The notes under the pieces: generated by a model
Database searches by the model: none
What the model was told of the DNA's origin: nothing
Seen by the model: the letters and a program-made list of their open reading frames with translations, nothing else
DNA from: an uncultured Prevotella sp.
GTDB taxonomy: Bacteria > Bacteroidota > Bacteroidia > Bacteroidales > Bacteroidaceae
NCBI GenBank assembly: GCA_946404925.1
Contig: CAMJFM010000007.1
Span: 2,662-66,661, forward strand
Direction of reading: 5' to 3'
Length of the DNA: 64,000 nt
In this document: positions 1-64,000 of the stretch, piece after piece
Position numbering within the stretch: the stretch's first letter is position 1
How the letters are laid out: each line of letters opens with the position of its first letter
Position numbers and translations under genes: made by a program

Positions 1-1250
1 ATACTGTTGGAACTACGGAACTGATGAGTGGGCACCTGGTTTGCATACTGCCAGTTTGACATCCAAGCAATAACCACATGGCGATTCTCAGGAGCATTAC
101 TAAACGAAACTGTTGCATAGTGGTCTTTACCATAGTCCATCCACTTGGTGACCTCGGGTTTCGACTCACAAGTAAACTTATGGCCATCGAACTGGCCTAC
201 AAAGTATTGTGTTGCGTTTCCGCCAAAAGGTCCTCCTGGGTTAATGTTGCACACCAACATCCACTTCTGCTGACCAGTACCACGAACTGGCAGCTGCATC
301 ATATCGGGGCATTCCCAAACGCCACCATGGTTGCCGTATTCGCGACCGAAGCTGCTTTCAAAGGTCCACTCCTTCAGGTTGGGCGAAGAATAGAACTGCA
401 TCTCCTGACCGGCAGCAAGAACCACAATCCACTTCTGAGTTGGTTCATGCCAGAAGATCTTTGGGTCGCGGAAATCTGGAATATCGCTGGTTATCACAGG
501 GTTCTTCTCATATTTAGTAAAAGTACGGCCTCCATCAGTAGAATATGCCATTGATTGCGTCTGAGCCTCTGCAGCAGAGGTATAGTAAGCGATAATGGCA
601 TTCTTACCGAAGCCAGCAGAATTACGAGTATCAACCACGCAAGAGCCGCTGAATATAGTACCTATGGCATCTGCCTCTATCGCATTTGGCAGTGCCTCCC
701 AATGAACCAGGTCTTTTGATACAGAATGGCCCCAAGTCATATTCTCCCACAGCGATCCAAAGGGATTATATTGGAAGTACAAGTGCCACTCGCCATCCTT
801 ATAGAACATACCATTAGGATCATTCATCCAGCCATATACTGGAGAATGATGATACTCTGGACGGAATCGTTCAACGTTTGAGGTATCGAATGTATTGCTG
901 AATTTCATTTCCTTCCAGCATGCAAACTCTTTAAGAACACCCTTTGTACGACGATCGCCATGGAAAATAATATCAAGTGTCTGCCCGTCTTTAATTACTA
1001 ATGGCACATAATAATCTACATGATCTACCGACAAGCGGACATTGGGTCGGCGATAAGACTGATTGTCTTTGCCTATCACCCTGACGCTGGCATTCTCTGC
1101 CCTTTCTTCTACAGGCAGTAATACATACTTGTAGTTTGTGTCGATACTAACCATCACATGGTTATCACCGAGTACCCTGGGTTGTACCTGAGCCTGTGCC
1201 GAGGTCGCCATCAGTACTGCAGCTACGATCGTTGTCATTACCTTTTTCAT
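1..1250 (-). CDS. GH32 beta-fructofuranosidase/levanase, secreted, with N-terminal extra domain; 3' end runs off the window
   Basis: Not in the ORF track; translated by hand from ATG at 1250 (MKKVMTTIVAAVLMATSAQAQ signal peptide). Contains the GH32 catalytic motifs WMNDPNG, DFRDPK and WECPD. Confidence 0.93.
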   Translation of the reverse strand, partial: MKKVMTTIVAAVLMATSAQAQVQPRVLGDNHVMVSIDTNYKYVLLPVEERAENASVRVIGKDNQSYRRPNVRLSVDHVDYYVPLVIKDGQTLDIIFHGDRRTKGVLKEFACWKEMKFSNTFDTSNVERFRPEYHHSPVYGWMNDPNGMFYKDGEWHLYFQYNPFGSLWENMTWGHSVSKDLVHWEALPNAIEADAIGTIFSGSCVVDTRNSAGFGKNAIIAYYTSAAEAQTQSMAYSTDGGRTFTKYEKNPVITSDIPDFRDPKIFWHEPTQKWIVVLAAGQEMQFYSSPNLKEWTFESSFGREYGNHGGVWECPDMMQLPVRGTGQQKWMLVCNINPGGPFGGNATQYFVGQFDGHKFTCESKPEVTKWMDYGKDHYATVSFSNAPENRHVVIAWMSNWQYANQVPTHQFRSSNS

Positions 1251-1340
1251 AAAGTTATTCATTTTATTGTTTCAGATTTTTGCCACAAAAGTACATCAAA
1301 GATATGACACATACAATAAATAATGTTTCATTTACTAATA

Positions 1341-1383
1341 AAAATCGTTCATTGCAACAAAAATACATGCAATGAACGATTTT
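1341..1383 (-). terminator. Intrinsic terminator downstream of pdxT
   Basis: Perfect 16-bp inverted repeat AAAATCGTTCATTGCA / TGCAATGAACGATTTT with an 11-nt loop; T-rich tail on the minus strand. Confidence 0.75.
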
Positions 1384-1412
1384 TAATTCGACTAATAGTG
1401 GAACGATGAGTG

Positions 1413-1964
1413 CTATATCATATCTATCAGCAACTGATGCAGGCGGAGGTCATCGTCGAGTTCCGGATGGAAGGCGGTGGCTATCTGATTGCCTTGGCGG
1501 GCGGCTACGATATGGCCGTCGACGGTGGAAATAGCCTTGCAATCGTCAGATAATATCTCTTCGATGTATGGGGCACGGATAAACGTCATGGGTACATCAG
1601 TACCGATGCCATCGACGGTGCCTGTGGTGTGAAAACTGCCTAGCTGGCGACCGTAGGCGTTGCGGCGCACGCGGATGTGCATAGTACCCAGATAGCCATC
1701 GGACAGCAGAATCATACCGGCACAAGTGCCAAGCACTGGCAGGCCATCGGCAATGGCCTGGCGGATGGGTTCAAACAATCCGAGTTCACGCAGCAGGCGC
1801 ATCTGCACAGTACTCTCGCCACCAGGCAGGATGAGGGCTGACCACCCACCCTGCTGCCAATCGCTAAGCTGGCGAATCTCGACTGTATCGACACCCAACT
1901 TCTGCAGCACCTGCTCGTGCTCAATGAATGCCCCCTGGAGGGCTAAAACTGCAACCTTAAACAT
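1413..1964 (-). CDS. pdxT: Pyridoxal 5'-phosphate synthase glutaminase subunit
   Basis: LALQGAF, LILPGGEST, GTCAG (catalytic Cys) and FHPEL motifs; adjacent to pdxS. Confidence 0.97.
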   Translation of the reverse strand: MFKVAVLALQGAFIEHEQVLQKLGVDTVEIRQLSDWQQGGWSALILPGGESTVQMRLLRELGLFEPIRQAIADGLPVLGTCAGMILLSDGYLGTMHIRVRRNAYGRQLGSFHTTGTVDGIGTDVPMTFIRAPYIEEILSDDCKAISTVDGHIVAARQGNQIATAFHPELDDDLRLHQLLIDMI

Positions 1965-1991
1965 TAAAGATTAAACATTAAAAATTAAAGA
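1957..1991. repeat. Five tandem heptamers TTAAAnA between pdxS and pdxT
   Basis: ttaaaca-ttaaaga-ttaaaca-ttaaaaa-ttaaaga read directly from the sequence. Confidence 0.8.
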
Positions 1992-2867
1992 TTATTTTCC
2001 ACGCTCTGCCATCAGCAGTTCAATCTCGTGTTCGTTGATACCCACCATTGCCTCGCCAAGATCCTCAGAGAGTTCTGCCAAGAGCTTAGCATCTTTATAA
2101 TTGGTTACGGCCTGAACAATGGCGGCGGCACGCTTGCGTGGGTTACCGCTCTTAAAGATACCACTACCCACAAAAACGCCCTCAGCACCCAACTGCATCA
2201 TCAGAGCAGCATCGGCAGGAGTAGCCACACCACCGGCAGCGAAGTTAACAACAGGCAGTTTGCCGTTCTCATGAACAAACTTAACCAGCTCATAAGGTGC
2301 CTGCAGCTGCTTGGCAGCCTCGAAGAGCTCGTCCTCACTCATAGACACCAATCGGCGAATCTCACTCTGCATCAGGCGCATGTGACTCACAGCCTGAACA
2401 ACATCGCCCGTGCCTGGCTCGCCCTTGGTACGAATCATGGTAGCACCCTCGGCAATACGGCGCAGGGCCTCGCCAAGGTTCTTGGCTCCACAAACAAAGG
2501 GAACGTCGAACTTTGTCTTGTCAATATGGTAGATGTTATCGGCAGGGCTCAACACCTCGCTCTCGTCGATATAATCAATCTCGATGGCCTGTAGAATCTG
2601 AGCCTCAGCGATGTGGCCGATACGGCATTTTGCCATAACAGGAATGCTTACAGCCTCTTGGATTCCACGTATCATCTTAGGGTCGCTCATACGGCTCACA
2701 CCACCTGCTGCACGGATGTCGGCAGGGATACGTTCGAGGGCCATTACAGCGCAGGCACCGGCCTCTTCGGCTATGCGGGCCTGCTCGGGAGTAGTCACGT
2801 CCATTATAACACCACCCTTCAGCATCTGAGCCAACTGGCGGTTTAACAACTGTCTTTCGTTTGTCAT
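1992..2867 (-). CDS. pdxS: Pyridoxal 5'-phosphate synthase lyase subunit
   Basis: [33 protein letters not shown] and [19 protein letters not shown] motifs. Confidence 0.98.
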
Positions 2868-2876
2868 TTTTACTTA

Positions 2877-3770
2877 TTATTGTTTACGTTGATATTCGGT
2901 AGGCGACACGCCCCGTCGCTTCTTGAAGAAGCGCGACAGGTGTGCTTGCGACGAGAACCCAAGCATTTGGGCTACGTCTTTTAAAGGTTTATTGGTGGTG
3001 GTGATCAGTGTTTCGATCTCGCTGGCGATGCGCTCGTCGATGATAGCCTTGGGCGAGCGGCCTGTTGTCTGACGGGTGACCTGCCCTAAGTAGCGCGGAC
3101 TAACGTTGAGCTGTTCGGCATAGAAGGCCACATCGGCATAGCGGTTGTAGTAATGCTCTACGGCATCGAGAAACTGATTGTAGAGCTCCTCGCTACGGCT
3201 GTTTCCATCGGCATACTCGGCAGGCAACTGCTTCAGGTAGGCCTGTGCATGCAGCATGGCATCGCTCACCTTCTCGTCGAGACTCAGATAGTAGGCCAAG
3301 GCCGATGCCAACTGGTTGGCGCGTCCGTGGCGTAGCGGCGTCTCAGCCAGATCGCTTGGTGCCAATACCACTGTGCACATGGGTATCAGCAACTTCTCGA
3401 TGGCTTGGTACACACGATGATCCACCAACTGTTCGCCTTTGGCTGATGTGAGTACGGGCACATAGATAATGTGGCGTGGCTTGTGGCGCTGCAGCACCTC
3501 GGCCAGCATCTCTACTACATCAGTGCGGCGAAGAAGTCCGATCTTAACGACTTGCGGCTCAAGGTCGTTGATGATAGCCTCGACCTGCTGGCGCACTACC
3601 GATGCGGGCAGATCGTGGAACTCCTGGATACCCAAGGTGTTCTGGACAGTTATCGACGTAATGGCCGATGCAGCCGTGCCACCAAGCTTACTGATAAGCC
3701 TGATGTCGGCCTGCACACCCGATCCGCCGGTTCCATCGCTACCTGTTATCGTTAATATCGTTCGATTCAT
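2877..3770 (-). CDS. ThiD/PdxK-like (degenerate) kinase domain fused to a C-terminal AraC HTH; probable transcription regulator
   Basis: N-terminal ILTITGSDGTGGSGVQADI...TSITVQNT (ThiD-like); C-terminal AraC features YAEQLNVSPRYL and LGFSSQAHLSRFFKK. ATG at 3770 is preferred over 3806 because a promoter-like TTTG-N20-TTCCTTTG lies between them. Confidence 0.85.
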   Translation of the reverse strand: MNRTILTITGSDGTGGSGVQADIRLISKLGGTAASAITSITVQNTLGIQEFHDLPASVVRQQVEAIINDLEPQVVKIGLLRRTDVVEMLAEVLQRHKPRHIIYVPVLTSAKGEQLVDHRVYQAIEKLLIPMCTVVLAPSDLAETPLRHGRANQLASALAYYLSLDEKVSDAMLHAQAYLKQLPAEYADGNSRSEELYNQFLDAVEHYYNRYADVAFYAEQLNVSPRYLGQVTRQTTGRSPKAIIDERIASEIETLITTTNKPLKDVAQMLGFSSQAHLSRFFKKRRGVSPTEYQRKQ

Positions 3771-3861
3771 GGGTGCAAAGGAACTAAAAAACGGCGAAAC
3801 GGCCAAACATTATTCCTTTTATGATAAAAAAAACTGCAATTTGGGATAATCTCACCTTGTA

Positions 3862-6771
3862 TCATCGGCGCCAGTTGCCACGGCCCTGGTTGCCACGATT
3901 ATCGCGGCTACCCCACTTCTGATCGTAACGGTTCTCGGTATCGACCTTTCCGCCGAACATATTGAGGCGGTAGCGCACGTGGAGCATGGCATACGAGTTA
4001 ACACTGTTGTAGCGGGTATCGCTGCGGCCTGAGGCATTGACCCAACGCTCGTAGTTGCTCTGCTGACCAAGCAAATCGTAGAAGTTAAGCGCCACGATGA
4101 GCGACTTGGACTTGAGGAACGCCTTTGACACCTGACCATTCCAGATGAGCTCGTTGGTATTCATCGACGAGTCGTTATAGCCTCGGCGGCTGCGCTCATG
4201 AATCTCGCTGCTGATTTCGAAGCCCGATGGCAACTTGATGAGGAACTGACCACCGTAGTTGAACTGCCAGGTGTCGAGATCGGCACTGGGCTGCAACTCA
4301 TTGCGCGAGTGCTGGTAGTTAAGACGGCCATCGAGGGTAATCTCGAGCCAGTCGTTACGATAGCCCAGAGATATGCGCTCGTTGAAGTTGGTGGTACGGG
4401 TGGTATTCTTCGCGGCATCGGCCTGCTGCTGCGCCACATAGCTCACAAAGTTGTTGTAGCGGATGCGGGTATCGGTGCCCACATTCCAATGGGCAGTAGA
4501 GTCGAGCGCGGTATTAAATGTAAAACCGGCATTGACATTCCAGTTGCCATTGATATTCTCGGGCTGGGTGATGCTACCACCGGTTTCGGGGTTATAGCGC
4601 ACCAGGTTAGAGATGGAGTTGCGGATGTGGCGGTAGTTGGCATAGACCACGATGCTACGCTTATAGCGCACAATATAGTTATTGTAATAGCCATTGAGCG
4701 AGCTGGTGAACTGCGGCTTCAGTCCGGGATTACCCTTGGTAATGTAGAGCGGGTTTGAATCGTCGGTAATGTCGAGCAGCTGCGTCATCTCGGGCTGACG
4801 GGTATCGCCGCGATAGTGCAGCCACAGATTGCTCTGGTCGCTGAACTTATAGTGGAAGTCGAGTGTGGGCGTCAGGTTGGTGACATTGCGCACGGTATCG
4901 ACATACACGCCACGATAATCCTGAATGAAGTTAGAGTGTTGCGGCTGAACGAGGAAACCGATGTTATAATCGTACTTCTCAACACGATGGCGCAGGTTGA
5001 TGCGCATGTTGTGGGTGTAGTTCTTATACTCGGAGTAGCGACTGAGATCGCGGTCGAGATAGCTATCGAGGGTTGACCATACTGACGAGAGCCAGGGATC
5101 CCAAGTGCGATACTCGGGGGTGATGCCGGCAAAGATGTTCTGTGGCATGCCGCTGAAGTCGTAAGTCAGACGGTCGCTCTTGTTCTGATTGTATCGCAGT
5201 TCGTAGCTGAGCTGCAGGTGAGCACCCTTCCACAGCGGTTCGCTATAAGATGTGCGTACCACATAGCCGCTGTTATCGGACGGCGTGGTGTTGTAGCGGG
5301 CGGTGAAATAGGTAGAGTCCTGACCCGACACGTCTTTTACACGATACAGGTGAACCTCATCATCGCTAACGCTCTGGTTCTCGCTGTTGCCAGCGCTACC
5401 CTCGAAACGCAGGATGACATTACGACCACGGGGATTGAGGCGGCGGTACAACTGGAGCATGGCCCAGGCATTCTTGTTCTCGCCATAAGTCAGGTTGGCA
5501 TTGATATTGGTGTTGACCAGATACTGACCTAACGACGATAGCTGCGACAGGGGATCTTCGACATAGAGATAGGGGTCAGAATCGAATGTGGCAGCACTAG
5601 ACTGGGTAGTGGCATCATTAGTGCCATAGCTGCCATTGGCGCGAATCAGGATGTTAGTCAGGCTGTCGGGTTTCCACTCAAAACGCATGTTCCCCCACCA
5701 GTTATTGCTGCGGGTATAGTTGGCCTGCAGCTTATTAGAGAAGGTACGCGAGGTTTCGCTATAGAAGTTCTCGCTGGCATTCTCGGTCTGGTTATCACCA
5801 CCACGATGGTTCCAACGTAAGCTGAAATCGAGCTTCACCTTATCGTTATTGTCGTAATTGAAGTTGGTGCCCAACATTTTGCGGGCATTAAGTCCGCGAC
5901 GGTTCCACCAACCGGCATTCTCCTCCTTATTATTAAAGTTGCCCAGCAGCACAAAGCGGGTCTTATCGGTAAAGCTGCTGGCCATGCCGCGCGAGGCATA
6001 GCGGTGCTTGGTGCCGCCGGCAATGTCGAGATTAGTCATATAGCCGCGGTTCATACCTTTCTTGATAGAGAAGTCGAGCACGGTTTCCTTCTCGCCATCG
6101 TCGATACCGGTGATACGCGACTGATCGCTCTGCTGGTCGTAGAACTTCATGTTCTGGATGATGTTAACAGGGATGTTCTTGAGTGCCGTCTCCACATCGC
6201 CCAGCATAAACTCCTTACCATCAATCAGAATCTTCTTCACTTCCTTACCATTGATGGTGATGTTGCCATCCTCATCGACCTCGGCACCGGGGATGCGCTT
6301 GATGAGTTCCTCGATAGGTGAACCCTCGGGCGTGCGATAGGCCTCGGGGTTATAGACCAAGGTATCCTTCTTGACGATGACCTGAGCGGCACGACCGGTG
6401 ATGACGGCCTCCCGCAGCATGATACTCTCGGACTCCATGAGCAAGTTGCCAAGGTCTTGACTGGCATTACGGCGCAGAGACACCTCGCGCTCGATGGTCT
6501 GATAGCCTACTGATGAAATACGGAGGCGATAGATGCCACTGCGAGGAGCCTCGATATAGAAGTTTCCACGCTCGTTGGTAACAGTGCCGCCCACAAAGGT
6601 GCTATCGGATGCGGTGAACAACTGGATGGTGGCCTGAACCATGGGCTCCTTGAACTCAGAGTCGAGCAGCTGGCCACGGATAGTAAGTTTGCGATCCTCG
6701 GGCTCAGGCTGCGCCTGAGCGGTAAGGAAAGATAAGCATGTAACTAGTAATAGAACAATCTTGTTTTGCAT
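3862..6771 (-). CDS. Outer-membrane beta-barrel protein (TonB-dependent-receptor-like) with N-terminal carboxypeptidase-regulatory-like domain
   Basis: Signal peptide; IRGQLLDSEFKEPMVQATI; plug-like IEELIKRIPGAEVDEDGNITINGK; alternating beta-strand C-terminus (YAMLHVRYRLN). Confidence 0.8.
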   Translation of the reverse strand: MQNKIVLLLVTCLSFLTAQAQPEPEDRKLTIRGQLLDSEFKEPMVQATIQLFTASDSTFVGGTVTNERGNFYIEAPRSGIYRLRISSVGYQTIEREVSLRRNASQDLGNLLMESESIMLREAVITGRAAQVIVKKDTLVYNPEAYRTPEGSPIEELIKRIPGAEVDEDGNITINGKEVKKILIDGKEFMLGDVETALKNIPVNIIQNMKFYDQQSDQSRITGIDDGEKETVLDFSIKKGMNRGYMTNLDIAGGTKHRYASRGMASSFTDKTRFVLLGNFNNKEENAGWWNRRGLNARKMLGTNFNYDNNDKVKLDFSLRWNHRGGDNQTENASENFYSETSRTFSNKLQANYTRSNNWWGNMRFEWKPDSLTNILIRANGSYGTNDATTQSSAATFDSDPYLYVEDPLSQLSSLGQYLVNTNINANLTYGENKNAWAMLQLYRRLNPRGRNVILRFEGSAGNSENQSVSDDEVHLYRVKDVSGQDSTYFTARYNTTPSDNSGYVVRTSYSEPLWKGAHLQLSYELRYNQNKSDRLTYDFSGMPQNIFAGITPEYRTWDPWLSSVWSTLDSYLDRDLSRYSEYKNYTHNMRINLRHRVEKYDYNIGFLVQPQHSNFIQDYRGVYVDTVRNVTNLTPTLDFHYKFSDQSNLWLHYRGDTRQPEMTQLLDITDDSNPLYITKGNPGLKPQFTSSLNGYYNNYIVRYKRSIVVYANYRHIRNSISNLVRYNPETGGSITQPENINGNWNVNAGFTFNTALDSTAHWNVGTDTRIRYNNFVSYVAQQQADAAKNTTRTTNFNERISLGYRNDWLEITLDGRLNYQHSRNELQPSADLDTWQFNYGGQFLIKLPSGFEISSEIHERSRRGYNDSSMNTNELIWNGQVSKAFLKSKSLIVALNFYDLLGQQSNYERWVNASGRSDTRYNSVNSYAMLHVRYRLNMFGGKVDTENRYDQKWGSRDNRGNQGRGNWRR

Positions 6772-6788
6772 TGAATATTGTCTGGATA

Positions 6789-7565
6789 TTATTGTTTGGG
6801 TATAACTATGTTTTTAAATGATGAACCAAATATGATGTATTGTGTATTGCCGGCGATGGTGCCTTCGTTCTGTCCCCAGAGGAATGGCCAGTCATCGAAG
6901 TTCTCGAAGTGGTCGGGCTGATCGGTAGCAAGTGTTATCTGATGTCCGGTCTCAATGGGTAATGGATCAACAAATCGGTCGGTTCCACGGTCATCATAAG
7001 TCTTGAATCCCTTGAACTGACGCGGTTTCTCACTATTGGGACGGGTAACAGTCTGACTTGTGGCATAGCGCGGCAATCGGCCTAAGCGCCCATCAACATT
7101 ATAGGTCTTAAGCCAGTATTGTGATGGCAAGAACTCAATATTAAAGCCAGCCTCGCCAGCAAGTTTCTCGGGCACAGGCTTATCAAGCCAAACGGCAATT
7201 TCAACAGCTTTGCCCTTGGCTGTAACAACAACGCGACTATCGAAGTCGTAATCATCGTAACGCATCACAACTTCGATACTACCCTTTTCGCGGTTTACAA
7301 TGCGCGATACGGTCTTGGGCACAAGATCCCATTGTTCGGGTGTATTATTCAAGCGTACCGCTCCACCCTGTATCGTGCGCACACCATGATGAATAATCTC
7401 AATGCCGGAATTCTTCTCATCGTTAAAGCCGCCATTAAAATTATTACTGAATACAAGAATATTTACACCTTGACGCTCGAAATATTCGCGATCATTAAGT
7501 CTTAGATCCTGGGCCTGAGACAACATGGGCACAGCCATCAGGAATAGTGTCAATAAGTTCTTCAC
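6789..7565 (-). pseudogene. GH9-family glycoside hydrolase remnant: N-terminal domain joined in frame to the extreme C-terminus, catalytic core missing
   Basis: GTG start. The N-terminus (LNDREYFERQGVNILVFSN...DEKNSGIEIIHHGVRT) and the tail (QPDHFENFDDWPFLWGQNE) match my recollection of the two ends of the much longer Bacteroidales GH9 proteins, but the ORF is only 258 aa. Confidence 0.65.
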
Positions 7566-7593
7566 AAATAAGTCCAGTTAAATATTATTCTGA

Positions 7594-8592
7594 TTATTTG
7601 GTACTATCTCTTAGCTCCAGACGGGCCTTAACAATAACATGTTGCACACAGTTATCGCCATTAAGCTGGTCGAACAGTAACTTGAACGCCTTTGTGCCCA
7701 TTTCGCGCTGATTTTGTTTTACAAACGACATACGGGGCGACATTACATCCGACACCCAGTCGCTCATATATCCAATCAGCGCAACATCGTCAGGAATACG
7801 TAATCCGCGACTGTCAATAGCTCGCATCGCCGAACCTACCAGTAAGCCGTGAGTAGCAATGATAGCATCGGGCGGTTCGGGCAGATCCAACAACTCGAGT
7901 GTATCTGAAAGACCGGAATTAAAGCTGATGTAATTACACTTCACCAGTTCTTTTATAATAGGCATATTACTCTCGCGCAATGCCTCGATATATCCATGTT
8001 TGCGTTCTATGGTCTGCTTCACCCTGTTAGGTCCACCCAGGAATGCGATTCGCTTTGCACCACCATCAATTAATGTCTTAGTGGCCTGACGGGCAGAGTC
8101 GGCATCGTTAATAACTACCGACGAAATATCAATATCGGCATCACGATCGAACAACACAACAGGAACATTTATTTTCCTAAGTCGCTGGATATGAGCGAAA
8201 TCGGTGGTTTCTTGCGAAGGACATATGATGACACCCTCTACATGCATGTTTATCAGCAGCTCCAGACAACTCTTCTCGGTTTCGTATTTATCATCAGAGT
8301 CGGTGATAATACACATATACCCTTCCTTACGGGCCTCGGCCTCAATACGCTTAACGATATGAGCAAAATGATTGAACGAAATATCAGGAACCACAACACC
8401 TATGGTACGGGTGGTGTCATAACGAAGACTAACGGCAAACGGATTAGGACGATAGCCCTTGTCCTTGGCTAAAGCCAAAATCTGCTGACGCAGTTCAGAA
8501 CTCACTCCCTCCAGTCCACGCAATGCACGTGATACTGTAGAAACATTTACTCCAAGCAAGTTCGCGATTTCGCGTTGTGAAATTCTTTTCAT
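7594..8592 (-). CDS. LacI family transcriptional regulator
   Basis: HTH ISQREIANLLGVNVSTVSRAL, hinge YRPNPFAVSL, periplasmic-binding-protein-like sugar domain. Confidence 0.95.
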   Translation of the reverse strand: MKRISQREIANLLGVNVSTVSRALRGLEGVSSELRQQILALAKDKGYRPNPFAVSLRYDTTRTIGVVVPDISFNHFAHIVKRIEAEARKEGYMCIITDSDDKYETEKSCLELLINMHVEGVIICPSQETTDFAHIQRLRKINVPVVLFDRDADIDISSVVINDADSARQATKTLIDGGAKRIAFLGGPNRVKQTIERKHGYIEALRESNMPIIKELVKCNYISFNSGLSDTLELLDLPEPPDAIIATHGLLVGSAMRAIDSRGLRIPDDVALIGYMSDWVSDVMSPRMSFVKQNQREMGTKAFKLLFDQLNGDNCVQHVIVKARLELRDSTK

Positions 8593-8675
8593 CTCCCCTA
8601 AACAAATCTAGTAATAATTAGTGGTACAAAAGTACTAAAAACCACTCAAATACTAAACGCAACAATAATAAAAAT

Positions 8676-8706
8676 GTTGCGCAACGCGTTGCTTTTTGCG
8701 CAAAAA
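8676..8706. promoter_or_regulatory. Cluster of overlapping palindromes upstream of lacI; candidate operator
   Basis: GTTGCGCAAC (8676-8685), GCAACGCGTTGC (8681-8692) and TTTTTGCGCAAAAA (8693-8706). Confidence 0.5.
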
Positions 8707-8710
8707 TATT

Positions 8711-8736
8711 ACCACCGACTTTCACAAGCCGGTGGT
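8711..8736 (-). other. GUGA-tetraloop hairpin (terminator/REP-like)
   Basis: Minus strand reads ACCACCGGCTT-GTGA-AAGTCGGTGGT; the same core occurs at 48217-48240. Confidence 0.55.
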
Positions 8737-8881
8737 CTTATCTAACTAATTAATTTAATGTAGTGAAACAAGAGATCCCTATTATACTATCATTAAATGG
8801 GCACTTTATATATGGTTCTGTGTTGCATTGGTGTTACAAAGTAAAGAATTATTATTTAAAAATCAAATACCTACATACAAA

Positions 8882-8911
8882 AAATATACCGCAACGCGTT
8901 GCGGTATATTT
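8882..8911. promoter_or_regulatory. Perfect 30-bp palindrome; operator and/or terminator of the SpoIIE gene
   Basis: AAATATACCGCAACGCGTTGCGGTATATTT, containing the same 12-mer as 8681-8692; followed by a T-run on the minus strand. Confidence 0.6.
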
Positions 8912-8937
8912 GCTTTATTTTTGCTTAAAACTATCTA

Positions 8938-11037
8938 TTATCCTACCTTGAGACACATCATGGTGAGGTCGTCGTTAGGATCGGCTCCATCACGATGCTC
9001 CTCTACCTGGCGCTTCAACGTCTCAACCACCTGCATGGCATTGGTGAAACGAGTCTCACGGAGAACATCGAGCATATGCTCATCGCCGAATCGCTCCAGC
9101 ATTGGGTTCTCGGCCTCATTCAGACCATCGGTATAAATGAAGAGCGGTTTACCCTTGATACTCTCAATGAACTCGCCCTCGAACTCGAGGCCAGCCCACA
9201 ATCCGATAGGAGCATTTGGTACCATCTGGAGGAAATTACCACCATCGGCATCGCCGCCAAGTACAGGGGGATTATGACCAGCATTACAGAAGTCAAGACG
9301 ACCGGTATTAATATCAACCAAACCTATGAACATCGTAATGAACATACCATTCTCGTTATTCTCGGTAAGCTCATCGTTGATACGGCTACAAATCTCAGCT
9401 GGTGAATAGTGATGCTTGGCCATTGCACGGAACAAGCGGATTACTTGAGCCATGAAGAGCGAAGCAGGAACACCTTTACCCGATACGTCGCCGATAGCAA
9501 AGTACAGGTGATTCTTCTCCATAAAGTAATCGTAGAGGTCACCACCAACCTCCTTTGCAGGAGTCATCGACGCAAAGAGATCAAGTCCCTCGCTTTCAAG
9601 ATTACCGGCAGGAATCATTGACATCTGGATGTCGCGGGCAATTCGGAGTTCGCTCTCAATACGCTCACGTGCTGTTGTAGCCTCTTCAAGCTGACCATAG
9701 GCCGACTGCAGAAGTTTCAGCGCCCTACGGTTATGAACAATGTAGAATCCGAAGAATCCTACCAGCAGCAAAACACCTACAACAAGGCCGATAAGGCGCT
9801 GACGAGAGATCTCGTGTTCACGCATCTCTACCTCCCACTGGCTACGTACCAGTTCTTCTTCCTTCTTATTGGTCTCGTAGATGGTTGCCATCTCGGCTGT
9901 ATCATCACGCTTTGACCATACCAAGGCCGAATCGTAAGCTGCGCAAATCTGATTGGCCACATAAAGAGCTGAGTCCTTATGGCCAGAACCATAGTTGGCA
10001 CGGAACTTTGGAACCAGATAAAGTCCGATGTTATCGAGCGTCAGCTTCATGCCACGGAACTCAATCCAGTGATCCAGCGTGCGGAAGTTCTTTGAAGCCT
10101 CCTCATAGCGATGAGCCATCATCAGATAGTCGTTGGCATCCAGCTTACCCTGCTCAGTCTGAGCATATTCGGTCTTCAGGAATCCATCGAAAGCCTCATC
10201 AGCTGCAGCACGATTACCTGCGGCATAAGATGTAAGCGCATTAAATAGACGTATACGCGCGCGATAGTGGTCACAGATCTCAGTATCGGCATCAGGGCGA
10301 AGACGATAGACGTAGAGAATAGAATCCGTACGATCATTCCACTTCTTACCCTCCTTGTAATGCTTAGTATTAAGACACGCTACGGTGATGTTGTTAATAC
10401 CGGTAATAGCCGAACGGATACGCGAGCCGTTTGTGTCCTTCTTAGAGATAGAGTTCTTGTAATGCCAGTAAGCATTCTCATAACTCTTAGAAGCATCTTT
10501 CTCGTTACCCAAGTACATCTCGGCCGAACCAATTGTGTAATAGAGTACGGCCAAGTCGCGCGACTGAGCCTTTGCGTTGCCCTCAAGCTTCTCTACAGCA
10601 GGAGTAGCCACACGCAGGGTAGCCTCATAGTCGGTCTTTACAGAATACATCTGGGCCAGTATACGGGCCGAGCGGCTGTAATAGAATACGTCCTTGTCGT
10701 CTAGTTCGTTAACATCGAGCGCCTTCTTGTAATAGACCTCAGCAGCAGCTTTCTGCTTCTGGCTATTAAGTGCAGAACCACGCAAGAAGTTAGCTCTGAC
10801 CATCGAAATGTCTCCTGTCTTCTCCAAACTGTCTGCCAGGAAGAACTTACGGTCATAGTCTTTTGCATTGTCGGCTGCTACAATCATGCTATCAATAAGA
10901 CTTGACTTTATCGAGTCCTTAGCAGATTTACGGCTTTCACCTTTCCCAGAGCCCCCATCGCTACTTCCACAAGAAAAAGCGATTGCAGCCACCAGGAGAA
11001 GGGCAGCACCAACAGACCATTGTTTCAGTTGTTTCAT
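8938..11037 (-). CDS. Membrane sensor Ser/Thr phosphatase: TPR-like periplasmic domain, TM helix, coiled coil, SpoIIE/PP2C domain
   Basis: Lipobox-like IAFSC; TM LIGLVVGVLLLVGFFGFYIV; ERIESELRIARDIQ; PP2C motifs VGGDLYD, IGDVSGKG, YTDGLNE and DDLTM. Confidence 0.88.
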   Translation of the reverse strand: MKQLKQWSVGAALLLVAAIAFSCGSSDGGSGKGESRKSAKDSIKSSLIDSMIVAADNAKDYDRKFFLADSLEKTGDISMVRANFLRGSALNSQKQKAAAEVYYKKALDVNELDDKDVFYYSRSARILAQMYSVKTDYEATLRVATPAVEKLEGNAKAQSRDLAVLYYTIGSAEMYLGNEKDASKSYENAYWHYKNSISKKDTNGSRIRSAITGINNITVACLNTKHYKEGKKWNDRTDSILYVYRLRPDADTEICDHYRARIRLFNALTSYAAGNRAAADEAFDGFLKTEYAQTEQGKLDANDYLMMAHRYEEASKNFRTLDHWIEFRGMKLTLDNIGLYLVPKFRANYGSGHKDSALYVANQICAAYDSALVWSKRDDTAEMATIYETNKKEEELVRSQWEVEMREHEISRQRLIGLVVGVLLLVGFFGFYIVHNRRALKLLQSAYGQLEEATTARERIESELRIARDIQMSMIPAGNLESEGLDLFASMTPAKEVGGDLYDYFMEKNHLYFAIGDVSGKGVPASLFMAQVIRLFRAMAKHHYSPAEICSRINDELTENNENGMFITMFIGLVDINTGRLDFCNAGHNPPVLGGDADGGNFLQMVPNAPIGLWAGLEFEGEFIESIKGKPLFIYTDGLNEAENPMLERFGDEHMLDVLRETRFTNAMQVVETLKRQVEEHRDGADPNDDLTMMCLKVG

Positions 11038-11058
11038 TTTATACTTTATTTTCCTTTT

Positions 11059-12564
11059 TTATTTGATATATTCTGAGAAGTCGGTCAGCTTCATATCGCC
11101 CTTACGAGCCAATGTGTCATGCATGGCAAAAGCAGCAGTCAGATTATGACGGGTCTGGCCCATCTTGGCAATCTTCAGATAATCCCACAACAGCTGCTTG
11201 TAATCAGGATGTGCGCACTTTTCGATAATGAGTTCGGCACGCTGAGCGGGACTCTTACCACGGAGATCGGCAACGCCCTGCTCGGTAACGATGATGTTTA
11301 CATCGTGCTCTGAAGAATCCTGATGACTTACAAAAGGTACAATAGAACTGATTACACCACCCTTAGCAACCGAAGGACAAGTGAAGATACTGAGGTAGGC
11401 ATTGCGGATAAAGTCGCCGCTACCACCGATACCATTCATCATCTTGGTTCCGCTAATGTGGGTTGAATTTACGTTTCCGTAGAGGTCAGCCTCGATGGCT
11501 GTATTAATTGCAATAACACCTAATCGGCGGATAATCTCGGGCGAGTTACTGATCTCGCTCTGACGCAGAGTAAGGTGCTGTTTCATATAATCCATATTGT
11601 CGTATACCTGCATCAGACAGTCGTTTGAAACCGTCAATGAGCAGGCCGATGCATCTTTTACACGACCGTTAAGCATCATCTCGATAACCGAGTTCTGGAT
11701 AACCTCGGTATAGATATTGAAGTTAGGTACGTGTTTGTCCTCGCCCAGAGCGCCCAAGATGGCATTGGCAGTAGAACCTACACCGCTCTGCAAAGGCAGG
11801 AACTCCTTAGGAATACGGCCCTTGTGCATCTCCTCTACCAGGAACTCGGCTGTCAGGAAACCAATCTTATCGGTAACAGGGTCGCTATCCTTGAAGGCAC
11901 GAGCCTCATCAGGGATATTGCACTCTACTACACCAACAACCTTATCCTTAGGAATGCTTACGTATGGCTTACCGATACGATCGCTGACGTGCTCGATGGG
12001 TATAGCCTTGCGATAAGGGGGATCCAATGGCTCGTATACATCGTGAATGAACTTGGCATTAGGATTGTGGAACGAGTTGAGCTCCAGAATCACCTTCTTG
12101 GCCAAACGGGCAGCTGTAGGTGAGATACCACCGGCAGCAGTCAGATAAACATGATAGTCGTTGCCCACCTCTTCGATGTCGCACACCTCGAGTATAGCCC
12201 AATCAACATCGCCATAGAAACCATAACGCAACTCCTGGGCCATGTGACTCAAGTGAAGGTCGTTATATGGAATCTCGCCCATGTTTACATGCTTGCGGAA
12301 ATCGGGGTTGGTAGTATAAGGAGCACGATACTTGATAGCCTGAGCATTAGCCAGATCACCATCAGTACTCTGTCCTGTTGAAGCACCTGTAAAGATACCT
12401 ACCTTAAACTCGCGACCTGCCTCGTGTTCAGCTACGGCAATTTTAGCCAACTCCTTGGTTGTTGCCTTAGCCACACCAGCAGGTGTAAAGCCACTCATAG
12501 CGATGTTGTCGCCGTTCTTAATCAGTGCTGCAGCCTCGGCAGCAGTCATACGTGTAAACGCCAT
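11059..12564 (-). CDS. Acetyl-CoA hydrolase / succinate CoA-transferase family
   Basis: SGFTPAG, LQSGVG, ISNSPEIIRRLG, NGIGGSGDF and VTEQGVADLRG motifs. Confidence 0.93.
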   Translation of the reverse strand: MAFTRMTAAEAAALIKNGDNIAMSGFTPAGVAKATTKELAKIAVAEHEAGREFKVGIFTGASTGQSTDGDLANAQAIKYRAPYTTNPDFRKHVNMGEIPYNDLHLSHMAQELRYGFYGDVDWAILEVCDIEEVGNDYHVYLTAAGGISPTAARLAKKVILELNSFHNPNAKFIHDVYEPLDPPYRKAIPIEHVSDRIGKPYVSIPKDKVVGVVECNIPDEARAFKDSDPVTDKIGFLTAEFLVEEMHKGRIPKEFLPLQSGVGSTANAILGALGEDKHVPNFNIYTEVIQNSVIEMMLNGRVKDASACSLTVSNDCLMQVYDNMDYMKQHLTLRQSEISNSPEIIRRLGVIAINTAIEADLYGNVNSTHISGTKMMNGIGGSGDFIRNAYLSIFTCPSVAKGGVISSIVPFVSHQDSSEHDVNIIVTEQGVADLRGKSPAQRAELIIEKCAHPDYKQLLWDYLKIAKMGQTRHNLTAAFAMHDTLARKGDMKLTDFSEYIK

Positions 12565-12592
12565 AATAGATCAAAATTTGCAAATTCGGGTG

Positions 12593-12600
12593 CAAAATTA
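12593..12600 (-). promoter_or_regulatory. Bacteroidetes -7 promoter box for the CoA-transferase gene
   Basis: TAATTTTG on the minus strand matches the TAnnTTTG consensus. Confidence 0.65.
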
Positions 12601-12646
12601 CAAATTTTAATCGAAACAACCAAGAAATAGCCCTAACTTTTAACCA

Positions 12647-13300
12647 TTATAAGTACTCCATTAAAACATCCCACACGGCGATGATGTGACAAACGCTACC
12701 TGCCAGGACAAAAAAATGGAATACAGAATGCATGTATTTAGTCTTATTCAAAGAATAAAAAACGGCACCTGTGATGTAACTTACACCCTCAGCGATGATC
12801 CAGATAACCGCAGCTGTCGACACCGAATCGATGAGCGGCTTAAAGGCCACGAGCACACTCAGGCCCATACCTATAAAACAGAAAGTCTCAACATTAGAAT
12901 GCTCTTTGAGCCTGATAAAGCTGATGATTGTGCCCGCTATGGCACAGGCCCACACAAAACAAAACAGGCTCCAACCCCAATAGCCCTGTTCGCGAAGAGC
13001 AACCAACGTAAGAGGCGAGTAAGAACCAGCAATATGCCAGTAGATAGCAGCATGATCCCACTTGCGCAACCGTTCCTTCCACTTTGAGTGGTGCTTCATA
13101 GAGTGGTATAGCGTTGAAGCGAGATAAGAACCCAACATACCAAACAGATAGAGAATCACACCCACTCTGGCCCAGTCGTTATCAGCCCGGAAACACCACA
13201 CTAGGAAGATAACGCCAAAAACCACTCCCATCAGGATTCCTCCTCCATGGGATGCAGCATTCCAGATTTCCTCTTTTTTGGTATATCGAATCATACTCAT
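12647..13300 (-). CDS. Hemolysin III / PAQR family membrane protein
   Basis: EEIWNAASHG, STLYH, DHAAIY..IAGSYSP and HSVFHFFVLAGS motifs; about 7 TM segments. Confidence 0.93.
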   Translation of the reverse strand: MSMIRYTKKEEIWNAASHGGGILMGVVFGVIFLVWCFRADNDWARVGVILYLFGMLGSYLASTLYHSMKHHSKWKERLRKWDHAAIYWHIAGSYSPLTLVALREQGYWGWSLFCFVWACAIAGTIISFIRLKEHSNVETFCFIGMGLSVLVAFKPLIDSVSTAAVIWIIAEGVSYITGAVFYSLNKTKYMHSVFHFFVLAGSVCHIIAVWDVLMEYL

Positions 13301-13507
13301 GCCGTTTATGGCGATGCAAAGGTAACAACTTTATTTGAAATTAATGTCAGTTTTACAACTTTTTTGGCGAATTAAATATTATAAACTTAATGAATTTACG
13401 ACCAATTATTGTTACGAAATGATCATAATTAACCTTTTGTTTTATAACTTTTATTTACCAAATCTTTAAAAAAACCGAAAAAGATTTGGAAGTTTCGATT
13501 ATTTTTC

Positions 13508-13515
13508 CTATTTTT
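13508..13515 (+). promoter_or_regulatory. -7 promoter box for the uncharacterised operon
   Basis: TATTTTTG in an AT-rich intergenic region, with an upstream TTTG. Confidence 0.5.
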
Positions 13516-13574
13516 GTCACGGTATAATTACCAATTGTTAAAATATTGACCTATAACATACAAGTAATAAGACG

Positions 13575-14390
13575 ATGAGATCTATTAATAAGATTATTTC
13601 AATTACACTTCTGGGGCTGTTATTCCCACTGACCATTGGTGCTCAGAACAAACATTTTGAGGGCGAGATAACATACAACATGTCTATTGCTCTCGACAAG
13701 ACTGCGCGCAAATTCCTGAAAGGAAGTGATGGAGCCTACACAATGAAGACTATCTACAAAAATGGTGACGAACTTTGTCATGAAGATTATTTCGGAATGA
13801 TCACCCTGACATCCAGAAACAAGGATTCTGTCTACATGTATCTCCCCGAGATAAAGAAAGGTTACAAATGTTCATACTCTGCTTCGGTCACAAACTTCAA
13901 GGAATCCAGGACAGTTAACGAAAGTTCGGTTAAAGAAACTGGCGAGACCAAAGATATGTATGGCATAACCTTTAAGAGATTTAAGGGCACCGAGATATTA
14001 GAAGCCGATATGCTTGTAGCCAGAATTCCTATGACCGAGGAGCACGACTATTGGGTTTGCACCGATTACGACGAGAACTGGCTGATGAGCATCCGTATTC
14101 CAGGCATGATTCTCAGTCTCGATTGGTTTGCTAAGGGAAAAATACCCATTCTTGGCGAAATGACCCAACATTTCGATATGAGCATCAAGGAACTGAAGGC
14201 TCGCGAAGTCAGCGATGATGAGTTTGCCATACCCGGTGATATCTCTTTTACTACGGTCAGCGACATGAATACTGCCGAGGCCAAGTTGAAGAAGGATCAT
14301 AAGAAACTCATGAAGTCGAAGGGCAAGAAAGTGGGCGAGAATATCCAGACCCGTGGTGCAGGTAAGACAAAAGGCGACTGGGACTTCTAA
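13575..14390 (+). CDS. Secreted hypothetical protein, DUF4412/GLPGLI-like fold suspected
   Basis: Signal peptide, then FEGEITYNM; pattern YMYLPEIKKGY...GITFKRFKG...YWV...IPGMIL. Confidence 0.5.
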   Translation: MRSINKIISITLLGLLFPLTIGAQNKHFEGEITYNMSIALDKTARKFLKGSDGAYTMKTIYKNGDELCHEDYFGMITLTSRNKDSVYMYLPEIKKGYKCSYSASVTNFKESRTVNESSVKETGETKDMYGITFKRFKGTEILEADMLVARIPMTEEHDYWVCTDYDENWLMSIRIPGMILSLDWFAKGKIPILGEMTQHFDMSIKELKAREVSDDEFAIPGDISFTTVSDMNTAEAKLKKDHKKLMKSKGKKVGENIQTRGAGKTKGDWDF

Positions 14391-14412
14391 CAATCAATAA
14401 GGAACAACAGAA

Positions 14413-15624
14413 ATGAAGAAACTGCTAATAATCCTTGCATTGGGATTGATGGTCCAGACCAGCTTTGCCCAAGACGATGAGAACTACAAGTATATGAGAG
14501 GTTCGCTCTGCATCATGATGGTAGAGCACCCCACACTTGAATTCAACGACCAGATTGAGAAGGTCTTTGAATCTATGCCCATCCCAAACCGCTTCAACAG
14601 TCACGATCTGGGTGTAAGAGTACTGAGTTTCCCAAACAACGACGACCAGGTGGCCAATCTGAAGATATTCAGCAACGAGAACCAGTTGGCCAAGCGTATT
14701 GTATCAAAGTGGTTTGGCCGCAACAAACATACCGGTTCGTTCAATACCGACCTGTTGAGAGAACGCGGACACTACAGCGCCACAAAGATAGATGTCAAGG
14801 CCGCCATGGCTCAGCAAAGAGGTATGGCCGTGCTCGAAGATATGGGCGAGAACCTGATTGGTCATACTTACTGGGTTGTAAACGACATCAGATACGTGAA
14901 TCAGGGCAACTTCTTCAAGAGTGTAAAAGACGTGGCCAGTGCAGCCATCAGCACAAAGGGCAACGGCACATCATCACTCGAAGCAACCTTAGGCATCGAT
15001 TTCGAAGATACAGCGATGGATCTTCTCGACAATATCAAGGGTTTCCGCGTAAAGATAACCTCTCACCTGTTCCGTCTGAAGTGGGATGAGGAGACATCTA
15101 ACACCTTCTATAGTCAGTATTATACTGAGACACCAGAGGAAGATGCCGATAAGGTTAGCGGATTCAAGGAGGATAACAACCTGTTCTCTATGGAATATGT
15201 TGGTTCGGTTACCAGCACCAGCAGCAAGACTTCTGTTTTAGGCGTTACCACCAACGAGCAGATGATTCGCAAGGTGTGTACACGTGCTCTCGACAAGAAC
15301 ATCGCCGACCTGCAGCATAAGTTTGCCGACTTCCGCATCAAGGCTCCGCTCATCAGCATAGAGCCACTAAAGGCATACGTTGGCATGAAGGAAGACATCA
15401 ACGAGAAATCACGCTACGAGGTTCTGGAAGCCGTTCCCGACGATCGTGGCGTAACTACCTATAAGCCAGTTGGAATTATCAAGCCTATCAAGGGCAAGAT
15501 ATGGGACAACCGATTTATGGCTGATGAAGAGAAGACGACCGAAGCTGCCCTCGACGGCACCTATTTCGAAGTGGTGTCGGGAAAGGGCTTCTACCCTGGA
15601 ATGCTTATTCGCGAGACTAAATAA
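14413..15624 (+). CDS. Secreted hypothetical protein with FlgT-C-like C-terminal beta domain
   Basis: Signal peptide; C-terminal AYVGMKEDINEKSRYEVL...KGFYPGMLIRE resembles FlgT/CsgG-associated C-terminal domains (by eye). Confidence 0.45.
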   Translation: MKKLLIILALGLMVQTSFAQDDENYKYMRGSLCIMMVEHPTLEFNDQIEKVFESMPIPNRFNSHDLGVRVLSFPNNDDQVANLKIFSNENQLAKRIVSKWFGRNKHTGSFNTDLLRERGHYSATKIDVKAAMAQQRGMAVLEDMGENLIGHTYWVVNDIRYVNQGNFFKSVKDVASAAISTKGNGTSSLEATLGIDFEDTAMDLLDNIKGFRVKITSHLFRLKWDEETSNTFYSQYYTETPEEDADKVSGFKEDNNLFSMEYVGSVTSTSSKTSVLGVTTNEQMIRKVCTRALDKNIADLQHKFADFRIKAPLISIEPLKAYVGMKEDINEKSRYEVLEAVPDDRGVTTYKPVGIIKPIKGKIWDNRFMADEEKTTEAALDGTYFEVVSGKGFYPGMLIRETK

Positions 15625-15657
15625 TCCTATTATTAACAACTTAAAACATTATTAATT

Positions 15658-16278
15658 ATGAAAGCTATTAAATTTTTTGCAGCATTATTCATGATGTTTG
15701 CCGTATCGGCAAGTGTAAATGCTCAGGAACTGAGTAAGGCTAACCAGAAGTTGCTGAAGAAGCAGCTGAAGGAGTTCAAGGCTGATGGTTGGAAGGTTAA
15801 CCCAGGTCAGCTACCACTTGAGACACAGCTCACCAAGGCATTCACCACCCAGTCAGAAGTTGACGCTATGGGTTACGAGGTTTGGATTGTAGGCGAAGGC
15901 CGCAGCACTGGTAGTGTTTACGACGCAGCCAGAACTCAGGCTATGACCGTTGCCAAGGGCGAAATTGCTACCAAACTGAGAACCGACATGACTTCTACCA
16001 TCGAGCAGGATCTGGCCAACGAGCAGTTCGGACCCGACGAGGCTGAGTCAATCGCAAAGACCATCGTAAGCCAGCAGGGCCGTAGTATCGACCAGCAGCT
16101 CAACCGTCCTAAGACTCTGATGGAGTGCTTCCGCAAGCTGCCTAATGGCAATACCGAGGTACTGATTCGTTGCGCTATCTCAGCCGACACAGTTAGCAAG
16201 CTCGCTAAGGCTGCTATCCAGCAGGCTCGCAGAGACAATCTGCTGAAGGATGTTGAAAGAGTTAAGAGTCAGAACTAA
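15658..16278 (+). CDS. Secreted LPP20-like protein
   Basis: Signal peptide without a lipobox; WIVGEGRSTG-SVYDAARTQAMTVAKGEIA helix pattern typical of LPP20-like domains. Confidence 0.55.
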   Translation: MKAIKFFAALFMMFAVSASVNAQELSKANQKLLKKQLKEFKADGWKVNPGQLPLETQLTKAFTTQSEVDAMGYEVWIVGEGRSTGSVYDAARTQAMTVAKGEIATKLRTDMTSTIEQDLANEQFGPDEAESIAKTIVSQQGRSIDQQLNRPKTLMECFRKLPNGNTEVLIRCAISADTVSKLAKAAIQQARRDNLLKDVERVKSQN

Positions 16279-17180
16279 TGAAGCAATTGCTCATACTGAT
16301 CACCATATTCTCCTGGGCACTGGGGACCAGCGCCCAGGAGAAGGGTAAGGTAAAAACGGTGGAGGATAGCTATCTCTACGAGATCCCCTCCAACGTTTCC
16401 TATGCCCAGGCTTGTCAGTTTGCGCTCGTAAAAGCGCAGAATGCAGCTATCGAGAAGGAGTTCGGTACGTCTGTAAGTCAAAACGATGTCGTTCTGATTT
16501 CAAACGAGAACGGCCAGTCGAGTACCTCCTTCCATTCCATGACAAGTGGTCAGGTGAGAGGTGTGTGGCTGGGCGATGTGGCCGAACCAAAATTTGAGCG
16601 CGTGCTCCACGAAGGCAGAGATCTGCTGAAGGTTACCGTTAAGGGTAAGATCAGAGAACTGGTTACTGCTGGTGTTGAGTTCGAGGCCAAACCACTACGT
16701 GTCCAGCCAGACAAGAAACTCGTGTCCGACACCTTTAAGAATGGTGAGGACTTTTTCCTTTATTTCAAGTCACCCGTCGATGGATATCTTACAGTTTTCC
16801 TGTTCGACATCCTAACCAATCAGGTATTCTGCATGCTGCCCTATCAGAGTTCGGGCAAGGGTTCCTTTGCCGTTACCCACGACAAGGAGTACTACCTGTT
16901 CTCGGCAGCAAAGGCCGATCCTAACGAAGGCGAGGTCGACGAGGTTGTACTTACCTGTACAGAGGGGAATACCGAAGAATACAATAACCTATATGTAATC
17001 TTCTCGCCTAATAACTATGCAAAAATAAGCTCTAAGGTTGGTCAGAAACAACTTACTGACGACCTGATAGTCCCGAGTTCGCTTGACTACAAGGAATTCA
17101 ACGCCTGGCTGACTAAGTATCAACAGAAGGACGAACAGATGCAAGTAGAACGCATCCCTATCAGAATCGAAAACAATTAA
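16278..17180 (+). CDS. Secreted protein with LPP20-like N-terminus and DUF4384 C-terminal domain
   Basis: FKNGEDFFLYFKSPVDGYLTVFLFD...VFCMLPY is DUF4384-like; start overlaps the previous stop (TAATG). Confidence 0.65.
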   Translation: MKQLLILITIFSWALGTSAQEKGKVKTVEDSYLYEIPSNVSYAQACQFALVKAQNAAIEKEFGTSVSQNDVVLISNENGQSSTSFHSMTSGQVRGVWLGDVAEPKFERVLHEGRDLLKVTVKGKIRELVTAGVEFEAKPLRVQPDKKLVSDTFKNGEDFFLYFKSPVDGYLTVFLFDILTNQVFCMLPYQSSGKGSFAVTHDKEYYLFSAAKADPNEGEVDEVVLTCTEGNTEEYNNLYVIFSPNNYAKISSKVGQKQLTDDLIVPSSLDYKEFNAWLTKYQQKDEQMQVERIPIRIENN

Positions 17181-17191
17181 ACTTATACAAT

Positions 17192-19564
17192 ATGAAAAAG
17201 CTATCGCTCACATTGCTCAGTCTGGTTCTGTTCATTGGCATGGCCTATGCACAGGGTCAGAGGCCTCAGCGACAAAGAGGCAGTCTGAAACAGCAGGTTC
17301 AGAACAAGCAGAAAATGAATTACGATGATTTCGTAAATGATGCCAACAAGAAGTACGAGGAATTCCGCGACAGCGTCAACAAGAAGTATGCCGACTTCAT
17401 GGAGAAGGCTTGGAAGGACTACCCCATCGAGGATGCTGTAGACCGCCCAAAGGAAGACGACCTCAAGCCTATCGAATACGACAAGATGACCGATGAGGAT
17501 TATCTTGAGGACATGAAGCGCCAGGAGGCCGAAAAGAAGCTGGCCGAAGAACAGAAGAAACGCGAAGAAGAGCAGGCCCGACTGATTGCCGAGAAGAAGA
17601 AGCAGGAGGAGGAGCAGGCCCGACTGGCTGCTGAACAGAAACAACGCGAAGAGGAGCAAGCCCGACTGCTGGAAGAGCAGAAAAAGCAGGAGGAAGAGCA
17701 GGCTCGCTTAGCTGCAGAGAAGAAGAAACAGGAGGAAGAACAGCTTCGCATAGCTGCTGAGAAGAAAAAACAGCAAGAAGAGAAGGCCCGCATACTGGCT
17801 GAAAAGAAAAAGCAGCAGGAAGAAAAGGCCAAACTGCTGGCTGAACAGAAGAAGCAGCAAGACGAGTTGAAACGTCTGGCCGCCCTGAAGAAGCAGCAGG
17901 AAGAGCAGCAGAAGTTGCTCGAGAAGCAGCAGAAGAAGGAAGAGCTGGCCAAACTGTTAGCCGAAAAGAAGAAGCAGGAAGAGCAGGAGAAGTTGGCTCT
18001 GCAGAAGCAGAAGGAACAGGAGCGCCAGCAGAAACTGCTTGAGGAGCAGCAGCGTAAGCAAGAAGAAGAGGCCCGACTGCTGGAAGAGAAGCTGAAAAAG
18101 CAGGAAGAGCAGCAGCGCCTGTTAGAGGAGAAGAAGAAGCAACAGGAAGAGAAAGCTCGTTTGCTGGCTGAAAAGAAAAAGCAGCAGGAAGAGCAGAAGC
18201 GCCTGTTAGAGGAGAAAAAGAAACAGCAGGAGGAGCAAAAACGTCTCTTAGCTGAACAAAAGAAGAAGCAGGAAGAGCAAGAGCGTCTGTTAGCTGAACA
18301 GAAGAAGAAGCAGGAGGAGCAGGAGCGCCAGCTGGCTGAGCAGAAAAAGAAGCAACAGGAAAAGCAGAGCAAGCCTATCGAGGCTGTAGTTGTGCCCGTT
18401 GTGCTCACCGTTCCCCCACAGCCAAAGCCACAGAATCCAATCGTAGAGAATAAGGTATCGATGGCTACCAGCGACTTCGATTTCTACGGCACACCTATGA
18501 AGGTAAGATGGGGTAATGCTGAGAAGTTCAAGCTTAATGGCACATCAAAGAAGGATATCTCTGATGCATTCCTCGAGCTCACCGATAAGGGTTACACCAA
18601 TCTGGTTCACGACTGTCTGGAGCTTCGCAAGGAGTACAAGCTTTGCGACTGGGCTTATTATAAGATGTTGCAGAACATCGCCGAGAAGGCTTGTGGCAAG
18701 GGCACCAACGAGGCCATCTTCCTCCAGGGTGTATTGCTCAACCAGTCAGGTTATCAGATTCGTTTCGCACTCGAAGACAATACCAAGCTGCACATCATGT
18801 CGCGCATGGACGGATTCCCATACGATCGCGGCTATTTGACCGCCGATGGCAAGTTGTTCTTCCTGATGGACGGTTGCAAGGCCAAGAACCTCACCGTTTG
18901 CGATGCAGCTTATCCTGGCGAGCAGATGATGAGCCTCGGAATAGCCGAACAGCCTGAATTAAAGAAGAATCTGTCGGACAAGCGTACCGTTATCTCGCGC
19001 TTCGTCAACGTATCGGCCGATATGCAGATGAACAAGAACCTGATGGACTTCTATACCGACTATCCTACATCTTACGATGGTAAGGACATGATGACTCGTT
19101 GGGCTTACTACGCTAACACCCCTGTAACAGCCGAGATAAAGGATAAGGTTTACCCACAGCTCAAGCAGCAGATAGGTAACGCACCAAAGCTGATGGCAGC
19201 CAACATGCTGCTGAACTGGGTTCAGATGGGACTTACCTATGCCTACGACGAAAAGGTTTGGGGTCACGACCGTGCATTCTTTGCCGAGGAGAGCTTGTTC
19301 TATCCATTCTGCGATTGTGAAGACCGTTCTATCCTCTTCTCACACCTCATTCGCGACCTGCTCGACCTCGATGTAGTACTAGTTTATTACCCAGGTCACC
19401 TCTACACAGCAGTATGCTTCAACGAGGATGTTACAGGCGATTACATCATGGTTAACGGTCGCAAGTTCACCGTTGCCGATCCTACCTATTACAATGCCAA
19501 CGTAGGTAAGACCATGAGTAAGATGGACAACTCGAAGGCCAAGGTAATCCTCCTGAAGCGATAA
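17192..19564 (+). CDS. Secreted transglutaminase-like (BTLCP/LapG-like) cysteine protease with a ~300-aa E/K/Q-rich helical insert
   Basis: Signal peptide; about 20 copies of a 14-aa repeat (EEEQARLLAEKKKQ-like); C-terminal DCEDRSILF...PGHLYTAV...VADPT supplies a Cys-His-Asp triad. Confidence 0.7.
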   Translation: MKKLSLTLLSLVLFIGMAYAQGQRPQRQRGSLKQQVQNKQKMNYDDFVNDANKKYEEFRDSVNKKYADFMEKAWKDYPIEDAVDRPKEDDLKPIEYDKMTDEDYLEDMKRQEAEKKLAEEQKKREEEQARLIAEKKKQEEEQARLAAEQKQREEEQARLLEEQKKQEEEQARLAAEKKKQEEEQLRIAAEKKKQQEEKARILAEKKKQQEEKAKLLAEQKKQQDELKRLAALKKQQEEQQKLLEKQQKKEELAKLLAEKKKQEEQEKLALQKQKEQERQQKLLEEQQRKQEEEARLLEEKLKKQEEQQRLLEEKKKQQEEKARLLAEKKKQQEEQKRLLEEKKKQQEEQKRLLAEQKKKQEEQERLLAEQKKKQEEQERQLAEQKKKQQEKQSKPIEAVVVPVVLTVPPQPKPQNPIVENKVSMATSDFDFYGTPMKVRWGNAEKFKLNGTSKKDISDAFLELTDKGYTNLVHDCLELRKEYKLCDWAYYKMLQNIAEKACGKGTNEAIFLQGVLLNQSGYQIRFALEDNTKLHIMSRMDGFPYDRGYLTADGKLFFLMDGCKAKNLTVCDAAYPGEQMMSLGIAEQPELKKNLSDKRTVISRFVNVSADMQMNKNLMDFYTDYPTSYDGKDMMTRWAYYANTPVTAEIKDKVYPQLKQQIGNAPKLMAANMLLNWVQMGLTYAYDEKVWGHDRAFFAEESLFYPFCDCEDRSILFSHLIRDLLDLDVVLVYYPGHLYTAVCFNEDVTGDYIMVNGRKFTVADPTYYNANVGKTMSKMDNSKAKVILLKR
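17513..18369 (+). repeat. Degenerate 42-nt (14-codon) coding tandem repeat region
   Basis: Recurrent gaagaagcaggaggaagagcag / gcccgactg units; the antisense shadow ORF is correspondingly Cys/Phe/Ser-periodic. Confidence 0.85.
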
Positions 19565-19568
19565 GCCT

Positions 19569-20774
19569 ATGAAGGTGCCCTTCTGGAATACAATAAAAGC
19601 GTGGATACGTCAGCGACGGAGATTGGTAACACTCTCCGTGCTGACTAGCACGGTTATCATCATATTTACCTATGTGATGGGTAACTCGGGCTATCCACTA
19701 CCAGGAGAAACGGGCGCCCTGAAGCAGATTACCGACTACAAGAAGTTTCTGGGCATGCAGATAGGCAACGTGCCCGATAGCATCCTGTTTGTCAACGTGT
19801 GTTACGACAAGATGCTCACACCTTACGAGGAAAACGAGGTGCCTGTGGGCAACATGGTTATTACCGACCGCGAGAAGCTGCTGCAGTTCCTCACCATAGC
19901 CAAGAAGGCCAACAACTACCGCTACATCTTTATGGATGTGTTCTTCGAAGAGGGCATGGAGACCGAGTACGACTCAGCACTCTTCCACACTATCACTTCG
20001 ATGGACCGTATCGTCATCCCCAAGCACAAGGGCGTAAACATGTGCGACACCACGCTCTATCAGAAGGCCGCTAATGCCGATTACGCCACCACCTGGCAGG
20101 CCCTCACTTTCTCGCGCTATCAGTACATACACGATGAGGACGAATCCGTGGCACTAAAGATTTATCAGGACCGCTTTGGTTCCGACATCAAGAAGCACAT
20201 GGGTGGATTGTGGTATACCGACAATGGCCGCTTGTGCCAGAATAGCGCCACGCTGTTGCTGCCTATCCGCATCACGGGCAGTCTGCTCGACGAGGAGGGA
20301 CAAGTGCGCGAGCGCAACTACATCTATCTGAGTGCCGACCTGCTCGACCTCGACGAGGTGATGCCCGTTAGCGAGCAGATTGAAGACAAGCTGATAGTGA
20401 TAGGCGACTTTAAGAGCGACGTACACTCCACGTTCCTTGGCATGCAGCCCGGATCGTCGATACTCTTCAATGGATATATAGCCCTATCGCAGGGTGCACA
20501 TCTGGTTAACTGGCCTTACATGGGTATACTGTTCGTCATCTACATCATCATCGGACTGTTCTACCTCTCGGGCCACTCCTTCTCATCGATGGTCATGAAC
20601 CCTTGGCTCAGCATCCTGCTATCGTTTCTCAGCACGGCTACGGTATTCCTGATTATAGCCCTTGTGGCCAGCTGGTACGATCTGGCGTTCAACATGTGGG
20701 TTCCCACTACCGTCTACTCTCTCTACGACACATTCATGCAGAAGTATAACATCTATAAAAATAAATCGAAATGA
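19569..20774 (+). CDS. CHASE2-like inner-membrane sensor lacking a cytoplasmic catalytic domain
   Basis: N-terminal TM; periplasmic IFMDVFF...LIVIGDF-SDVHSTFLG-QPGSSILFN (CHASE2-like); three C-terminal TM helices; very short cytoplasmic tail. Confidence 0.6.
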   Translation: MKVPFWNTIKAWIRQRRRLVTLSVLTSTVIIIFTYVMGNSGYPLPGETGALKQITDYKKFLGMQIGNVPDSILFVNVCYDKMLTPYEENEVPVGNMVITDREKLLQFLTIAKKANNYRYIFMDVFFEEGMETEYDSALFHTITSMDRIVIPKHKGVNMCDTTLYQKAANADYATTWQALTFSRYQYIHDEDESVALKIYQDRFGSDIKKHMGGLWYTDNGRLCQNSATLLLPIRITGSLLDEEGQVRERNYIYLSADLLDLDEVMPVSEQIEDKLIVIGDFKSDVHSTFLGMQPGSSILFNGYIALSQGAHLVNWPYMGILFVIYIIIGLFYLSGHSFSSMVMNPWLSILLSFLSTATVFLIIALVASWYDLAFNMWVPTTVYSLYDTFMQKYNIYKNKSK

Positions 20775-21418
20775 AACGACTACTCTTACTCAGTTGCCTT
20801 GGCATGTGGCTCAGCTACGCCAGTGCAGACAATTACAAGGTGCTGTTCGTCAACGATGCCAACCTTACTTATAATAATGGAAAAGCAGTCAAAGTGGGCG
20901 ACACCTTCAGCGATGTTGATGCCATCAAATGGCAGAAGGACAAGCAAGCCGTCAAGGTGTTCAACCTTACCACCAAGAAGCAGATGCTGATGCTTGGCAA
21001 GCAGTATATGCGCAAAACGGGTATGGAAGCACTCATCAGCAGCAAGCGCCTGTCTACCAACGACTTTATGGACACCAGCGATGCGCCTAAGACCATCTAC
21101 GAGAAGCTAGGCAGCGTGTTCGACAGTCAGTACGATCTGCTCGACCCCATCGAGCTTCCTGCTGATGTTGAGCTGAACGACAAGTGCTACTTCCAGGCCA
21201 CCTATAAGTATGGCGACACCATGCTCACCAAGAAGCTTAAGAGCAAGAACGGCAACACCGTTATCCTCGACAAGTCTATCTTCGAGGTTGATGGCAAGCA
21301 GTTAGGCCCTCGCGACGTCATCCTCTCCATCGAGTACGTCAACACCGAGGCTGGCATGCCCATCTTCGTTAAGGATGGCATCGAGGTAACCTACATCCCC
21401 GACACCCTCGACGAATAA
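20771..21418 (+). CDS. Secreted hypothetical protein (beta-rich N-terminus, loosely FecR-like)
   Basis: Signal peptide; ATGA overlap with the upstream stop; YKVLFVN...VKVGDTF. Confidence 0.5.
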   Translation: MKRLLLLSCLGMWLSYASADNYKVLFVNDANLTYNNGKAVKVGDTFSDVDAIKWQKDKQAVKVFNLTTKKQMLMLGKQYMRKTGMEALISSKRLSTNDFMDTSDAPKTIYEKLGSVFDSQYDLLDPIELPADVELNDKCYFQATYKYGDTMLTKKLKSKNGNTVILDKSIFEVDGKQLGPRDVILSIEYVNTEAGMPIFVKDGIEVTYIPDTLDE

Positions 21419-21446
21419 TTCATCACACCTTACATTTAATATTCCG

Positions 21447-21489
21447 AGTGCTGCAGGTTTTTTCTAGCTCCTTGCAGCACTTTTCTTTT
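21447..21489 (+). terminator. Intrinsic terminator closing the seven-gene operon
   Basis: AGTGCTGCA...TGCAGCACT stem followed by TTTCTTTT. Confidence 0.7.
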
Positions 21490-21555
21490 ATTATTGTTTG
21501 GCCAGTTTGCGGATTATTGTTACCTTTGCGGCCGAAATTTTTAAAAACCTAAATT

Positions 21556-23313
21556 ATGTTGAAGAGAAACCTATTTGCCATCGGCGTATTACTAGCCACC
21601 CAGTTCATGGTAGCTAAGGCCGATGTAGACCCTAATTTCCACATTTATCTTTGTTTCGGGCAATCAAACATGGAGGGCAATGCCCAATGGGAAGATGTTG
21701 ACACTGTAGTTGACTCGCGATTCCAGATGCTGGCTACCACCGATTTCGACAACCCCAAGCGTACCATGGGCAACTGGTATACAGCCAACTGTCCCATCGT
21801 AAGCCCTATAGGCAAACTTGGTCCAACCGACTATTTTGGTCGCACCATGGTGGCCGCCATGCCCACCAACGTTAAGATTGGCGTTGTGGCTGTGGCTATG
21901 GGCGGAAGCCCTATCGAGATGTTCGACAAAGACAAGTATGAGCAGAAACTGGCCCAGAATCCTAACGAATGGTGGGCCCAGATATCAAAGAACTACTATG
22001 GCAGCAACCCTTACGGTAGACTGATTGATATGGCCAAGAAGGCACAGGAATCTGGCGTTATCAAGGGCATACTGCTGCATCAGGGATGCTCAAACTGCGG
22101 TGATCCCAACTGGCCAAATATGGTCAAGAAGATATATAACGACATGCTTACCGACCTGAACCTGAAGGCAGAAGATGTGCCTCTGTTTGTTGGCGAGACC
22201 GAGTACGAGAATATGGGCGGAGGCTGCTCTGGCCATAATGCGGTGGTAGCCCAGATACCATCGGTCATCCCAACGGGTCATGTGGTAAGCGCCGAGGGTA
22301 TTCCTGGCAATGGCACCGATGCCTGGCACTTCTCAGCAGCAGGCTATCGCACATTGGGTAAGCGTTATGCCTACGAGGCCTTGAAGGTGATGGGAAAGGA
22401 TACCAAAGCCGACGCCGACTACAAGATGGCTGATAATCTGAAGAAATTCTTCAAACTGGAGAGCTTTGAGAATGCCGATGACATGACAGTAAGACTTGGC
22501 AGCACAAAGCGCTTGGCCGTTACGGGTAAGTTTGCCGATGGCCACACCGAACTGCTTACCAACGATGCCACCATCAGCAGCAACGACTTCACCATCGAAG
22601 ATGGCGTGCTGAAGGCAACCGAGGCCAAGAAAGGCGTGGTATCGATTGCTTACACCGATTTCCTAGGCAATCAGCTCCAGAAGGACATCAATGTTGAGGT
22701 GTCTGATCAGGGCCCCAACCACGTGCTGGTAGTTGATAATGGTACGGCTGGCTCAAACTCGTGGGACAAACAATGCAACACCATGCTCAATGCATCGATG
22801 ACCATTGGCAAGACCTATATCGTTACAGCTCGTATCAAGGCCGACAATCCTGGCGAGTGTGCACTTTGGCCCATCTGGACCACAAGTCCAAAGAAAAACC
22901 AATGGGGTGGTAGCGAGGATGTACAGTATCTGGCCGCAGTCAATCTGAAATCAGACTTCGATGAATACACTTGGAAGTTCACCGCCAACTTCGCTATCGA
23001 CAAGATTCAGTTTGCCTTCGGACTCATTGGCGGCAAGGTTTACTTCGACGATGTGTCGTGTGTAGAGGAAGGCACCACCACCGAGATGGTCATTAATGGC
23101 AACTTCGAGAGCGACGACCTCTCTAAGTGGGAAGTCATCAGTTGGAATGGTCAGAAGATGAGCATCCAGGAGTACGGCGTTACCTCCGGCATCAAGCAGA
23201 TTTCAGCCAGCAAGCTCCAGAGCAACGTCCGCTACAATCTGGCCGGCCAGGTGGTAGACGAGAACTACAAAGGCCTCATCATCCAGAACGGCCAGAAACG
23301 ATTGAATAAATAA
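21556..23313 (+). CDS. CE6/SASA-type acetylxylan esterase with Ig-like domain, CBM4-like module and T9SS C-terminal domain
   Basis: CFGQSNMEG (SGNH nucleophile), GILLHQG, DAWHF; CTD GVTSGI...YNLAGQVVDENYKGLIIQNGQK; own -7 box TACCTTTG at 21521-21528. Confidence 0.88.
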   Translation: MLKRNLFAIGVLLATQFMVAKADVDPNFHIYLCFGQSNMEGNAQWEDVDTVVDSRFQMLATTDFDNPKRTMGNWYTANCPIVSPIGKLGPTDYFGRTMVAAMPTNVKIGVVAVAMGGSPIEMFDKDKYEQKLAQNPNEWWAQISKNYYGSNPYGRLIDMAKKAQESGVIKGILLHQGCSNCGDPNWPNMVKKIYNDMLTDLNLKAEDVPLFVGETEYENMGGGCSGHNAVVAQIPSVIPTGHVVSAEGIPGNGTDAWHFSAAGYRTLGKRYAYEALKVMGKDTKADADYKMADNLKKFFKLESFENADDMTVRLGSTKRLAVTGKFADGHTELLTNDATISSNDFTIEDGVLKATEAKKGVVSIAYTDFLGNQLQKDINVEVSDQGPNHVLVVDNGTAGSNSWDKQCNTMLNASMTIGKTYIVTARIKADNPGECALWPIWTTSPKKNQWGGSEDVQYLAAVNLKSDFDEYTWKFTANFAIDKIQFAFGLIGGKVYFDDVSCVEEGTTTEMVINGNFESDDLSKWEVISWNGQKMSIQEYGVTSGIKQISASKLQSNVRYNLAGQVVDENYKGLIIQNGQKRLNK

Positions 23314-23321
23314 AAAAATAG

Positions 23322-23539
23322 CTCATCTCTCAAGAAATCTCTCAAAACGCCTTTATTTACAGGCATTCCGAGAGAATGGAGATGCTGAAAATCTCTCCCT
23401 AATCCCTCCCTAATCTCTCAAGGATCCCTCATAGCTACATGAGAGATTGCTGAGAGATTAGGGAGGGATTCCAAATATCTCTCATGCCTCTCAAACCCTT
23501 TATACACGGGCGTTTCAAGAGAATTCTTGAGAGATTGAG
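23322..23539. mobile_element. Nested-palindrome intergenic element (MITE/REP-like, non-autonomous)
   Basis: Imperfect 26-bp outer inverted repeats (23326-23351 / 23509-23534) and a perfect 20-bp inner inverted repeat (23401-23420 / 23451-23470); no ORF. Confidence 0.55.
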
Positions 23540-23612
23540 GGATTTTTTGTTATAACAACAAAAATACTTATCTCAATAGTTCTACATATTACATAAAAAA
23601 GCCGCATATTTG

Positions 23613-23693
23613 TTCCCAGTAAGGGAACAATTGATTCCCAACTTGGGAACATTTTATTCCCAGTTAGGGAACATTTCATTCCCAAGCTGGGAA
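23613..23693. repeat. Four palindromic TTCCC-N5-GGGAA units with exact 22-bp period
   Basis: Units start at 23613, 23635, 23657 and 23679. Confidence 0.9.
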
Positions 23694-23763
23694 GTATTAA
23701 AAATAAATTCGCCATATTCTTTGCACTTTGCTGGTTTTTTATTATCTTTGCAACCGAAAAGAA

Positions 23764-25437
23764 ATGGAACTAATAATACTACGTAGCAAAATGAAACTAG
23801 ATTATCGCCGATTGGTGTTGCTGGTTGCTGTATGCGCTGGGATGCTGACTACCATTGGAGTCAGAGCACAATCAAACCTGCAGATACAGCAGATTACCAT
23901 TGGCCTTGACGCCAACTATGCTCCACTGCAATCGGTTGACAAAAACGGACTGCCACACGGATACGACGTAACCTTTACCCGCGCGCTGATGAGTCGCATG
24001 GGCGTAAAGTTCTACTATGTGCCGAACTCGTGGAAGAAAGTGGAAGAGCAGGTGATGAAAGGAGACATAGACCTGGCAATGATGGTATATTCGGCTTATC
24101 GCAAGGATAGCGTGTTCTACTCGCGCCCGATATTCCGACTGTATTATCAGGTGGTATACCGCAAGGCTGACTATAAGAACTTTGACTTCCGCAACATAAA
24201 AGGTAAGACATTTGCCTTCTTGAACTCGCGCCCAATAGGCGAGCTGATGGAACGCGAAGGCGGCAAAGCCATAAAAGTGTACGACCTGGACGAGGCGATA
24301 CAAGACCTGGCCAAGGGCATGTACGATGCCGTGATCTGCTATCGCTATCAAGCCAAATACCTTATTGAGCACTACCATCTGGACCAGTTGCAAGCAGAAG
24401 ACATATCGATGCAACCCCGCGAGTACTGCTACGTGAGCCACAACCAAGAGCTGATAGAGGACATCAGTCGTGAGATAGCTATGATGGAGGCCGAAGGCAT
24501 GATAGACGAGATATACGGCGACGGCATCATGGCACCCACAAAAAATCAGATTCCCGTGTGGGTTTGGTATCTGTTTGGCGGACTGGGCGTGCTGTTTGTT
24601 GGGGCATACATTATCCTATCTTACAGGTCGCGCAAGAAGTTGAAGATAGCCAACGCCATGCTCGAGACCAACTACAAGATTCTGGAAATGAGCCATATGG
24701 AGCTGGAGGAGACCAACCGAAAACTGATAGCTGCAACCGAAAGGGCCGAGGAGTCATCGAAGATGAAGAGCAACTTCATCAAGCAGATATCGCACGAGAT
24801 ACGTACGCCACTGAACATTCTGAGTGGATTTACACAGGTACTGACCACATCGGGGGTAGAGCTGAACGAAAACGAGAAGAACAAGATAACTCACGATGTA
24901 GTTGAGAACACCAACCGCATTACCGGCTTGGTAAACAAGATGCTGGAGCTGAGCGATGCTGGCAGCCGAAACGTGATAGAGCGTAAAGACAAGGTGATGC
25001 CCGCCCAGATAGCTGGCGACGCCATCGCCGCGACAAGCATAGCCGACACTAAAGGCATAGACTTCGAACTATCGATAGAGCCCAAAGCCGAGAACCTGAT
25101 TGTTACGACCAATCTGAATTCGGCCGTACGATCGCTCTCGCTGATACTGGACAACGCCCGCAAGTTTACAGAGAATTCGGTCAATAGGAGCATCAAACTA
25201 AGTGTTAAGGCCAAACCCGAAACCATAGAGCTGGCTGTAGAAGACAACGGTATAGGCGTGCCCCCCGAAGAGGCCGAACGCATATTCGAAGAGTTTGTGC
25301 AGCTTGACGAGTTCTACGAGGGAACGGGTATAGGATTAACAATAGCCCGAAGCCTGGCCCGCCGTATGGGTGGCGATGTGATACTTGACACCAGCTACCA
25401 TCCAGGAGCAAGATTTGTTCTAACATTACCAAGATAA
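23764..25437 (+). CDS. Sensor histidine kinase with periplasmic solute-binding (family 3) domain; no receiver domain
   Basis: GLDANYAPLQ...GYDV; TM; H-box FIKQISHEIRTPLN; N-box LDNARKFT; G boxes EDNGIG and GTGIGL. The start was moved downstream of the -7 box TATCTTTG, so 23764 or 23791 is more likely than 23728. Confidence 0.9.
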   Translation: MELIILRSKMKLDYRRLVLLVAVCAGMLTTIGVRAQSNLQIQQITIGLDANYAPLQSVDKNGLPHGYDVTFTRALMSRMGVKFYYVPNSWKKVEEQVMKGDIDLAMMVYSAYRKDSVFYSRPIFRLYYQVVYRKADYKNFDFRNIKGKTFAFLNSRPIGELMEREGGKAIKVYDLDEAIQDLAKGMYDAVICYRYQAKYLIEHYHLDQLQAEDISMQPREYCYVSHNQELIEDISREIAMMEAEGMIDEIYGDGIMAPTKNQIPVWVWYLFGGLGVLFVGAYIILSYRSRKKLKIANAMLETNYKILEMSHMELEETNRKLIAATERAEESSKMKSNFIKQISHEIRTPLNILSGFTQVLTTSGVELNENEKNKITHDVVENTNRITGLVNKMLELSDAGSRNVIERKDKVMPAQIAGDAIAATSIADTKGIDFELSIEPKAENLIVTTNLNSAVRSLSLILDNARKFTENSVNRSIKLSVKAKPETIELAVEDNGIGVPPEEAERIFEEFVQLDEFYEGTGIGLTIARSLARRMGGDVILDTSYHPGARFVLTLPR

Positions 25438-25484
25438 AAAAAAGAGTGCTGAACATCGATGATGATCAGCACTCATTGCTTTTA
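25436..25484. terminator. Bidirectional terminator between the histidine kinase and tRNA-Leu
   Basis: GAGTGCTGA...TCAGCACTC stem (25444-25474) with an A-run before and a T-run after. Confidence 0.7.
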
Positions 25485-25496
25485 GGAGTGACTTAG

Positions 25497-25578
25497 TACC
25501 CAGACCCGGGATCGAACCGGGATGGATTGCTCCACTGGTGTTTGAGACCAGCGCGTCTACCGATTCCGCCATCTGGGC
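25497..25578 (-). tRNA. tRNA-Leu(CAA), CCA not encoded
   Basis: GCCCAGATGGCGGAATCGGTAGACGCG-CTGGT-CTCAAAC-ACCAG-long variable arm-GGTTCGATCC-TCTGGGTA; upstream -7 box TATCTTTG. Confidence 0.97.
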
Positions 25579-25734
25579 TTGACAGTTCAAGCTATTTCAT
25601 CTCCTAAAGCGGGTGCAAAGATACTACTTTTATTTGAATTGACAAAAGAAAATAAAAAAAAACTTAGTTTTTCTTGTTTGTATCACAATTTATTCGTATC
25701 TTTGTAGGTAGAATTAATGCTAAAACCCTAGTGA

Positions 25735-26832
25735 ATGGAAAAAACTGATCAGAAGAACTACTGCGTGATTCTCGCCGGGGGTCGCGGTCAGCGATTGTGG
25801 CCCGTAAGCAGAGAGCAGCATCCTAAACAGTTTCTTGACCTTTTTGGTACAGGCCGCACCTTGCTGCAGTCTACACTCGACCGTTTTAAGAAACTGCTAC
25901 CTATAGAGAATATATTAGTATGTACGTGCGCGGAATACCAGCAGCTGGTTAAGGAACAGCTGCCCGAAGTGCCCGAACAGAACATCATAGTGGAACCCAT
26001 ACATCGCAATACGGCACCCACTGTGGCTTGGGCTTCGATGCGCATACTGCATCAGAACCCGAATGCCAACGTCATCGTATCGCCATCAGACCAGTTGGTG
26101 CTAAACGAGGCCTCGTTTGCCCACTGCATGGACATCGGCATAGGCTATGTATCAGAGAACCACGTGCTGCTGGCCATGGGCGTAAAGCCCACACGCCCAG
26201 AACCTGGCTATGGATACATACAGCTGGGCGACCTGAGTTGCAAGCCAGATGTGTATAAGGTAAAATCGTTTACCGAGAAGCCCGAACGCGACTTTGCACG
26301 CATGTTTATGGAGAGCGGCGAGTTCTATTGGAACACAGGTATCTTCATTTCAAGCGCCTACCATCTGCTTGACACCTTTGAGCATGTGTTCCCATCGGTA
26401 CTCAGAACTCTGCGCTACGACAACCCCAACTACACTCACGAGGAGGAGATGAAGTTTGTGGCCGAGAACTATCCGCGCTACCCTAACCTATCGCTTGACT
26501 ACGCCATACTGGAGCAGAGCGATAACAACGTGTTTGTGATGAAGTGCGACTTTGGCTGGGCCGACCTTGGAACATGGCACGCCATATACGAGGTGATGCA
26601 CAAGGTGACCGACGACAACGTGGTGATGGACTCGGAGGTGATACTTGAAGACTGCAAGAACAACATCATCAAGCTGCCCAAGGGCAAGTTGGGCGTGTTT
26701 AACGGCTTAGAGGGCTACATAGTTGCCGAAGAAGACGGGGTGCTGCTCATCTGCAAGAAGAGCGACAACTCATCGATGGTAAAGAAATATGTAAACGAGG
26801 TAAGGATTAAATATGGTGATGAGTTTGTGTAA
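25735..26832 (+). CDS. manC: Mannose-1-phosphate guanylyltransferase
   Basis: VILAGGRGQRLWPVSR..PKQF, EPIHRNTAP, PEPGYGYI, FYWNTGIF and FGWADLGTW motifs. Confidence 0.93.
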   Translation: MEKTDQKNYCVILAGGRGQRLWPVSREQHPKQFLDLFGTGRTLLQSTLDRFKKLLPIENILVCTCAEYQQLVKEQLPEVPEQNIIVEPIHRNTAPTVAWASMRILHQNPNANVIVSPSDQLVLNEASFAHCMDIGIGYVSENHVLLAMGVKPTRPEPGYGYIQLGDLSCKPDVYKVKSFTEKPERDFARMFMESGEFYWNTGIFISSAYHLLDTFEHVFPSVLRTLRYDNPNYTHEEEMKFVAENYPRYPNLSLDYAILEQSDNNVFVMKCDFGWADLGTWHAIYEVMHKVTDDNVVMDSEVILEDCKNNIIKLPKGKLGVFNGLEGYIVAEEDGVLLICKKSDNSSMVKKYVNEVRIKYGDEFV

Positions 26833-27225
26833 CTACACAAACTCACCACGTATTTTCTCTGCGATAGCCTTAAACTCATCCTCGGTAAGCTTAAGCTTCT
26901 CGCGACGGAAGTCAACATCGGCCTCACTCTGCATAGGAATGAGGTGGATATGTGCGTGGGGCACTTCAAGACCCAGCACTACCTGAGCCACCTTCTTGCA
27001 TGGGAAGGCCTTCTTAATGGCCAGAGCCACACGCTTAGCAAAAACCTGATAACGAGCCAACTCGTCGTCATCCATATCGAAGATGTAATCAACCTCGCGA
27101 CGAGGAATCACAAGCGTGTGACCCTTTACCAGCGGATTGATATCGAGAAATGCGTAGAACTCCTCGTTCTCGGCACACTTGTAGCTGGGGATTTCGCCAG
27201 CTGCGATCTTGCTAAAAATATCCAT
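26833..27225 (-). CDS. HIT family nucleotide hydrolase
   Basis: IFSKIAAGEIP, AFLDINP..KGHTLVIP and EVPHAHIHLIP (HxHxH) motifs. Confidence 0.95.
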   Translation of the reverse strand: MDIFSKIAAGEIPSYKCAENEEFYAFLDINPLVKGHTLVIPRREVDYIFDMDDDELARYQVFAKRVALAIKKAFPCKKVAQVVLGLEVPHAHIHLIPMQSEADVDFRREKLKLTEDEFKAIAEKIRGEFV

Positions 27226-27227
27226 AA

Positions 27228-27695
27228 TTATCCTACAGTAATTTTGTCGATGCGGAGCTTAATGGTGCCACGGGGAATCTTTACTTCAACCTCGTCGCCC
27301 ACCTTATGATTAAGCAGACCCTGAGCAATAGGAGTCTGAATAGAGATCTTACCCTCGCGCAGATTGGCCTCACTCTCGCTAACGATAGTATAGGTCATCT
27401 TGGCATTATTGGTAAGATTAGTCATCTCAACCTTAGAGAGAATCTGAACAGAGTCGGTGCTCAAACGGCTGGTATCAACCACCTTAGCATCGGCGATGGT
27501 CATCTTGAGCTGATTGATCTTATCCTCGAGATGAGCCTGAGCTTCCTTAGCTGCGTCGTACTCTGAATTCTCGCTGAGATCTCCCTTCTCACGAGCCTCG
27601 GCGATAGCTGCTGATGCCTTTGGGCGCTCAACTGCCTCTAAACGATGAAGTTCGGCTATCAGTTTGTCGTAGCCTTCTTGTGACATGTATGCCAT
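27228..27695 (-). CDS. greA: Transcription elongation factor GreA
   Basis: AREKGDLSENSEYDAAKE and ISIQTPIAQGLL motifs. Confidence 0.97.
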   Translation of the reverse strand: MAYMSQEGYDKLIAELHRLEAVERPKASAAIAEAREKGDLSENSEYDAAKEAQAHLEDKINQLKMTIADAKVVDTSRLSTDSVQILSKVEMTNLTNNAKMTYTIVSESEANLREGKISIQTPIAQGLLNHKVGDEVEVKIPRGTIKLRIDKITVG

Positions 27696-27745
27696 AACAT
27701 TTCAATATTTAATGATTTTACTATTTACTATTAAGCTGGGCGGAC

Positions 27746-27786
27746 AAAAAAGAAAAGAATCCCGACTCACACAGTGTCGGAATCCT
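27746..27786 (-). terminator. Intrinsic terminator inside the greA 5' leader (candidate attenuator)
   Basis: AGGATTCCGAC-9 nt-GTCGGGATTCT followed by TTTCTTTTTT, located between the promoter and the ATG. Confidence 0.7.
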
Positions 27787-27822
27787 CGGATTTAATATGT
27801 CGTATCCTTACTTATTCGGTTG

Positions 27823-27854
27823 CAAAGATAAGCAATATTTTCGAATCAAACAAA
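27823..27854 (-). promoter_or_regulatory. greA promoter (-33 TTTG, N20, -7 TATCTTTG)
   Basis: Exact match to the Bacteroidetes primary-sigma consensus. Confidence 0.8.
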
Positions 27855-28802
27855 TTTTTTCGACAAAAAAAACAAAACCGCATATATTACCACAGCCGAA
27901 ATCCAACCTCCAATCACATCAACAGCATAGTGTGCCTGAATGTAAACGGTGGCAAAGCACATCAGTACATAGAAGGGCAAGAGGGTAAAAAGGAGTTTGC
28001 GATTACATGCGTGCCAAGCCAAGAACAGCAGAATGGTGGTAACGCCTACATGACTGCTTGGGAAGGCAGCTGTGGGGCGCTCGCCAGCAGCATGGGCGCT
28101 GGCCACACACTGATAGAAGAATCCATCCTTCCATCCTGGTATAGGCAATGACTCATCGTGGGTAGCAAAGTAATCGCCCACGTTGGGGAAGTGTCCCTGT
28201 GCTATCTGATCGACACCTGCCGCCAGGTAGTAATACTGCGGACCCGTTACTGGCAGCAGTATAAAGATGACATAATAGACAAAGAACGATGTCAGAATGA
28301 TGAATGTGACACGGGTGAACTCCTGATAACGATACAGGAAATAATATAGCGTAACCAGGGCTATGAGCGGATAATACGAGGCATAGCCTAAATGCATCAG
28401 CTCGCTGAACACAGGATTAGAGATTTTCTGCGAGAATAGCAGGGCAGGCTGCATGTGGAACAGCTGCTGTTCGTAGCCAGCAAACACATGGTCGAGATTA
28501 TGGAACATGCGATTAAACTCGTATGTATCAGGATACCACCACGATAATAACGCCATTTGGGCTCCTACCCTACACATCATCGTGAATCGGCATGGAACCA
28601 TTCTGTAAACACCCCATAGAGCCAGCGTCATTACCAGGAATCGCGCCCTGCCCCAAAGCATGGCCTCAGGGTTCTGCAGTTTGGTATATGTAATCAGCAT
28701 CAGCAGCAGAGTGAACAGCATATAGGCCAGTATCACCCACTCTACCGCCAACAATCCCTTACGGGGTTTGCGCTCAAGTTCGAAAATCTTTTTTATAACC
28801 AT
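27846..28802 (-). CDS. PAP2-family membrane phosphotransferase/phosphatase (Aur1/IPC-synthase-like)
   Basis: Multiple TMs; LPVTGPQYY, AAFPSSHVG and AHYAVD motifs. Confidence 0.82.
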   Translation of the reverse strand: MVIKKIFELERKPRKGLLAVEWVILAYMLFTLLLMLITYTKLQNPEAMLWGRARFLVMTLALWGVYRMVPCRFTMMCRVGAQMALLSWWYPDTYEFNRMFHNLDHVFAGYEQQLFHMQPALLFSQKISNPVFSELMHLGYASYYPLIALVTLYYFLYRYQEFTRVTFIILTSFFVYYVIFILLPVTGPQYYYLAAGVDQIAQGHFPNVGDYFATHDESLPIPGWKDGFFYQCVASAHAAGERPTAAFPSSHVGVTTILLFLAWHACNRKLLFTLLPFYVLMCFATVYIQAHYAVDVIGGWISAVVIYAVLFFLSKKFV

Positions 28803-29788
28803 TGGTTGTCTTTATACCATTTTATAGTTTCCTTTACACCTCGCTGCAAGTCGTACTCGGGCTTATAGCCCAGCTCGTTGATGGCGGGCTGTATGTCGCA
28901 TCGCCAATTGCGCTGGCGCAGGATATTATACTTATCGTTATTAAGTGCGGTTACCTTACCTGTAGCACGTCCAATATACTCGCCAAAGAGAGTAACTACA
29001 CGCAGCACCCAGATAGGCGCTTTGATTCGGATCCACCAAGGGCGACCCAATTCCTCGTGAATCAGATTACTGAAGGTCTCACTCTGATACACTTTACCAT
29101 CGCTCAGGAAGTACTTGCGGCCGTTCTCACCCTTATCCAGAGCCAGGAACACCGCCTGAACCACATCCTTCACATAAACAAAGGTGATGTCCTGACGCTT
29201 ATAGCCCACAGCAAAATCAGAGTGCTGCTTGATGCTCTTGGCCATAATAAAGTAATCCTTCTCGCGAGGGCCATAGACACCCGTTGGTCTTAATATTATA
29301 TAAGGTACGCGCGAGGCCATCTGCTCAAGATACGACTCGGCAGCAAGTTTGCTCTTTCCGTAGGCGGTATTGGGCTGGGGCGTATCAGTTTCCTTAATCT
29401 CCTGGTATGGCTGCTGCTCCTTGATGGCGCCGAAGATACTAAGACTGCTGACAAACACAAATCGCTTGAGCGGCATACCAACCTCAAGGATTGCATCAAT
29501 CAGATTCTTGGTGCCCTCGGTATTGATACGCGAAAAGTCCTGCTTATTCAAGCACTTGGTTACGCCCGCAGCATGAACCACGTAGTCGAACTCGTGACCA
29601 CGCAACTGCTCAACAAGCTGACTCCTGGACGAGAGGTTGAGCTCGATGAAGTTGATACAATCATCCTGCAGATAGGCCTTAGAACTGCTTTTACGCACCA
29701 CAGCCCATGTATCAAAGCCCCTACGAAGAGCCTCCTCAACTATAAATGAGCCGATAAAACCGCTTGCACCTGTTATTAATATCTTCAT
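28793..29788 (-). CDS. NAD-dependent epimerase/dehydratase (extended SDR, 3beta-HSD-like)
   Basis: TGASGFIG, HAAG, YGKSK and RPTGVYGPRE motifs. Confidence 0.9.
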   Translation of the reverse strand: MKILITGASGFIGSFIVEEALRRGFDTWAVVRKSSSKAYLQDDCINFIELNLSSRSQLVEQLRGHEFDYVVHAAGVTKCLNKQDFSRINTEGTKNLIDAILEVGMPLKRFVFVSSLSIFGAIKEQQPYQEIKETDTPQPNTAYGKSKLAAESYLEQMASRVPYIILRPTGVYGPREKDYFIMAKSIKQHSDFAVGYKRQDITFVYVKDVVQAVFLALDKGENGRKYFLSDGKVYQSETFSNLIHEELGRPWWIRIKAPIWVLRVVTLFGEYIGRATGKVTALNNDKYNILRQRNWRCDIQPAINELGYKPEYDLQRGVKETIKWYKDNQWL

Positions 29789-29826
29789 ACAGTTTACAAA
29801 TTTGGATGCAAAGGTACAATTTTTTA

Positions 29827-29902
29827 GGCACGGATTACACGGATTACACGGATTTTAACTATTCCGCAAAAAAAAACAGTGTTAATCCGTGTAATCCGTG
29901 CC
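29827..29902. repeat. REP-like palindrome built from 9-nt CACGGATTA units
   Basis: GGCACGGATTACACGGATTA(CACGGATT) ... TAATCCGTGTAATCCGTGCC: a 20-bp perfect inverted repeat between two divergent -7 boxes. Confidence 0.85.
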
Positions 29903-29947
29903 TTTTTTACTATCTTTGCAGCATAGAATCATTAAAACAACATATCT

Positions 29948-32146
29948 ATGGGAAAAAAGAAAGGTGGAAAGAGACTGGGCAAGAAGCAGGTGAGCGAACT
30001 GCTGCAGAACCTGTTCCAGCATAATCCAAACGAAACATTTACATTTAAGCAGATATTCAAGGTACTAAAATTAGATACCCACCCACTGAAGATGCTGGCC
30101 ATCGACGTGATGGAAGAGATGGCATGGGATGACTTCTTATCGAAAGTGAGCGACAACTCATATCGCCTGAATCTGAAGACTCAGGTACAGGAAGGTACAT
30201 TCCGCAGAAAGGCCACTGGCAGAAACTCGTTTGTGCCTGATGATGGCGGCACACCAGTATTCGTGGCCGAGCGCAACTCTATGTCGGCCATGGATGGCGA
30301 CAAGGTGAAGGTATCGTACATGGCCCGCAGAGACAAGCATATCAAAGAGGCCATGGTTATCGAAATCGTTAAGCGTGCCCACGATACCATCGTTGGTAAG
30401 CTACGAGTAGAAAAGGATATGGCATTCCTGGTAACGCCCGACTCAACCTTTGTGCACGACATCATCATCCCCAAGCGTAAGCTTAAGGGCGGAAAGACTG
30501 ATGACAAGGCGGTAGTTAAGGTTATCCAATGGCCCGATCAGGATCATAAGAACATCATTGGATCGGTAGTAGACATTCTTGGAAAGACTGGTGAGAACAA
30601 CGCCGAAATGCACGCCATCCTGGCTCAATACAATCTGCCTTACAAGTATCCGAAGAACGTAGAAGAGGCAGCCGAGAAGATTGATGCAGCCATCACACCA
30701 GAGGAGATAGCCAGCAGAGAGGACTTCCGCGGGGTGTTTACCTGCACCATCGACCCAAAGGATGCCAAAGACTTTGACGACGCTCTGTCTATCCGCAAGA
30801 TGGATAACGGACTTTGGGAGGTTGGTGTACACATTGCTGATGTGTCGCATTACGTTCGCGAAGGCTCGACTATCGACAAGGAGGCTTATGCACGTGCCAC
30901 AAGTATCTATCTGGTAGACCGCACCATACCTATGCTACCCGAGCGACTCTGCAACTTTATCTGTTCGTTGCGTCCTGATGAGGAGAAGCTATGCTACAGC
31001 GTTATCTTCCAGATGGACGACGAGGCAAACATCAAGAACTGGCACTTGGCACATACCGTGATCAAGAGCGACCGTCGCTATGCCTACGAGGAAGTTCAGC
31101 AGATACTGGAAGACAACGGCGTGAAAGACGGCACAGGCGAACCAGCCCCAGCTGCAACGAAGAAGAATCCATATAAGGGCGAGAATGCTGAACAACTGAT
31201 AACCCTCGATGCGCTGGCCAAGAAACTACGTGCTGCTCGCTTCAAGAACGGAAGTGTGAAGTTTGACCGCGAGGAGTTGCACTTCGATATCGACGAGACG
31301 GGCAAGCCAACAAAGGCTTACTTCAAGGTATCGAAAGATGCCAACAAGCTGATTGAGGAGTTTATGCTGCTGGCCAATAAGACCGTTGCCGAAAGTATAG
31401 GCAAAGTCAAGAAGGGTGTTAAGGCAAAGACACTGCCCTATCGTATACACGACCAACCAGACCCTCAGAAATTGGAGAATCTGCGTGAGTTTGTGGCCAA
31501 GTTCGGTTATAAGGTAAAGACAGCTGGCACCAAGGGAGCTATCACAAAATCGCTCAATGCCCTGATGTCGCAAGCCGAAGGCACACGCGAACAGAACGCC
31601 ATTGAGACCGTAGCCCTGAGAGCCATGATGAAAGCCAAGTACAGCGTTCACAACATAGGCCACTACGGATTGGCATTCGAATACTACACGCACTTCACCT
31701 CGCCTATCCGTCGTTATCCCGACATGATGGTTCATCGACTGCTGACAAAATATCAGGATGGAGCCCGTTCGGCTAATAAAGACAAGTACGAGGAGTTCTG
31801 CGAGCACTGTAGCGATATGGAGCAGATATCGCAGAATGCCGAGCGCGATTCGATCAAGTATAAGATGGTTGAGTTTATGGCCGACAAGATTGGTAACACC
31901 TACGATGCGCACATCAGTGGTATACAATCTTACGGCATCTATGCTCAGATAGACGAGACCCACTGCGAGGGAATGATACCTATACGCGATTTGGGCAACG
32001 ACTATTACGACTTCGATGAGAAGAACTATATGATTATAGGTCGCCGCCATCACACCAAGTACCAGCTTGGCGATCCTATCCGTATACAAGTGGCCCGTGC
32101 AAATCTGGAGCGTAAACAGTTAGACTTTACCTTAGCAGAGGATTAG
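29948..32146 (+). CDS. rnr: Ribonuclease R
   Basis: RNB motifs TIDPKDAKDFDDALS, LIEEFMLLAN and YTHFTSPIRRYPD; C-terminal S1 domain. Confidence 0.97.
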   Translation: MGKKKGGKRLGKKQVSELLQNLFQHNPNETFTFKQIFKVLKLDTHPLKMLAIDVMEEMAWDDFLSKVSDNSYRLNLKTQVQEGTFRRKATGRNSFVPDDGGTPVFVAERNSMSAMDGDKVKVSYMARRDKHIKEAMVIEIVKRAHDTIVGKLRVEKDMAFLVTPDSTFVHDIIIPKRKLKGGKTDDKAVVKVIQWPDQDHKNIIGSVVDILGKTGENNAEMHAILAQYNLPYKYPKNVEEAAEKIDAAITPEEIASREDFRGVFTCTIDPKDAKDFDDALSIRKMDNGLWEVGVHIADVSHYVREGSTIDKEAYARATSIYLVDRTIPMLPERLCNFICSLRPDEEKLCYSVIFQMDDEANIKNWHLAHTVIKSDRRYAYEEVQQILEDNGVKDGTGEPAPAATKKNPYKGENAEQLITLDALAKKLRAARFKNGSVKFDREELHFDIDETGKPTKAYFKVSKDANKLIEEFMLLANKTVAESIGKVKKGVKAKTLPYRIHDQPDPQKLENLREFVAKFGYKVKTAGTKGAITKSLNALMSQAEGTREQNAIETVALRAMMKAKYSVHNIGHYGLAFEYYTHFTSPIRRYPDMMVHRLLTKYQDGARSANKDKYEEFCEHCSDMEQISQNAERDSIKYKMVEFMADKIGNTYDAHISGIQSYGIYAQIDETHCEGMIPIRDLGNDYYDFDEKNYMIIGRRHHTKYQLGDPIRIQVARANLERKQLDFTLAED

Positions 32147-32166
32147 CAAGGACAGAACATCGTTCA

Positions 32167-32180
32167 TGCAATCGTTTGCA
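32167..32180. promoter_or_regulatory. LacI-type operator upstream of the starch operon
   Basis: TGCAATCGTTTGCA fits the LacI consensus GCAAnCGnTTGC; -7 box TACTTTTG at 32235-32242. Confidence 0.6.
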
Positions 32181-32201
32181 TCAGCAAACTATCAAATACA
32201 G

Positions 32202-32232
32202 ACCCGTTTGGAAACACCGAACGGGTTATTTT
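32202..32232 (+). terminator. Probable rnr terminator
   Basis: ACCCGTTTGG-AAACA-CCGAACGGGT followed by TATTTT. Confidence 0.6.
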
Positions 32233-32267
32233 CGTACTTTTGCCAAAAATAACTAAAGACAATTGGT

Positions 32268-37219
<4,952 letters not shown>

Positions 37220-37227
37220 CAAATCGA

Positions 37228-39132
37228 ATGAAGAAATTGATATTCGCAGGATTATTGTCTATGCTACTGCCCAAACAGGCGGTAGCACAGACTTTTAAGG
37301 AGGTTGATTATACTCCTAATCAGACCAAGTTTGTGCTCTTTGCGCCCAACGATGCCAAACAAGTTACAGTTCGCATCTACAAGGATGGACTTGGTGGCAA
37401 AGCCATCAAAACTGCCAAGATGCAGAAGTCAGGCAACGAGCAATGGACAACTACTATTAAGGGCGACCTGATGGGAAAGTTCTATACCTTTGATATGGGT
37501 AAAGGCGAGTGCGCAGGTGTGTTTGCCAAGGCTGTTGGTGTTAATGGCCGTCGCGGAGCCATCATCGATATGGCTAAGACCAACCCTGCCCATTGGTGCT
37601 GCGATAAAGGTCCTGTTACAAAATCGCCTGCAGACCTTGTTATCTACGAGATGCACCATCGCGATTTCTCCATCGCCCGCAAAGATGCAAAATATCCTGG
37701 AAAGTTCATGGCTCTCACAGAGCCCTGGGCTATTGAGCATCTGAAACAACTTGGCGTGAATGCTATTCACATTCTGCCCAGCTACGATTATGGATCGGTA
37801 GATGAGACACGACTGAACGAGCCACAATACAACTGGGGATATGACCCTGTGAACTACAATGTGCCCGAGGGTGGTTATTCTACGAATCCCTATCAGCCCG
37901 AAGTCCGTATCAAGGAATTCAAGCAGATGGTAAAAGCTATGCACGATGCAGGCATCAGAGTGATTCTTGATGTGGTTTACAACCACACATACGACATCGA
38001 ACATTCAAACTTCCAGCGCACTTATCCCGACTATTTCTATCGCAAAACCACCGATGGCCAATACAGTAACGGAAGCGGTTGCGGTAACGAGACGGCATCA
38101 GACAAGCCCATGATGCGCCAATTCATGATTGAAAGTGTGAAGTATTGGATCAACGAGTACCACATCGACGGCTTCCGCTTCGACCTAATGGGTGTTCACG
38201 ATATCCAAACCATGAACGAAATACGCAAGGTTGTTGACGCTATCGATCCGAGCATATTTATCTATGGCGAAGGTTGGAGTGCTGGCTCATGCGCTATTCC
38301 TAACGACCAATTAGGCATGAAAGCCAACATACCACAGATGCCTGGTATAGCAGCTTTTAGCGACGAGATTCGCGATGCACTACGCGGTCCCTTCAGCGAT
38401 GACACCAAACCAGCATTCCTAGCAGGCCTTGCAGACAATAAGGAGAGTCTGAAGTTTGGCATTGTAGGCGCAATCCGTCATCCACAGGTAAATATGGCGA
38501 AGGTAAACTATAGTCAGAAGCCTTGGGCCGTTGAACCAACACAGATGATAAGTTATGTGAGTTGTCACGATGACATGTGTCTGGTAGATCGTTTGAAATC
38601 AAGCATACCTGGCATCACGACCGAAGAACTGATAAGACTCGACATACTGGCGCAAACAGCGATATTCACTTCACAAGGCGTACCCTTTATGCTGAGCGGC
38701 GAAGAGTTGCTACGTAATAAGAAAGGTGTGCACAATAGTTTTGAGTCACCCGACAGTATCAACCAACTGCCATGGGAGAATCTGAAGAAGTATCCACAAG
38801 TATTCAAATACTACAAAGACCTCATTCAGTTGCGCAAGAATCATCCCGCTTTCCGCTTAGGTAACGCAGACCTGGTTCGTAAACATCTGGAGTTTATCGA
38901 TACACCTGAAGGCACTGTAGCTTTCCGACTGAAGAACTATGCAGGGCGCGATGACTGGCGCAACATTATTGTTGTACTAAATGCAAATAAGGAACCTGTA
39001 GAGATTTCAATTCCAGACGGCAGATATACTGTTATATGTTGCGATGGCAACATCAACGAAAACGGCCTCGGTACCATCGCAGGCACCAAGACCGTTGTTG
39101 ACTCGCAGTCGGCATTAATCATTCACGATTAA
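37228..39132 (+). CDS. pulA: Type I pullulanase (GH13)
   Basis: YNWGYDPVNY signature; DVVYNHT, GFRFDLMG, YGEGW and YVSCHDD motifs. Confidence 0.95.
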   Translation: MKKLIFAGLLSMLLPKQAVAQTFKEVDYTPNQTKFVLFAPNDAKQVTVRIYKDGLGGKAIKTAKMQKSGNEQWTTTIKGDLMGKFYTFDMGKGECAGVFAKAVGVNGRRGAIIDMAKTNPAHWCCDKGPVTKSPADLVIYEMHHRDFSIARKDAKYPGKFMALTEPWAIEHLKQLGVNAIHILPSYDYGSVDETRLNEPQYNWGYDPVNYNVPEGGYSTNPYQPEVRIKEFKQMVKAMHDAGIRVILDVVYNHTYDIEHSNFQRTYPDYFYRKTTDGQYSNGSGCGNETASDKPMMRQFMIESVKYWINEYHIDGFRFDLMGVHDIQTMNEIRKVVDAIDPSIFIYGEGWSAGSCAIPNDQLGMKANIPQMPGIAAFSDEIRDALRGPFSDDTKPAFLAGLADNKESLKFGIVGAIRHPQVNMAKVNYSQKPWAVEPTQMISYVSCHDDMCLVDRLKSSIPGITTEELIRLDILAQTAIFTSQGVPFMLSGEELLRNKKGVHNSFESPDSINQLPWENLKKYPQVFKYYKDLIQLRKNHPAFRLGNADLVRKHLEFIDTPEGTVAFRLKNYAGRDDWRNIIVVLNANKEPVEISIPDGRYTVICCDGNINENGLGTIAGTKTVVDSQSALIIHD

Positions 39133-39144
39133 TTCATTCCGATA

Positions 39145-40089
39145 TTACTTAATAAGAGCCTTCAGAAAATTAACCATTTTCTGAAGGTTTTCTTCTGCAT
39201 ACATACCCATGCCGTGTCCACCCTCAGGAACGAAAGTTGCTTCAGTCTTAACACCAGCAGCTTTCAGCGTCTCATAGAACATCTTTCCCTGACAACATGG
39301 AACAACGTTATCCTTCTCACCATGGAAGATGATAACAGGAGGATCGTTCTTGTCTACATAAGTTGTTGCACTCAGACTAAGGTACTTATCTGGCTCCTTA
39401 GCCAGTTTAGAGTTCAGCAGCACGTCCTCAGGACTATTCTCTCCCATCTTCATAGACTCACCACAGTCCATAGCAGTGAGGTCGATAGGGCCAGACCAGT
39501 CACAAGCTGCATTAACAGCACTGCTCTCGTTCAGGAAGTTTCCTACATTTCCCTCAAGGTCGATATCAACAGTTCCCACCTTGGTCTGCTTGGTACCACT
39601 GGTAGTAGCAGCAGTAGAAGCCAGATGACCGCCTGATGAAAAACCGCTGGTAGCAATAAACTTGGTATCAAACTTATACTTCTTAGCCTCACCACGCACA
39701 AAACGTATCACGGCACGGATGTCATGAATCTGTGCAGGCCACTTAGCATCCATACTTGAACGGTGATTAGGACAAACCACTGCAAAACCGGCATCAAGCA
39801 AGCTCTTGACGATAGTACCAAGGTCGGCAGCACCCTTACTGCTATTGCTGAACCAGGCACTTCCATAGATATGAATTACAACGGGATAAGAAGCCTTCTC
39901 CTGCTTGGGCAGATAGATATCACAAGTGTGATAAGCCTGATCGTCGCCAGCATAGTTCACGTCCTTCCACTCCTGCGAAGTCTCCAACTTTACCTGAGGT
40001 ATCTGGAATCCTCCGAATCCGCCTGCCGGCTGAGCCATAGCTACTGCTGACAGACATAGCATACATACTGAAAATAATGTCTTCTTCAT
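39145..40089 (-). CDS. Alpha/beta-hydrolase carbohydrate esterase (BD-FAE-like)
   Basis: DIYLP..PVVIHIYGSAW, GFSSGGHL (GxSxG) and FHGEKDNVV...GGHG motifs. Confidence 0.85.
   Translation of the reverse strand: MKKTLFSVCMLCLSAVAMAQPAGGFGGFQIPQVKLETSQEWKDVNYAGDDQAYHTCDIYLPKQEKASYPVVIHIYGSAWFSNSSKGAADLGTIVKSLLDAGFAVVCPNHRSSMDAKWPAQIHDIRAVIRFVRGEAKKYKFDTKFIATSGFSSGGHLASTAATTSGTKQTKVGTVDIDLEGNVGNFLNESSAVNAACDWSGPIDLTAMDCGESMKMGENSPEDVLLNSKLAKEPDKYLSLSATTYVDKNDPPVIIFHGEKDNVVPCCQGKMFYETLKAAGVKTEATFVPEGGHGMGMYAEENLQKMVNFLKALIK
39155..39194 (+). terminator. Terminator of the starch operon embedded in the convergent esterase CDS
   Basis: CCTTCAGAAAAT-TAACC-ATTTTCTGAAGG (12-bp perfect stem) followed by TTTTCTT. 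Confidence 0.65.
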
Positions 40090-41270
40090 TTTATTAATGT
40101 TTTAGAATATACATGTACATCACTTGTGTCGGACTCACGTCCTAACAAGAATTTATCGATAAACGCCAGCACCTCTGGCCATTGGCACTCAGGCAACTGA
40201 CAATGCCCATGACCGCCTACGATACTCCAACCCATGCGGTCGGCAGCACCGAATCGTGCCCATACTTTTCTGGCTTCCTGGGCAGAAACCAGCATGGCAT
40301 TATCGGCCAACCATTTGTAATCAGGATTACCCAACAGCAACAAGGCTCTTGGAAATACCAGCGCACAAAGCTCATGCTGGTCGTATGGCAATTGATAAAC
40401 GCTGTCGCCACGGAAATTCTCCAGCTGACTCTCCAAGAACCAGTGGTAGTCTGTCCTGTCGATATTCTCTACATCGTTCTGCAGATGCGAGATACGCCAG
40501 GCAGCAGCACCACCGCCACCAGGCTCTTGAGCGATAGTAAGAGCTACACGCTCATCGAACGCACCACAATAAAGCGCCATCTTACCAGCATACGAACAAC
40601 CTGTAACTCCAATATGCTTCATATCGATCTTGGTTACTTCAGAGCCCAACAGTTCCAGTCCGTCGAGCAGTCTACTAAATCCCCAAGCCCATTCACTATA
40701 TGCGCCATTATCCTTTAAATGAGGATAGAGTCGGTCGAAGTTATGCTCACCCCTCTCATGATGCTTGCCCCACTGGCCATAATCGTTAACCTGCTTCTCG
40801 TGGAAGTTCATTGTAGCGATAGGACGATCCTCAAACAGCTGGCGTGGAAGAGCAATCATGCTCGATCCAATCATAAGCGGATAGGGAGCCTTACCTGTCT
40901 TCGGATATTTGATCTCAGAGGTCAAGGTAAGTGTTTCGCCATTCACCGTAACATCCACAATCAACGTATCACCAGACATTCGAGCCTTGATACTCTCTTT
41001 GTTTACAGTAGGTTTCTCGCCAATACCATAATGCTGGATCAGAGCAGCAATCTCGCTGCGTTTGCGAGACCAATCGCTAAAACCACTAACGCCTTCAAGT
41101 GGATCAGGCAGGTTCTTGATAACGGGCAACTTGCTTGCCTCGGGCATAGCCGGCTTAGCAAAAGCAGCACCTGTATTTTCTACTTGGTAAAACAAAGGTA
41201 GTTGGCTACCCTCCTGCGCCTGAGCACAGAGGGTAGCGCAACAAAATACAATAGTTGATATAATTCTCAT
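40086..41270 (-). CDS. CE15 glucuronoyl esterase
   Basis: WAWGFSRLLD, IGVTGCSYAGKMAL, QEPGGGG, LPYDQHEL and GGHGHC motifs. Confidence 0.92.
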   Translation of the reverse strand: MRIISTIVFCCATLCAQAQEGSQLPLFYQVENTGAAFAKPAMPEASKLPVIKNLPDPLEGVSGFSDWSRKRSEIAALIQHYGIGEKPTVNKESIKARMSGDTLIVDVTVNGETLTLTSEIKYPKTGKAPYPLMIGSSMIALPRQLFEDRPIATMNFHEKQVNDYGQWGKHHERGEHNFDRLYPHLKDNGAYSEWAWGFSRLLDGLELLGSEVTKIDMKHIGVTGCSYAGKMALYCGAFDERVALTIAQEPGGGGAAAWRISHLQNDVENIDRTDYHWFLESQLENFRGDSVYQLPYDQHELCALVFPRALLLLGNPDYKWLADNAMLVSAQEARKVWARFGAADRMGWSIVGGHGHCQLPECQWPEVLAFIDKFLLGRESDTSDVHVYSKTLIK

Positions 41271-41293
41271 TAGTTATCCTTATTAAATATTGT

Positions 41294-43210
41294 TTAATCA
41301 TTACCACCAAAGCCGCCGCCGAAGCCGCCACCAAAGCCACCGCCCATAGCAGGAAACTCTGGATCTGGCTGTTTCTTTATATCGAGCATCAACTTAACCA
41401 ATGCTCTACGACGTTGACTCCATGTAGGATAATCGTTTGCATCGAGTTTATTCATCTTGAAACCAGGCATCTGCATGCCGCCCTGTTGCTGAGTAAAATC
41501 CTGGGCGGTAACGGTAATCATACATGGTTTTGTTTTTCCATCAGCAATCATTCTGTCGGCGATAGCATCAGCGCCACCAACCTTAAACCAACTTTCAACC
41601 GATTCACCTTCTACAGGAATCAACTGGATAAAGGCAGGCATCACGCCCATTCGCATATTACCAGAAGAATAGAAAGCAGTATTACGCTGCAAGTCGTAGC
41701 TTACACGTCCGTGAGCTATTTCTCCCTGAGATGCGAAGTTGAATGGAGACTTAGGATTGTCGGCAATGCTGTATTTGAATCCAGCATCTGGTGCAATAAA
41801 CATATTGCTGGGGTCGGCAACCTGCATGCCATCAACCACAAAACAGTATTTGAAGGTTTCAAACAAGTTGTCAGTCATCATCACACTCCATACGCCATCG
41901 CTATCACGTTCCATTGCCAAATTATCGGGCAGAATCTCGCACTCCAACTCTACCTTCTGAGCATCAGGTGCCTTGAAACGGAAAACGATACCATCCTCAG
42001 TATATTCTGGTGAAATGATGGGACGTGGAAAGAGTCGTGCCATAACACCAGGGGTAAACTGCTGCTCTTTTCCAGTTGCTGCAGGAGCTGGCTCACCATT
42101 CTTCATTGCCTCCTCTGATGCCTTCTTATTGAAGAGCAGAGGTAGCGTCTTAGTCAGGAAATACTTTGCGTTCATCCAGGTATGTCCAAACTTATCGTTA
42201 GTAAACTCCTTAACGCTGCGGATACCTTTCTTATCAAGGAATTCCATATAGTCGCGGGCATTACCATACAGGAAATCATCGGTACCCACACCTAACCAGA
42301 ACAGACGGATTTTCTTGTTGGTATCATCGGCATTATCGTAAACACCGGCAATATCTGTAGAAGTGAACGAACTATAGCTGCACAAATATGAGAACTTATC
42401 AAGATTACTCAATCCATTGAATAATGCCTGGTTACCTCCACGTGAGAAGCCTCCAATAGCACGATGGTCTTTGTTATTAATAGTACGATAGTTCTTCTCG
42501 ATGTAAGGCATTAAGTCATTTATAAGGTCCTTACTGAAAACATCGCCACCAAATCTTGTTTGCGGAGCACCATTTGCAGCAGGAGCAGCCAACAGCTTGG
42601 TGGGGTTACCGTATGGTAATACGATTATCATCTCCTTGGCAGCCTTCTTTGACAACAGGTTGTCGAGGATATAGTTTACACGGCCTACCTTATAATAAAC
42701 CTCTTCAGTATCTGTGGTACCACTAATCAAATAGAATACGGGATACTTCTTATCAAAGCTCATCATATAGTTAGGTGGAAGATATACGATAGCAGTATTA
42801 GTTCCACCAAGACTATTAGAATAATAGTGGATATACTCTATCGTACCATGTGGCACATCCTTGATGTCGTGAGCAAGTCCATCCTTCGATTTAATCTCCA
42901 ACAAGCTGTTCTTAAAGCCCTCGTTGGGGAAATACTGAGGATTGTCGGGATCCATAATGCTTACACCATCAACCACAAAGCAATAAGGATACATGTCGGG
43001 GGCTGCAGGTCCTAATGTAACAGTCCAAAGTCCTGTCTTTGCATCTTTCTGCATAGGCTTTCGCCCAGCAAACTGTACATCAACCAACACCTCTTTGGCT
43101 TGGTCGTTCTTGTACTGGAACGTCACCGTACCATCCTCATGACAGATGGTTTCGGCGTTTGCCTGCATGCAACAGGCTAGAAGAAACATAAAAAATGATT
43201 TGGTCTTCAT
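41294..43210 (-). CDS. CE1 feruloyl/acetyl-xylan esterase with CBM48-like domains (CBM48-CE1-CBM48-degenerate esterase)
   Basis: YCFVVDGV...DP.N occurs twice; YPVFYLISG; GGFSRGG nucleophile elbow; GHTW. Confidence 0.85.
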   Translation of the reverse strand: MKTKSFFMFLLACCMQANAETICHEDGTVTFQYKNDQAKEVLVDVQFAGRKPMQKDAKTGLWTVTLGPAAPDMYPYCFVVDGVSIMDPDNPQYFPNEGFKNSLLEIKSKDGLAHDIKDVPHGTIEYIHYYSNSLGGTNTAIVYLPPNYMMSFDKKYPVFYLISGTTDTEEVYYKVGRVNYILDNLLSKKAAKEMIIVLPYGNPTKLLAAPAANGAPQTRFGGDVFSKDLINDLMPYIEKNYRTINNKDHRAIGGFSRGGNQALFNGLSNLDKFSYLCSYSSFTSTDIAGVYDNADDTNKKIRLFWLGVGTDDFLYGNARDYMEFLDKKGIRSVKEFTNDKFGHTWMNAKYFLTKTLPLLFNKKASEEAMKNGEPAPAATGKEQQFTPGVMARLFPRPIISPEYTEDGIVFRFKAPDAQKVELECEILPDNLAMERDSDGVWSVMMTDNLFETFKYCFVVDGMQVADPSNMFIAPDAGFKYSIADNPKSPFNFASQGEIAHGRVSYDLQRNTAFYSSGNMRMGVMPAFIQLIPVEGESVESWFKVGGADAIADRMIADGKTKPCMITVTAQDFTQQQGGMQMPGFKMNKLDANDYPTWSQRRRALVKLMLDIKKQPDPEFPAMGGGFGGGFGGGFGGND

Positions 43211-43229
43211 ACGTTAAAAGTTTATGTTG

Positions 43230-45383
43230 TTAGTAAATTGTATAGCCAGCTCTAATAAACACAGGAATATAGGCTTTAGTAACAGGTGTTGTTACATATT
43301 GCCCTCCATCGTAGTGTTTACCCGTACGATAGTCAGTCCAGCCACCCTCGTTCTTAGGGAGGTAAGTCTGCCAAGAGGTAACTCCAGGCTCTGTGACAGG
43401 ACTGATTAAAAGTGCAGGGCCAAACATATATTCATACTTTTGCTTCAAAGCCTCAGCATCACCTGAAAAATCGAATACCAGAGGACGCATGAGAGTGCCA
43501 CCCTCTTCTGATACGGCTTTGGCACACCGTTGGATATAAGGCAAAAGCTGATAACGCTCTTTCAGACACTGTGCAATAATATCTAGTGCATCCTTGCCAT
43601 AATTCCAAGGTTCGGTATTACTCATATAACCATGAACACGCATCAGGGGCAGATAAACAGCCGTTTCAATCCATCGCAACATTCGTTCAATATAAGCAGT
43701 GTCGGTATATTGATTCTGTGGACGGAAAAATCCACCTGCATCGTATGTCCACCAAGGGATACCAGCAGCCTGCATGCCCAAACCTGCAGTAATCTGCCTA
43801 CGGAAAGTCTCCCAATCATTGCCGACATCGCCGCTCCACATGGCAGAACCATAGCGTTGGATACCAGCAAATCCACAACGGGTCAATATCATGGGTTCCT
43901 TTCCTGCTGCTATCAGGCCTTCGTATACAGTCTTATTAACCAACAACGGATACACATTGCGCACCTGCTCACCGGTCCATTTTCCTTTGTTTACCATGCG
44001 ACCTACCAGATCGTCATTTTCTGGTTCTGTTGCATCCTGCCACCATGCGTCTATACCTAACGGTAATAAGCGCTGTTTAAAATTCTTCCAATAAGCAGCT
44101 GCTGCATCGGGATTAAAGAAGTCTATCCAATCGGTACCAGGAATATAATGGTTACCAACCTCCATCTCCTGTCCTACTTCCGAGTTCTTGTCTATCTTCG
44201 ACCATACACTCAGCATGAGCTTTATTCCCATTTTATGCAGACTATCTGTCAACACTTTGGGATTGGGATAATTGTCTTCATCAAACTGCATAGAATTCCA
44301 CCCATGCTTACCCCAATATTGCCAGTCTTGAACAATCACACTTACCGGTAATTGTTCACTCTGAAAACGATTTGCCGTCTGAAGTATCTCATCTGACGAA
44401 TGAAAACGTTCACGACAGTGAATATAACCCAGCGCCCACTCTGGCATCTGAGGGCATTCGCCAGTAAGCTCACGATAAGTAGCAATTATCTCATCTGGAG
44501 TACCAACAAAAACAGTATAGTCCACAGCATCGGCCACTGGCGAACGGAACGTTGTTTCATCCTTCACCTTATTATAATATAGAACAGGCTGATCTTCTTT
44601 GGTTAGTTCGGCAGACAACTGATGATTGCCTTTTGTAAGACGTACAATCTTTGAGGCTGTTGGTGGCAACCATAGGTTCTGCATCTCTATTACCGACTGA
44701 CCATCGATAGCGAGATTATGCCTGCGAGCCATCTTCTGGCCCACATCCAGCAGCAAGGCATAGTCGCCCTCTTCATCTATATGAATAGAAGCCTCAAAGA
44801 TATGGCGTTCACGTATCTCACGCTTTCCGCCCTCAGTCGAAGTCACATCAACTACTTCGCTCTCACCCACTCCTGCTCGTTTTACAAGTCTTACGCTCTT
44901 CTCGCAAGGATTAAACTCTGTCAGACCATAGTTGTTCCACAAAACACCATAACCCTTACTCGACAACAGCATTGGGATACTGATTTGAGTATTGACTTGG
45001 GTGAGTCGACGCGACAAGCCTCTGATGTTGCTATAACCATCCTGAAACTGTCCAAGGCCATAAAGGCACTCATCTTTCGGAGATTTGAAAGCAAGTGTAG
45101 CCTCACCTGCGTTATATTTGTGGGCAGATGCATTAAAAACCACCTTACCGTTCTTATCCTTTACAACCAGTGAGTTTCCCTTGACTATAGCAGTAATATC
45201 AGCCTTCTTCAGTTTATCATGCTTCACATACAACCAATCTGGCAACGTATTTCGTGCTTTCGGATCAGCATACCTCACGCGAACGGCATTTTTAGCAACA
45301 TAGCTTACCATCAGCTTCTCCTGGGCAGCGGTAAACGATACCATTACCCACAACAACATAACCGAAAGCAGTTTCCTCTTCAT
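43230..45383 (-). CDS. GH31 glycoside hydrolase (alpha-xylosidase-like)
   Basis: YGLGQFQDG, VQDWQYW, WWQDATEPE (nucleophile), WSGDV, DAGGF and EYMFGP motifs. Confidence 0.9.
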   Translation of the reverse strand: MKRKLLSVMLLWVMVSFTAAQEKLMVSYVAKNAVRVRYADPKARNTLPDWLYVKHDKLKKADITAIVKGNSLVVKDKNGKVVFNASAHKYNAGEATLAFKSPKDECLYGLGQFQDGYSNIRGLSRRLTQVNTQISIPMLLSSKGYGVLWNNYGLTEFNPCEKSVRLVKRAGVGESEVVDVTSTEGGKREIRERHIFEASIHIDEEGDYALLLDVGQKMARRHNLAIDGQSVIEMQNLWLPPTASKIVRLTKGNHQLSAELTKEDQPVLYYNKVKDETTFRSPVADAVDYTVFVGTPDEIIATYRELTGECPQMPEWALGYIHCRERFHSSDEILQTANRFQSEQLPVSVIVQDWQYWGKHGWNSMQFDEDNYPNPKVLTDSLHKMGIKLMLSVWSKIDKNSEVGQEMEVGNHYIPGTDWIDFFNPDAAAAYWKNFKQRLLPLGIDAWWQDATEPENDDLVGRMVNKGKWTGEQVRNVYPLLVNKTVYEGLIAAGKEPMILTRCGFAGIQRYGSAMWSGDVGNDWETFRRQITAGLGMQAAGIPWWTYDAGGFFRPQNQYTDTAYIERMLRWIETAVYLPLMRVHGYMSNTEPWNYGKDALDIIAQCLKERYQLLPYIQRCAKAVSEEGGTLMRPLVFDFSGDAEALKQKYEYMFGPALLISPVTEPGVTSWQTYLPKNEGGWTDYRTGKHYDGGQYVTTPVTKAYIPVFIRAGYTIY

Positions 45384-45397
45384 TAGCCCTTGTATTT

Positions 45398-48112
45398 TTA
45401 CTTAAACTGCCACCAGTCTAAGCGTACGTCGCCGCTGGCCTTGTCGAAACAGATATAGAGGTCGTGAACACCTTCGGCATTCTTCACCTTACCACTAAAG
45501 GTGCGGTACTTTTCTACAGAACCTGTCTTGCCGATAGTAACTGTACCCACCACAGGTCCTTTGTTGCTGTCCAATCTCAGATTAACAGTAACACCACCAG
45601 TTGAAGCTGCTATAACATTGAACTGCTTAGCACCCTTGGTTCCAAAGTCGACGCCACGAAGTTTAATATACTCACCGTTATCGATATCAAAGATATACAT
45701 ATTCTTCTTACCGGTAGATGCTGGCATATCAGCTATCACACCGGTATTCTCTATACCCATTTTAGCACTCTTCAGTCCATAGCCCCAAGCCATTGTCTCT
45801 GCTTCCACCCTCTTATAAGGATTAAGCCAGTGCAACTGCTTCATAGGCTGCTGATCCAGCCAATATGGAACCTCCTGAATGGTTCCATCGGCATTATAGG
45901 TAATCTCTGTAGCCGATACACTACGACGCTCATGGTGAACAAATGTCTCAAGATGCATCAGGTCGTAGTTCTGACCAAACACATAAGAATGGCCTTTGTA
46001 ATCGCATATTCCTGGATGATTTCCACGATCGCGCTGTGTAGGCTTCATGATATAGCCTTTCCACTCCCAAGGCCCTGTAGGACTGTCGCTCATCGCATAG
46101 CCAAGAGCTTCAGGACAGCAGGTTGATGCAAAACCAAGATAGTAATGACCGTTACGCTTATAGAACCAAGGTCCTTCCTGATAGTTTGGAATATGTGGCA
46201 ACTTTGTTACACCACTTGTCAGCGATGTCATATCCTCACCAAGCTTAGCCCAGAAGGTGTGTGGATTACCCCAGTACATATAAGCCTGACCATCATCATC
46301 AGTATATACCGATGGGTCGATATCATACCAATTGCTCTGGTCCCATACCAATGGTTTGCCCAGAGGATCCTTAAATGGTCCATAAGGCGAATCTGCCTCA
46401 AGCACACCTATGCCATGTCCATGCAGAGGAGCATAAAGATAATATTTTCCGTTACGTTCAACTGTCTGTATAGCCCATGCACCATTCTCACGACTGCGCC
46501 AAGAGAAATCCTTCAGCGATGCTACTGCACCATGCTCTGTCCAGTTTACCATATCGGTGGTGCTCCACAACAACCAGTCGTACATAAAGAATCCGGCTGA
46601 ACTTTTTTCATTTTCATCGGGGATGTCCTCAGGCGAAGCATCGTGAGATGTGTAGAGGAACAGCGTATCTCCAACAACCAGTGGCGAGGGGTCGGCGGTG
46701 TATTTGGTCTGGAACAGCGGCATGTTCACCTGCTCCAGTCCGCGCATCTCCCACCAGTCGAAGTTAAACAATTTCGGACCTTTTCGTCCAGTAAATACTA
46801 AATAAAGATCGTGGCGTCCCTTAACGAGTTCTGTGAAGTCTGCAGTCAGTGTCTGCCACTTCTCCCAACCTCCTGTTGCAGGAACTTCCAATTTACAAAG
46901 TATCTTACCATTGATACTGTCGAAACGTACCTCAATATTACCACCACGAAGTCCACTGGCCACACGGGCAGTAAAAGTACGGGGCAGTTTGTTGCAGAAA
47001 CATACATTCTGCAGTTTAATATAATCACCGTTGTGTATATCGCTTACATAAACACCAACCTCGTCATTTTGCTCAGTTTTAACACCCCTTGAAAAAGCCA
47101 TCGTCTCAGCCTCCACCTTACGATAAGGACTAAACTCAGCCACAGGTTTTACACCCTCATCTGTTGGCATAATGGTTGGGAAACTGCCATCGGCATTGTA
47201 TTTAAACTCCTCTACAGCCACACTGCGACCAAAGCCACCACCTTGTGGCAGTTTGCCTGTATGGTAGAAGAAATAGCTATGTCCTTTATAGTCGGCTACA
47301 CCACAATGGTTAGTAAACGAGTTTGTATCGCAAAGAGGCATAATCTCGCCAGCATATTTCCAAGGTCCAAGTGGTGAAGGAGCTGTACTGTAGCTGATAT
47401 GCTCTGGCACGCCACCGGCAGCATACAGCAGCTGATATACGCCATTACGTTTAGTAAGCCATGGGCCTTCTACATACGAGTCTTTATACTTTTTACCCTT
47501 CTCGCGTTCTTTCATCATCGGACCACCAAAGGCTTCTTCTGTCATAGGCAGTTTGCCAAGTTCACCCTCGTACGAAATCATATCGCGGTTCAACTTCAGA
47601 TAGTAAACCTGAGGATTTCCCCACATCAGCCATGCCTGCCCGTCGTCATCAATCATCACAGTCGGGTCGATATGATCCCATGAACCGTTCTCAAATAATG
47701 GTTTGCCCAGCGCATCTTTAAATGGGCCTGTTGGCGAGTCAGCCACAGCCACACCGATGGCCATACCTCCGGAAATCTTTGAGTGAGCACAGATATACCA
47801 ATAAAACTTGCCATCGCGTTCGATAGTTTGCGATGCCCAAGCACGATCGTCAGCCCACGAGAAGCTCTCAAGTGCCAGAGGTGATCCATGATCCTGCCAG
47901 TTTACCATATCCTGAGTTGAATACACTCGCCACTCCTGCATCCAGAAGAAATCAGCGCCATCCTCATCATGGCCGGTATATACATACATAGTTCCGTTAT
48001 GTACCATTGGCGCAGGGTCGCTAGTACACCATGTCTGCACAAAGGGGTTCTGTGCCTTCGTGCCCGTAGCAAGCAGCAATAATGCTGCCATTGCGGTTGT
48101 TTTCTTGATCAT
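45398..48112 (-). CDS. Tandem GH43-CBM6-GH43-CBM6 xylosidase/arabinofuranosidase
   Basis: Two SDPAP/ADPSP...WA...IDP...EGP catalytic sets, each followed by a VEAETMA CBM6; start MIKKTT at 48112 lies downstream of the -7 box. Confidence 0.92.
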   Translation of the reverse strand: MIKKTTAMAALLLLATGTKAQNPFVQTWCTSDPAPMVHNGTMYVYTGHDEDGADFFWMQEWRVYSTQDMVNWQDHGSPLALESFSWADDRAWASQTIERDGKFYWYICAHSKISGGMAIGVAVADSPTGPFKDALGKPLFENGSWDHIDPTVMIDDDGQAWLMWGNPQVYYLKLNRDMISYEGELGKLPMTEEAFGGPMMKEREKGKKYKDSYVEGPWLTKRNGVYQLLYAAGGVPEHISYSTAPSPLGPWKYAGEIMPLCDTNSFTNHCGVADYKGHSYFFYHTGKLPQGGGFGRSVAVEEFKYNADGSFPTIMPTDEGVKPVAEFSPYRKVEAETMAFSRGVKTEQNDEVGVYVSDIHNGDYIKLQNVCFCNKLPRTFTARVASGLRGGNIEVRFDSINGKILCKLEVPATGGWEKWQTLTADFTELVKGRHDLYLVFTGRKGPKLFNFDWWEMRGLEQVNMPLFQTKYTADPSPLVVGDTLFLYTSHDASPEDIPDENEKSSAGFFMYDWLLWSTTDMVNWTEHGAVASLKDFSWRSRENGAWAIQTVERNGKYYLYAPLHGHGIGVLEADSPYGPFKDPLGKPLVWDQSNWYDIDPSVYTDDDGQAYMYWGNPHTFWAKLGEDMTSLTSGVTKLPHIPNYQEGPWFYKRNGHYYLGFASTCCPEALGYAMSDSPTGPWEWKGYIMKPTQRDRGNHPGICDYKGHSYVFGQNYDLMHLETFVHHERRSVSATEITYNADGTIQEVPYWLDQQPMKQLHWLNPYKRVEAETMAWGYGLKSAKMGIENTGVIADMPASTGKKNMYIFDIDNGEYIKLRGVDFGTKGAKQFNVIAASTGGVTVNLRLDSNKGPVVGTVTIGKTGSVEKYRTFSGKVKNAEGVHDLYICFDKASGDVRLDWWQFK

Positions 48113-48140
48113 TCTATTATCGTTTATTAGTTTACGACTG

Positions 48141-48206
48141 CAAAGGTACATCAAAAAAACGACATCAGATTTCGTAAATGTATCATTTACTTTACTAAAC
48201 GTAACA
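48141..48206 (-). promoter_or_regulatory. Promoter of the GH43-GH31-esterase operon with upstream activator site
   Basis: -7 box TACCTTTG (48141-48148) and TGTTAC-N5-GTAAAGT (48189-48206). Confidence 0.7.
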
Positions 48207-48208
48207 CA

Positions 48209-48240
48209 AACAAAAAGTCCGGACTTTCACAAGCCCGGAC
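48209..48240 (-). terminator. Terminator after the GH10 gene
   Basis: GTCCGGGCTT-GTGA-AAGTCCGGAC followed by TTTTTGTTT. Confidence 0.8.
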
Positions 48241-48295
48241 CCCCAAAACAATGTAAAGTTCTAAAATTACCCGCCCACTAGAGGGGCAGATAATA

Positions 48296-51052
48296 TCATT
48301 CACCGCTCAGACCGTCGGCAATACCGGCGTATACATGCTTGCGGTAGTAATTCTGATCCCAGATACCAACAGGCTCGCCTGGACGCCAGCCGCTAGTAGC
48401 AGGAGCGTCGGTAGCGCACCACAAGGTGATACCCCACTGCTGAGCTGCAGGGATATTAGCCTTGTACTGCTGGATAATCCACTTATAGTATTCAGCCATC
48501 TGGTGATGCTGCTCCTCGGTCATATCGGCAGTCTTAACTGCGTTGCCGTTAGCATCTACGTAGCCCATGTCAAGCTCTGAGATACGAATCAGCTTACCAG
48601 TCTCGGCCATCATCTTGAACGACTTGATAATCAGTTCTTTTCTCTTGGCAAGCTCATCAGCGTCAGCATAGCAAGAAACGTGCATCTGCGAACCGATACC
48701 ATCGATAACGGTCTTGCCGTCAGACTCCCACTTGTTAATCCAGCTGATGAGAGACTCAAGCTTCTTGTTACCAGAAGCATCCCAGTCGTACTCAAGGTTG
48801 TAGTCATTAACGAAGAGCTTCAGATCGTTGCCACCATACTGGCGAGCAAGCTTAACAACAGTGCGAACATAATCCAGATCGCCCAGATAATCCTGCCAGA
48901 AGAAGTTCTCGGTATCGTCGGCCTTACCATGCTGCAACTGACCGTTAGCACCAATAGGCTCATTTACAACCTCCCATGCCTTTACAAGCATGTTACCGTC
49001 ATCGTCCTTACAAGCATCCATGATACCATGAATCCACTTATCCATTGCATAGGTAAGAGTATCCTTCTTCTCCTGTGCGGTCTGAGGAATACCACCACCT
49101 GCGTTCTCCTTCTCAACCTGGAATACGATATTGTCGAAGTAGAACTTGGTCTTTTTCTTATTCTTAGCCAAGTTGAAAGCAACAGTACGCATATTGTCCA
49201 TATCGCTCTCGACTGCAGCATCGATAGAGAAGTGCTGCCACTCTGGCTTGAAGGTTGGAGAACCGATACAGTGCCAAATCATATAAGCACCTGGCTCGTT
49301 ATGAGCTTGAGTATCAGCACCACCTTCGATATCTGAACGATAATCAAACTCTACGTGGATAGGAGTACCTGCAGGCAGAGTCTCTGGCAGACGGATAAAG
49401 AACTGAGTATCCCAATCCTGTGAAGGATTATCCTCAGACTGAAGCATAATACCTCTAGAACCGTCCATACCTACACCATCATAGATAGTAGAAGCGTGAG
49501 GACCACCGGTTGAAGGCTCTGTTGTAAAGAAGCAACTTACATCATCACCCTCCATATCACCATTGGTAATCAAATCAGCCATATACTTAACAGGACCACT
49601 GGCAGACTTCTCCTTCTCAACCTCGAGAACAAAGTTGTCGAAGTAGTACTCGTTAGCTGCTGTCTGATCTTTCTTTGCAAGGTTAAAGGCAATAGTCTTC
49701 ATACCGCCATCCTTAACCATATCACCAGAAGCTGTTACATCCTTAGAGAAATGCTGCCACTCAGAAGTAAAGTTTACAGCACCGATACAATCCCAATGAT
49801 GGTATGCACCTGGATCGCCATGAGCCTGAGTACCACAGCTTACTGTAGTATTGGCCTTATAATCGAACTCAATATGGAATTTGGTTCCATCCTGAAGTGC
49901 CTCAGGGAATGCAATCCAGAACTGAGTATCCCACTCCTCGGCAGCGCCTGTTGGAGAAACAACCTTAATACCATTTGAGCCGTCCTTACCAGCACCTGCA
50001 GTGATAGCAGAATTAGCTGTAGCGCCATTACCCTCCTTGGTATAGAAGTTGCTAGTGCCACTGCCTTCGAGGTCGCCATTCTTCATGACACTCTCCATGT
50101 ACTTAATGGTTGCAGCAGCGCCACCAGTAGCCTGACCTTCTATTGCAAATGAAGGACCACCCCAGTTTGCACCCCAACCATCAGTTGACTTCTCATCAAA
50201 AGTACCATTTACAACCATCTCGGTATCAGAACCCTTTTCTTTACATGATACGTTATCAATACATACATCTCCAGCAATCTTACCGAAGACAAACTGCAAC
50301 TGATCATGATCGAAAGCAGCTTCAAACTCCCACTGAAGGTCGGTAAATGTCTTTGAAGTAGCATAAGAAGCCAGATACTGAACATCGTTAGAGCCACCCC
50401 ACTGGTTTTTATTGGGGCTTGTGCTCCAAATAGGCCAAAGGCCGAATGTTCCAGAAGGATAATCATCAGCAGTCTTTACACTTATCTTAACAATATAGGT
50501 CTTACCAGCTACCATAGGAGTTGGAAGAGTATAAATAGCCTGCTTATCCCACTGGTTAGCGCCTGCATCGCCATTATGATATACAATACAAGGATCTACA
50601 CCAGCAGGGGTAACAGGTACAGGCTTATCGGCAATCAGAGTGTTGAGCCACTTAACAGGCTGCTGAGCATGCCATGCCAGAGTATGACCATAGATATTCA
50701 GGCCAGCCTCGTGAGCAGCTTTTACATACTCCTCGACTGTTCCAAAGTTTGTGCCACCCTTCTCGTCAATACAAGAGCCCATCTTCATAGCATTACCTGC
50801 TACGGTCTCTGTAAAGTTAACGTTGGTAACCACATAGGTAACGCCCTGCTTTGCATAGTCGGAAGCATCGGTACCTATACCCAACTTAAAGTCCGGATCG
50901 GAAACATATTCTTTCAAGGCTTTATAGTCGTTGAGGTATGCATATTCTGCAGACAACTCAGGACGAGTAACCTCGAAATTGCGATCGAACTCATCTGCAC
51001 ACGAAGCCATGAACATGGCTCCGAGTGCTAAAATGATATATTGCTTTCTCAT
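48296..51052 (-). CDS. Surface lipoprotein GH10 endo-xylanase with catalytic domain split by three CBM4-like modules (Xyn10C-type)
   Basis: Lipobox FMASC; YGHTLAWH before the insert; WEVVNEP, DYNLE and ISELD after it. Start could be 51073 or 51052. Confidence 0.9.
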   Translation of the reverse strand: MRKQYIILALGAMFMASCADEFDRNFEVTRPELSAEYAYLNDYKALKEYVSDPDFKLGIGTDASDYAKQGVTYVVTNVNFTETVAGNAMKMGSCIDEKGGTNFGTVEEYVKAAHEAGLNIYGHTLAWHAQQPVKWLNTLIADKPVPVTPAGVDPCIVYHNGDAGANQWDKQAIYTLPTPMVAGKTYIVKISVKTADDYPSGTFGLWPIWSTSPNKNQWGGSNDVQYLASYATSKTFTDLQWEFEAAFDHDQLQFVFGKIAGDVCIDNVSCKEKGSDTEMVVNGTFDEKSTDGWGANWGGPSFAIEGQATGGAAATIKYMESVMKNGDLEGSGTSNFYTKEGNGATANSAITAGAGKDGSNGIKVVSPTGAAEEWDTQFWIAFPEALQDGTKFHIEFDYKANTTVSCGTQAHGDPGAYHHWDCIGAVNFTSEWQHFSKDVTASGDMVKDGGMKTIAFNLAKKDQTAANEYYFDNFVLEVEKEKSASGPVKYMADLITNGDMEGDDVSCFFTTEPSTGGPHASTIYDGVGMDGSRGIMLQSEDNPSQDWDTQFFIRLPETLPAGTPIHVEFDYRSDIEGGADTQAHNEPGAYMIWHCIGSPTFKPEWQHFSIDAAVESDMDNMRTVAFNLAKNKKKTKFYFDNIVFQVEKENAGGGIPQTAQEKKDTLTYAMDKWIHGIMDACKDDDGNMLVKAWEVVNEPIGANGQLQHGKADDTENFFWQDYLGDLDYVRTVVKLARQYGGNDLKLFVNDYNLEYDWDASGNKKLESLISWINKWESDGKTVIDGIGSQMHVSCYADADELAKRKELIIKSFKMMAETGKLIRISELDMGYVDANGNAVKTADMTEEQHHQMAEYYKWIIQQYKANIPAAQQWGITLWCATDAPATSGWRPGEPVGIWDQNYYRKHVYAGIADGLSGE

Positions 51053-51072
51053 TTTCATAAACTTTTTAAGCA

Positions 51073-52056
51073 TTACTTCACAACATAAACTGGTGAGAAC
51101 TCTTCAACCTTTACACCACTACGCTGCCAAACCATCTTCTCGTGAGTAGAGAACTGCTTGCCATCAGCAAATGTAACGGTGTAGTTGAGTTCCATTCCAT
51201 CGCGGTCTTTGTTGCCCCAAGCCTTCTTCTCGGTGTTATCGCCCCAAGAGCAGGTACCTGTTGCAGTTACGCCATCGGTGAGAGAGCTGATTGAGCCTGC
51301 ACCAAACGACAGTTTGAGGTCAGCCTTGTAGATCTTACCACCATCCTGGAAAGAAACTGCATAAGAACAGTCGTCCAAAGACAATGTCTTAACCTCTACA
51401 GCATTAGCCTTCTCGATATTATCGGTAGAAGTGGTACCATTGGTAAGCCACCAACCAGAGTACTTGTTCTGGAATTTTACGCAATACAGAACATAGTCCA
51501 TTGGCTTAACGTCCCAAACCGAAGCATCGGTACGTGAACCAGAGAAGCCCTCAAGAGCTGTACCGGTAAGAATCTTGCCGAAGCCCGACTGGCTGGTCAT
51601 TACCAGAGGAATAACATAGGTATTCTTTACAGCATCGGGATCAGCAAAGAATGCATCGGTAAGCTGAACGGTGGTTGCACCGTTGAATGTGCCATTGAAG
51701 TTCAGTGTATTTGTAGAGAGTGTGTAGTAGCTGCTTGGCATAGCCTTAACAGGAGTAACACCCTCGTCGAAATACAGATTATTGCAGAGACTCTCGTCGA
51801 CAGCAACAGTTACACTTCCGTTAGAACCATTGTATGAACCACCGAAGGTTGCCATAATCTGACACTGGTGTGCCTGATCCATTGAAGTGTCGTATTCATC
51901 ATCGCCCAGTACGATAGTACGAACTGGATACTGATATGGGAAATAGACTGCTGTTCCGCCCTCGAAGTCATCGAAAGTCTGTCCGCCGTTCTTACAGCTC
52001 CACAGACCGCAAACAAGTCCGATTCCACAGATGAACTTTAATATATTAATTTTCAT
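51073..52056 (-). CDS. SusE-like surface lipoprotein (DUF1735 + DUF5627-like)
   Basis: Start MKINILK at 52056; lipobox LWSC; VYFPYQYPVRT...YVIPL; position between susD and GH10. Confidence 0.8.
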   Translation of the reverse strand: MKINILKFICGIGLVCGLWSCKNGGQTFDDFEGGTAVYFPYQYPVRTIVLGDDEYDTSMDQAHQCQIMATFGGSYNGSNGSVTVAVDESLCNNLYFDEGVTPVKAMPSSYYTLSTNTLNFNGTFNGATTVQLTDAFFADPDAVKNTYVIPLVMTSQSGFGKILTGTALEGFSGSRTDASVWDVKPMDYVLYCVKFQNKYSGWWLTNGTTSTDNIEKANAVEVKTLSLDDCSYAVSFQDGGKIYKADLKLSFGAGSISSLTDGVTATGTCSWGDNTEKKAWGNKDRDGMELNYTVTFADGKQFSTHEKMVWQRSGVKVEEFSPVYVVK

Positions 52057-52093
52057 AATTATCTTTTTCTTTTTAGTTTTACATTGTTTCTGT

Positions 52094-53899
52094 TTACTGC
52101 CAACCGTCATTCTGAACGAGGTTGCTCCACTTCAGAACCTCAGTGTAAGGAATTGGTCCGTAAATCATATAGTCCTTATAATCGCGGCTCTCAACGTTCT
52201 TGACGTCATATACAAGACCATTTACGCCGGTAGTAATATAGACACCCTTTGCAGCCTCTGTGAGGTTAGCATTCCAACGACGGAGGTCCCAGAAGCGGTG
52301 ACCCTCGAAGCAGAGCTCCAGACGGCGCTCGTTGCGGATGAGCTCGCGCATCTTGTCCTGAGACTGTGCGCACTCCTCGAGATATGGATCGTTGTCGCCA
52401 CCTACACCAGCACGCTTACGCAGAGCCTTGATGACATCGTAAGCAGAGTAGTTTGCTCCACCTACGTTAGCCTTTGGACCAGCAGCCTCGTTAGCAGCTT
52501 CGGCATAGTCGAGGAAGATCTCAGTGTAACGGATACGTACACCAAAGTGCTTCTTATCAGCTGCAGGATTCAGGTTCACGTCATCACGCAGATGCTTACG
52601 CAGATAGTAACCGGTAACGGTTGACTTACCAAGTTCGTGGTTGATACCATCGAGGTTGGTCTTATCGTCGTCGGTAGTGTTGATAGCTGTGCCATTAGCA
52701 CCGATCTTCTCGCCGTTAACCAGGATATAGGTCTTCAGACGTGGGTCGCGGTTGGCGTATGGGTTCTTAGCATCGAATCCAGACTTGGCGTCAGAGATAG
52801 GATAACCATTTGCCATTGGGAAAGCATCAACGAGGTTCTGAGTTGGGTTGATACGACCGTTACCATTCAACGATGGAGGATACTGATCCTGCTCGAGTGA
52901 GTGGCTCTCGCCGATGTTACCACGGAAGCAAACCTCCAGAGGATCCTGATCAGAGAACTTGTAAGACTCAATCATATCGGTATTGTTATACCAATGCCAA
53001 CCATCAGGATCCATACCAGCCAGACCACCTACATTCTTCAGAGAATTAGCAGCATACTCAGCAGCCTTCTCCCATGTCATAGCACCTGCAGATGCATAAG
53101 CAGGAGAAGCAGCAAAGATAGCAACCTGAGCCTTGAAGGCGGCAATATTACGACCGTCGATCTTACCCTTCTGCAGGTCGCCGAAGGCCTTATTGTACTC
53201 TTCGTCCTTACCACCAATCTGAGTGTACTTGGCAGGAACACCAGAAGCATCTACATCACCATACTCTGTTGGGAGATACTTCAGAGCCTCGTCAAAGTCG
53301 GCCATAATCTGATCGATACACTCCTTGAAAGTGTTACGTGGCTGATCGAAATCAGAAGAACCATCCTCTGGCTCCAAATGAATAGGAAGACCCATAATTT
53401 CGCCATTCACCTTACCAACGTGAGCACGCAGCAGGTGGAAGAAATGCAGACCACGGAGAGCATAAGCATTACCCTTATAAAGGTCGCGGTGCATCATGTT
53501 CAGTGACTCTGTAGAGTAGTCCCACTTAACGTTATCACATTTTGAGAGGAAGAGGTTACAATACTGAATAGCATGGTAACGGCCTTCCCACTGATTGATA
53601 GGATTGTTCTGAGAAGTCCATGCACCTGTAGCCATCTTCTTATAGTTATTGCTGGTATTGTTTGATACAGCATCGTCGGTAGCAACATCGGTTGTACCAC
53701 CATTCTGTTCGCTAGCGATACCACTAGCCTCGATGGGGATTACCAGGAAAGCATTATCAATTATACCACGTGCAAAGATAGGATCGTTATCCATCTGCGA
53801 CAGGTCCTGGTTATTCTCCAATGCCGGCTCAAAGAGGTCGTCACATGCAGTCAGTGCAAATGTGACAGAACCGAGAAGAATTATATTTTTAAGTTTCAT
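52094..53899 (-). CDS. susD: SusD/RagB family glycan-binding lipoprotein
   Basis: Lipobox LTAC; NRDPRL, IRYTEIFLDYAE and ERRLELCFEGHRFWDLRRW motifs. Confidence 0.95.
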   Translation of the reverse strand: MKLKNIILLGSVTFALTACDDLFEPALENNQDLSQMDNDPIFARGIIDNAFLVIPIEASGIASEQNGGTTDVATDDAVSNNTSNNYKKMATGAWTSQNNPINQWEGRYHAIQYCNLFLSKCDNVKWDYSTESLNMMHRDLYKGNAYALRGLHFFHLLRAHVGKVNGEIMGLPIHLEPEDGSSDFDQPRNTFKECIDQIMADFDEALKYLPTEYGDVDASGVPAKYTQIGGKDEEYNKAFGDLQKGKIDGRNIAAFKAQVAIFAASPAYASAGAMTWEKAAEYAANSLKNVGGLAGMDPDGWHWYNNTDMIESYKFSDQDPLEVCFRGNIGESHSLEQDQYPPSLNGNGRINPTQNLVDAFPMANGYPISDAKSGFDAKNPYANRDPRLKTYILVNGEKIGANGTAINTTDDDKTNLDGINHELGKSTVTGYYLRKHLRDDVNLNPAADKKHFGVRIRYTEIFLDYAEAANEAAGPKANVGGANYSAYDVIKALRKRAGVGGDNDPYLEECAQSQDKMRELIRNERRLELCFEGHRFWDLRRWNANLTEAAKGVYITTGVNGLVYDVKNVESRDYKDYMIYGPIPYTEVLKWSNLVQNDGWQ

Positions 53900-53919
53900 A
53901 TCTATATTCCTTTATCTTA

Positions 53920-56769
53920 TTAGAAACATACTTTAGCACCAATGTTGTAGAAACGAGACTGAGGTGCATCACCTACGTTCATTTCCAACAGCTTGCGCTC
54001 CTTAGCAAATGTCAGCAGACTGTTGCCACTTACATATACTGAGAGACCCTTTACGATGCCATTGCCAATGATGGTCTTTGGGAAATCGTAAGTAAGCTGT
54101 ACCTTAGCCAGGTCGAAACGAGAAGTAGAGTACATCCAGAAGTCAGATGTGGTGTTGTTGTTAGCACCGCTCTGAGTGGTCAAGCGTGGATAAGTGGCAG
54201 TCTCTGCTGTAGCAGGAGTCCAACGACCGCGAACAGCTGCAGAGTACTTGTTATCACCTGAAATCCACCAATAGCTATTGTTCTTCACACCATGACCGCC
54301 GAAACCGCCAGTACCAAGTACGAAGAGTGAGAAGTTCTTGTACTTGAAGGTGAGGTTTACGCCCAGAGTCATAGGAGCACCATACCAGCCGCCCTTACCA
54401 AGGTCAACCTGGTCTTTGCTGTCAATGACACCATCGTTATTCTGATCCTTGTACTTCAGATCACCAGGCTTAACGGTAGCACCGAGTGACTGCTGAGGAG
54501 AGTTAGCAATGTCGGCCTCGTCCTTGAAGAAACCGAGGCACTCATAACCCCAGATAGCGTCGAGAGCCTTACCCTCACGATACTGATAAGCATCAGCATA
54601 GTTTGTATCGTCACGCTTAGCGGCCTTTGTGGTGTAGTATGTCATGTTAGCACCACCCTCGAAACCGAAGTCGCCGAAGTTCTTCTTATACTTTACAGCC
54701 AAGTCGAAACCTGTACGGTTGTCCTTGTTGTAGTTCAGATAAGAAAGGAACGAAGACTCAGGATAGTAAACCTTGAAGTAGCTAGGCATCTGGTTGGTAG
54801 CTGTGATAATACCACCATCCATCTGGCTGCTGAATACCGATGCATCGATAGACAGGCTGCGCTGGAGCAGCTCTGCATGAATGTTTGCAGAAATCTCCTT
54901 ACGCTTGATATAGCCAAGCTCGTCATTACCACCTCGTTTTGACTGCACGCAGTCGTGACCAGACTCACCGTTCCAGTCCCACCAACCACCTTTCTGGTAA
55001 GCAGCGAGATACATGTAATAGTCGCTGATATCAAGATCGGTGCAAATCTGGCTGGCACTAGCGCTGATGGTCAGGTTATCGAAGATGCTGCCCTCCATGA
55101 ACGACTCCTTAGCAATATTCCAACCAAGAGTAGCCGAAGGAGAGAATCCTGCGCGCTTGCCTTCTGGAAGCTTAGCTGACCAAGGAGTAGCAATTGCAAA
55201 GTCTACATAATACTTCTTAGCATAGTTGTATGACAGGTTCAAGCCAAGGTTAGCATTGGTAGTCTTGTGATACTGACCTGCCTTTGACTGCTGGAAACCG
55301 TTAGCAACCAGGATAGCGCTTACATTGTGCTTGTCGGCAAATGTACGGTTGTAGTCGAAATGAGCATTGAAAGTAATCATCTGGTTGTTAGCAGAACCAC
55401 CAATGTTCTGAACACCCGACTTCTGGTCTACCTTCTCATTGTTGTTGAGTGACAGGATGAGGTCAGGACCATTATAGTTACTCCATGCTGGTGTGAACGA
55501 AGCATACTTATTATTATAAGTTGTAGAGTAGCTGGTCTGATAGTCGATACCTACCAATGCGTGGAAAGAGAGACCCTTCAGTACAGAAGCGAGGTCAACA
55601 TTTACGCCAGCATCGAACTGGAACTGACGGCTGGTCCATGTGCTCTTACCTGCAGCATAGTAGTCGGCAAAGATGTTGGTCCACTCTGACTCAATCTGAC
55701 CTGCACCCAGGAAGTACTTGCCATCGATAATATTTGTTGTAGATGACAGAGCATTCTGTGGCTGGATAGCATTAGGATCCAGATATGAGATAGGAACCAG
55801 TGGGCTGAAACGGTTTGGACGCATTCTTGCTGCAACATCCCAATAGTCGAGAGTTACAGTCTGACCATTCTGCTGCTCTGTCTGATTAGAAACTGCAGTG
55901 TTCTGATTGTAATAAGTAGCATTTGCATTGACATAAGCTGTAATGAAGTTGTTAATGCGAACGTCTACATTACCACGAACATTGAAACGGTCGGTATAAT
56001 TCTTCTTAGCCTCACCGAAGTTCAGATAGTCACCAACACGATAGTAGCTCACGTTAGCATAGAACTTAGCGCGGTCGTTACCACCCTCGATCTCAGCTGT
56101 TACATCGCTACGATTGTAGGCCTTCTTGATATAGTCTGAAGAATAGAAATCTACATCAGGATAGCGCCATGGATTCAGCTTGCTACCATAATTATAGATA
56201 TCATCATCAGTATAAAGTTCTTTAAGACCATCGTTTCTAAGAGCCTCGTTGTAAAGAGTCATATACTCAGCAGAGCTGATATACTCTGGATATGACTTGG
56301 CAACATTCCAACCAGTGTTGGCACGAACCTCTACGCTCAGGCCATCGTTAACACGACCACGTTTGGTTGTGATAAGAACAGCACCCTTAGCGGCACGACT
56401 ACCATAAAGTACTACAGCCTGTGCCCCCTTCAGGAAGGTGATCTCCTCGATCTCTGAAGGCAAGACGTTATTTGCCTCACGGGGTACACCATCAATCAGC
56501 ACGAGCTGATCAGTAAAACCCCACATACCATTGCCGTTATAACCGGCTACATAGCCCTGTAGATTGTCAAGACTATAGGTATTGTAGTTCTTATCCATCA
56601 GTTCTCTGTAGTTAATGCTTGAGACACCACCCATAATGTCTTCCTTGGCAACCTTACGGAATGCCACATTGACCTGGGCTGAGTCTGCAGTATCAATCTG
56701 AGCCTCGGCAGGAGTTGCTGCCGACAGAGCCAGGAGAGCTGACAGTATGATAAATTTATTATGTTTCAT
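53920..56769 (-). CDS. susC: SusC/RagA TonB-dependent transporter (second of tandem pair, short N-terminus)
   Basis: LIDGVPR..EIEEITFLKGA..LYGSRAAKGAVLITTKRG plug; PGDLKYKDQNNDG; C-terminal YNIGAKVCF. Confidence 0.95.
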   Translation of the reverse strand: MKHNKFIILSALLALSAATPAEAQIDTADSAQVNVAFRKVAKEDIMGGVSSINYRELMDKNYNTYSLDNLQGYVAGYNGNGMWGFTDQLVLIDGVPREANNVLPSEIEEITFLKGAQAVVLYGSRAAKGAVLITTKRGRVNDGLSVEVRANTGWNVAKSYPEYISSAEYMTLYNEALRNDGLKELYTDDDIYNYGSKLNPWRYPDVDFYSSDYIKKAYNRSDVTAEIEGGNDRAKFYANVSYYRVGDYLNFGEAKKNYTDRFNVRGNVDVRINNFITAYVNANATYYNQNTAVSNQTEQQNGQTVTLDYWDVAARMRPNRFSPLVPISYLDPNAIQPQNALSSTTNIIDGKYFLGAGQIESEWTNIFADYYAAGKSTWTSRQFQFDAGVNVDLASVLKGLSFHALVGIDYQTSYSTTYNNKYASFTPAWSNYNGPDLILSLNNNEKVDQKSGVQNIGGSANNQMITFNAHFDYNRTFADKHNVSAILVANGFQQSKAGQYHKTTNANLGLNLSYNYAKKYYVDFAIATPWSAKLPEGKRAGFSPSATLGWNIAKESFMEGSIFDNLTISASASQICTDLDISDYYMYLAAYQKGGWWDWNGESGHDCVQSKRGGNDELGYIKRKEISANIHAELLQRSLSIDASVFSSQMDGGIITATNQMPSYFKVYYPESSFLSYLNYNKDNRTGFDLAVKYKKNFGDFGFEGGANMTYYTTKAAKRDDTNYADAYQYREGKALDAIWGYECLGFFKDEADIANSPQQSLGATVKPGDLKYKDQNNDGVIDSKDQVDLGKGGWYGAPMTLGVNLTFKYKNFSLFVLGTGGFGGHGVKNNSYWWISGDNKYSAAVRGRWTPATAETATYPRLTTQSGANNNTTSDFWMYSTSRFDLAKVQLTYDFPKTIIGNGIVKGLSVYVSGNSLLTFAKERKLLEMNVGDAPQSRFYNIGAKVCF

Positions 56770-56772
56770 AAT

Positions 56773-56801
56773 CTCTTTTACTTTTTTACTTTTTTACTTT
56801 T
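56773..56801. repeat. Short AAAGTAA-type heptamer repeats in the susD-susC spacer
   Basis: tttttac repeated three times on the plus strand. Confidence 0.6.
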
Positions 56802-56808
56802 CAAAAGA

Positions 56809-58809
56809 TTACCATCCTGGGTTCTGTGGGAACTCTGAATACAGGAATACTTCGCTCTCCTTAAATGGCAACAGATAGTGCTTAGAACCGAATCTACGCT
56901 CTACGAGAACAGTCTGACCACCAATTGTTGGATCAAAGCCTGTTACCTCTGCGTCACGAGGATCATTCTTCTTAAAGTCGAAGTTACCTACACGCTTGAA
57001 CTCCTGACGAGTCTTCACATTGTAAGGATACTCAGAAAGGAGCAACCAGCGCTGCAGATCCTGCCAACGGAATCCCTCGAAAGCAAGCTCACAAGCGCGC
57101 TCACGACGAACCTCATCCATAAACTTCTTGCTGTCAGCCAGGAAACGGTCGGCAACATGACCAGCACCTACACGGTCGCGAAGTACGTTAATAGCATCAA
57201 GAGCAGTGAGAGCACACTTAGCTTTGTAGTCTGCACCACTAACTGCAGCACCTGCCTCGGCATAGAGCAGATAGATATCAGCAACACGCATATAAGGCAG
57301 ATAGCACTGAAGAGCACCACCCCAGTTGTACATACCATCGTACTTGTTACACTGGTGAGGAACGAGCTTCTGACAGAAGTAACCAGTTCGGCTACCATTG
57401 GCATTACGCTCAGGATTACCTGTTGGAACCATGTTACCACCTGTGAACATCTCCAGATACTGATAAGGCTTATCCTCATCGGCTGGTGTAGTATTCAGGA
57501 ACTTGAATCCATCGAACATGATGTCGTGATAGAAACGTGGGTCACGATCTTTGAAAGGATGTGTAGGATCGAAACCAGACTCTGGGTTCAGCGAACCATC
57601 GGCGAGCAGGATTGGCTCACCATTTGCCATACCATATGCATAGTTAACATAGTTAGCTGATGGCATGTGGATCAGAGCATCGTGCTCAACCAGGTTGTTA
57701 ACCTTTGGACCCCACAACTTAGCGAAGTTCCAGTTAGAACCGTTAACATCAGGCACAGGACCACACATGATAGCCTCTACAGTACCAGGCATCTTCCAGC
57801 TCTGACCGGTTGTACGGAAGATATCTGAGAAGTTGCTGGTAGACCCCTTAGCCGACTCATGGTCGTAAATGTTCTCATAATTATACTCAGCGAGCTTATA
57901 TGGAGTCTCGCCACTCTGAAGATGAGCAATAGCCTCACCAAGAGCATCAGCAGCCTGCTGAGCAAGTGCCTTGTCGTAAACATAAGTCTTACCACTCTTC
58001 AGTGCACCCATCTGCGCGCCACCATTACCGTCGGCGTTCAGAGGTGAAGCAGCCCAAAGCAGAACCTTACCCAGGTAACCCAAAGCACAAACCTTGGTGA
58101 TACGCAGCTGGTTCTTACCCAGAGTCTTCTTACCGATAGTAGTATTGTCCCAGTTGTCGGGCAGCAGATCGGCAGCAGCACGATAGTCGGCAGCACACTT
58201 CTCGGCACACTCCTTGAACGAAAGGCGTGGCAGGTCGAATACCTCATCAGCACCCAGAGAACGGTCGATATATGGGATACCACCGAACCATTCCATCTGC
58301 TGGTGATGCCACCAAGCACGGAAGAAGAGCAACTGACCCTTGATAAAGTTCTTCTCTTCCTTTGTAGCGTCCTTCAGATTGTCAATATTCTCAAGTCCGA
58401 TATTGGCCTTACGGATACAATACCATGCATGCTCCAATGAATGAGCATACTTGTCTGTAGAAGTTGGAGTAGGATTGTCTGCATGCAGGAAACTCTGATT
58501 GTTTCCATACCAGTTACGATAGTCACCCAAGTCGAAGTGGGCAGTAACATGGTTGTCACCCAATCCAGTGTTCATAAGTTCATCCTCACCCCAGTTGAAA
58601 GAGGTACACCACATATTTGACTCCTTGTTAGGAATACAGTTATAGATTTCCTCAACGAAGCCCTGGAAATTGGTGAAGTTCTTGAAGGCTGTCTCAGGAC
58701 TTACATCTGAGTCAGGCGACTTATCAAGATAGTCGGTACAAGACGCAGCTCCAAGCGAGAGTGTCAGTCCAACTACACCTATTATATATTTATTAATAAA
58801 CTTTTTCAT
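56809..58809 (-). CDS. susD: SusD/RagB family glycan-binding lipoprotein
   Basis: Lipobox AASC; DRDPRF, MRVADIYLLYAE and ERACELAFEGFRWQDLQRW motifs. Confidence 0.95.
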   Translation of the reverse strand: MKKFINKYIIGVVGLTLSLGAASCTDYLDKSPDSDVSPETAFKNFTNFQGFVEEIYNCIPNKESNMWCTSFNWGEDELMNTGLGDNHVTAHFDLGDYRNWYGNNQSFLHADNPTPTSTDKYAHSLEHAWYCIRKANIGLENIDNLKDATKEEKNFIKGQLLFFRAWWHHQQMEWFGGIPYIDRSLGADEVFDLPRLSFKECAEKCAADYRAAADLLPDNWDNTTIGKKTLGKNQLRITKVCALGYLGKVLLWAASPLNADGNGGAQMGALKSGKTYVYDKALAQQAADALGEAIAHLQSGETPYKLAEYNYENIYDHESAKGSTSNFSDIFRTTGQSWKMPGTVEAIMCGPVPDVNGSNWNFAKLWGPKVNNLVEHDALIHMPSANYVNYAYGMANGEPILLADGSLNPESGFDPTHPFKDRDPRFYHDIMFDGFKFLNTTPADEDKPYQYLEMFTGGNMVPTGNPERNANGSRTGYFCQKLVPHQCNKYDGMYNWGGALQCYLPYMRVADIYLLYAEAGAAVSGADYKAKCALTALDAINVLRDRVGAGHVADRFLADSKKFMDEVRRERACELAFEGFRWQDLQRWLLLSEYPYNVKTRQEFKRVGNFDFKKNDPRDAEVTGFDPTIGGQTVLVERRFGSKHYLLPFKESEVFLYSEFPQNPGW

Positions 58810-58824
58810 TGCTATTTCTCTTTT

Positions 58825-61800
58825 TTAAAGATTGAATCTTACACCAAGATTAATACGCTTGAATGTTGGGTAAGCACCGTTACTAGCAGTATGGTTACCA
58901 CCAAAGTTAGACTCACGGTCATCAGGCATGCGAGTCCAGAGCCAGAGGTTGTTACCACTGAGGAATACCTTCAAGTTCTTCAAGCCCATCTTCTGAATCC
59001 AAGGCTGTGTGAAAGTATAGGCTACCTCAACGTTCTTCAGACGGATATATGAACCATCACAAAGATACTGAGTACCATAATACATGCCATTGTTACCGAT
59101 TGGTGTATTGAAACGAGGAGTAACGATGTCGGCATTCTTCTGATCAACGCTCCACCATGTACCCTGATCATATACGTTTGCCAGCATCACGTCAGCAAAG
59201 CTGATCATAGTTACGTCACGAGTTACGTTTGTAACACCGTAGAACTGAGCGAAGCAACTGAAGCCCTTCCATTCGAATCCGATGGTTGTGTTGTAAGTGT
59301 TCTGTGGGAAACCAGAGTATCCATAAGGAACCTGGTCGTTTACATTATCCACTACACCATCACCATTGAAGTCTACGATATAATAGTCACCAGGCAACTT
59401 CAGGTTGTCGTTAGAATCATGCTTTGGTGAACCATATACAGCATCATAGTTCTGCATCATACCCTTATCCAGGAATGTACGAACCTGGTCAATAGCATAA
59501 CCAGCCTGCTTACGATAACTTGGCAGCAGAGGAGCATCGTCCTTAACCTTGATCTTATTCTCGGCATGAGTCATACTCATGTTAGCCCAGAAACGCATCT
59601 TATTGTTAAGAACCTTGTTGAAACGTACTTCAATCTCATAACCCTTAGTATTAACCTCACCAAGGTTAGCTGTTACAGGCGACTGACCGAAGTATGCTGG
59701 TACGGCACGGTCGCTACCCTGTACAAGAATGTCGGTACGCTTGTCCTTGAACACCTCGATAGATCCAGCGAACAGACCGCCAAGGATTCCGTAGTCAAGA
59801 CCTACATTGAACTTCTTAACAGTCTCCCAATGTACATTGGGGTTACCTACTGTTGACTCACGGTACCACTCATAAGGAGATGATCCCTGGTTGTAGTCAA
59901 GTGAAGAGTGACCACCATAAGCCCACTGTGTCATATAGAGGAAACGACCACCGACGTTGTCATCACCGATTTCACCATAAGATGCACGGATCTTCAACAT
60001 ATCAATGATCTTCTTCTCACGGAGAGATTTCATGAATGGCTCCTCACTGATCATCCAACCGATAGCACCTGAATTGAAGAATGCAAAGCGGTTATCCTTA
60101 GAGAACTTCTCTGATCCGTTGTAAGCACCATTATATTCTAAGAAGTACTTGCCTGCGTATCCATATGTAGCACGGAATACCCAGTCCTCACGATAGTTAG
60201 GAATTACATTACCAGTAGCAGTCTCCTGTCGTGCGAATACGCCCATCGCAGAAACGTCATGCATACCGAAGCTGCGAGCCCAGTTCAACTGTAACTGATA
60301 GTTCAGATTACGTGCAGTAGCCCAGTTATCAACGTTACCGCTCTGTGTAGACCACTTATTACCCATGGTATAGTCGAAACGGTCGTAAGCCTCGTATGCT
60401 GATTTATAGTTTACAGCACCAGTCTGAGGATCGATCCACTTATACTGAGGATCATTGTAAAGGTCATTGATACCACGACCACTCTCACGGAAGTTATTAT
60501 CCCATGCAATCATACCACGAGCGCTCAAGCCCTTAGTAATGAAGTCGAGTTTCTGCTCCAAAACGAAGTCGGTAGTGATACGTGTAGTAGTAATGTACTG
60601 TGTACCACCAAGAGCGATACTTACAGCAGCATTACTTACGTTGGTAGAACCTGGGAGATAACCCCAAGAACCATCGCTATACTTAGGAAGGAAAGCATCT
60701 GGAGAGATGTTATAAACACCAGCCCACTGCTGAGAAATCTGCCAGTCGTTATTTACAGAGTTGCTCCAAGGAGACATCTGCTTACCGCTTGATCCAGCGA
60801 TATTAACCTTCAATACAGTACTCTTTGTAATATTGAAGTCGAGGTTTGAACGAACGTTTACGCGCTTGAAGTCATAACCTGTAGGATACTGACGTCCGTT
60901 TCCGAAGTCCTTATAAAGGTCACCCTCACTTACGAAGTCAACGCTTGCAAAGTACTTTACGAAGCGTGTACCACCAGATACGTTCAGGTTTGCATTATAA
61001 GACATGGTGTAATCCTTAAACAGAGCACGCTGCCAGTCAACGTTTGGATAACGCTCCTGCTGCTCTACTGTTGTCTGGTTACGATAGTTCTCGATGAAGC
61101 TCATCGGACGAACGTATGCCCAACTTGAAGGATTGATGTTCAACTCGTGCTCTACAGCAACGTTACGAGCTACGAGAGCATCATAAGAATCGTACTTGTC
61201 TGGCAACTTTGAAGGAATCTTCATGATGGCGTTGGCAGAAACGCTGATCTGAGCCTTACCCTCAGCACCACGCTTAGTAGTAATAAGGATAACACCATTA
61301 GCACCCTTCACACCATAAACTGCAGTTGCAGAAGCATCCTTCAGTACAGAGATAGTAGCAACCGACTGGATGTCAACACTTGACATTGGACGCTCGATAC
61401 CGTCTACAAGTACCAGAGGCTCAGAGTTGTTCCATGAAGAAGCACCACGAATCTGAATCTTTGGCTCTTCCTCACCAGGCATACCCTGAGAAGCAGTAGT
61501 TACTACACCAGGCAGATTACCTGTCAGGGCAGCACCGATATCGGTGATACCAGCGGCACGCTCCAGCACTTCACCTGTAGTTTGGGTAATAGCACCCACA
61601 ACTGAGGCTTTCTTCTGCTGACCGAAACCAACGACAACAACCTCAGTAAGCTGAGTATTGTCTGACAGAACAACTTTGAAAGTGCGCTCACGGCCCACCT
61701 TCAACTCCTTAGTGTTCATTCCAACGTAGCTCACGACAATAATCGAGTTCTCCGAAGGAACTTTCAGCTGGAAATTACCGTCAAAGTCCGTTACCGCACC

Positions 61801-61974
61801 CAGACCAGCATTTCCCTTCACAACAACCGATGCGCCAATCAGAGGCTCACCTGCATTGTCCACGACTGTACCCTTCACGTTGATACCACCTCCCTGCGCC
61901 TGCGCGAAAGCAGAGCAGAAAAGCAGAAGCAAAGTGGGAACAGCGCGTTTCAAAAGACTTGTTAGCTGTTTCAT
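58825..61974 (-). CDS. susC: SusC/RagA TonB-dependent transporter
   Basis: GEPLIGASV N-terminal domain; VLKDASATAVYGVKGANGVILITTKRG; C-terminal INLGVRFNL. Confidence 0.96.
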   Translation of the reverse strand: MKQLTSLLKRAVPTLLLLFCSAFAQAQGGGINVKGTVVDNAGEPLIGASVVVKGNAGLGAVTDFDGNFQLKVPSENSIIVVSYVGMNTKELKVGRERTFKVVLSDNTQLTEVVVVGFGQQKKASVVGAITQTTGEVLERAAGITDIGAALTGNLPGVVTTASQGMPGEEEPKIQIRGASSWNNSEPLVLVDGIERPMSSVDIQSVATISVLKDASATAVYGVKGANGVILITTKRGAEGKAQISVSANAIMKIPSKLPDKYDSYDALVARNVAVEHELNINPSSWAYVRPMSFIENYRNQTTVEQQERYPNVDWQRALFKDYTMSYNANLNVSGGTRFVKYFASVDFVSEGDLYKDFGNGRQYPTGYDFKRVNVRSNLDFNITKSTVLKVNIAGSSGKQMSPWSNSVNNDWQISQQWAGVYNISPDAFLPKYSDGSWGYLPGSTNVSNAAVSIALGGTQYITTTRITTDFVLEQKLDFITKGLSARGMIAWDNNFRESGRGINDLYNDPQYKWIDPQTGAVNYKSAYEAYDRFDYTMGNKWSTQSGNVDNWATARNLNYQLQLNWARSFGMHDVSAMGVFARQETATGNVIPNYREDWVFRATYGYAGKYFLEYNGAYNGSEKFSKDNRFAFFNSGAIGWMISEEPFMKSLREKKIIDMLKIRASYGEIGDDNVGGRFLYMTQWAYGGHSSLDYNQGSSPYEWYRESTVGNPNVHWETVKKFNVGLDYGILGGLFAGSIEVFKDKRTDILVQGSDRAVPAYFGQSPVTANLGEVNTKGYEIEVRFNKVLNNKMRFWANMSMTHAENKIKVKDDAPLLPSYRKQAGYAIDQVRTFLDKGMMQNYDAVYGSPKHDSNDNLKLPGDYYIVDFNGDGVVDNVNDQVPYGYSGFPQNTYNTTIGFEWKGFSCFAQFYGVTNVTRDVTMISFADVMLANVYDQGTWWSVDQKNADIVTPRFNTPIGNNGMYYGTQYLCDGSYIRLKNVEVAYTFTQPWIQKMGLKNLKVFLSGNNLWLWTRMPDDRESNFGGNHTASNGAYPTFKRINLGVRFNL

Positions 61975-62049
61975 TTTGATTGATTTTGATACATAATTTG
62001 ACTATAGTTAATTGATAAATTTGTTGCGACTTTACATCGTTAACGGGTG

Positions 62050-62157
62050 CAAAATTAATAAAAATAGGCAAAAAAGTATCAAAAATAAGCAACACAAACT
62101 TTACAATTAGTAACAAAAATACACTAATGTTACAAATTATAAAGTTTGTGTTACAAA
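62050..62157 (-). promoter_or_regulatory. xus operon promoter with upstream activator sites
   Basis: -7 box TAATTTTG (62050-62057); TGTTAC-N5-GTAAAGT (62098-62115); TGTTACAAA direct repeats with 21-bp period (62128 and 62149, plus strand). Confidence 0.7.
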
Positions 62158-62190
62158 CGCAAAGCCAACAAAACGCTTGACGTAGGTCAA

Positions 62191-64000
62191 TTATTGCAAT
62201 TTATACACTTTTGGAGACTCCTTTCCAAAAAGGAATTGCTTCTTATAACCACCCAAATCTATAACAATTTTCTCAAAAACGACACCCGGATCCTGGGGAT
62301 GGATAGTCAGAGTATGTACATCCTGAACGGCATCAATTGGCAGTTCAACTATCTGTTCAACAATCCTACTAGCCACCGTTGGGTAATATATTGAATAGAT
62401 ATTCTCTGGTTTTTCGTTCAAATCTTTGTTAAAATTAACACTAATTGGAGTCTGTCCATCAATAGACAAATCGTAGACCAATCCACCTTTGTCAAGGTAA
62501 TCAAGCGTAGATTTTGTAATCACATGTACCTTCACTGTCTTAACCTTGTCTGCTTTAAAACGATAGATAAGTTTTGCGTCATCAGTTTTTTCGGTATATG
62601 GCATCAATGCAATTCCACTGAGTGTACGACCCATAAATGGAATGACTGTCCATTTGGCTGCTGAAGCATCCTCACGACTATAGGTATGTTCTGCTTCAAT
62701 ACTGATGTAACCATTAGATGCAGAGAAAACAGGGCCGTTTTTCGGTTCAGCCACAGTAACAAGTCTGGGACACACATCAGCACGATAGTTGTCATTCCAG
62801 GTACGATAACTGATATGCTTTTGAATCATCATACCATCCCATTTACCACCCGACATCACCTTATTATAATATAAGCAAAGCAGCGAATCACGTTTAAATG
62901 CCTGACGACAACGATCTGCCCACAGATTAGCATCCGGGTCACCCACCGATGCCAGTTTATGATTCATAGCCTGAGCATAATACATATCATAAATATTTCC
63001 CATAGCCTGCACTGGGAAGAGGATGAGCTGGCGATAAGCATCCTTGTACTCTGGTTCTAGTTCCAGGAACAATCGCAATGCACGAGTTTCCAAAGCACGA
63101 TACTCATTTACTACCTGCTCGAACTCATCGCAGGTATAAACGTTAGCATTAAGCATCTCTGAGGTAATCCGACCATTATATTTGCATACGAGATTAAGAA
63201 TCGATGCAGCCTCTACTGCATTTTCCTCTCCGAAACTCTCTGAACAGAAATCACGAGTATGATCCAAAAGATTATCCACACCATATTTCGACGGGTTCCA
63301 TGCCATATCCATAAACAACTGGATAGGATACTCCATAGGTTTCAAATCACCGACATTAAGAATCCACAATTTCTGGATGCCGCCATTATAGGCCAACTGC
63401 AACTGCTCCCACATATTCTGTATGGGGGTAACATTTATCCACTTAGAGTTTCTTGGCGCTCCCACATAGTCTACATGATAGTACAATCCCCAACCACCTT
63501 TACGTTTCTTCTCTTCAGCAGTCGGTATTCTGCGTACATTACCCCAATTATCGTCACAAAGCAAGATGGTCACATCATCCGGCACACGCAACCCGGCGTC
63601 ATAATAATCCTGCACCTCTTTATAAAGAGCCCATATTTGCGGTGTTTCCTTTGCTGGGCGTTTGGTCACCTCTTTTATAATACGGCGCTGATTATTAATG
63701 ATTTCTTCAAGCAACTTAGTGTCGGTACTATTACCCATAGCCTCATCACCATCACCACGCATACCAATCGTAACAATGTCATCCGTATTCTTCATACGCT
63801 CAACACCCTCACGGAAGAAGCGATCCAGATTCTGCTTATTTACAGAATAGTTCCATGCGCCCCACTCTTTGCGATTTCTCGCATACTCCTGGTGATTGCG
63901 GGCCATCGGCTCATGATGCGAAGTACCCATCATCACCCCCATTTTGTCGGCCGTTTTTAAATTCTCGGGATCATCGGCATAGAAAGCCCACCCCCACATG
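62191..64000 (-). CDS. GH115 alpha-glucuronidase, 5' end off the window
   Basis: MWGWAFYADD, MGTSHHEPM, TIGMRGDGD, LCDDNWG, YYHVDYVGAPR and ILNVGDLKP motifs. Confidence 0.93.
   Translation of the reverse strand, partial: MWGWAFYADDPENLKTADKMGVMMGTSHHEPMARNHQEYARNRKEWGAWNYSVNKQNLDRFFREGVERMKNTDDIVTIGMRGDGDEAMGNSTDTKLLEEIINNQRRIIKEVTKRPAKETPQIWALYKEVQDYYDAGLRVPDDVTILLCDDNWGNVRRIPTAEEKKRKGGWGLYYHVDYVGAPRNSKWINVTPIQNMWEQLQLAYNGGIQKLWILNVGDLKPMEYPIQLFMDMAWNPSKYGVDNLLDHTRDFCSESFGEENAVEAASILNLVCKYNGRITSEMLNANVYTCDEFEQVVNEYRALETRALRLFLELEPEYKDAYRQLILFPVQAMGNIYDMYYAQAMNHKLASVGDPDANLWADRCRQAFKRDSLLCLYYNKVMSGGKWDGMMIQKHISYRTWNDNYRADVCPRLVTVAEPKNGPVFSASNGYISIEAEHTYSREDASAAKWTVIPFMGRTLSGIALMPYTEKTDDAKLIYRFKADKVKTVKVHVITKSTLDYLDKGGLVYDLSIDGQTPISVNFNKDLNEKPENIYSIYYPTVASRIVEQIVELPIDAVQDVHTLTIHPQDPGVVFEKIVIDLGGYKKQFLFGKESPKVYKLQ

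Follow-up and report, generated by a model that had tools for sequence, protein, structure and literature searches.

A ThiD-like pseudokinase fused to an AraC domain, candidate vitamin B6 regulator at the head of a Prevotella pdxST operon

The window analysed here is a 64,000-nt stretch of DNA from an uncultured Prevotella sp. (GCA_946404925.1, CAMJFM010000007.1:2662-66661). Between positions 1413 and 3770 its minus strand holds three closely packed genes, a regulator followed by pdxS and pdxT, with a hairpin beyond the last of them:

2877..3770, minus strand: regulator coding sequence, 297 aa, with its ATG at 3770 and its stop at 2877-2879; a ThiD-like pseudokinase as putative sensor plus an AraC DNA-binding domain.
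1992..2867, minus strand: pdxS, the lyase subunit of PLP synthase (NF003215, 508.6 bits against a cut-off of 395; SOR_SNZ, 360 bits).
1413..1964, minus strand: pdxT, the glutaminase subunit of PLP synthase (TIGR03800, 191.6 bits against a cut-off of 105.55).
1339..1385, minus strand: candidate intrinsic terminator 28 nt past pdxT, an 18-bp hairpin bordered by A and U runs.

The regulator stop and the pdxS ATG at 2867 are separated by a gap of 9 nt, the spacing given for this gene in a first-pass annotation made from the sequence. At the other end of the gene cluster, the RNA fold of 1263-1420 (minus strand) reaches −39.7 kcal/mol with z = −4.1, and the terminator hairpin likely closes a regulator-pdxS-pdxT operon. 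An alternative reading of the first frame begins at an upstream TTG and gives 309 aa (2877-3806, minus strand). The regulator start is nevertheless likely the ATG at 3770, because all relatives start 7-13 residues ahead of a TGSD motif and because the TTG further upstream belongs to the −33 promoter box TTTG described below; for the latter reason, database models of 309-310 aa are very likely over-extended.

The protein divides into four parts, separated before the last by a short linker (residues 182-191) of low model confidence:

3366..3770, minus strand: residues 1-135, the N-terminal substrate-binding half of a ThiD/PdxK ribokinase-type fold (Pfam; alignment to 7r8y, 4jjp and 1jxh).
3330..3365, minus strand: residues 136-147, the scar of a deletion of some 55-70 aa, where full-length relatives carry about 60-75 residues more and the pLDDT drops to 64.
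3228..3329, minus strand: residues 148-181, the two final helices of the kinase, where HGRAN replaces the HGTGC anion-hole/catalytic motif (structure and family alignment).
2880..3197, minus strand: residues 192-297, an AraC/XylS-type DNA-binding domain with two HTH motifs (HTH_18 and HTH_AraC; PDB sequence matches 6swi, 2k9s and 1bl0).

The first 140 residues are about 40% identical to ThiD and keep the substrate motifs GSDGTGGSGVQAD and TVQN, as the first-pass annotation had noticed. The Pfam profile Phos_pyr_kin (PF08543) matches residues 12-136 with 135 bits, above its cut-off, through profile positions 1-124 of 246 only; the ThiD equivalog TIGR00097 scores 122.8 bits, below its cut-off of 204.95, through positions 1-131 of 254. 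Aligned to solved ThiD structures, regulator residues 4-149 correspond to ThiD 25-168 and residues 143-180 to ThiD 223-260, so that about 55 kinase residues, the ATP-binding lobe, are absent, and HGRAN (nt 3315-3329) falls on HGTGC. The earlier reading of this motif is thereby confirmed. The ThiD pocket residues G11, A18, D23, Q44, M80 and V107 appear in the regulator as G10, S17, D22, Q43, L79 and V106; Q20, K76 and H148-G149 complete the pocket.

Structure prediction gives the same division. The AlphaFold model (mean pLDDT 86) has a half-Rossmann core of five to six strands, two closing helices and a seven-helix AraC domain. Foldseek matches it to ThiD and ThiD-type pyridoxal kinases with E values of 5e-13 to 2e-7, and matches the C-terminus to the AraC DNA-binding domain 6swi with a TMt of 0.79. 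Relative to full-length forms, the missing part comprises two helices and three β strands of the ATP-binding lobe: for P0125 (372 aa), the closest relative of full length, the model shows helices at 144-150 and 162-170 and strands at 176-180, 188-195 and 201-207, and none of these nucleotide-binding lobe elements is found in the short-form model. The C-terminal domain matches HTH_18 (PF12833) over residues 217-295 with 73.4 bits against a cut-off of 33.6, and HTH_AraC (PF00165) with 57.5 bits against 26.6. The first-pass annotation had described a kinase that lacks much of its C-lobe and is followed by an AraC HTH, and had proposed checking the domain boundaries by profile search and structure prediction; both approaches return half a kinase fold and then a full AraC domain.

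This domain pair is widespread. It occurs in 2810 database proteins, and a search with a 10-sequence alignment found relatives encoded in 503 species-level genomes, numbers that exclude a chance arrangement. All of the best 80 among these 503 relatives come from Prevotella or Xylanibacter of the rumen; the one in X. ruminicola KHT3 shows 93% identity. We found the fusion in Bacteroidales only; outside this order, a sample of 400 genomes of the phylum yielded just ordinary ThiD. The name under which the proteins are filed in databases is ‘bifunctional hydroxymethylpyrimidine kinase/phosphomethylpyrimidine kinase’.

We compared the pocket and catalytic positions of ThiD across 72 non-redundant fusions, using Salmonella numbering and the positions defined by 1JXH/1JXI:

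G11, Q21, D23, K77, H209 and G210: 100% conserved in the 72 fusions.
Q44: retained in 70/72.
M80: M or L in the 72 fusions.
V107: V or I in 66/72.
K176, the ATP lysine: Lys in 0/72.
T211, of the anion hole: Thr in 0/72.
C213, catalytic: Cys in 0/72, with G, N or S instead.

The pocket columns are thus 97-100% conserved (the V107 column being V or I in 66/72), and the catalytic residues are gone throughout. In a larger set, comprising 216 fusions, the fifth residue of the HG motif is never the catalytic Cys. Long relatives still possess an ATP lobe, yet its Lys is replaced in all 72 fusions examined. Across 15 pairwise comparisons, the remnant kinase domain evolves at a dN/dS of 0.05-0.15, the same as the AraC domain. 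Because catalytic residues are lost family-wide while the pocket and purifying selection persist, the pattern fits a ligand-binding pseudoenzyme, and would suit neither a decaying gene nor an enzyme.

The fusions differ in how much of the kinase they retain. The distance from the LPxC strand to the HG motif falls into four classes, of 15-20, 30-46, 50-54 and 66-94 residues. In a tree built from the shared columns, with the variable lobe excluded and the genome's own ThiD as root, the full-length forms are basal and the truncated forms nested within them. One clade passes from 50-54 to 30-46 residues, and the minimal class, which includes the protein of the window, forms a clade of its own on a long stem (SH-aLRT 100%). 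The tree requires six state changes, which implies at least two independent losses of the ATP lobe. By this sequence-based reconstruction, the window protein is the most reduced version, the end-point of an erosion that would have begun from full-length fusions of about 370 aa.

Co-occurrence and gene order tie the fusion to pdxST. First, we sampled 301 genomes of the window's GTDB family, of which 49 have pdxS. At a strict threshold, 31 family genomes encode the fusion, and eight further full-length fusions, of more divergent sequence and in two cases of divergent orientation, came to light in the flanks of the remaining pdxS genes, bringing the total to 39 of the 49 pdxS-positive genomes. 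About 10 of the 49 lack it, and none was seen in the 252 pdxS-negative family genomes. Among the fusion-less genomes, four carry an AraC ORF downstream of pdxT that we considered as a further-decayed relative and rejected, as it encodes an ordinary cupin-AraC protein.

Second, the genes are neighbours. The first-pass annotation had pointed to synteny with pdxST across Bacteroidales as a check, and it is found: in 28/32 loci of the first family search, pdxS lies directly downstream on the same strand, and fusions of other Bacteroidales families (G119, G140, G259 and G292) also adjoin pdxST. Elsewhere, two genes lie between regulator and pdxST (G535 and G520), a contig ends at the fusion locus (G449), a second, orphan fusion copy is present (G119) or, in a few cases, a fusion copy lies away from pdxST (L036 and L074). 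None of the fusion loci examined contains pdxK.

The genome has other genes for the enzymatic roles. It encodes three ThiD/PdxK-type proteins: the pseudokinase-AraC fusion with HGRAN, a complete ThiD matching the full profile at 247 bits with HGTGC, and a canonical PdxK with HGTGD. Given these separate, full ThiD and PdxK genes, the regulator gene is, on sequence grounds, not the cell's housekeeping kinase. No PdxJ was found in the genome (assembly 91% complete), which leaves PdxST as its sole de novo PLP route. The same 91% complete assembly contains no MocR-type PdxR, its sole GntR-domain ORF being 125 aa long, and Pfam finds neither a GntR winged helix nor an aminotransferase-fold domain in the regulator.

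Upstream of the regulator lie a promoter and a conserved block:

3776..3807, minus strand: Bacteroidetes-type promoter, with the −33 box TTTG at 3804-3807, a 20-nt spacer and the −7 box TTCCTTTG at 3776-3783.
3801..3846, minus strand: conserved element of about 40 bp, ccAAAnTGnanTTTcnTTTaTCAtAAAngGAACnnnaTTTgG, a candidate operator that adjoins and includes the −33 box.

A promoter-like TTTG-N20-TTCCTTTG had been proposed earlier, with the start site almost on the ATG; the geometry can be read in the sequence and is conserved across species. When the upstream regions of 20 species are anchored on the −7 box, they show TTTG, about 20 variable nucleotides and TT(A/C)CTTTG, and the two boxes are kept in more than 30 species with a spacer that varies. 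A sigma-70 promoter and terminator scan is uninformative for this phylum. The ATG begins 5 nt past the −7 box, as TTCCTTTG-CACCC-ATG, and some 14 species in the clade of Xylanibacter ruminicola retain exactly this layout while the −33/−7 spacer changes. The same 5-nt distance from −7 box to ATG recurs in an independent lineage (G318); more distant relatives have leaders of 17-42 nt. The mRNA here is probably leaderless, or close to it. When window positions 1-8000 were scanned against Rfam at E ≤ 1, the operon leader showed neither a riboswitch nor any other RNA element, and the sole match was a chance miRNA on the terminator hairpin.

Most of the conserved block lies upstream of the −33 box, from roughly −36 to −75, laid out as in araI1-I2 and other sites of AraC/XylS activators. 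The boxes that can be named in the element region are CAAAnTG, TATCATAAA and GGAAC, and the only internal repeat is direct and weak, AAAn(T/G)G at about 22 bp. A position weight matrix of the element from 15 species gives this site a score of 50, whereas nothing else in the 3.0-Mb genome exceeds 17; the genome-wide scan thus yields no second site, for example near thi genes, and the predicted regulon is the regulator-pdxS-pdxT operon alone. In the two genomes whose regulator has been relocated 2 kb away (G535 and G520; loci L071 and L072), the element sits upstream of pdxS, and in three others (G342, G532 and G421; loci L047, L048 and L051) it lies in the spacer between regulator and pdxS. From these positions it follows that the element tracks pdxS and not the regulator gene. 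It is absent from the fusion-less pdxS loci and from the most divergent full-length fusion groups, the latter presumably carrying diverged sites. The block was also considered as the terminator of the upstream gene; this was rejected, as it follows pdxS into other contexts and has no upstream partner arm here.

Taken together, these observations indicate that a gene labelled as a thiamine-pathway kinase most likely encodes a transcription factor with a cut-down, catalytically dead kinase as its sensor, and single it out as the leading candidate for a B6 regulator in Prevotella-type bacteria of rumen and gut, where none has so far been described. All the sequence observations of the first-pass annotation hold. 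The idea of an enzyme repurposed as a ligand sensor that controls de novo PLP synthesis, put forward in the first-pass annotation, is strongly backed by comparative genomics: it is supported by catalytic loss with a kept pocket, purifying selection, synteny and co-occurrence with pdxST, an element that follows pdxS, and a genome with separate ThiD and PdxK genes but neither PdxR nor PdxJ. We consider it probable that the protein is a one-component, B6-responsive activator of pdxST, formed by a dead ThiD-type sensor and an AraC domain, which acts in a feedback loop that includes autoregulation.

On this reading, the N-terminal domain descends from a ThiD-type hydroxymethylpyrimidine/pyridoxal kinase and, judged by its sequence, has lost the phosphoryl-transfer chemistry but retains the pocket in which ThiD receives a substituted pyrimidine or pyridine ring together with the phosphomethyl group attached to it. 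The AraC domain would bind the ~40-bp element, probably as a dimer. A single promoter would drive regulator, pdxS and pdxT, with the element immediately upstream of its −33 box and in part overlapping it. Under vitamin B6 scarcity, the regulator would activate this promoter, a sign we infer from the position of the site; binding of PLP, the most likely ligand, or of another B6 vitamer in the kinase-derived pocket would switch activation off. The outcome would be feedback control of de novo PLP synthesis together with autoregulation, functionally parallel to Gram-positive PdxR.

Least certain in this scheme are the ligand and the sign of regulation. Ligand-bound protein on an element that overlaps the −33 box could instead block RNA polymerase at an otherwise constitutive promoter. 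Such repression through occlusion of the −33 box is possible, since the conserved block includes TTTG, an inverted repeat AAATGGAAC-N13-GTTCCATTT brackets the box in several relatives and end-product co-repression is the commonest logic of biosynthetic operons. We nevertheless regard it as unlikely: the block lies mostly upstream of −33 in an AraC/XylS activator-like arrangement, this genome has only a degenerate form of the inverted repeat's right, downstream arm, and AraC/XylS proteins are mostly activators, as is PdxR at pdxST.

The identity of the ligand raises a second alternative, in which the same architecture and DNA target serve to sense HMP, HMP-P or a thiamine-related compound, coupling PLP synthesis to thiamine metabolism. 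Because the Gln44-type pocket is retained, HMP or HMP-P could be bound instead of a B6 vitamer. Gln at the position of Salmonella Q44 marks HMP-specific ThiD, the ThiD-family pyridoxal kinases of S. aureus and B. subtilis carrying Met, and 70/72 members have Gln there; the best sequence and fold matches are likewise HMP-P kinases and not pyridoxal kinases. However, the region of this Gln varies in the deepest full-length branches, pdxST is the only genomic partner and the genome holds no second element site. In ThiD itself the natural ligand is HMP-P, which places its phosphate in the HGxGx anion hole and is nearly isosteric with PLP, and the Foldseek listing includes 4ywr, a ThiD homologue crystallized with a pyridoxal compound. 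We know of no physiological reason for gating PLP synthase on HMP, and rate this alternative as rather improbable next to a B6 vitamer as ligand.

The remnant might also sense no small molecule, and serve as a dimerization module or read the status of the pathway by contact with the real ThiD or PdxK, or with PdxS or PdxT. ThiD enzymes are homodimers, and pseudoenzymes are often binding partners, but the substrate contacts G10, Q20, D22, Q43, K76 and H148-G149 are near-invariant across deep divergence. That exactly the substrate-contacting residues are so constrained disfavours a mere dimerization module, and we consider the absence of a ligand very doubtful. Finally, a bifunctional enzyme-regulator in the manner of BirA or NadR, still phosphorylating HMP or pyridoxal as the database names and the above-cut-off Phos_pyr_kin match would have it, is next to inconceivable for a protein with half the kinase profile, a TIGR00097 score of 122.8 against 204.95, no ATP-binding strands, family-wide loss of the catalytic Cys, anion-hole Thr and ATP Lys, and separate ThiD and PdxK genes in its genome.

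The B6-responsive activator that we favour has its closest functional counterpart in PdxR, the MocR/GabR-type regulator of pdxST in Corynebacterium glutamicum, Streptococcus pneumoniae, Listeria monocytogenes and Bacillus clausii (PMC10450172). PdxR activates pdxST without PLP, and PLP serves as an anti-activator (PMC10450172). Both PdxR and the fusion are local, enzyme-derived one-component regulators encoded beside pdxST, and the same logic is expected of the fusion. Their folds are unrelated, PdxR joining a GntR winged helix to an aminotransferase-fold sensor that holds PLP as a cofactor, whereas the fusion joins an AraC two-HTH domain to half a ribokinase-type fold; and PdxR is usually transcribed divergently from pdxST, whereas the fusion is mostly the first gene of the operon.

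The two halves of the fusion have familiar sources. ThiD (PF08543, TIGR00097; 1JXH/1JXI, 1UB0, 4JJP and 7R8Y) and ThiD-type pyridoxal kinases (2I5B and 4C5J-N) share its fold and pocket and are the evolutionary source of the sensor, from which the regulator differs by the lack of the ATP lobe, catalytic Cys, anion-hole Thr and ATP Lys, by the added AraC domain and by a score below the equivalog cut-off. With AraC of E. coli, RhaS, XylS and MelR it shares a C-terminal two-HTH domain and an N-terminal ligand or dimerization domain, and, like araI1-I2, the candidate ~40-bp site ends at the −35-equivalent box. Unlike these AraC/XylS proteins, it carries a kinase remnant as its putative sensor in place of a cupin or a domain resembling periplasmic binding proteins, is preceded by a Bacteroidetes −33/−7 promoter and would act on an operon for vitamin biosynthesis.

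Pathway enzymes have given rise to other vitamin regulators, among them archaeal ThiR, with a ThiN domain, NrtR, with a Nudix domain, NiaR and BirA. In each, as in the fusion, a metabolite-binding enzyme domain is joined to a DNA-binding domain, and ThiR and NrtR have also lost catalysis; the fold, DNA-binding domain, vitamin and lineage are different. To our knowledge, none of the four uses a ribokinase-type kinase or shows stepwise loss of half a fold. We also know of essentially no charted B6 regulation outside MocR/PdxR, and of none in Bacteroidota. Enzyme-derived one-component vitamin regulators are thus already known (PdxR, NrtR and ThiR), and we rate the kinase-derived sensor fold as new among them, with an unusual stepwise reduction. 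In the literature searched in full text, including comparative-genomics papers on B-vitamin regulons (PMC6593275 and PMC5320631), we found no description of a ThiD-AraC regulator.

A broader claim can be built on these comparisons: that the fusions form a new, Bacteroidales-specific family of B6-responsive transcription factors, that half a ribokinase fold of about 180 aa without an ATP site suffices as a receptor for PLP or another vitamer, that the ATP lobe was shed at least twice independently after catalytic death to leave a series of minimized sensors, and that these proteins are the missing B6 regulator of the dominant rumen and gut Prevotella. As a whole, we judge this claim to be evenly poised.

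Prevotella and Xylanibacter are dominant rumen and gut organisms, and their vitamin supply shapes cross-feeding. If confirmed, the regulator would offer a handle on when they make B6 and when they scavenge it. It would correct a systematic misannotation, in which thousands of ‘HMP/HMP-P kinase’ entries inflate the thiamine-salvage predictions of metabolic reconstructions, and would supply biosensors for use in Bacteroidetes with a compact module that binds vitamers. It would also provide a clean natural case of a pseudoenzyme shedding the superfluous half of its fold. The repeated erosion of the kinase, the wide distribution of the family and the enzyme name that it bears in public databases are observations that go beyond the first-pass annotation.

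The 309–310-aa database models of the regulator (P0002–P0004 and others) begin at a TTG that gene callers took as the start codon, window 3804–3806 (-), and this TTG is that of the −33 promoter box of the operon. Translation of their N-terminal extension, MAVSPFFSSFAP, would come from promoter DNA, and the extension is probably an annotation artefact.

Further upstream, in several genomes of the X. ruminicola clade, the distal box AAATTGCAG of the candidate operator is preceded by an inverted partner, CTGCAATTT, and followed by T8:

Loci L100, L102, L106, L111 and L157, some 60–95 nt 5′ of the regulator's ATG: CTGCAATTT-N7-AAATTGCAG arrangement

This arrangement is either a terminator that belongs to the upstream gene and is fused with the candidate operator, or a second, palindromic site. 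In the window, the distal box has no such inverted partner.

At the other end of the operon, a hairpin lies beyond pdxT:

Window 1339–1385, (-) strand: perfect 18-bp hairpin 3′ of pdxT, with A5 and U5 runs at its flanks

A GH32-like gene (window 3–1262) lies on the other side of this hairpin from pdxT. The hairpin looks like a bidirectional intrinsic terminator separating the two genes.

Across the compared genomes, both regulator copies that do not adjoin pdxST (L036, on contig C23 of genome G119, and L074, on C81 of G449) are flanked by an AAA-ATPase-like open reading frame of about 425 aa (MDKEKLKQIIIDQ... / MEYKYRIADQ...), which may be the mark of an insertion that split the locus. In L071 and L072 (G535 and G520, respectively), the regulator is displaced, and two genes separate it from pdxT, one for a LysR-type regulator and the other for a small membrane protein. 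One genome, G565, carries two regulator–pdxS copies (L042 and L073, on contigs C27 and C50); compared with the window's protein, their regulators are 77% and 67% identical. Either the locus is truly duplicated in this genome or the metagenome bin is mixed.

In genomes of genus g217 without the fusion (L078, L080, L082 and L087), a conserved AraC regulator of the cupin type, about 291 aa long, lies downstream of pdxS–pdxT; it has no relation to the ThiD-like family and may be a mere neighbour or may be an alternative regulator. Finally, among the distant matches, P0230 is a different ThiD fusion from the ThiD-like–AraC family: a true ThiD, with HGTGC intact and a MazG-like domain fused at its C terminus.

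Follow-up and report, generated by a model that had tools for sequence, protein, structure and literature searches.

Several described systems resemble parts of the locus studied here. In LapD-LapG a transglutaminase-like periplasmic protease (LapG, of the BTLCP type) is held by an inner-membrane receptor; LapD carries HAMP-GGDEF-EAL, and the system includes a LapA-type adhesin and type I secretion genes. LPP20 of Helicobacter pylori and FlgT of Vibrio are envelope scaffold proteins. In Trichodesmium a metacaspase fused to CHASE2 has been recorded (PMC3501461), DUF4384 is found fused to caspases (PMC7475262), and caspase/CHAT proteins are typical effectors in predicted conflict systems of bacteria (PMC8195603); none of the published CHASE2/DUF4384 metacaspase cases has a demonstrated function (PMC3501461, PMC7475262, PMC8195603). 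The Burkholderia 'BiofilmReg' operon encodes a CHASE2 histidine kinase and an adjacent periplasmic LysM-FecR protein (PMC5192318).

We analysed an operon of an uncultured Prevotella sp. from the rumen (GCA_946404925.1). The window, i.e. the whole stretch of DNA analysed, comprises 64,000 nt (contig CAMJFM010000007.1, positions 2,662 to 66,661, forward strand), and coordinates count from its start. Seven co-directional ORFs, g1 to g7, span 13575-21418. The explanation we tentatively prefer, giving it a chance not far from even, is that this operon is a modular envelope (extracytoplasmic) sensor-cysteine-protease system expressed as a single transcription unit; no description of a modular sensor-protease system of this kind was found in the literature searched. 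The fold and family assignments of the window's own proteins all lie below significance (g5, Foldseek E=0.1; g6, no Pfam match). The features are as follows.

13485..13516, + strand: promoter of Bacteroidota type, TTTG (-33), N20, TATTTTTG (-7), read from the sequence
13575..14390, + strand: g1, 271 aa, secreted (signal peptide), narrow family, accessory
14413..15624, + strand: g2, 403 aa, secreted, large dark family, accessory
15658..16278, + strand: g3, 206 aa, secreted, weakly LPP20-like, core
16278..17180, + strand: g4, 300 aa, secreted, DUF4384-like C-terminal half, frequent but not universal
17192..19564, + strand: g5, 790 aa, secreted
17464..18381, + strand: repeat stalk of g5, a 14-aa unit repeated about 20 times with a period of 42/84 nt (Tandem repeats finder)
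19316..19480, + strand: putative catalytic triad of g5, invariant in 13/13 diverse sequences, codons checked
19569..20774, + strand: g6, 401 aa, one TM, ectodomain of about 270 aa, three TM, divergent CHASE2-like
20771..21418, + strand: g7, 215 aa, secreted partner of g6, two beta-sandwich domains
21446..21490, + strand: intrinsic terminator, 12-bp stem, 13-nt loop, UUUUCUUUU

The original prediction had described seven co-directional and tightly packed genes with one promoter in AT-rich DNA and one terminator, six products with a signal peptide and one polytopic protein. All this is borne out. The gaps from g1 to g7 are 22, 33, -1, 11, 4 and -4 nt. The stretch upstream of g1 has 29-33% GC and contains TTTG at 13485-13488 followed, after N20, by TATTTTTG at 13509-13516. 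The block ATTTGGAAGTTTCGATTATTTT..TAT.TTTG is kept upstream of g1 in the window and in the related locus L004; L003 and L006, both without g1-g2, have it upstream of g3. Some relatives retain a remnant of the g2 3'-end downstream of the shared promoter. Upstream matches to sigma-70 hexamers are at chance level, the sigma-70 model being irrelevant to Bacteroidota. At the other end, the hairpin 21446-21482 with its U-tract reaches -17.8 kcal/mol (z = -4.9, 0/200 shuffles equally stable), and the gene downstream has its own TAnnTTTG box.

Signal peptides are present in six of the seven proteins, g6 alone being polytopic with 1+3 membrane segments. As no lipobox Cys is conserved in the signal-peptide proteins of the operon, these are not lipoproteins; nor did NCBIfam detect a T9SS C-terminal domain in the seven. 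As read from its sequence, g1-g7 is a single transcription unit of exported or membrane-embedded products. None of the proteins scores above any cut-off of Pfam, NCBIfam or PADLOC, and the precomputed Pfam annotation is empty for orthologues of g3-g7. The expected absence of a known pathway also stands, 0/7 proteins mapping to a characterised system. The flanking genes (acetyl-CoA hydrolase, HlyIII, SASA/CBM esterase) are housekeeping and carbohydrate-active.

The operon is not conserved as a block. Of 19 related loci from rumen Prevotella/Xylanibacter, none lacks g5, g6 or g7, and 18 have g3; the contig of the remaining one (L005) stops inside g5. Most of these loci, but not all, have g4. Since g1-g2 occur in only two of the 19 and g4 is dispensable, the seven genes do not constitute a fixed system, contrary to what had been proposed.

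The family of g1 is small (12 homologue clusters). The DUF4412-like label given to g1 is unsupported: no Pfam match was obtained at E<=1, and 0/12 clusters have a Pfam domain. On another contig (C1), a paralogue of g1 that is 25% identical forms a pair with a paralogue of g2. The g2 family is large (1355 representative clusters), with fusions to UVR, DUF2846, PEGA, LysM and OMP_b-brl; at a distant locus (L040) a g2-like gene adjoins a g5C gene and a g3-like gene. The claim of FlgT-C likeness for g2 is left almost without support, as FlgT_C (PF16538) has no match in g2 itself and matches one of 48 fused family members (4.9e-6).

LPP20 (PF02169) matches neither g3 nor the N-terminal half of g4 above its cut-off, both of which had been presented as LPP20-like. 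The label remains a weak one for g3: the best PDB match of its profile is LPP20 (5ok8, E=0.23), and Pfam searches with members of the g3 family matched two paralogues to LPP20 (E=0.042) and one member to FlgT_N (2e-4). Neither protein is a lipoprotein, the signal peptides ending in A|Q without a lipobox Cys. DUF4384 (PF14326), also predicted in g4, receives indirect support: it scores 16 bits on the window g4 (E=0.013, cut-off 27) and 27.2 bits on a paralogue 29% identical to it. The alleles of g4 fall into two classes (74% vs 95-97% identity), neighbouring genes being mostly 92-98% identical.

The protein g5 consists of an N-terminal helical motif, an E/K/Q-rich repeat stalk, an alpha/beta subdomain and a transglutaminase-like core. 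On either side of the stalk (E76 K68 Q58 among 305 residues) stands the direct repeat CAAGCCTATCGA, 12 nt long and exact, at 17464 and 18370. The stalk length ranges from 259 to 511 aa across close strains, mainly in 28-aa steps, whereas orthologues in general cover 0 to over 800 residues; the 482-aa orthologue of L019 has no room for a stalk. The putative triad is encoded at 19316-19318 (Cys709, within a DCED motif), 19397-19399 (His736) and 19478-19480 (Asp763). In the AF2 model of a fragment (pLDDT 82, pTM 0.83) helix 298-314 has Cys299 at its N-terminus, His326 starts a strand and Asp353 is just past a strand, i.e. the predicted structure has the Cys-His-Asp order of the papain/transglutaminase type, with a helix beginning at the Cys.

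Similarity searches with g5 gave weak signals. Transglut_core (PF01841) is sub-threshold only (6/13 members, best E=0.033), BTLCP (PF06035) has no HMM match, and the PDB sequence search gave none. Foldseek returned nothing at E<=0.001; its best matches (E=0.1-2) are nearly all of the transglutaminase fold (TG2, sea-bream TGase, menin, LapG, XPC, vasohibin). The description of g5 as a transglutaminase-like Cys protease with a helical stalk is thus indirectly supported by the triad and by fold matches below significance, with HMM scores below cut-off. The triad may also serve transamidation, or be non-catalytic.

Hydropathy places the hydrophobic segments of g6 at residues 18-38, 310-339, 345-372 and 356-378. 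This topology fits CHASE2, in which a single TM precedes an extracytoplasmic domain of about 250-300 aa and three more TM follow it. CHASE2 (PF05226, cut-off 26.3 bits) has no match in the window g6; it scores 28.6 bits, above the cut-off, on the homologue G016, 25 and 24.5 on G357 and G305, and E=1.6e-6 on a 60%-identical orthologue, and it is precomputed on several homologues at 58-63% identity. By this transitive homology g6 appears to be a divergent CHASE2-like protein. After the last TM some 12-20 residues remain, with no domain match for a cytoplasmic output such as a kinase, cyclase or GGDEF/EAL. Of the output-less CHASE2-like receptor that had been announced, the output-less part is therefore confirmed, and the CHASE2 part is backed indirectly by homologues and topology.

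The start of g7 overlaps the stop of g6 (ATGA). The AF2 model of g7 (pLDDT 80) has two beta-sandwich domains, for which Foldseek found only generic Ig-like sandwich matches; Pfam, two profiles against PDB and Foldseek gave no likeness to FecR/PupR. A g7-type gene adjoins g6 in 32/33 loci, two of them from outside the order, and the exception is a contig with a g6 fragment only. By sequence comparison the g6-g7 pair is the deepest apparent invariant of the operon.

Within the order, 76/301 genomes have a g5 relative and 6/301 a g6 relative, so that g5 and g6-g7 are separable modules. Being commoner, and often alone or beside PEGA/OMP genes, g5 does not need g6-g7. The g6-g7 pair itself adjoins a cysteine protease in at least 28/33 loci. 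In 21 loci this is a g5-type gene. In others it is TPR-CHAT (L051, L052, L054), C14 (L048, L055, L057 and weakly L056), four C14 genes in a different order (L062), or two C14 genes and a papain C1-DUF4384 gene (L053), which shows DUF4384 also fused to papain C1. At five g6 loci (L044-L047, L061) no protease is recognisable by available models. The proteins g3 (LPP20-like) and g4 (DUF4384) accompany the cysteine proteases, each of the 13 protease proteins examined has a signal peptide at its start, and OmpA-MORN genes lie within or flank the operon in related loci. The neighbourhood check that had been called for, co-occurrence with caspase/CHAT and OmpA genes, is thus positive (Peptidase_C14, CHAT, papain C1-DUF4384, OmpA-MORN). 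Throughout the phylum, the secreted cysteine proteases next to g6-g7 have interchangeable folds. The linkage of g6-g7 to such proteases, seen in most of the related genomes analysed, suggests an unstudied envelope protease system. It backs the protease-receptor part of the proposed envelope scaffold, protease and receptor; a role in sensing or surface-protein processing would go further.

In such a sensor-protease system g6-g7 would detect a periplasmic or envelope cue and, because there is no cytoplasmic output, would presumably act by direct protein contact, which may hold, release or position the protease. The protease would then cleave envelope proteins, cross-linking being less likely, and g1, g2, g3 and g4 could be scaffolds, adaptors, substrates or inhibitors. 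Candidate roles are envelope remodelling, stress response, and phage- or damage-triggered self-destruction. A bolder proposal, which we regard as possible though on the unlikely side, is that g6-g7 represents a sensor class so far unrecognised, CHASE2-type and output-less, which steers secreted cysteine proteases by extracytoplasmic contacts alone, with the LPP20-like and DUF4384 proteins as adaptors or substrates. If true, this class would be an extracytoplasmic counterpart to cytoplasmic caspase-based death/immunity systems.

Other explanations account for part of these data. A conflict system, in which g6-g7 would sense phage or envelope damage and the secreted proteases would destroy envelope proteins, killing or sealing the cell, would give the sensor-protease explanation a specific physiological form. 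It is in keeping with the sporadic distribution of g6 (9/151 genomes of the genus, 6/301 of the order, 3/401 of the phylum), with effector proteases and ligand-binding domains (LRR, Sel1, FGE-sulfatase, WG repeats, TPR) shuffled between loci, with the dimorphic g4 alleles and polymorphic g5 stalk and, anecdotally, with the AbiH gene adjacent in the single case of L053. We nevertheless consider it improbable: none of the seven proteins matches PADLOC-DB 2.0 at E<=0.1, the flanks are without mobile-element or defence-island signs, and the caspase-type defence effectors of the cited papers are cytoplasmic whereas these proteases are all secreted. Rather less probable is a structural assembly of the envelope or surface in place of a signalling system. 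Here g5 would be a fibrillar or spacer protein, its stalk setting a distance and its transglutaminase head cross-linking it to partners in the envelope, and g2-g4 would form an outer-membrane-proximal scaffold resembling FlgT/LPP20 rings. An E/K/Q-rich stalk of about 300 residues that varies in length like surface-fibril repeats, the fusions of the g2 family to LysM, PEGA and OMP barrels, the PEGA-OMP proteins adjoining g5 relatives, and the LPP20/FlgT hints for g3 and g2 all argue for it. However, so wide a range of stalk lengths speaks against a fixed periplasmic ruler, a search for outer-membrane export signals detected neither a T9SS C-terminal domain nor a lipobox, and the pairing of g6-g7 with caspases/CHAT is left unexplained.

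The genes might also form no single system, g1-g2, g3-g4, g5 and g6-g7 being independent cassettes behind a common promoter, each of which is indeed found without the others in some genomes. This seems more doubtful still, given a gene order that the 19 close loci keep over 52-95% identity and that L055 and L057 repeat, the overlapping stop/start codons, and the recurrent re-linking of g6-g7, across orders, to cysteine proteases whose folds are unrelated. The least probable, in our view very much so, is adhesin release of the LapD/LapG type, with g6 sequestering a LapG-like g5 at the inner membrane and freed g5 cutting an adhesin. The DCED motif at the g5 Cys, the LapG structures 4fgp and 4fgq among the Foldseek matches, and the pairing of a periplasmic protease with a membrane receptor point to it. 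Against this, the g5-LapG match is weak (E=0.78, TM 0.21/0.38), none of the seven proteins matches BTLCP, HAMP, GGDEF or EAL, c-di-GMP input is impossible since g6 has no cytoplasmic domain, and genes for a LapA-like giant adhesin or type I secretion are found neither within nor beside the operon.

Compared with the described systems, our preferred sensor-protease system shares parts with each. With LapD-LapG it has in common a putative periplasmic Cys-His-Asp protease with a DCED-type motif beside a membrane receptor gene, and control by sequestration is a plausible analogy; but the receptor g6 is CHASE2-like, and g5 carries a repeat stalk and a further subdomain besides. Membership of LapD-LapG was rejected, as HAMP-GGDEF-EAL is absent from the seven proteins and LapA-type adhesin and type I secretion genes from the operon and its flanks. 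The likeness to LPP20 and FlgT is limited to small secreted proteins, g3 weakly resembling LPP20 and FlgT_N and a single g2-family member FlgT_C, with scores below cut-offs, no lipoprotein Cys in g3 and g4, and no flagellar genes in the operon or flanks. 'BiofilmReg' combines a CHASE2 membrane sensor with a dedicated secreted partner, as g6-g7 does with its CHASE2-like putative sensor. Its sensor has a PAS-HisKA-HATPase output and a response regulator, whereas g6 has neither (PMC5192318), and g7, unlike the 'BiofilmReg' partner, did not resemble FecR in profile and fold searches. In the metacaspase/orthocaspase systems with CHASE2, DUF4384 and FGE-sulfatase (PMC3501461, PMC7475262, PMC8195603), as in this operon type, a CHASE2-type sensor is linked to caspase-fold proteases, DUF4384 and a catalytically silent FGE-sulfatase are protease-linked modules, and architectures are shuffled. 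Unlike them, the operon has its CHASE2-like part as a separate output-less protein, g6, paired with the beta-sandwich g7, and its proteases are secreted, that of the window being transglutaminase-like rather than a caspase.

The operon in the window is real and conserved, and its products are envelope proteins without annotation. Its seven genes (g1 to g7) are separated by gaps of 22, 33, -1, 11, 4 and -4 nt, and signal peptides are found at the N-terminus of g1–g5 and g7.

Features of the operon (positions in the window)
13485-13488, + strand: TTTG element of the promoter, followed after 20 nt by TATTTTTG at 13509-13516 (Bacteroidota form, read from the sequence)
13575-14390, + strand: g1
14413-15624, + strand: g2
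15658-16278, + strand: g3
16278-17180, + strand: g4
17192-19564, + strand: g5, transglutaminase-like protein of 790 aa
17464-18381, + strand: stalk of g5 (residues ~96-392), made of E/K/Q-rich repeats of 14 residues (period of 42/84 nt)
19569-20774, + strand: g6, divergent CHASE2-like membrane protein
20771-21418, + strand: g7, beta-sandwich partner of g6
3' of g7: terminator, a 12-bp hairpin with a U-tract that folds at -17.8 kcal/mol (z = -4.9)

One promoter and one terminator had been proposed for the unit, and both are found: the promoter lies in the AT-rich 274-nt upstream region (29-33% GC), with the usual Bacteroidota layout of TTTG, 20 nt and a TATTTTTG-type box, and the hairpin closes the unit. 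A consensus terminator scan missed this hairpin because its loop is 13 nt long; a sigma-70 consensus scan, a model not applicable to this phylum, gave matches at chance level. The gene that follows g7 carries a TAnnTTTG box of its own. All seven proteins stay below the Pfam, NCBIfam and PADLOC thresholds, and precomputed Pfam records no domain for the orthologues of g3–g7. The fold and family assignments of the window's own proteins are sub-threshold, on a transitive or thematic basis.

Relatives of g6 occur in rumen Prevotella and Xylanibacter, e.g. X. ruminicola KHT3 and Prevotella sp. P6B1, both of them with g3–g7, and 19 species-level loci were compared (g6 identity 52-95%). g5, g6 and g7 are present at 19/19 loci, g3 at 18/19 (at L005 the contig ends inside g5), g4 inside the operon at 12/19 and g1–g2 at two only (L004 and L012). 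The original prediction of a seven-gene envelope operon is borne out in part: the operon is real, conserved and unannotated, with a conserved core of fewer than seven genes. An exact-sequence look-up of g6 in a contig index gave no match. The promoter block 5' of g1 in the window is the block found 5' of g3 in relatives devoid of g1–g2, where a g2-like remnant of some 30 nt, similar to the 3' end of that gene, lies directly downstream of this shared promoter, just before g3 (L003 around 6190-6256, and L006, aligned with 15595-15657 of the window). The common promoter block and the remnant therefore place g1–g2 inside the same transcription unit, probably lost elsewhere; the remnant points to a deletion in the relatives rather than an insertion in the window.

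g6 has the topology of CHASE2. The CHASE2 HMM scores 28.6, 25 and 24.5 bits on g6 homologues and reaches E=1.6e-6 on one 60%-identical orthologue; it has no match in the window's own g6. Few genomes carry a relative of g6 (9/151 in the genus, 6/301 in the order, 3/401 in the phylum), and every complete g6 has a g7-type gene next to it. AF2 models were built for g7 and for residues 411-790 of g5. That of g7 (pLDDT 80) consists of two beta-sandwich domains, whose structural neighbours in Foldseek are generic Ig-like folds only. PDB profile searches with g6 and g7 returned nothing significant. A FecR-like identity of g7, prompted by a KVGD-type motif and by the way CHASE2 pairs with FecR in Burkholderia, was unsupported by two PDB profile searches and by Foldseek.

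The g6–g7 pair shows a link to secreted cysteine proteases, a signal stronger and more specific than the original prediction could see. At least 28 of 33 g6 loci have a cysteine protease next to the pair. It is g5 at 21 loci (all 19 close loci, L055 and L057); caspase-type (C14), papain-type (C1) and CHAT proteins also occur:

Further cysteine proteases beside g6–g7 (by locus)
L051, L052: TPR-CHAT
L054: CHAT fragment
L053: two C14 caspases and a papain C1-DUF4384 protein
L048, L055, L057: C14
L056: C14, weakly
L062 (genome of another order): four C14 proteins

Signal peptides are carried by all 13 protease proteins examined (13/13). The window's own genome also encodes two secreted caspases on other contigs (C42:11036-12778 and C61:3683-5803; loci L021 and L022), Sel1-C14 of 581 aa and C14-DUF6175 of 705 aa.

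The Sel1-C14 gene is preceded by two unannotated secreted proteins. At L053 an AbiH gene (16776-17786, - strand) sits directly upstream of the co-directional genes C14, C14, C1/DUF4384, g6 and g7. A small secreted pair (~275 aa and ~170 aa) directly follows the caspase gene at L014:8629-9982, L055:5064-6409 and L057:3987-5339, and L019:9493-9993 carries its ~170-aa member only. Pfam found nothing in the pair proteins of L014 and L055 or in the L019 protein; a CsgG-like identity for the 274-277-aa member (L014, L055, L057) was rejected, its family profile having no PDB match. In several relatives (L003, L006, L007, L058) g7 and a SASA/CBM esterase are separated by a gene of reverse orientation, which is annotated SBP_bac_3-HisKA-HATPase_c in L058-L060. 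In the window (21556-25437) the esterase directly follows g7, and then comes a 569-aa ORF (23728-25437, + strand) with histidine-kinase-like motifs. A local rearrangement may account for the difference.

The last 380 residues of g5 align across 13 diverse sequences, with Cys709, His736 and Asp763 invariant (motifs DCEDR, PGH and ADPT); Transglut_core is matched in 6 of the 13 members, below threshold only. In the AF2 model (pLDDT 82, pTM 0.83) the Cys occupies the N-terminal end of a helix, and the His and Asp lie on strands or after them. Foldseek gave no significant match with this model, the best ones being almost all of transglutaminase fold (TG2, menin, LapG, XPC, vasohibin), and a PDB profile search with the C-terminal module (g5C) found nothing significant. 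The NCBIfam TrlF match on g5 is an artefact of the low-complexity stalk. An exact 12-nt direct repeat, CAAGCCTATCGA, brackets the stalk, which measures 259, 287, 315, 405, 427, 483 or 511 residues in close strains, mostly by steps of 28 residues (84 nt); the L019 orthologue (482 aa) is too short for a stalk, and another g5 protein reaches 1318 aa in total.

g5C forms a family of 4066 clusters at 90% identity, with relatives in 76 of 301 sampled genomes of the order (57/209 genera); among the 120 best listed clusters no Pfam assignment was found, bar one unrelated match. The commonest g5 form (~870-890 aa; distant Bacteroidales, L032, L034-L041 and L043) carries the N-subdomain/transglutaminase-like module twice in tandem and has no E/K stalk. 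A short helical motif, EE(Y/W)KKQ, follows the signal peptide in all forms. Genes of the g3-like, g4-like/DUF4384 or caspase kind are found at seven of 20 distant g5-type loci, two of the seven with caspase-FGE-sulfatase fusions and one with a g2-like gene too. Among the rest, some lie next to PEGA/OMP-barrel genes or lack any partner that could be recognised.

Among the upstream genes, g1 has 12 homologue clusters only and no domain. The family of g2 is large and unannotated (1355 representative clusters at 50% identity); some of its members are fused to UVR, DUF2846, PEGA, LysM or OMP barrels, one matching FlgT_C. A second g1/g2 pair, followed by a PEGA/OMP-barrel protein, is present on another contig of the genome. 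g3 is weakly LPP20- and FlgT_N-like. PDB profile searches with g2 and g3 gave nothing significant, and a relation of g2 to g3 or to DUF6175 (caspase-fused in this genome) was discarded (hhalign probabilities <1%). g4 is DUF4384-like (16 bits for the window protein, 27.2 bits for a paralogue) and falls into two allele classes relative to 16278-17180 of the window, at 74-78% identity (L002, L003, L006, L007, L010) and 90-97% (L004, L008, L011). At the same loci g6, g7 and most g3 copies are, unlike g4, 86-98% identical. Differences extend over the length of g4, peak at residues 61-90 and 211-240, and suggest recombination or diversifying selection.

Most economically, the operon is read as a modular envelope system, in which the CHASE2-like membrane protein and its fixed partner are associated with secreted cysteine proteases. 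We infer its mechanism as follows. Proteases of interchangeable fold would work with g6–g7, and the LPP20-like and DUF4384 proteins may serve as accessory scaffolds, adaptors or substrates; since g6 has no cytoplasmic part, any control would have to run through periplasmic or membrane contacts. A conflict or death system is compatible with the sporadic distribution of g6, the shuffling of protease partners between loci, the stalk-length polymorphism and the dimorphism of g4 (74% against 95-97% identity) amid neighbours that are mostly 92-98% identical, but PADLOC has no match and the window locus shows no defence-island context. Alternatively, the role may be structural, with a spacer of variable length, a head that cross-links and a scaffold close to the outer membrane; this reading leaves the pairing with caspases and CHAT proteins unexplained.

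With an output-less CHASE2-like protein and its fixed partner next to secreted cysteine proteases, this compact operon offers a testable handle on CHASE2, a domain not known to have acquired a ligand or a mechanism since its definition, and on bacterial caspase homologues, which have few established roles. It also gives a context to the big unannotated families g5C, g2 and DUF4384, which are common among Bacteroidales of the gut and rumen. In these bacteria, proteolysis in the envelope could influence resistance to phages, the formation of vesicles or surface remodelling.

Literature searches on LPP20 with DUF4384 and on CHASE2 with CHAT found nothing, and a PEGA/caspase match was the unrelated OCTIN protein. 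A metacaspase-CHASE2 fusion and caspase-DUF4384 and caspase-FGE-sulfatase architectures are already in surveys, which describe neither the split, fully secreted arrangement nor any function (PMC3501461, PMC7475262). The HAMP-GGDEF-EAL part, LapA-type adhesin and type I secretion genes of the LapD-LapG switch are absent here, and the likeness to that switch is one of functional analogy only.

Follow-up and report, generated by a model that had tools for sequence, protein, structure and literature searches.

The 906-nt repeat tract in a gene for an exported protein of a rumen Prevotella probably encodes an antiparallel coiled-coil stalk of two alpha-helical arms, most likely folded into an intramolecular hairpin with about 145 residues per arm and a length of about 21 nm, which appears to be set by balanced 42-nt insertions and deletions. 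Such a folded-back stalk is the more likely arrangement because the two halves of the tract co-vary exactly and because a short-stalk ortholog is modelled as a hairpin. The gene lies in a stretch of 64 kb (64,000 nucleotides, hereafter the window) and is present as a single copy in the window's own genome. Its 790-aa product consists, in this order, of a signal peptide, an N-terminal helical module (N-module), the stalk, a proline-rich linker and a transglutaminase-like domain:

17192..19564, + strand: stalk-protein gene, 790 aa, from the list of open reading frames
17192..17251, + strand: signal peptide of the SPI type, MKKLSLTLLSLVLFIGMAYA/QGQ, as read from the sequence
17282..17407, + strand: N-module, residues 31-72, a helix in the AlphaFold model (pLDDT 83-98)
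18383..18469, + strand: proline-rich linker, VVVPVVLTVPPQPKPQNPIVEN..., alignment consensus P.P.PQP.P..PI.E
18470..19561, + strand: C-terminal globular domain (C-domain), residues 427-790, AlphaFold pLDDT >90

The signal peptide contains no lipobox cysteine, and its cleavage would expose an N-terminal glutamine whose conservation in the family alignment is 90% or more; a Q-rule has been described for signal peptides of Bacteroidetes (PMC5837995). Export by Sec and signal peptidase I would place the stalk protein in the periplasm or further out. The cleavable signal peptide, the lack of a membrane anchor and the lack of TolA domains all speak against the likeness to TolA that an earlier note on this DNA had suggested. 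The N-module is composed of the 11-aa repeats NKKYEEFRDSV and NKKYADFMEKA, encoded by 33-nt direct repeats (family D4), and ends at W74, which is nearly invariant (at least 90% conservation among the aligned proteins).

The stalk is bracketed by two KPIE sites, which belong to motifs A and B at its base, and is divided into two arms by a conserved motif that is not part of the repeats:

17464..17475, + strand: first copy of a 12-nt repeat, forming the motif A codons (K92-P-I-E95); motif consensus pKe..v.P[IV][VE]Y
17483..17923, + strand: left (ascending) arm, residues 98-244, unit consensus RLAAEKKKQEEEQA
17894..17947, + strand: centre motif QQEEQQKLLE/KQQKKEEL (the slash separates the arms), residues 235-252, conserved and non-repeat
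17924..18361, + strand: right (descending) arm, residues 245-390, unit consensus RLL(A/E)EKKKKQEEQE
18370..18381, + strand: second copy of the 12-nt repeat, forming the motif B codons (K394-P-I-E397, then AVVVP); motif consensus kP[IV].e.V.P

Between the KPIE sites, Tandem Repeats Finder reports arrays with periods of 42, 84 and 126 nt, and a repeat search found 14-17 in-register copies of 42 nt with 60-77% identity, in good agreement with the roughly 20 degenerate 14-aa units described previously. Residues 98-390 are made up of 26% E, 23% K, 20% Q, 13% L, 10% A and 7% R, and neither proline nor glycine occurs within residues 94-394. The hydrophobic periodicity of the stalk is 13.95 residues, with one hydrophobic A/L cluster (A-R-L-A-A or R-L-L) per 14 residues, which leaves alternate heptads polar. 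No continuous a/d hydrophobic core is found in the stalk sequence; the core of a coiled coil would be sparse and Alacoil-like, with the Ala-rich clusters of the left arm facing the Leu-Leu clusters of the right arm. Several of these properties could also be expected of the single continuous alpha-helix (ER/K-type) or rod of about 43 nm envisaged in the earlier note, which would act as a spacer between the N-module and the catalytic domain and whose length would simply be the total number of units. Such a helix would be in keeping with the 74% share of E, K, Q or R among the stalk residues, with the 0.6 opposite-charge i/i+3 and i/i+4 pairs per residue, with the scarcity of hydrophobic clusters (one per 14 residues), with the long unbroken helix that runs through the centre of the AlphaFold model of the window protein, and with the quantised total lengths described below. 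The stalk does, however, show a 14-residue hydrophobic period.

The length of the stalk varies widely. Within the species, alleles have a spacing between motifs A and B of 246, 274 or 302 aa (302 in the window), and between species the spacing ranges from 0 to 834 aa, with nearly all of these length data derived from short-read metagenome assemblies; the suggestion that the stalk is length-variable is thereby borne out. The commonest allele encodes a protein of 762 aa and differs from that of the window by one 14-aa unit in each arm:

17704..17745, + strand: left-arm 42-nt unit missing from the 762-aa allele, from DNA alignment with L002 and protein alignment; its position in the array varies with the alignment used
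18200..18241, + strand: right-arm 42-nt unit missing from the 762-aa allele, compensating for the left-arm unit

Measured from motif A to the conserved centre motif and from the centre motif to motif B, the arm lengths form the pairs (45,61), (115,131), (129,145), (143,159; the window), (241,257), (269,285) and (409,425), and the right arm exceeds the left by 16 in all seven. A midpoint test that does not depend on regular expressions gave the same picture: 158 of 162 sequences centre on the same residue of '..QQK.LE/.QQK..EL', at spacings of 106, 246, 274, 302, 330, 386 (two proteins), 498, 554 and 834 aa, and four are unbalanced (P0008 and P0032, both 115/159, as well as P0090 and P0054). 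All 13 further complete metagenome alleles are balanced and add a class of 470 aa. The ten stalk length classes, from 106 to 834 aa, therefore have their midpoint at the same residue of the centre motif. Indels come in units of 14 aa (42 nt) in each arm, which is a multiple of the heptad, and stalk totals shift solely in double units of 28 aa. An independent stalk lineage with 8-residue repeats (the P0217 group) has near-balanced arms in four of its six members and imbalances of 61 and 93 residues in the remaining two; this group was counted neither way because near-identical 8-mer repeats are prone to misassembly. A mirror-register test of the hydrophobic clusters, with maxima at -5 and +9 (period 14) from the exact midpoint, was non-discriminating; the offset is compatible with a slightly asymmetric tip.

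This balance bears on two alternatives. A single-helix spacer has no reason to keep residue-exact equal halves over ten classes of 106-834 aa and should tolerate the gain or loss of single units, yet the totals move only by 28 aa. Moreover, the short-stalk ortholog described below is modelled as a hairpin (pTM 0.85), and the pTM of 0.69 for the window protein is high for two domains at the ends of a free rod. With its halves co-varying about a conserved centre, the tract is quite unlikely to form one continuous 43-nm helix. The second alternative is neutral low-complexity expansion of a slippage-prone, structurally unconstrained linker that has no specific architecture or function. The stalk does sit in the hypervariable linker of the family, where other members carry Pro-rich expansions and other lineages have independent E/K/Q/R expansions of different unit length. 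Against such drift, however, stand the exact arm balance, the conserved centre and base and the lack of any appreciable frequency of frame-breaking or unbalanced alleles, and the divergence of the units (60-77% nucleotide identity) indicates an old, maintained array and not recent slippage. We regard neutral expansion as very improbable.

A hairpin is predicted most clearly in the AlphaFold model of P0122, a 58%-identical ortholog with a short stalk (pLDDT 90.7, pTM 0.85). Here, two helices (93-143 and 146-183), separated by a break at 144-145, form a hairpin whose tip lies in the homologous centre motif, 2-3 residues off the sequence-derived midpoint. In the model of the window protein, helices span residues 98-173, 191-327 and 331-390 (76, 137 and 60 residues), as expected for the all-helical stalk predicted previously, and there is no clean hairpin; low-confidence breaks fall at 166-190 and 310-338, none of them at the centre, and the pTM is 0.69. 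A Z-shaped fold taken from this model was rejected, as it would not force arm balance about a fixed centre and its breaks have a pLDDT of 42-55.

The exact arm balance about a fixed centre is explained equally well by an antiparallel homodimeric rod, in which each chain would form a continuous helix of about 43 nm and two chains would lie head to tail about a dyad in the centre motif, with the left arm of one packed on the right arm of its partner and with an N-module and a C-domain from different chains at each end of the rod. The stalk centre has no Gly, Pro or other obvious turn residues, and the window-protein model stays helical there, both of which would suit such a rod. On the other hand, P0122 was modelled as a monomer and gave a confident hairpin with its break in the centre motif, and stalk-less members of the family join the N-module and the C-domain in cis via a short linker with both base motifs. 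Insertion of a hairpin keeps this cis arrangement, so that dimerisation is not needed. These observations point to a hairpin rather than an antiparallel dimer, which appears unlikely, and the centre motif would accordingly be the hairpin tip or, in a dimer, the dyad.

As a hairpin, the stalk would have been inserted in the normally ~73-residue linker between the N-module and the transglutaminase/LapG-like Cys-His-Asp domain, and would lengthen and shorten through gain and loss of 42-nt (14-aa, two-heptad) units. Alleles would persist solely when both arms change by an equal number of units, since the two ends of the hairpin have to come back to one base, where motifs A and B (two KPIE strands) would adjoin the enzyme body. 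The stalk may be a rigid, projecting arm that docks on a partner through its conserved tip; the enzyme's reach would then depend on stalk length, in steps of about 2.1 nm. It may also reposition the catalytic domain across the periplasm, as the earlier note suggested. For L003 and L004 a reach function is doubtful, as stalks of 40-60 nm could not stand perpendicular in a periplasm.

The perfect 12-nt direct repeat at the ends of the tract had led to the proposal that the stalk is an excisable cassette, with recombination between the repeats removing it in frame and switching between long and short isoforms. The repeat itself is as described: exactly two copies of CAAGCCTATCGA are present in the window, both on the + strand (17464-17475 and 18370-18381), 906 nt apart and in the frame of the ORF 17192..19564, where they encode K92-P-I-E95 and K394-P-I-E397, with the first C of each copy being the third base of the preceding codon. 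The arithmetic of precise excision (790-302, or 488 aa) is also right. However, both motifs already exist where there is no stalk. They are kept in stalk-less homologs, and the syntenic ortholog L005 (64% identity), which has no insert, contains motifs A and B 10 residues apart; across orthologs, both the presence and the length of the insert vary. Each motif forms a short predicted beta-strand at the stalk base in the AlphaFold model (DSSP strands 94-95 for motif A and 395-400 for motif B). Given KPIE at both sites, the probability that the K, P and I codons and the base before them are the same in both copies is about 0.02-0.08 from local codon usage, so the perfect identity is unremarkable.

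The identity of the flanks is broken in L002 (92% identity), L001, L003 and L004, and is found only in the window and in two of 13 metagenome alleles; most alleles and orthologs differ. Those two, the 302-class contigs L087 and L097, do have identical flanks as a cassette would require, but the 12-mer they carry is another one (CAAACCTATCGA). In metagenome contigs the intact junction was found 17 times and the deletion junction 0 times, and the 120 nearest homologs include no protein of 488 aa. After excision the linker would measure 56 aa, whereas the shortest in the family has 67 aa; 12 nt is very short for efficient recombination; and the operon contains no recombinase. An excisable cassette is thus extremely improbable. 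On comparison of sequences, the 12-nt repeat is most likely a by-product of two conserved base motifs that share codons in this lineage, and not a recombination site.

The last 120-150 residues, approximately, of the C-domain adopt a transglutaminase/LapG-like papain fold in the AlphaFold models, with a putative Cys-His-Asp triad placed by the family alignments:

19313..19324, + strand: D708-C709-E710-D711, the putative catalytic Cys with its acidic flanks
19397-19399 and 19478-19480, + strand: H736 and D763, the rest of the triad

An alignment of 114 family members (repeated with 118) shows no variation at D708, E710, D711 and H736 and a conservation of at least 90% at C709 and D763. Foldseek searches with two independent models gave LapG (4U65_E, 4FGQ), 3ISR, PNGase, 3KD4, vasohibin and transglutaminases as top matches, with probabilities of up to 1.00 (0.94-1.00 for LapG), but these matches are weak, with E-values of 4e-3 to 7e-3 and a TM-score normalised to the target of at most 0.46. 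Searches of Pfam (E up to 10) and NCBIfam gave no meaningful match, and neither did PDB searches that used the sequence, a profile or just the last 110 residues. The earlier designation as a protease gene is consequently backed by weak fold matches and a conserved triad but not by any Pfam, NCBIfam or PDB sequence match. From the models, the C-domain is a putative transglutaminase/LapG-like Cys-His-Asp enzyme, which might have protease activity. A match to TrlF (22.8 bits against a cut-off of 350) was discarded as a low-complexity artefact. One source labels an ortholog as 'Transglutaminase-like superfamily'.

The stalk protein has 3902 homologs, which fall into 2314 clusters at 50% identity. 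In 141 cluster representatives and 77 genome loci, the distance from W74 to FYGT has its mode at 71-78 aa; in L005 it is 69 aa. The neighbouring gene encodes a CHASE2 membrane protein, and the conserved operon comprises genes for CHASE2 and DUF4384-like proteins and, in relatives, also caspase-like proteins. BLASTP of the downstream genes against the fusion protein P0207 gave marginal matches (E = 0.08-0.11), and a literature search for CHASE2 together with transglutaminase-like proteins in Bacteroidetes found nothing on the present system. A possible, if doubtful, reading is that the stalk is a natural and fast-evolving molecular ruler in a large family of LapG-like enzymes exported by Bacteroidales: the hairpin tip would dock on an envelope partner, such as the co-encoded CHASE2 membrane protein or LPP20/DUF4384-like proteins, and a length of 0 to about 60 nm, adjusted in 2.1-nm steps through compensating two-heptad indels, would set where the enzyme acts in the envelope or beyond. 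If so, strain-level length alleles would reflect selection on envelope or capsule geometry.

In place of an excision cassette, these data suggest a structural rule, with arms equal to the residue while total length varies eight-fold, so that a helical tract resembling low-complexity filler appears to be under strict architectural constraint. Comparative sequence data alone would here reveal a three-dimensional topology, as heptad classes did for chemoreceptors, in this case for an exported enzyme and over the timescale of a single species. Stalks of about 7, 18, 20, 22, 28, 36, 40 and 60 nm on an otherwise conserved enzyme form a natural series, which offers a ready-made experiment on reach or spacing in the cell envelope of Bacteroidota. 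The findings also draw attention to a family of >2,300 clusters (50% identity) from abundant gut and rumen bacteria that has no Pfam model.

Single alpha-helix (ER/K) domains and TolA domain II are single extended helices that act as rigid spacers, and TolA is an Ala-rich cell-envelope protein with an N-terminal transmembrane anchor. The stalk shares with them highly helical, E/K/R/Q-rich repeats free of Pro and Gly. It differs in the exact co-variation of its arms, since helices that are extended singly are under no constraint to have equal halves, and in the cleavable signal peptide. The arms of SMC and Rad50, which form an intramolecular antiparallel coiled coil, and the helical hairpin of about 16 nm in colicin Ia are closer to the proposed hairpin in that the chain runs out along one helix and back along another, bringing the flanking domains together at the base. 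At their tips, however, these proteins have a folded domain, such as a hinge, a zinc hook or a receptor-binding domain, whereas the stalk tip would be only a conserved helix of about 20-70 aa. Their arms are neither tandem 14-aa repeats nor length-polymorphic between strains, and the stalk is both.

Two Bacteroidota transglutaminase-like proteins of unknown function, 3ISR (a putative cysteine protease of Cytophaga hutchinsonii) and 3KD4 (BDI_1141 of Parabacteroides distasonis), are among the best structural matches to the C-domain, with sequence identity of 8-12% and low TM-scores (0.14-0.33); they have different accessory domains and no coiled-coil stalk. LapG and other BTLCPs are periplasmic calcium-dependent transglutaminase-like cysteine proteases (PDB 4FGQ, 4U65; PMC4359373, PMC4866520). 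Like LapG, the stalk protein is exported, has the Cys-His-Asp triad in the same order and contains acidic residues flanking the catalytic Cys (D-C-E-D). LapG D139 binds calcium, according to work cited in PMC4866520; by analogy, the invariant D708, E710 and D711 around C709 may hint at calcium dependence. The CHASE2 protein encoded next door is loosely analogous to the LapD receptor; no LapA-like adhesin or c-di-GMP receptor was identified. Unlike LapG, the stalk protein has no sequence match to Peptidase_C93/BTLCP and has a C-domain of about 360 aa with large extra N-terminal lobes; LapG itself possesses neither N-module nor stalk.

The closest parallel to the proposed architecture is the cytoplasmic hairpin of chemoreceptors (methyl-accepting chemotaxis proteins), for which length classes from 24H to 64H have been defined (Alexander & Zhulin 2007, as relayed in PMC5907407) and whose length, as stated there, evolves only by symmetric heptad-multiple indels about a conserved tip. 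The stalk would likewise be a long antiparallel coiled-coil hairpin with symmetric heptad-multiple indels and a conserved tip. There is no sequence homology between the two. In contrast to chemoreceptors, the hairpin would be inserted in an exported enzyme instead of a membrane receptor, its indel unit is two heptads per arm, and hydrophobic clusters, one in every 14 residues, make for a sparse core. Its range is also far wider (about 7 to 60 nm), and it is polymorphic within one species.

Two exact copies of CAAGCCTATCGA occur in the window, at 17464-17475 and 18370-18381. They lie 906 nt apart in the same codon phase and encode K92-P-I-E95 (motif A) and K394-P-I-E397 (motif B) of the stalk protein, the product of the following gene:

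17192..19564, + strand: stalk protein gene, an ORF of 790 aa

Tandem arrays with periods of 42, 84 and 126 nt fill the space between the two copies, the 42-nt unit being present in 14-17 in-register copies with 60-77% identity. The encoded stalk comprises about 20 degenerate 14-aa units, and its composition over residues 98-390 is dominated by E (26%), K (23%), Q (20%), L (13%), A (10%) and R (7%), and neither Pro nor Gly is found in residues 94-394. The earlier note had described the 12-nt repeat and some 20 units of 14 aa accurately, and both copies, their frame and the arrays were re-found.

The N-terminus of the protein carries an SPI signal peptide (MKKLSLTLLSLVLFIGMAYA|QGQ) that lacks a lipobox. 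The Gln exposed after it is at least 90% conserved in the family alignment of 114 members and matches the Bacteroidetes Q-rule (PMC5837995), so the stalk protein is predicted to be exported. There is no type-IX C-terminal domain, since the protein ends with its catalytic core. Sequence searches of Pfam, NCBIfam and PDB with the stalk protein gave zero matches, and no description of the family or of the stalk was found in the literature. The gene, present in one copy in its own genome, belongs to a family of 3902 word-indexed homologs and 2314 clusters at 50% identity that is spread throughout Bacteroidales, including Prevotellaceae, Bacteroidaceae, Muribaculaceae, Paludibacteraceae, Parabacteroides and Coprobacter.

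The common plan and conserved columns were defined from the same 114 members. A signal peptide is followed by a helical N-module that extends up to W74, motif A (pKe..v.P[IV][VE]), a short connector, motif B (kP[IV].e.V.P), a Pro-rich PQP segment and a domain of ~360 aa, in which D708, E710, D711 and H736 are invariant and C709 and D763 are at least 90% conserved. The N-module in the window consists of three 33-nt (11-aa) repeats at 17311-17398 (MNYDDFVNDA, NKKYEEFRDSV and NKKYADFMEKA) with a hendecad-like pattern and conserved Y..F. Two members, P0138 (793 aa) and P0264 (763 aa), have an additional C-terminal extension of ~250 aa beyond the transglutaminase-like domain, and Pfam PF14903 is listed for four others (P0355, P0362, P0387 and P0429).

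AlphaFold models were obtained for the window protein (overall pLDDT 84.5) and for its ortholog P0122 (90.7), with pLDDT above 90 for the C-domain (residues 427-790 of the window protein) in both. The top Foldseek matches of both models were all of the transglutaminase fold, comprising LapG (4U65_E, 4FGQ), PNGase, BDI_1141, vasohibin, transglutaminases and 3ISR, a putative cysteine protease of Cytophaga; probabilities reached 1.00, yet the best E-value was only 4e-3. Assignment of the C-domain as a transglutaminase/LapG-like Cys-His-Asp enzyme is therefore reasonable at the level of predicted fold, and from the same models we infer that it may be a protease.

The region between W74 and the FYGT landmark varies greatly in length. 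Its mode is 71-78 aa across 141 cluster representatives plus 77 genome loci; a long tail is formed by Pro-rich expansions reaching 230 aa and by helical E/K/Q/R expansions of 150-890 aa, the latter confined to a few lineages. The linker is a general hot spot of length change in this family. The Pro-rich tandem tracts (20-37% Pro, up to ~230 aa; P0130, P0167, P0153, L070, L057 and L038) resemble TonB-like rigid spacers. In the window's clade, the distance between motifs A and B takes the following values:

A-to-B spacing in family members of the window's clade
0-type: L005
106 aa: P0122
246, 274 and 302 aa: strains with C-domains 98-99% identical
330 aa: P0271
386 aa: P0272, P0277
470 aa: L084
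498 aa: L001, L088
554 aa: L003
834 aa: L004

This range, from the 0-type to 834 aa and with 246, 274 and 302 aa among strains, bears out the proposal of the earlier note that the stalk is length-variable.

The same note had proposed that the stalk is a cassette excisable at the 12-nt repeat, which fared differently. Motifs A and B are both present, and separate, in stalk-less family members, as in the syntenic locus L005 (64% identical), which reads ...DVPVKYDKEKDKDEEKVIEAEIIP... across both; the two KPIE sites are thus separate elements of the protein, and were predicted in both AlphaFold models to form short beta-strands at the stalk base. Judged from these sequences, the pair was not created by duplication during an insertion. 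At the DNA level, flank identity, sought in orthologs, is broken in L002 (92% identical; ATT versus ATC), in L001, where the 3' site is KAIE, and in L003 and L004, which show several base differences. Identical flanks occur in only 2 of 13 complete metagenome alleles, with a 12-mer different from that of the window; given KPIE at both sites, the probability of identical codons is about 0.02-0.08. Two metagenome contigs of the 302-aa class, L087 and L097, have CAAACCTATCGA at both flank motifs and share a synonymous AAG-to-AAA change at both KPIE sites. Since AAA occurs at site B alone in L088 and L094, this match may reflect chance rather than flank-to-flank conversion.

Searched with a degenerate probe spanning the junction that excision would create (..DD[LIV]KPIEAVVVP..), the metagenome contig collection gave 0 matching contigs, versus 17 for the equivalent probe of the intact left junction, and the 488-aa form is absent among the 120 nearest homologs. 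The excision product would have a W74-to-FYGT linker of 56 aa, shorter than the shortest found in the cluster representatives (67 aa) or the genome loci (69 aa). With ancestral motifs, lineage-specific DNA identity, no deletion allele among these contigs and homologs, and an abnormally short product linker, the 12-nt repeat was rejected as an excision site.

The two halves of the stalk change length in exact step. A non-repeat motif, QQEEQQKLLE|KQQKKEEL (residues 235-252), is conserved at the centre of the stalk across the window's clade. Measured as motif A to centre, then centre to motif B, the seven pairs of arm lengths are (45,61), (115,131), (129,145), (143,159), (241,257), (269,285) and (409,425); the right arm exceeds the left by 16 in every pair, and each arm steps by multiples of 14. 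In a second, regex-independent test, in which the sequence context at the midpoint between A and B was compared, 158 of 162 proteins of ten length classes and every one of the 13 complete metagenome alleles had their midpoint at one and the same residue. The mechanism is visible in the within-species alleles of 790, 762 and 734 aa, each of which is shorter than the one before by one 14-aa unit in either arm. Comparison of DNA located the units lost from L002 relative to the window:

17704-17745, + strand: unit lost from the left arm
18200-18241, + strand: unit lost from the right arm

Two unbalanced 762-aa proteins, P0008 and P0032, combine a left arm of the short type (115) with a right arm of the long type (159) at the total length of the commonest allele, and look like the products of a crossover, close to the centre, between a 734- and a 790-type allele. 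The unbalanced P0090 and P0054 carry deletions of 8 and 13 aa. By a rough estimate, random placement of units would give exact balance with a probability of ~0.11-0.25 per class, and five independent events would all be balanced by chance with p ~1e-3 to 1e-4. Nearly all length alleles come from short-read metagenome assemblies; misassembled repeats would not generate exact arm balance.

An antiparallel arrangement of two helices would require arms of equal length on either side of a fixed centre, with the chain coming back to its base, the meeting point of motifs A and B and both globular parts. The model of P0122 (stalk pLDDT 80-91, pTM 0.85) supports such a fold-back independently of arm balance: helices 93-143 and 146-183 are separated by a two-residue break, K144-K145, in the homologous centre motif, the midpoint derived from sequence being E141|Q142. 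An antiparallel homodimer, ranked second, accounts for arm balance as well as the intramolecular hairpin does, but the monomer model folds back on itself and stalk-less relatives link the two globular parts in cis. In the model of the window protein, helices 98-173, 191-327 and 331-390 are separated by low-confidence breaks (pLDDT 42-55), none of them at the centre, which either counts against a clean hairpin or reflects a limit of prediction for a 290-residue repeat. Hydrophobic residues recur with a period of 13.95 residues in a sparse core, the left arm having A-R-L-A-A clusters and the right arm R-L-L clusters; small residues facing large ones across the arms would suit close antiparallel packing, and a mirror-register test of these clusters was non-discriminating. 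At 0.15 nm per residue, the window's hairpin would be ~21-22 nm long, each additional unit per arm would add 2.1 nm, and the clade would range from ~7 to 62 nm.

The stalk protein gene sits in a compact operon (13575-21418), surrounded by seven co-directional, closely packed genes without Pfam matches. Its neighbors include:

15658-16278, + strand: upstream gene g206, with homologs together with a stalk-family gene in 36 of 80 Bacteroidales loci
16278-17180, + strand: upstream gene g300, with homologs together with a stalk-family gene in 30 of 80 Bacteroidales loci; sub-threshold DUF4384 match (E = 0.013)
19569-20774, + strand: downstream membrane protein of 401 aa, 52% identical to its L005 ortholog

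The L005 ortholog (L005 9303-10592) has an above-threshold Pfam CHASE2 match (E = 1.9e-8) without an output domain. Between the transglutaminase-like and CHASE2 genes, L005 contains (entry L005 7387-8763) inserted genes for a 167-aa protein and for a signal-peptide-bearing caspase-domain protein (Peptidase_C14, E = 4.8e-24; Sel1 repeats); at the corresponding point L003 and L004 carry an additional 1.6-3 kb, and the window has only a 5-nt gap. Fusion proteins were also seen in the family (P0207, 1024 aa; P0252, 1002 aa; P0128, P0136, P0146, P0151, P0154, P0156 and P0162), either with a multi-TM N-terminal region, a beta-rich domain of ~130 aa, the N-module and the transglutaminase-like domain, or with the beta-rich domain alone in front. 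Their extra parts show marginal likeness (BLASTP E = 0.08-0.11) to the products of window genes 19569-20774 and 20771-21418; if real, the fusions would link three gene products and put the enzyme at the periplasmic face of the inner membrane.

In what appears to be the most economical mechanism, a rigid arm would project from the enzyme body and its conserved tip region would touch a partner or surface, whereby stalk length would set the reach of the enzyme; we infer such a reach-setting role for the stalk. Stalks of 40-60 nm are too long to stand upright in the periplasm, so they may function in a direction parallel to the membrane, or extracellularly, for instance on outer-membrane vesicles.

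Independent linker expansions, with 7-aa EQERIKA (P0182) or 8-mer RQKELELQ (P0217 group) repeats, occur elsewhere in the family. These E/K/Q/R stalks (P0182; P0217 and P0319-P0325; L067) occupy the same linker position, with units of 7 aa (EQERIKA) or 8/16 aa (RQKELELQ/EEQRRKEEEALRQK). P0217 and P0182 have an atypical segment at the midpoint. Members of the P0217 group range from 559 to 896 aa with 75-89% C-domain identity, and their arms about an EQEQLKQKELE motif agree within 1-9 residues in four of six and are off by 61 and 93 in two. The near-identical repeats of this group are assembly-prone, so the balance rule is firmly shown, at the sequence level, for the window's clade only.

The cytoplasmic domains of chemoreceptors are classically marked by heptad indels placed symmetrically around a conserved hairpin tip, according to a passage of PMC5907407 that cites Alexander & Zhulin. 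Indels of the stalk are likewise symmetric about a conserved centre. Unlike in chemoreceptors, the stalk is an insertion in a presumably exported transglutaminase/LapG-like enzyme and is made of 14-aa tandem repeats, with an eight-fold range of length and balanced alleles that segregate within one species. The stalk would thus represent the symmetric-indel rule of chemoreceptors at work in a different setting.
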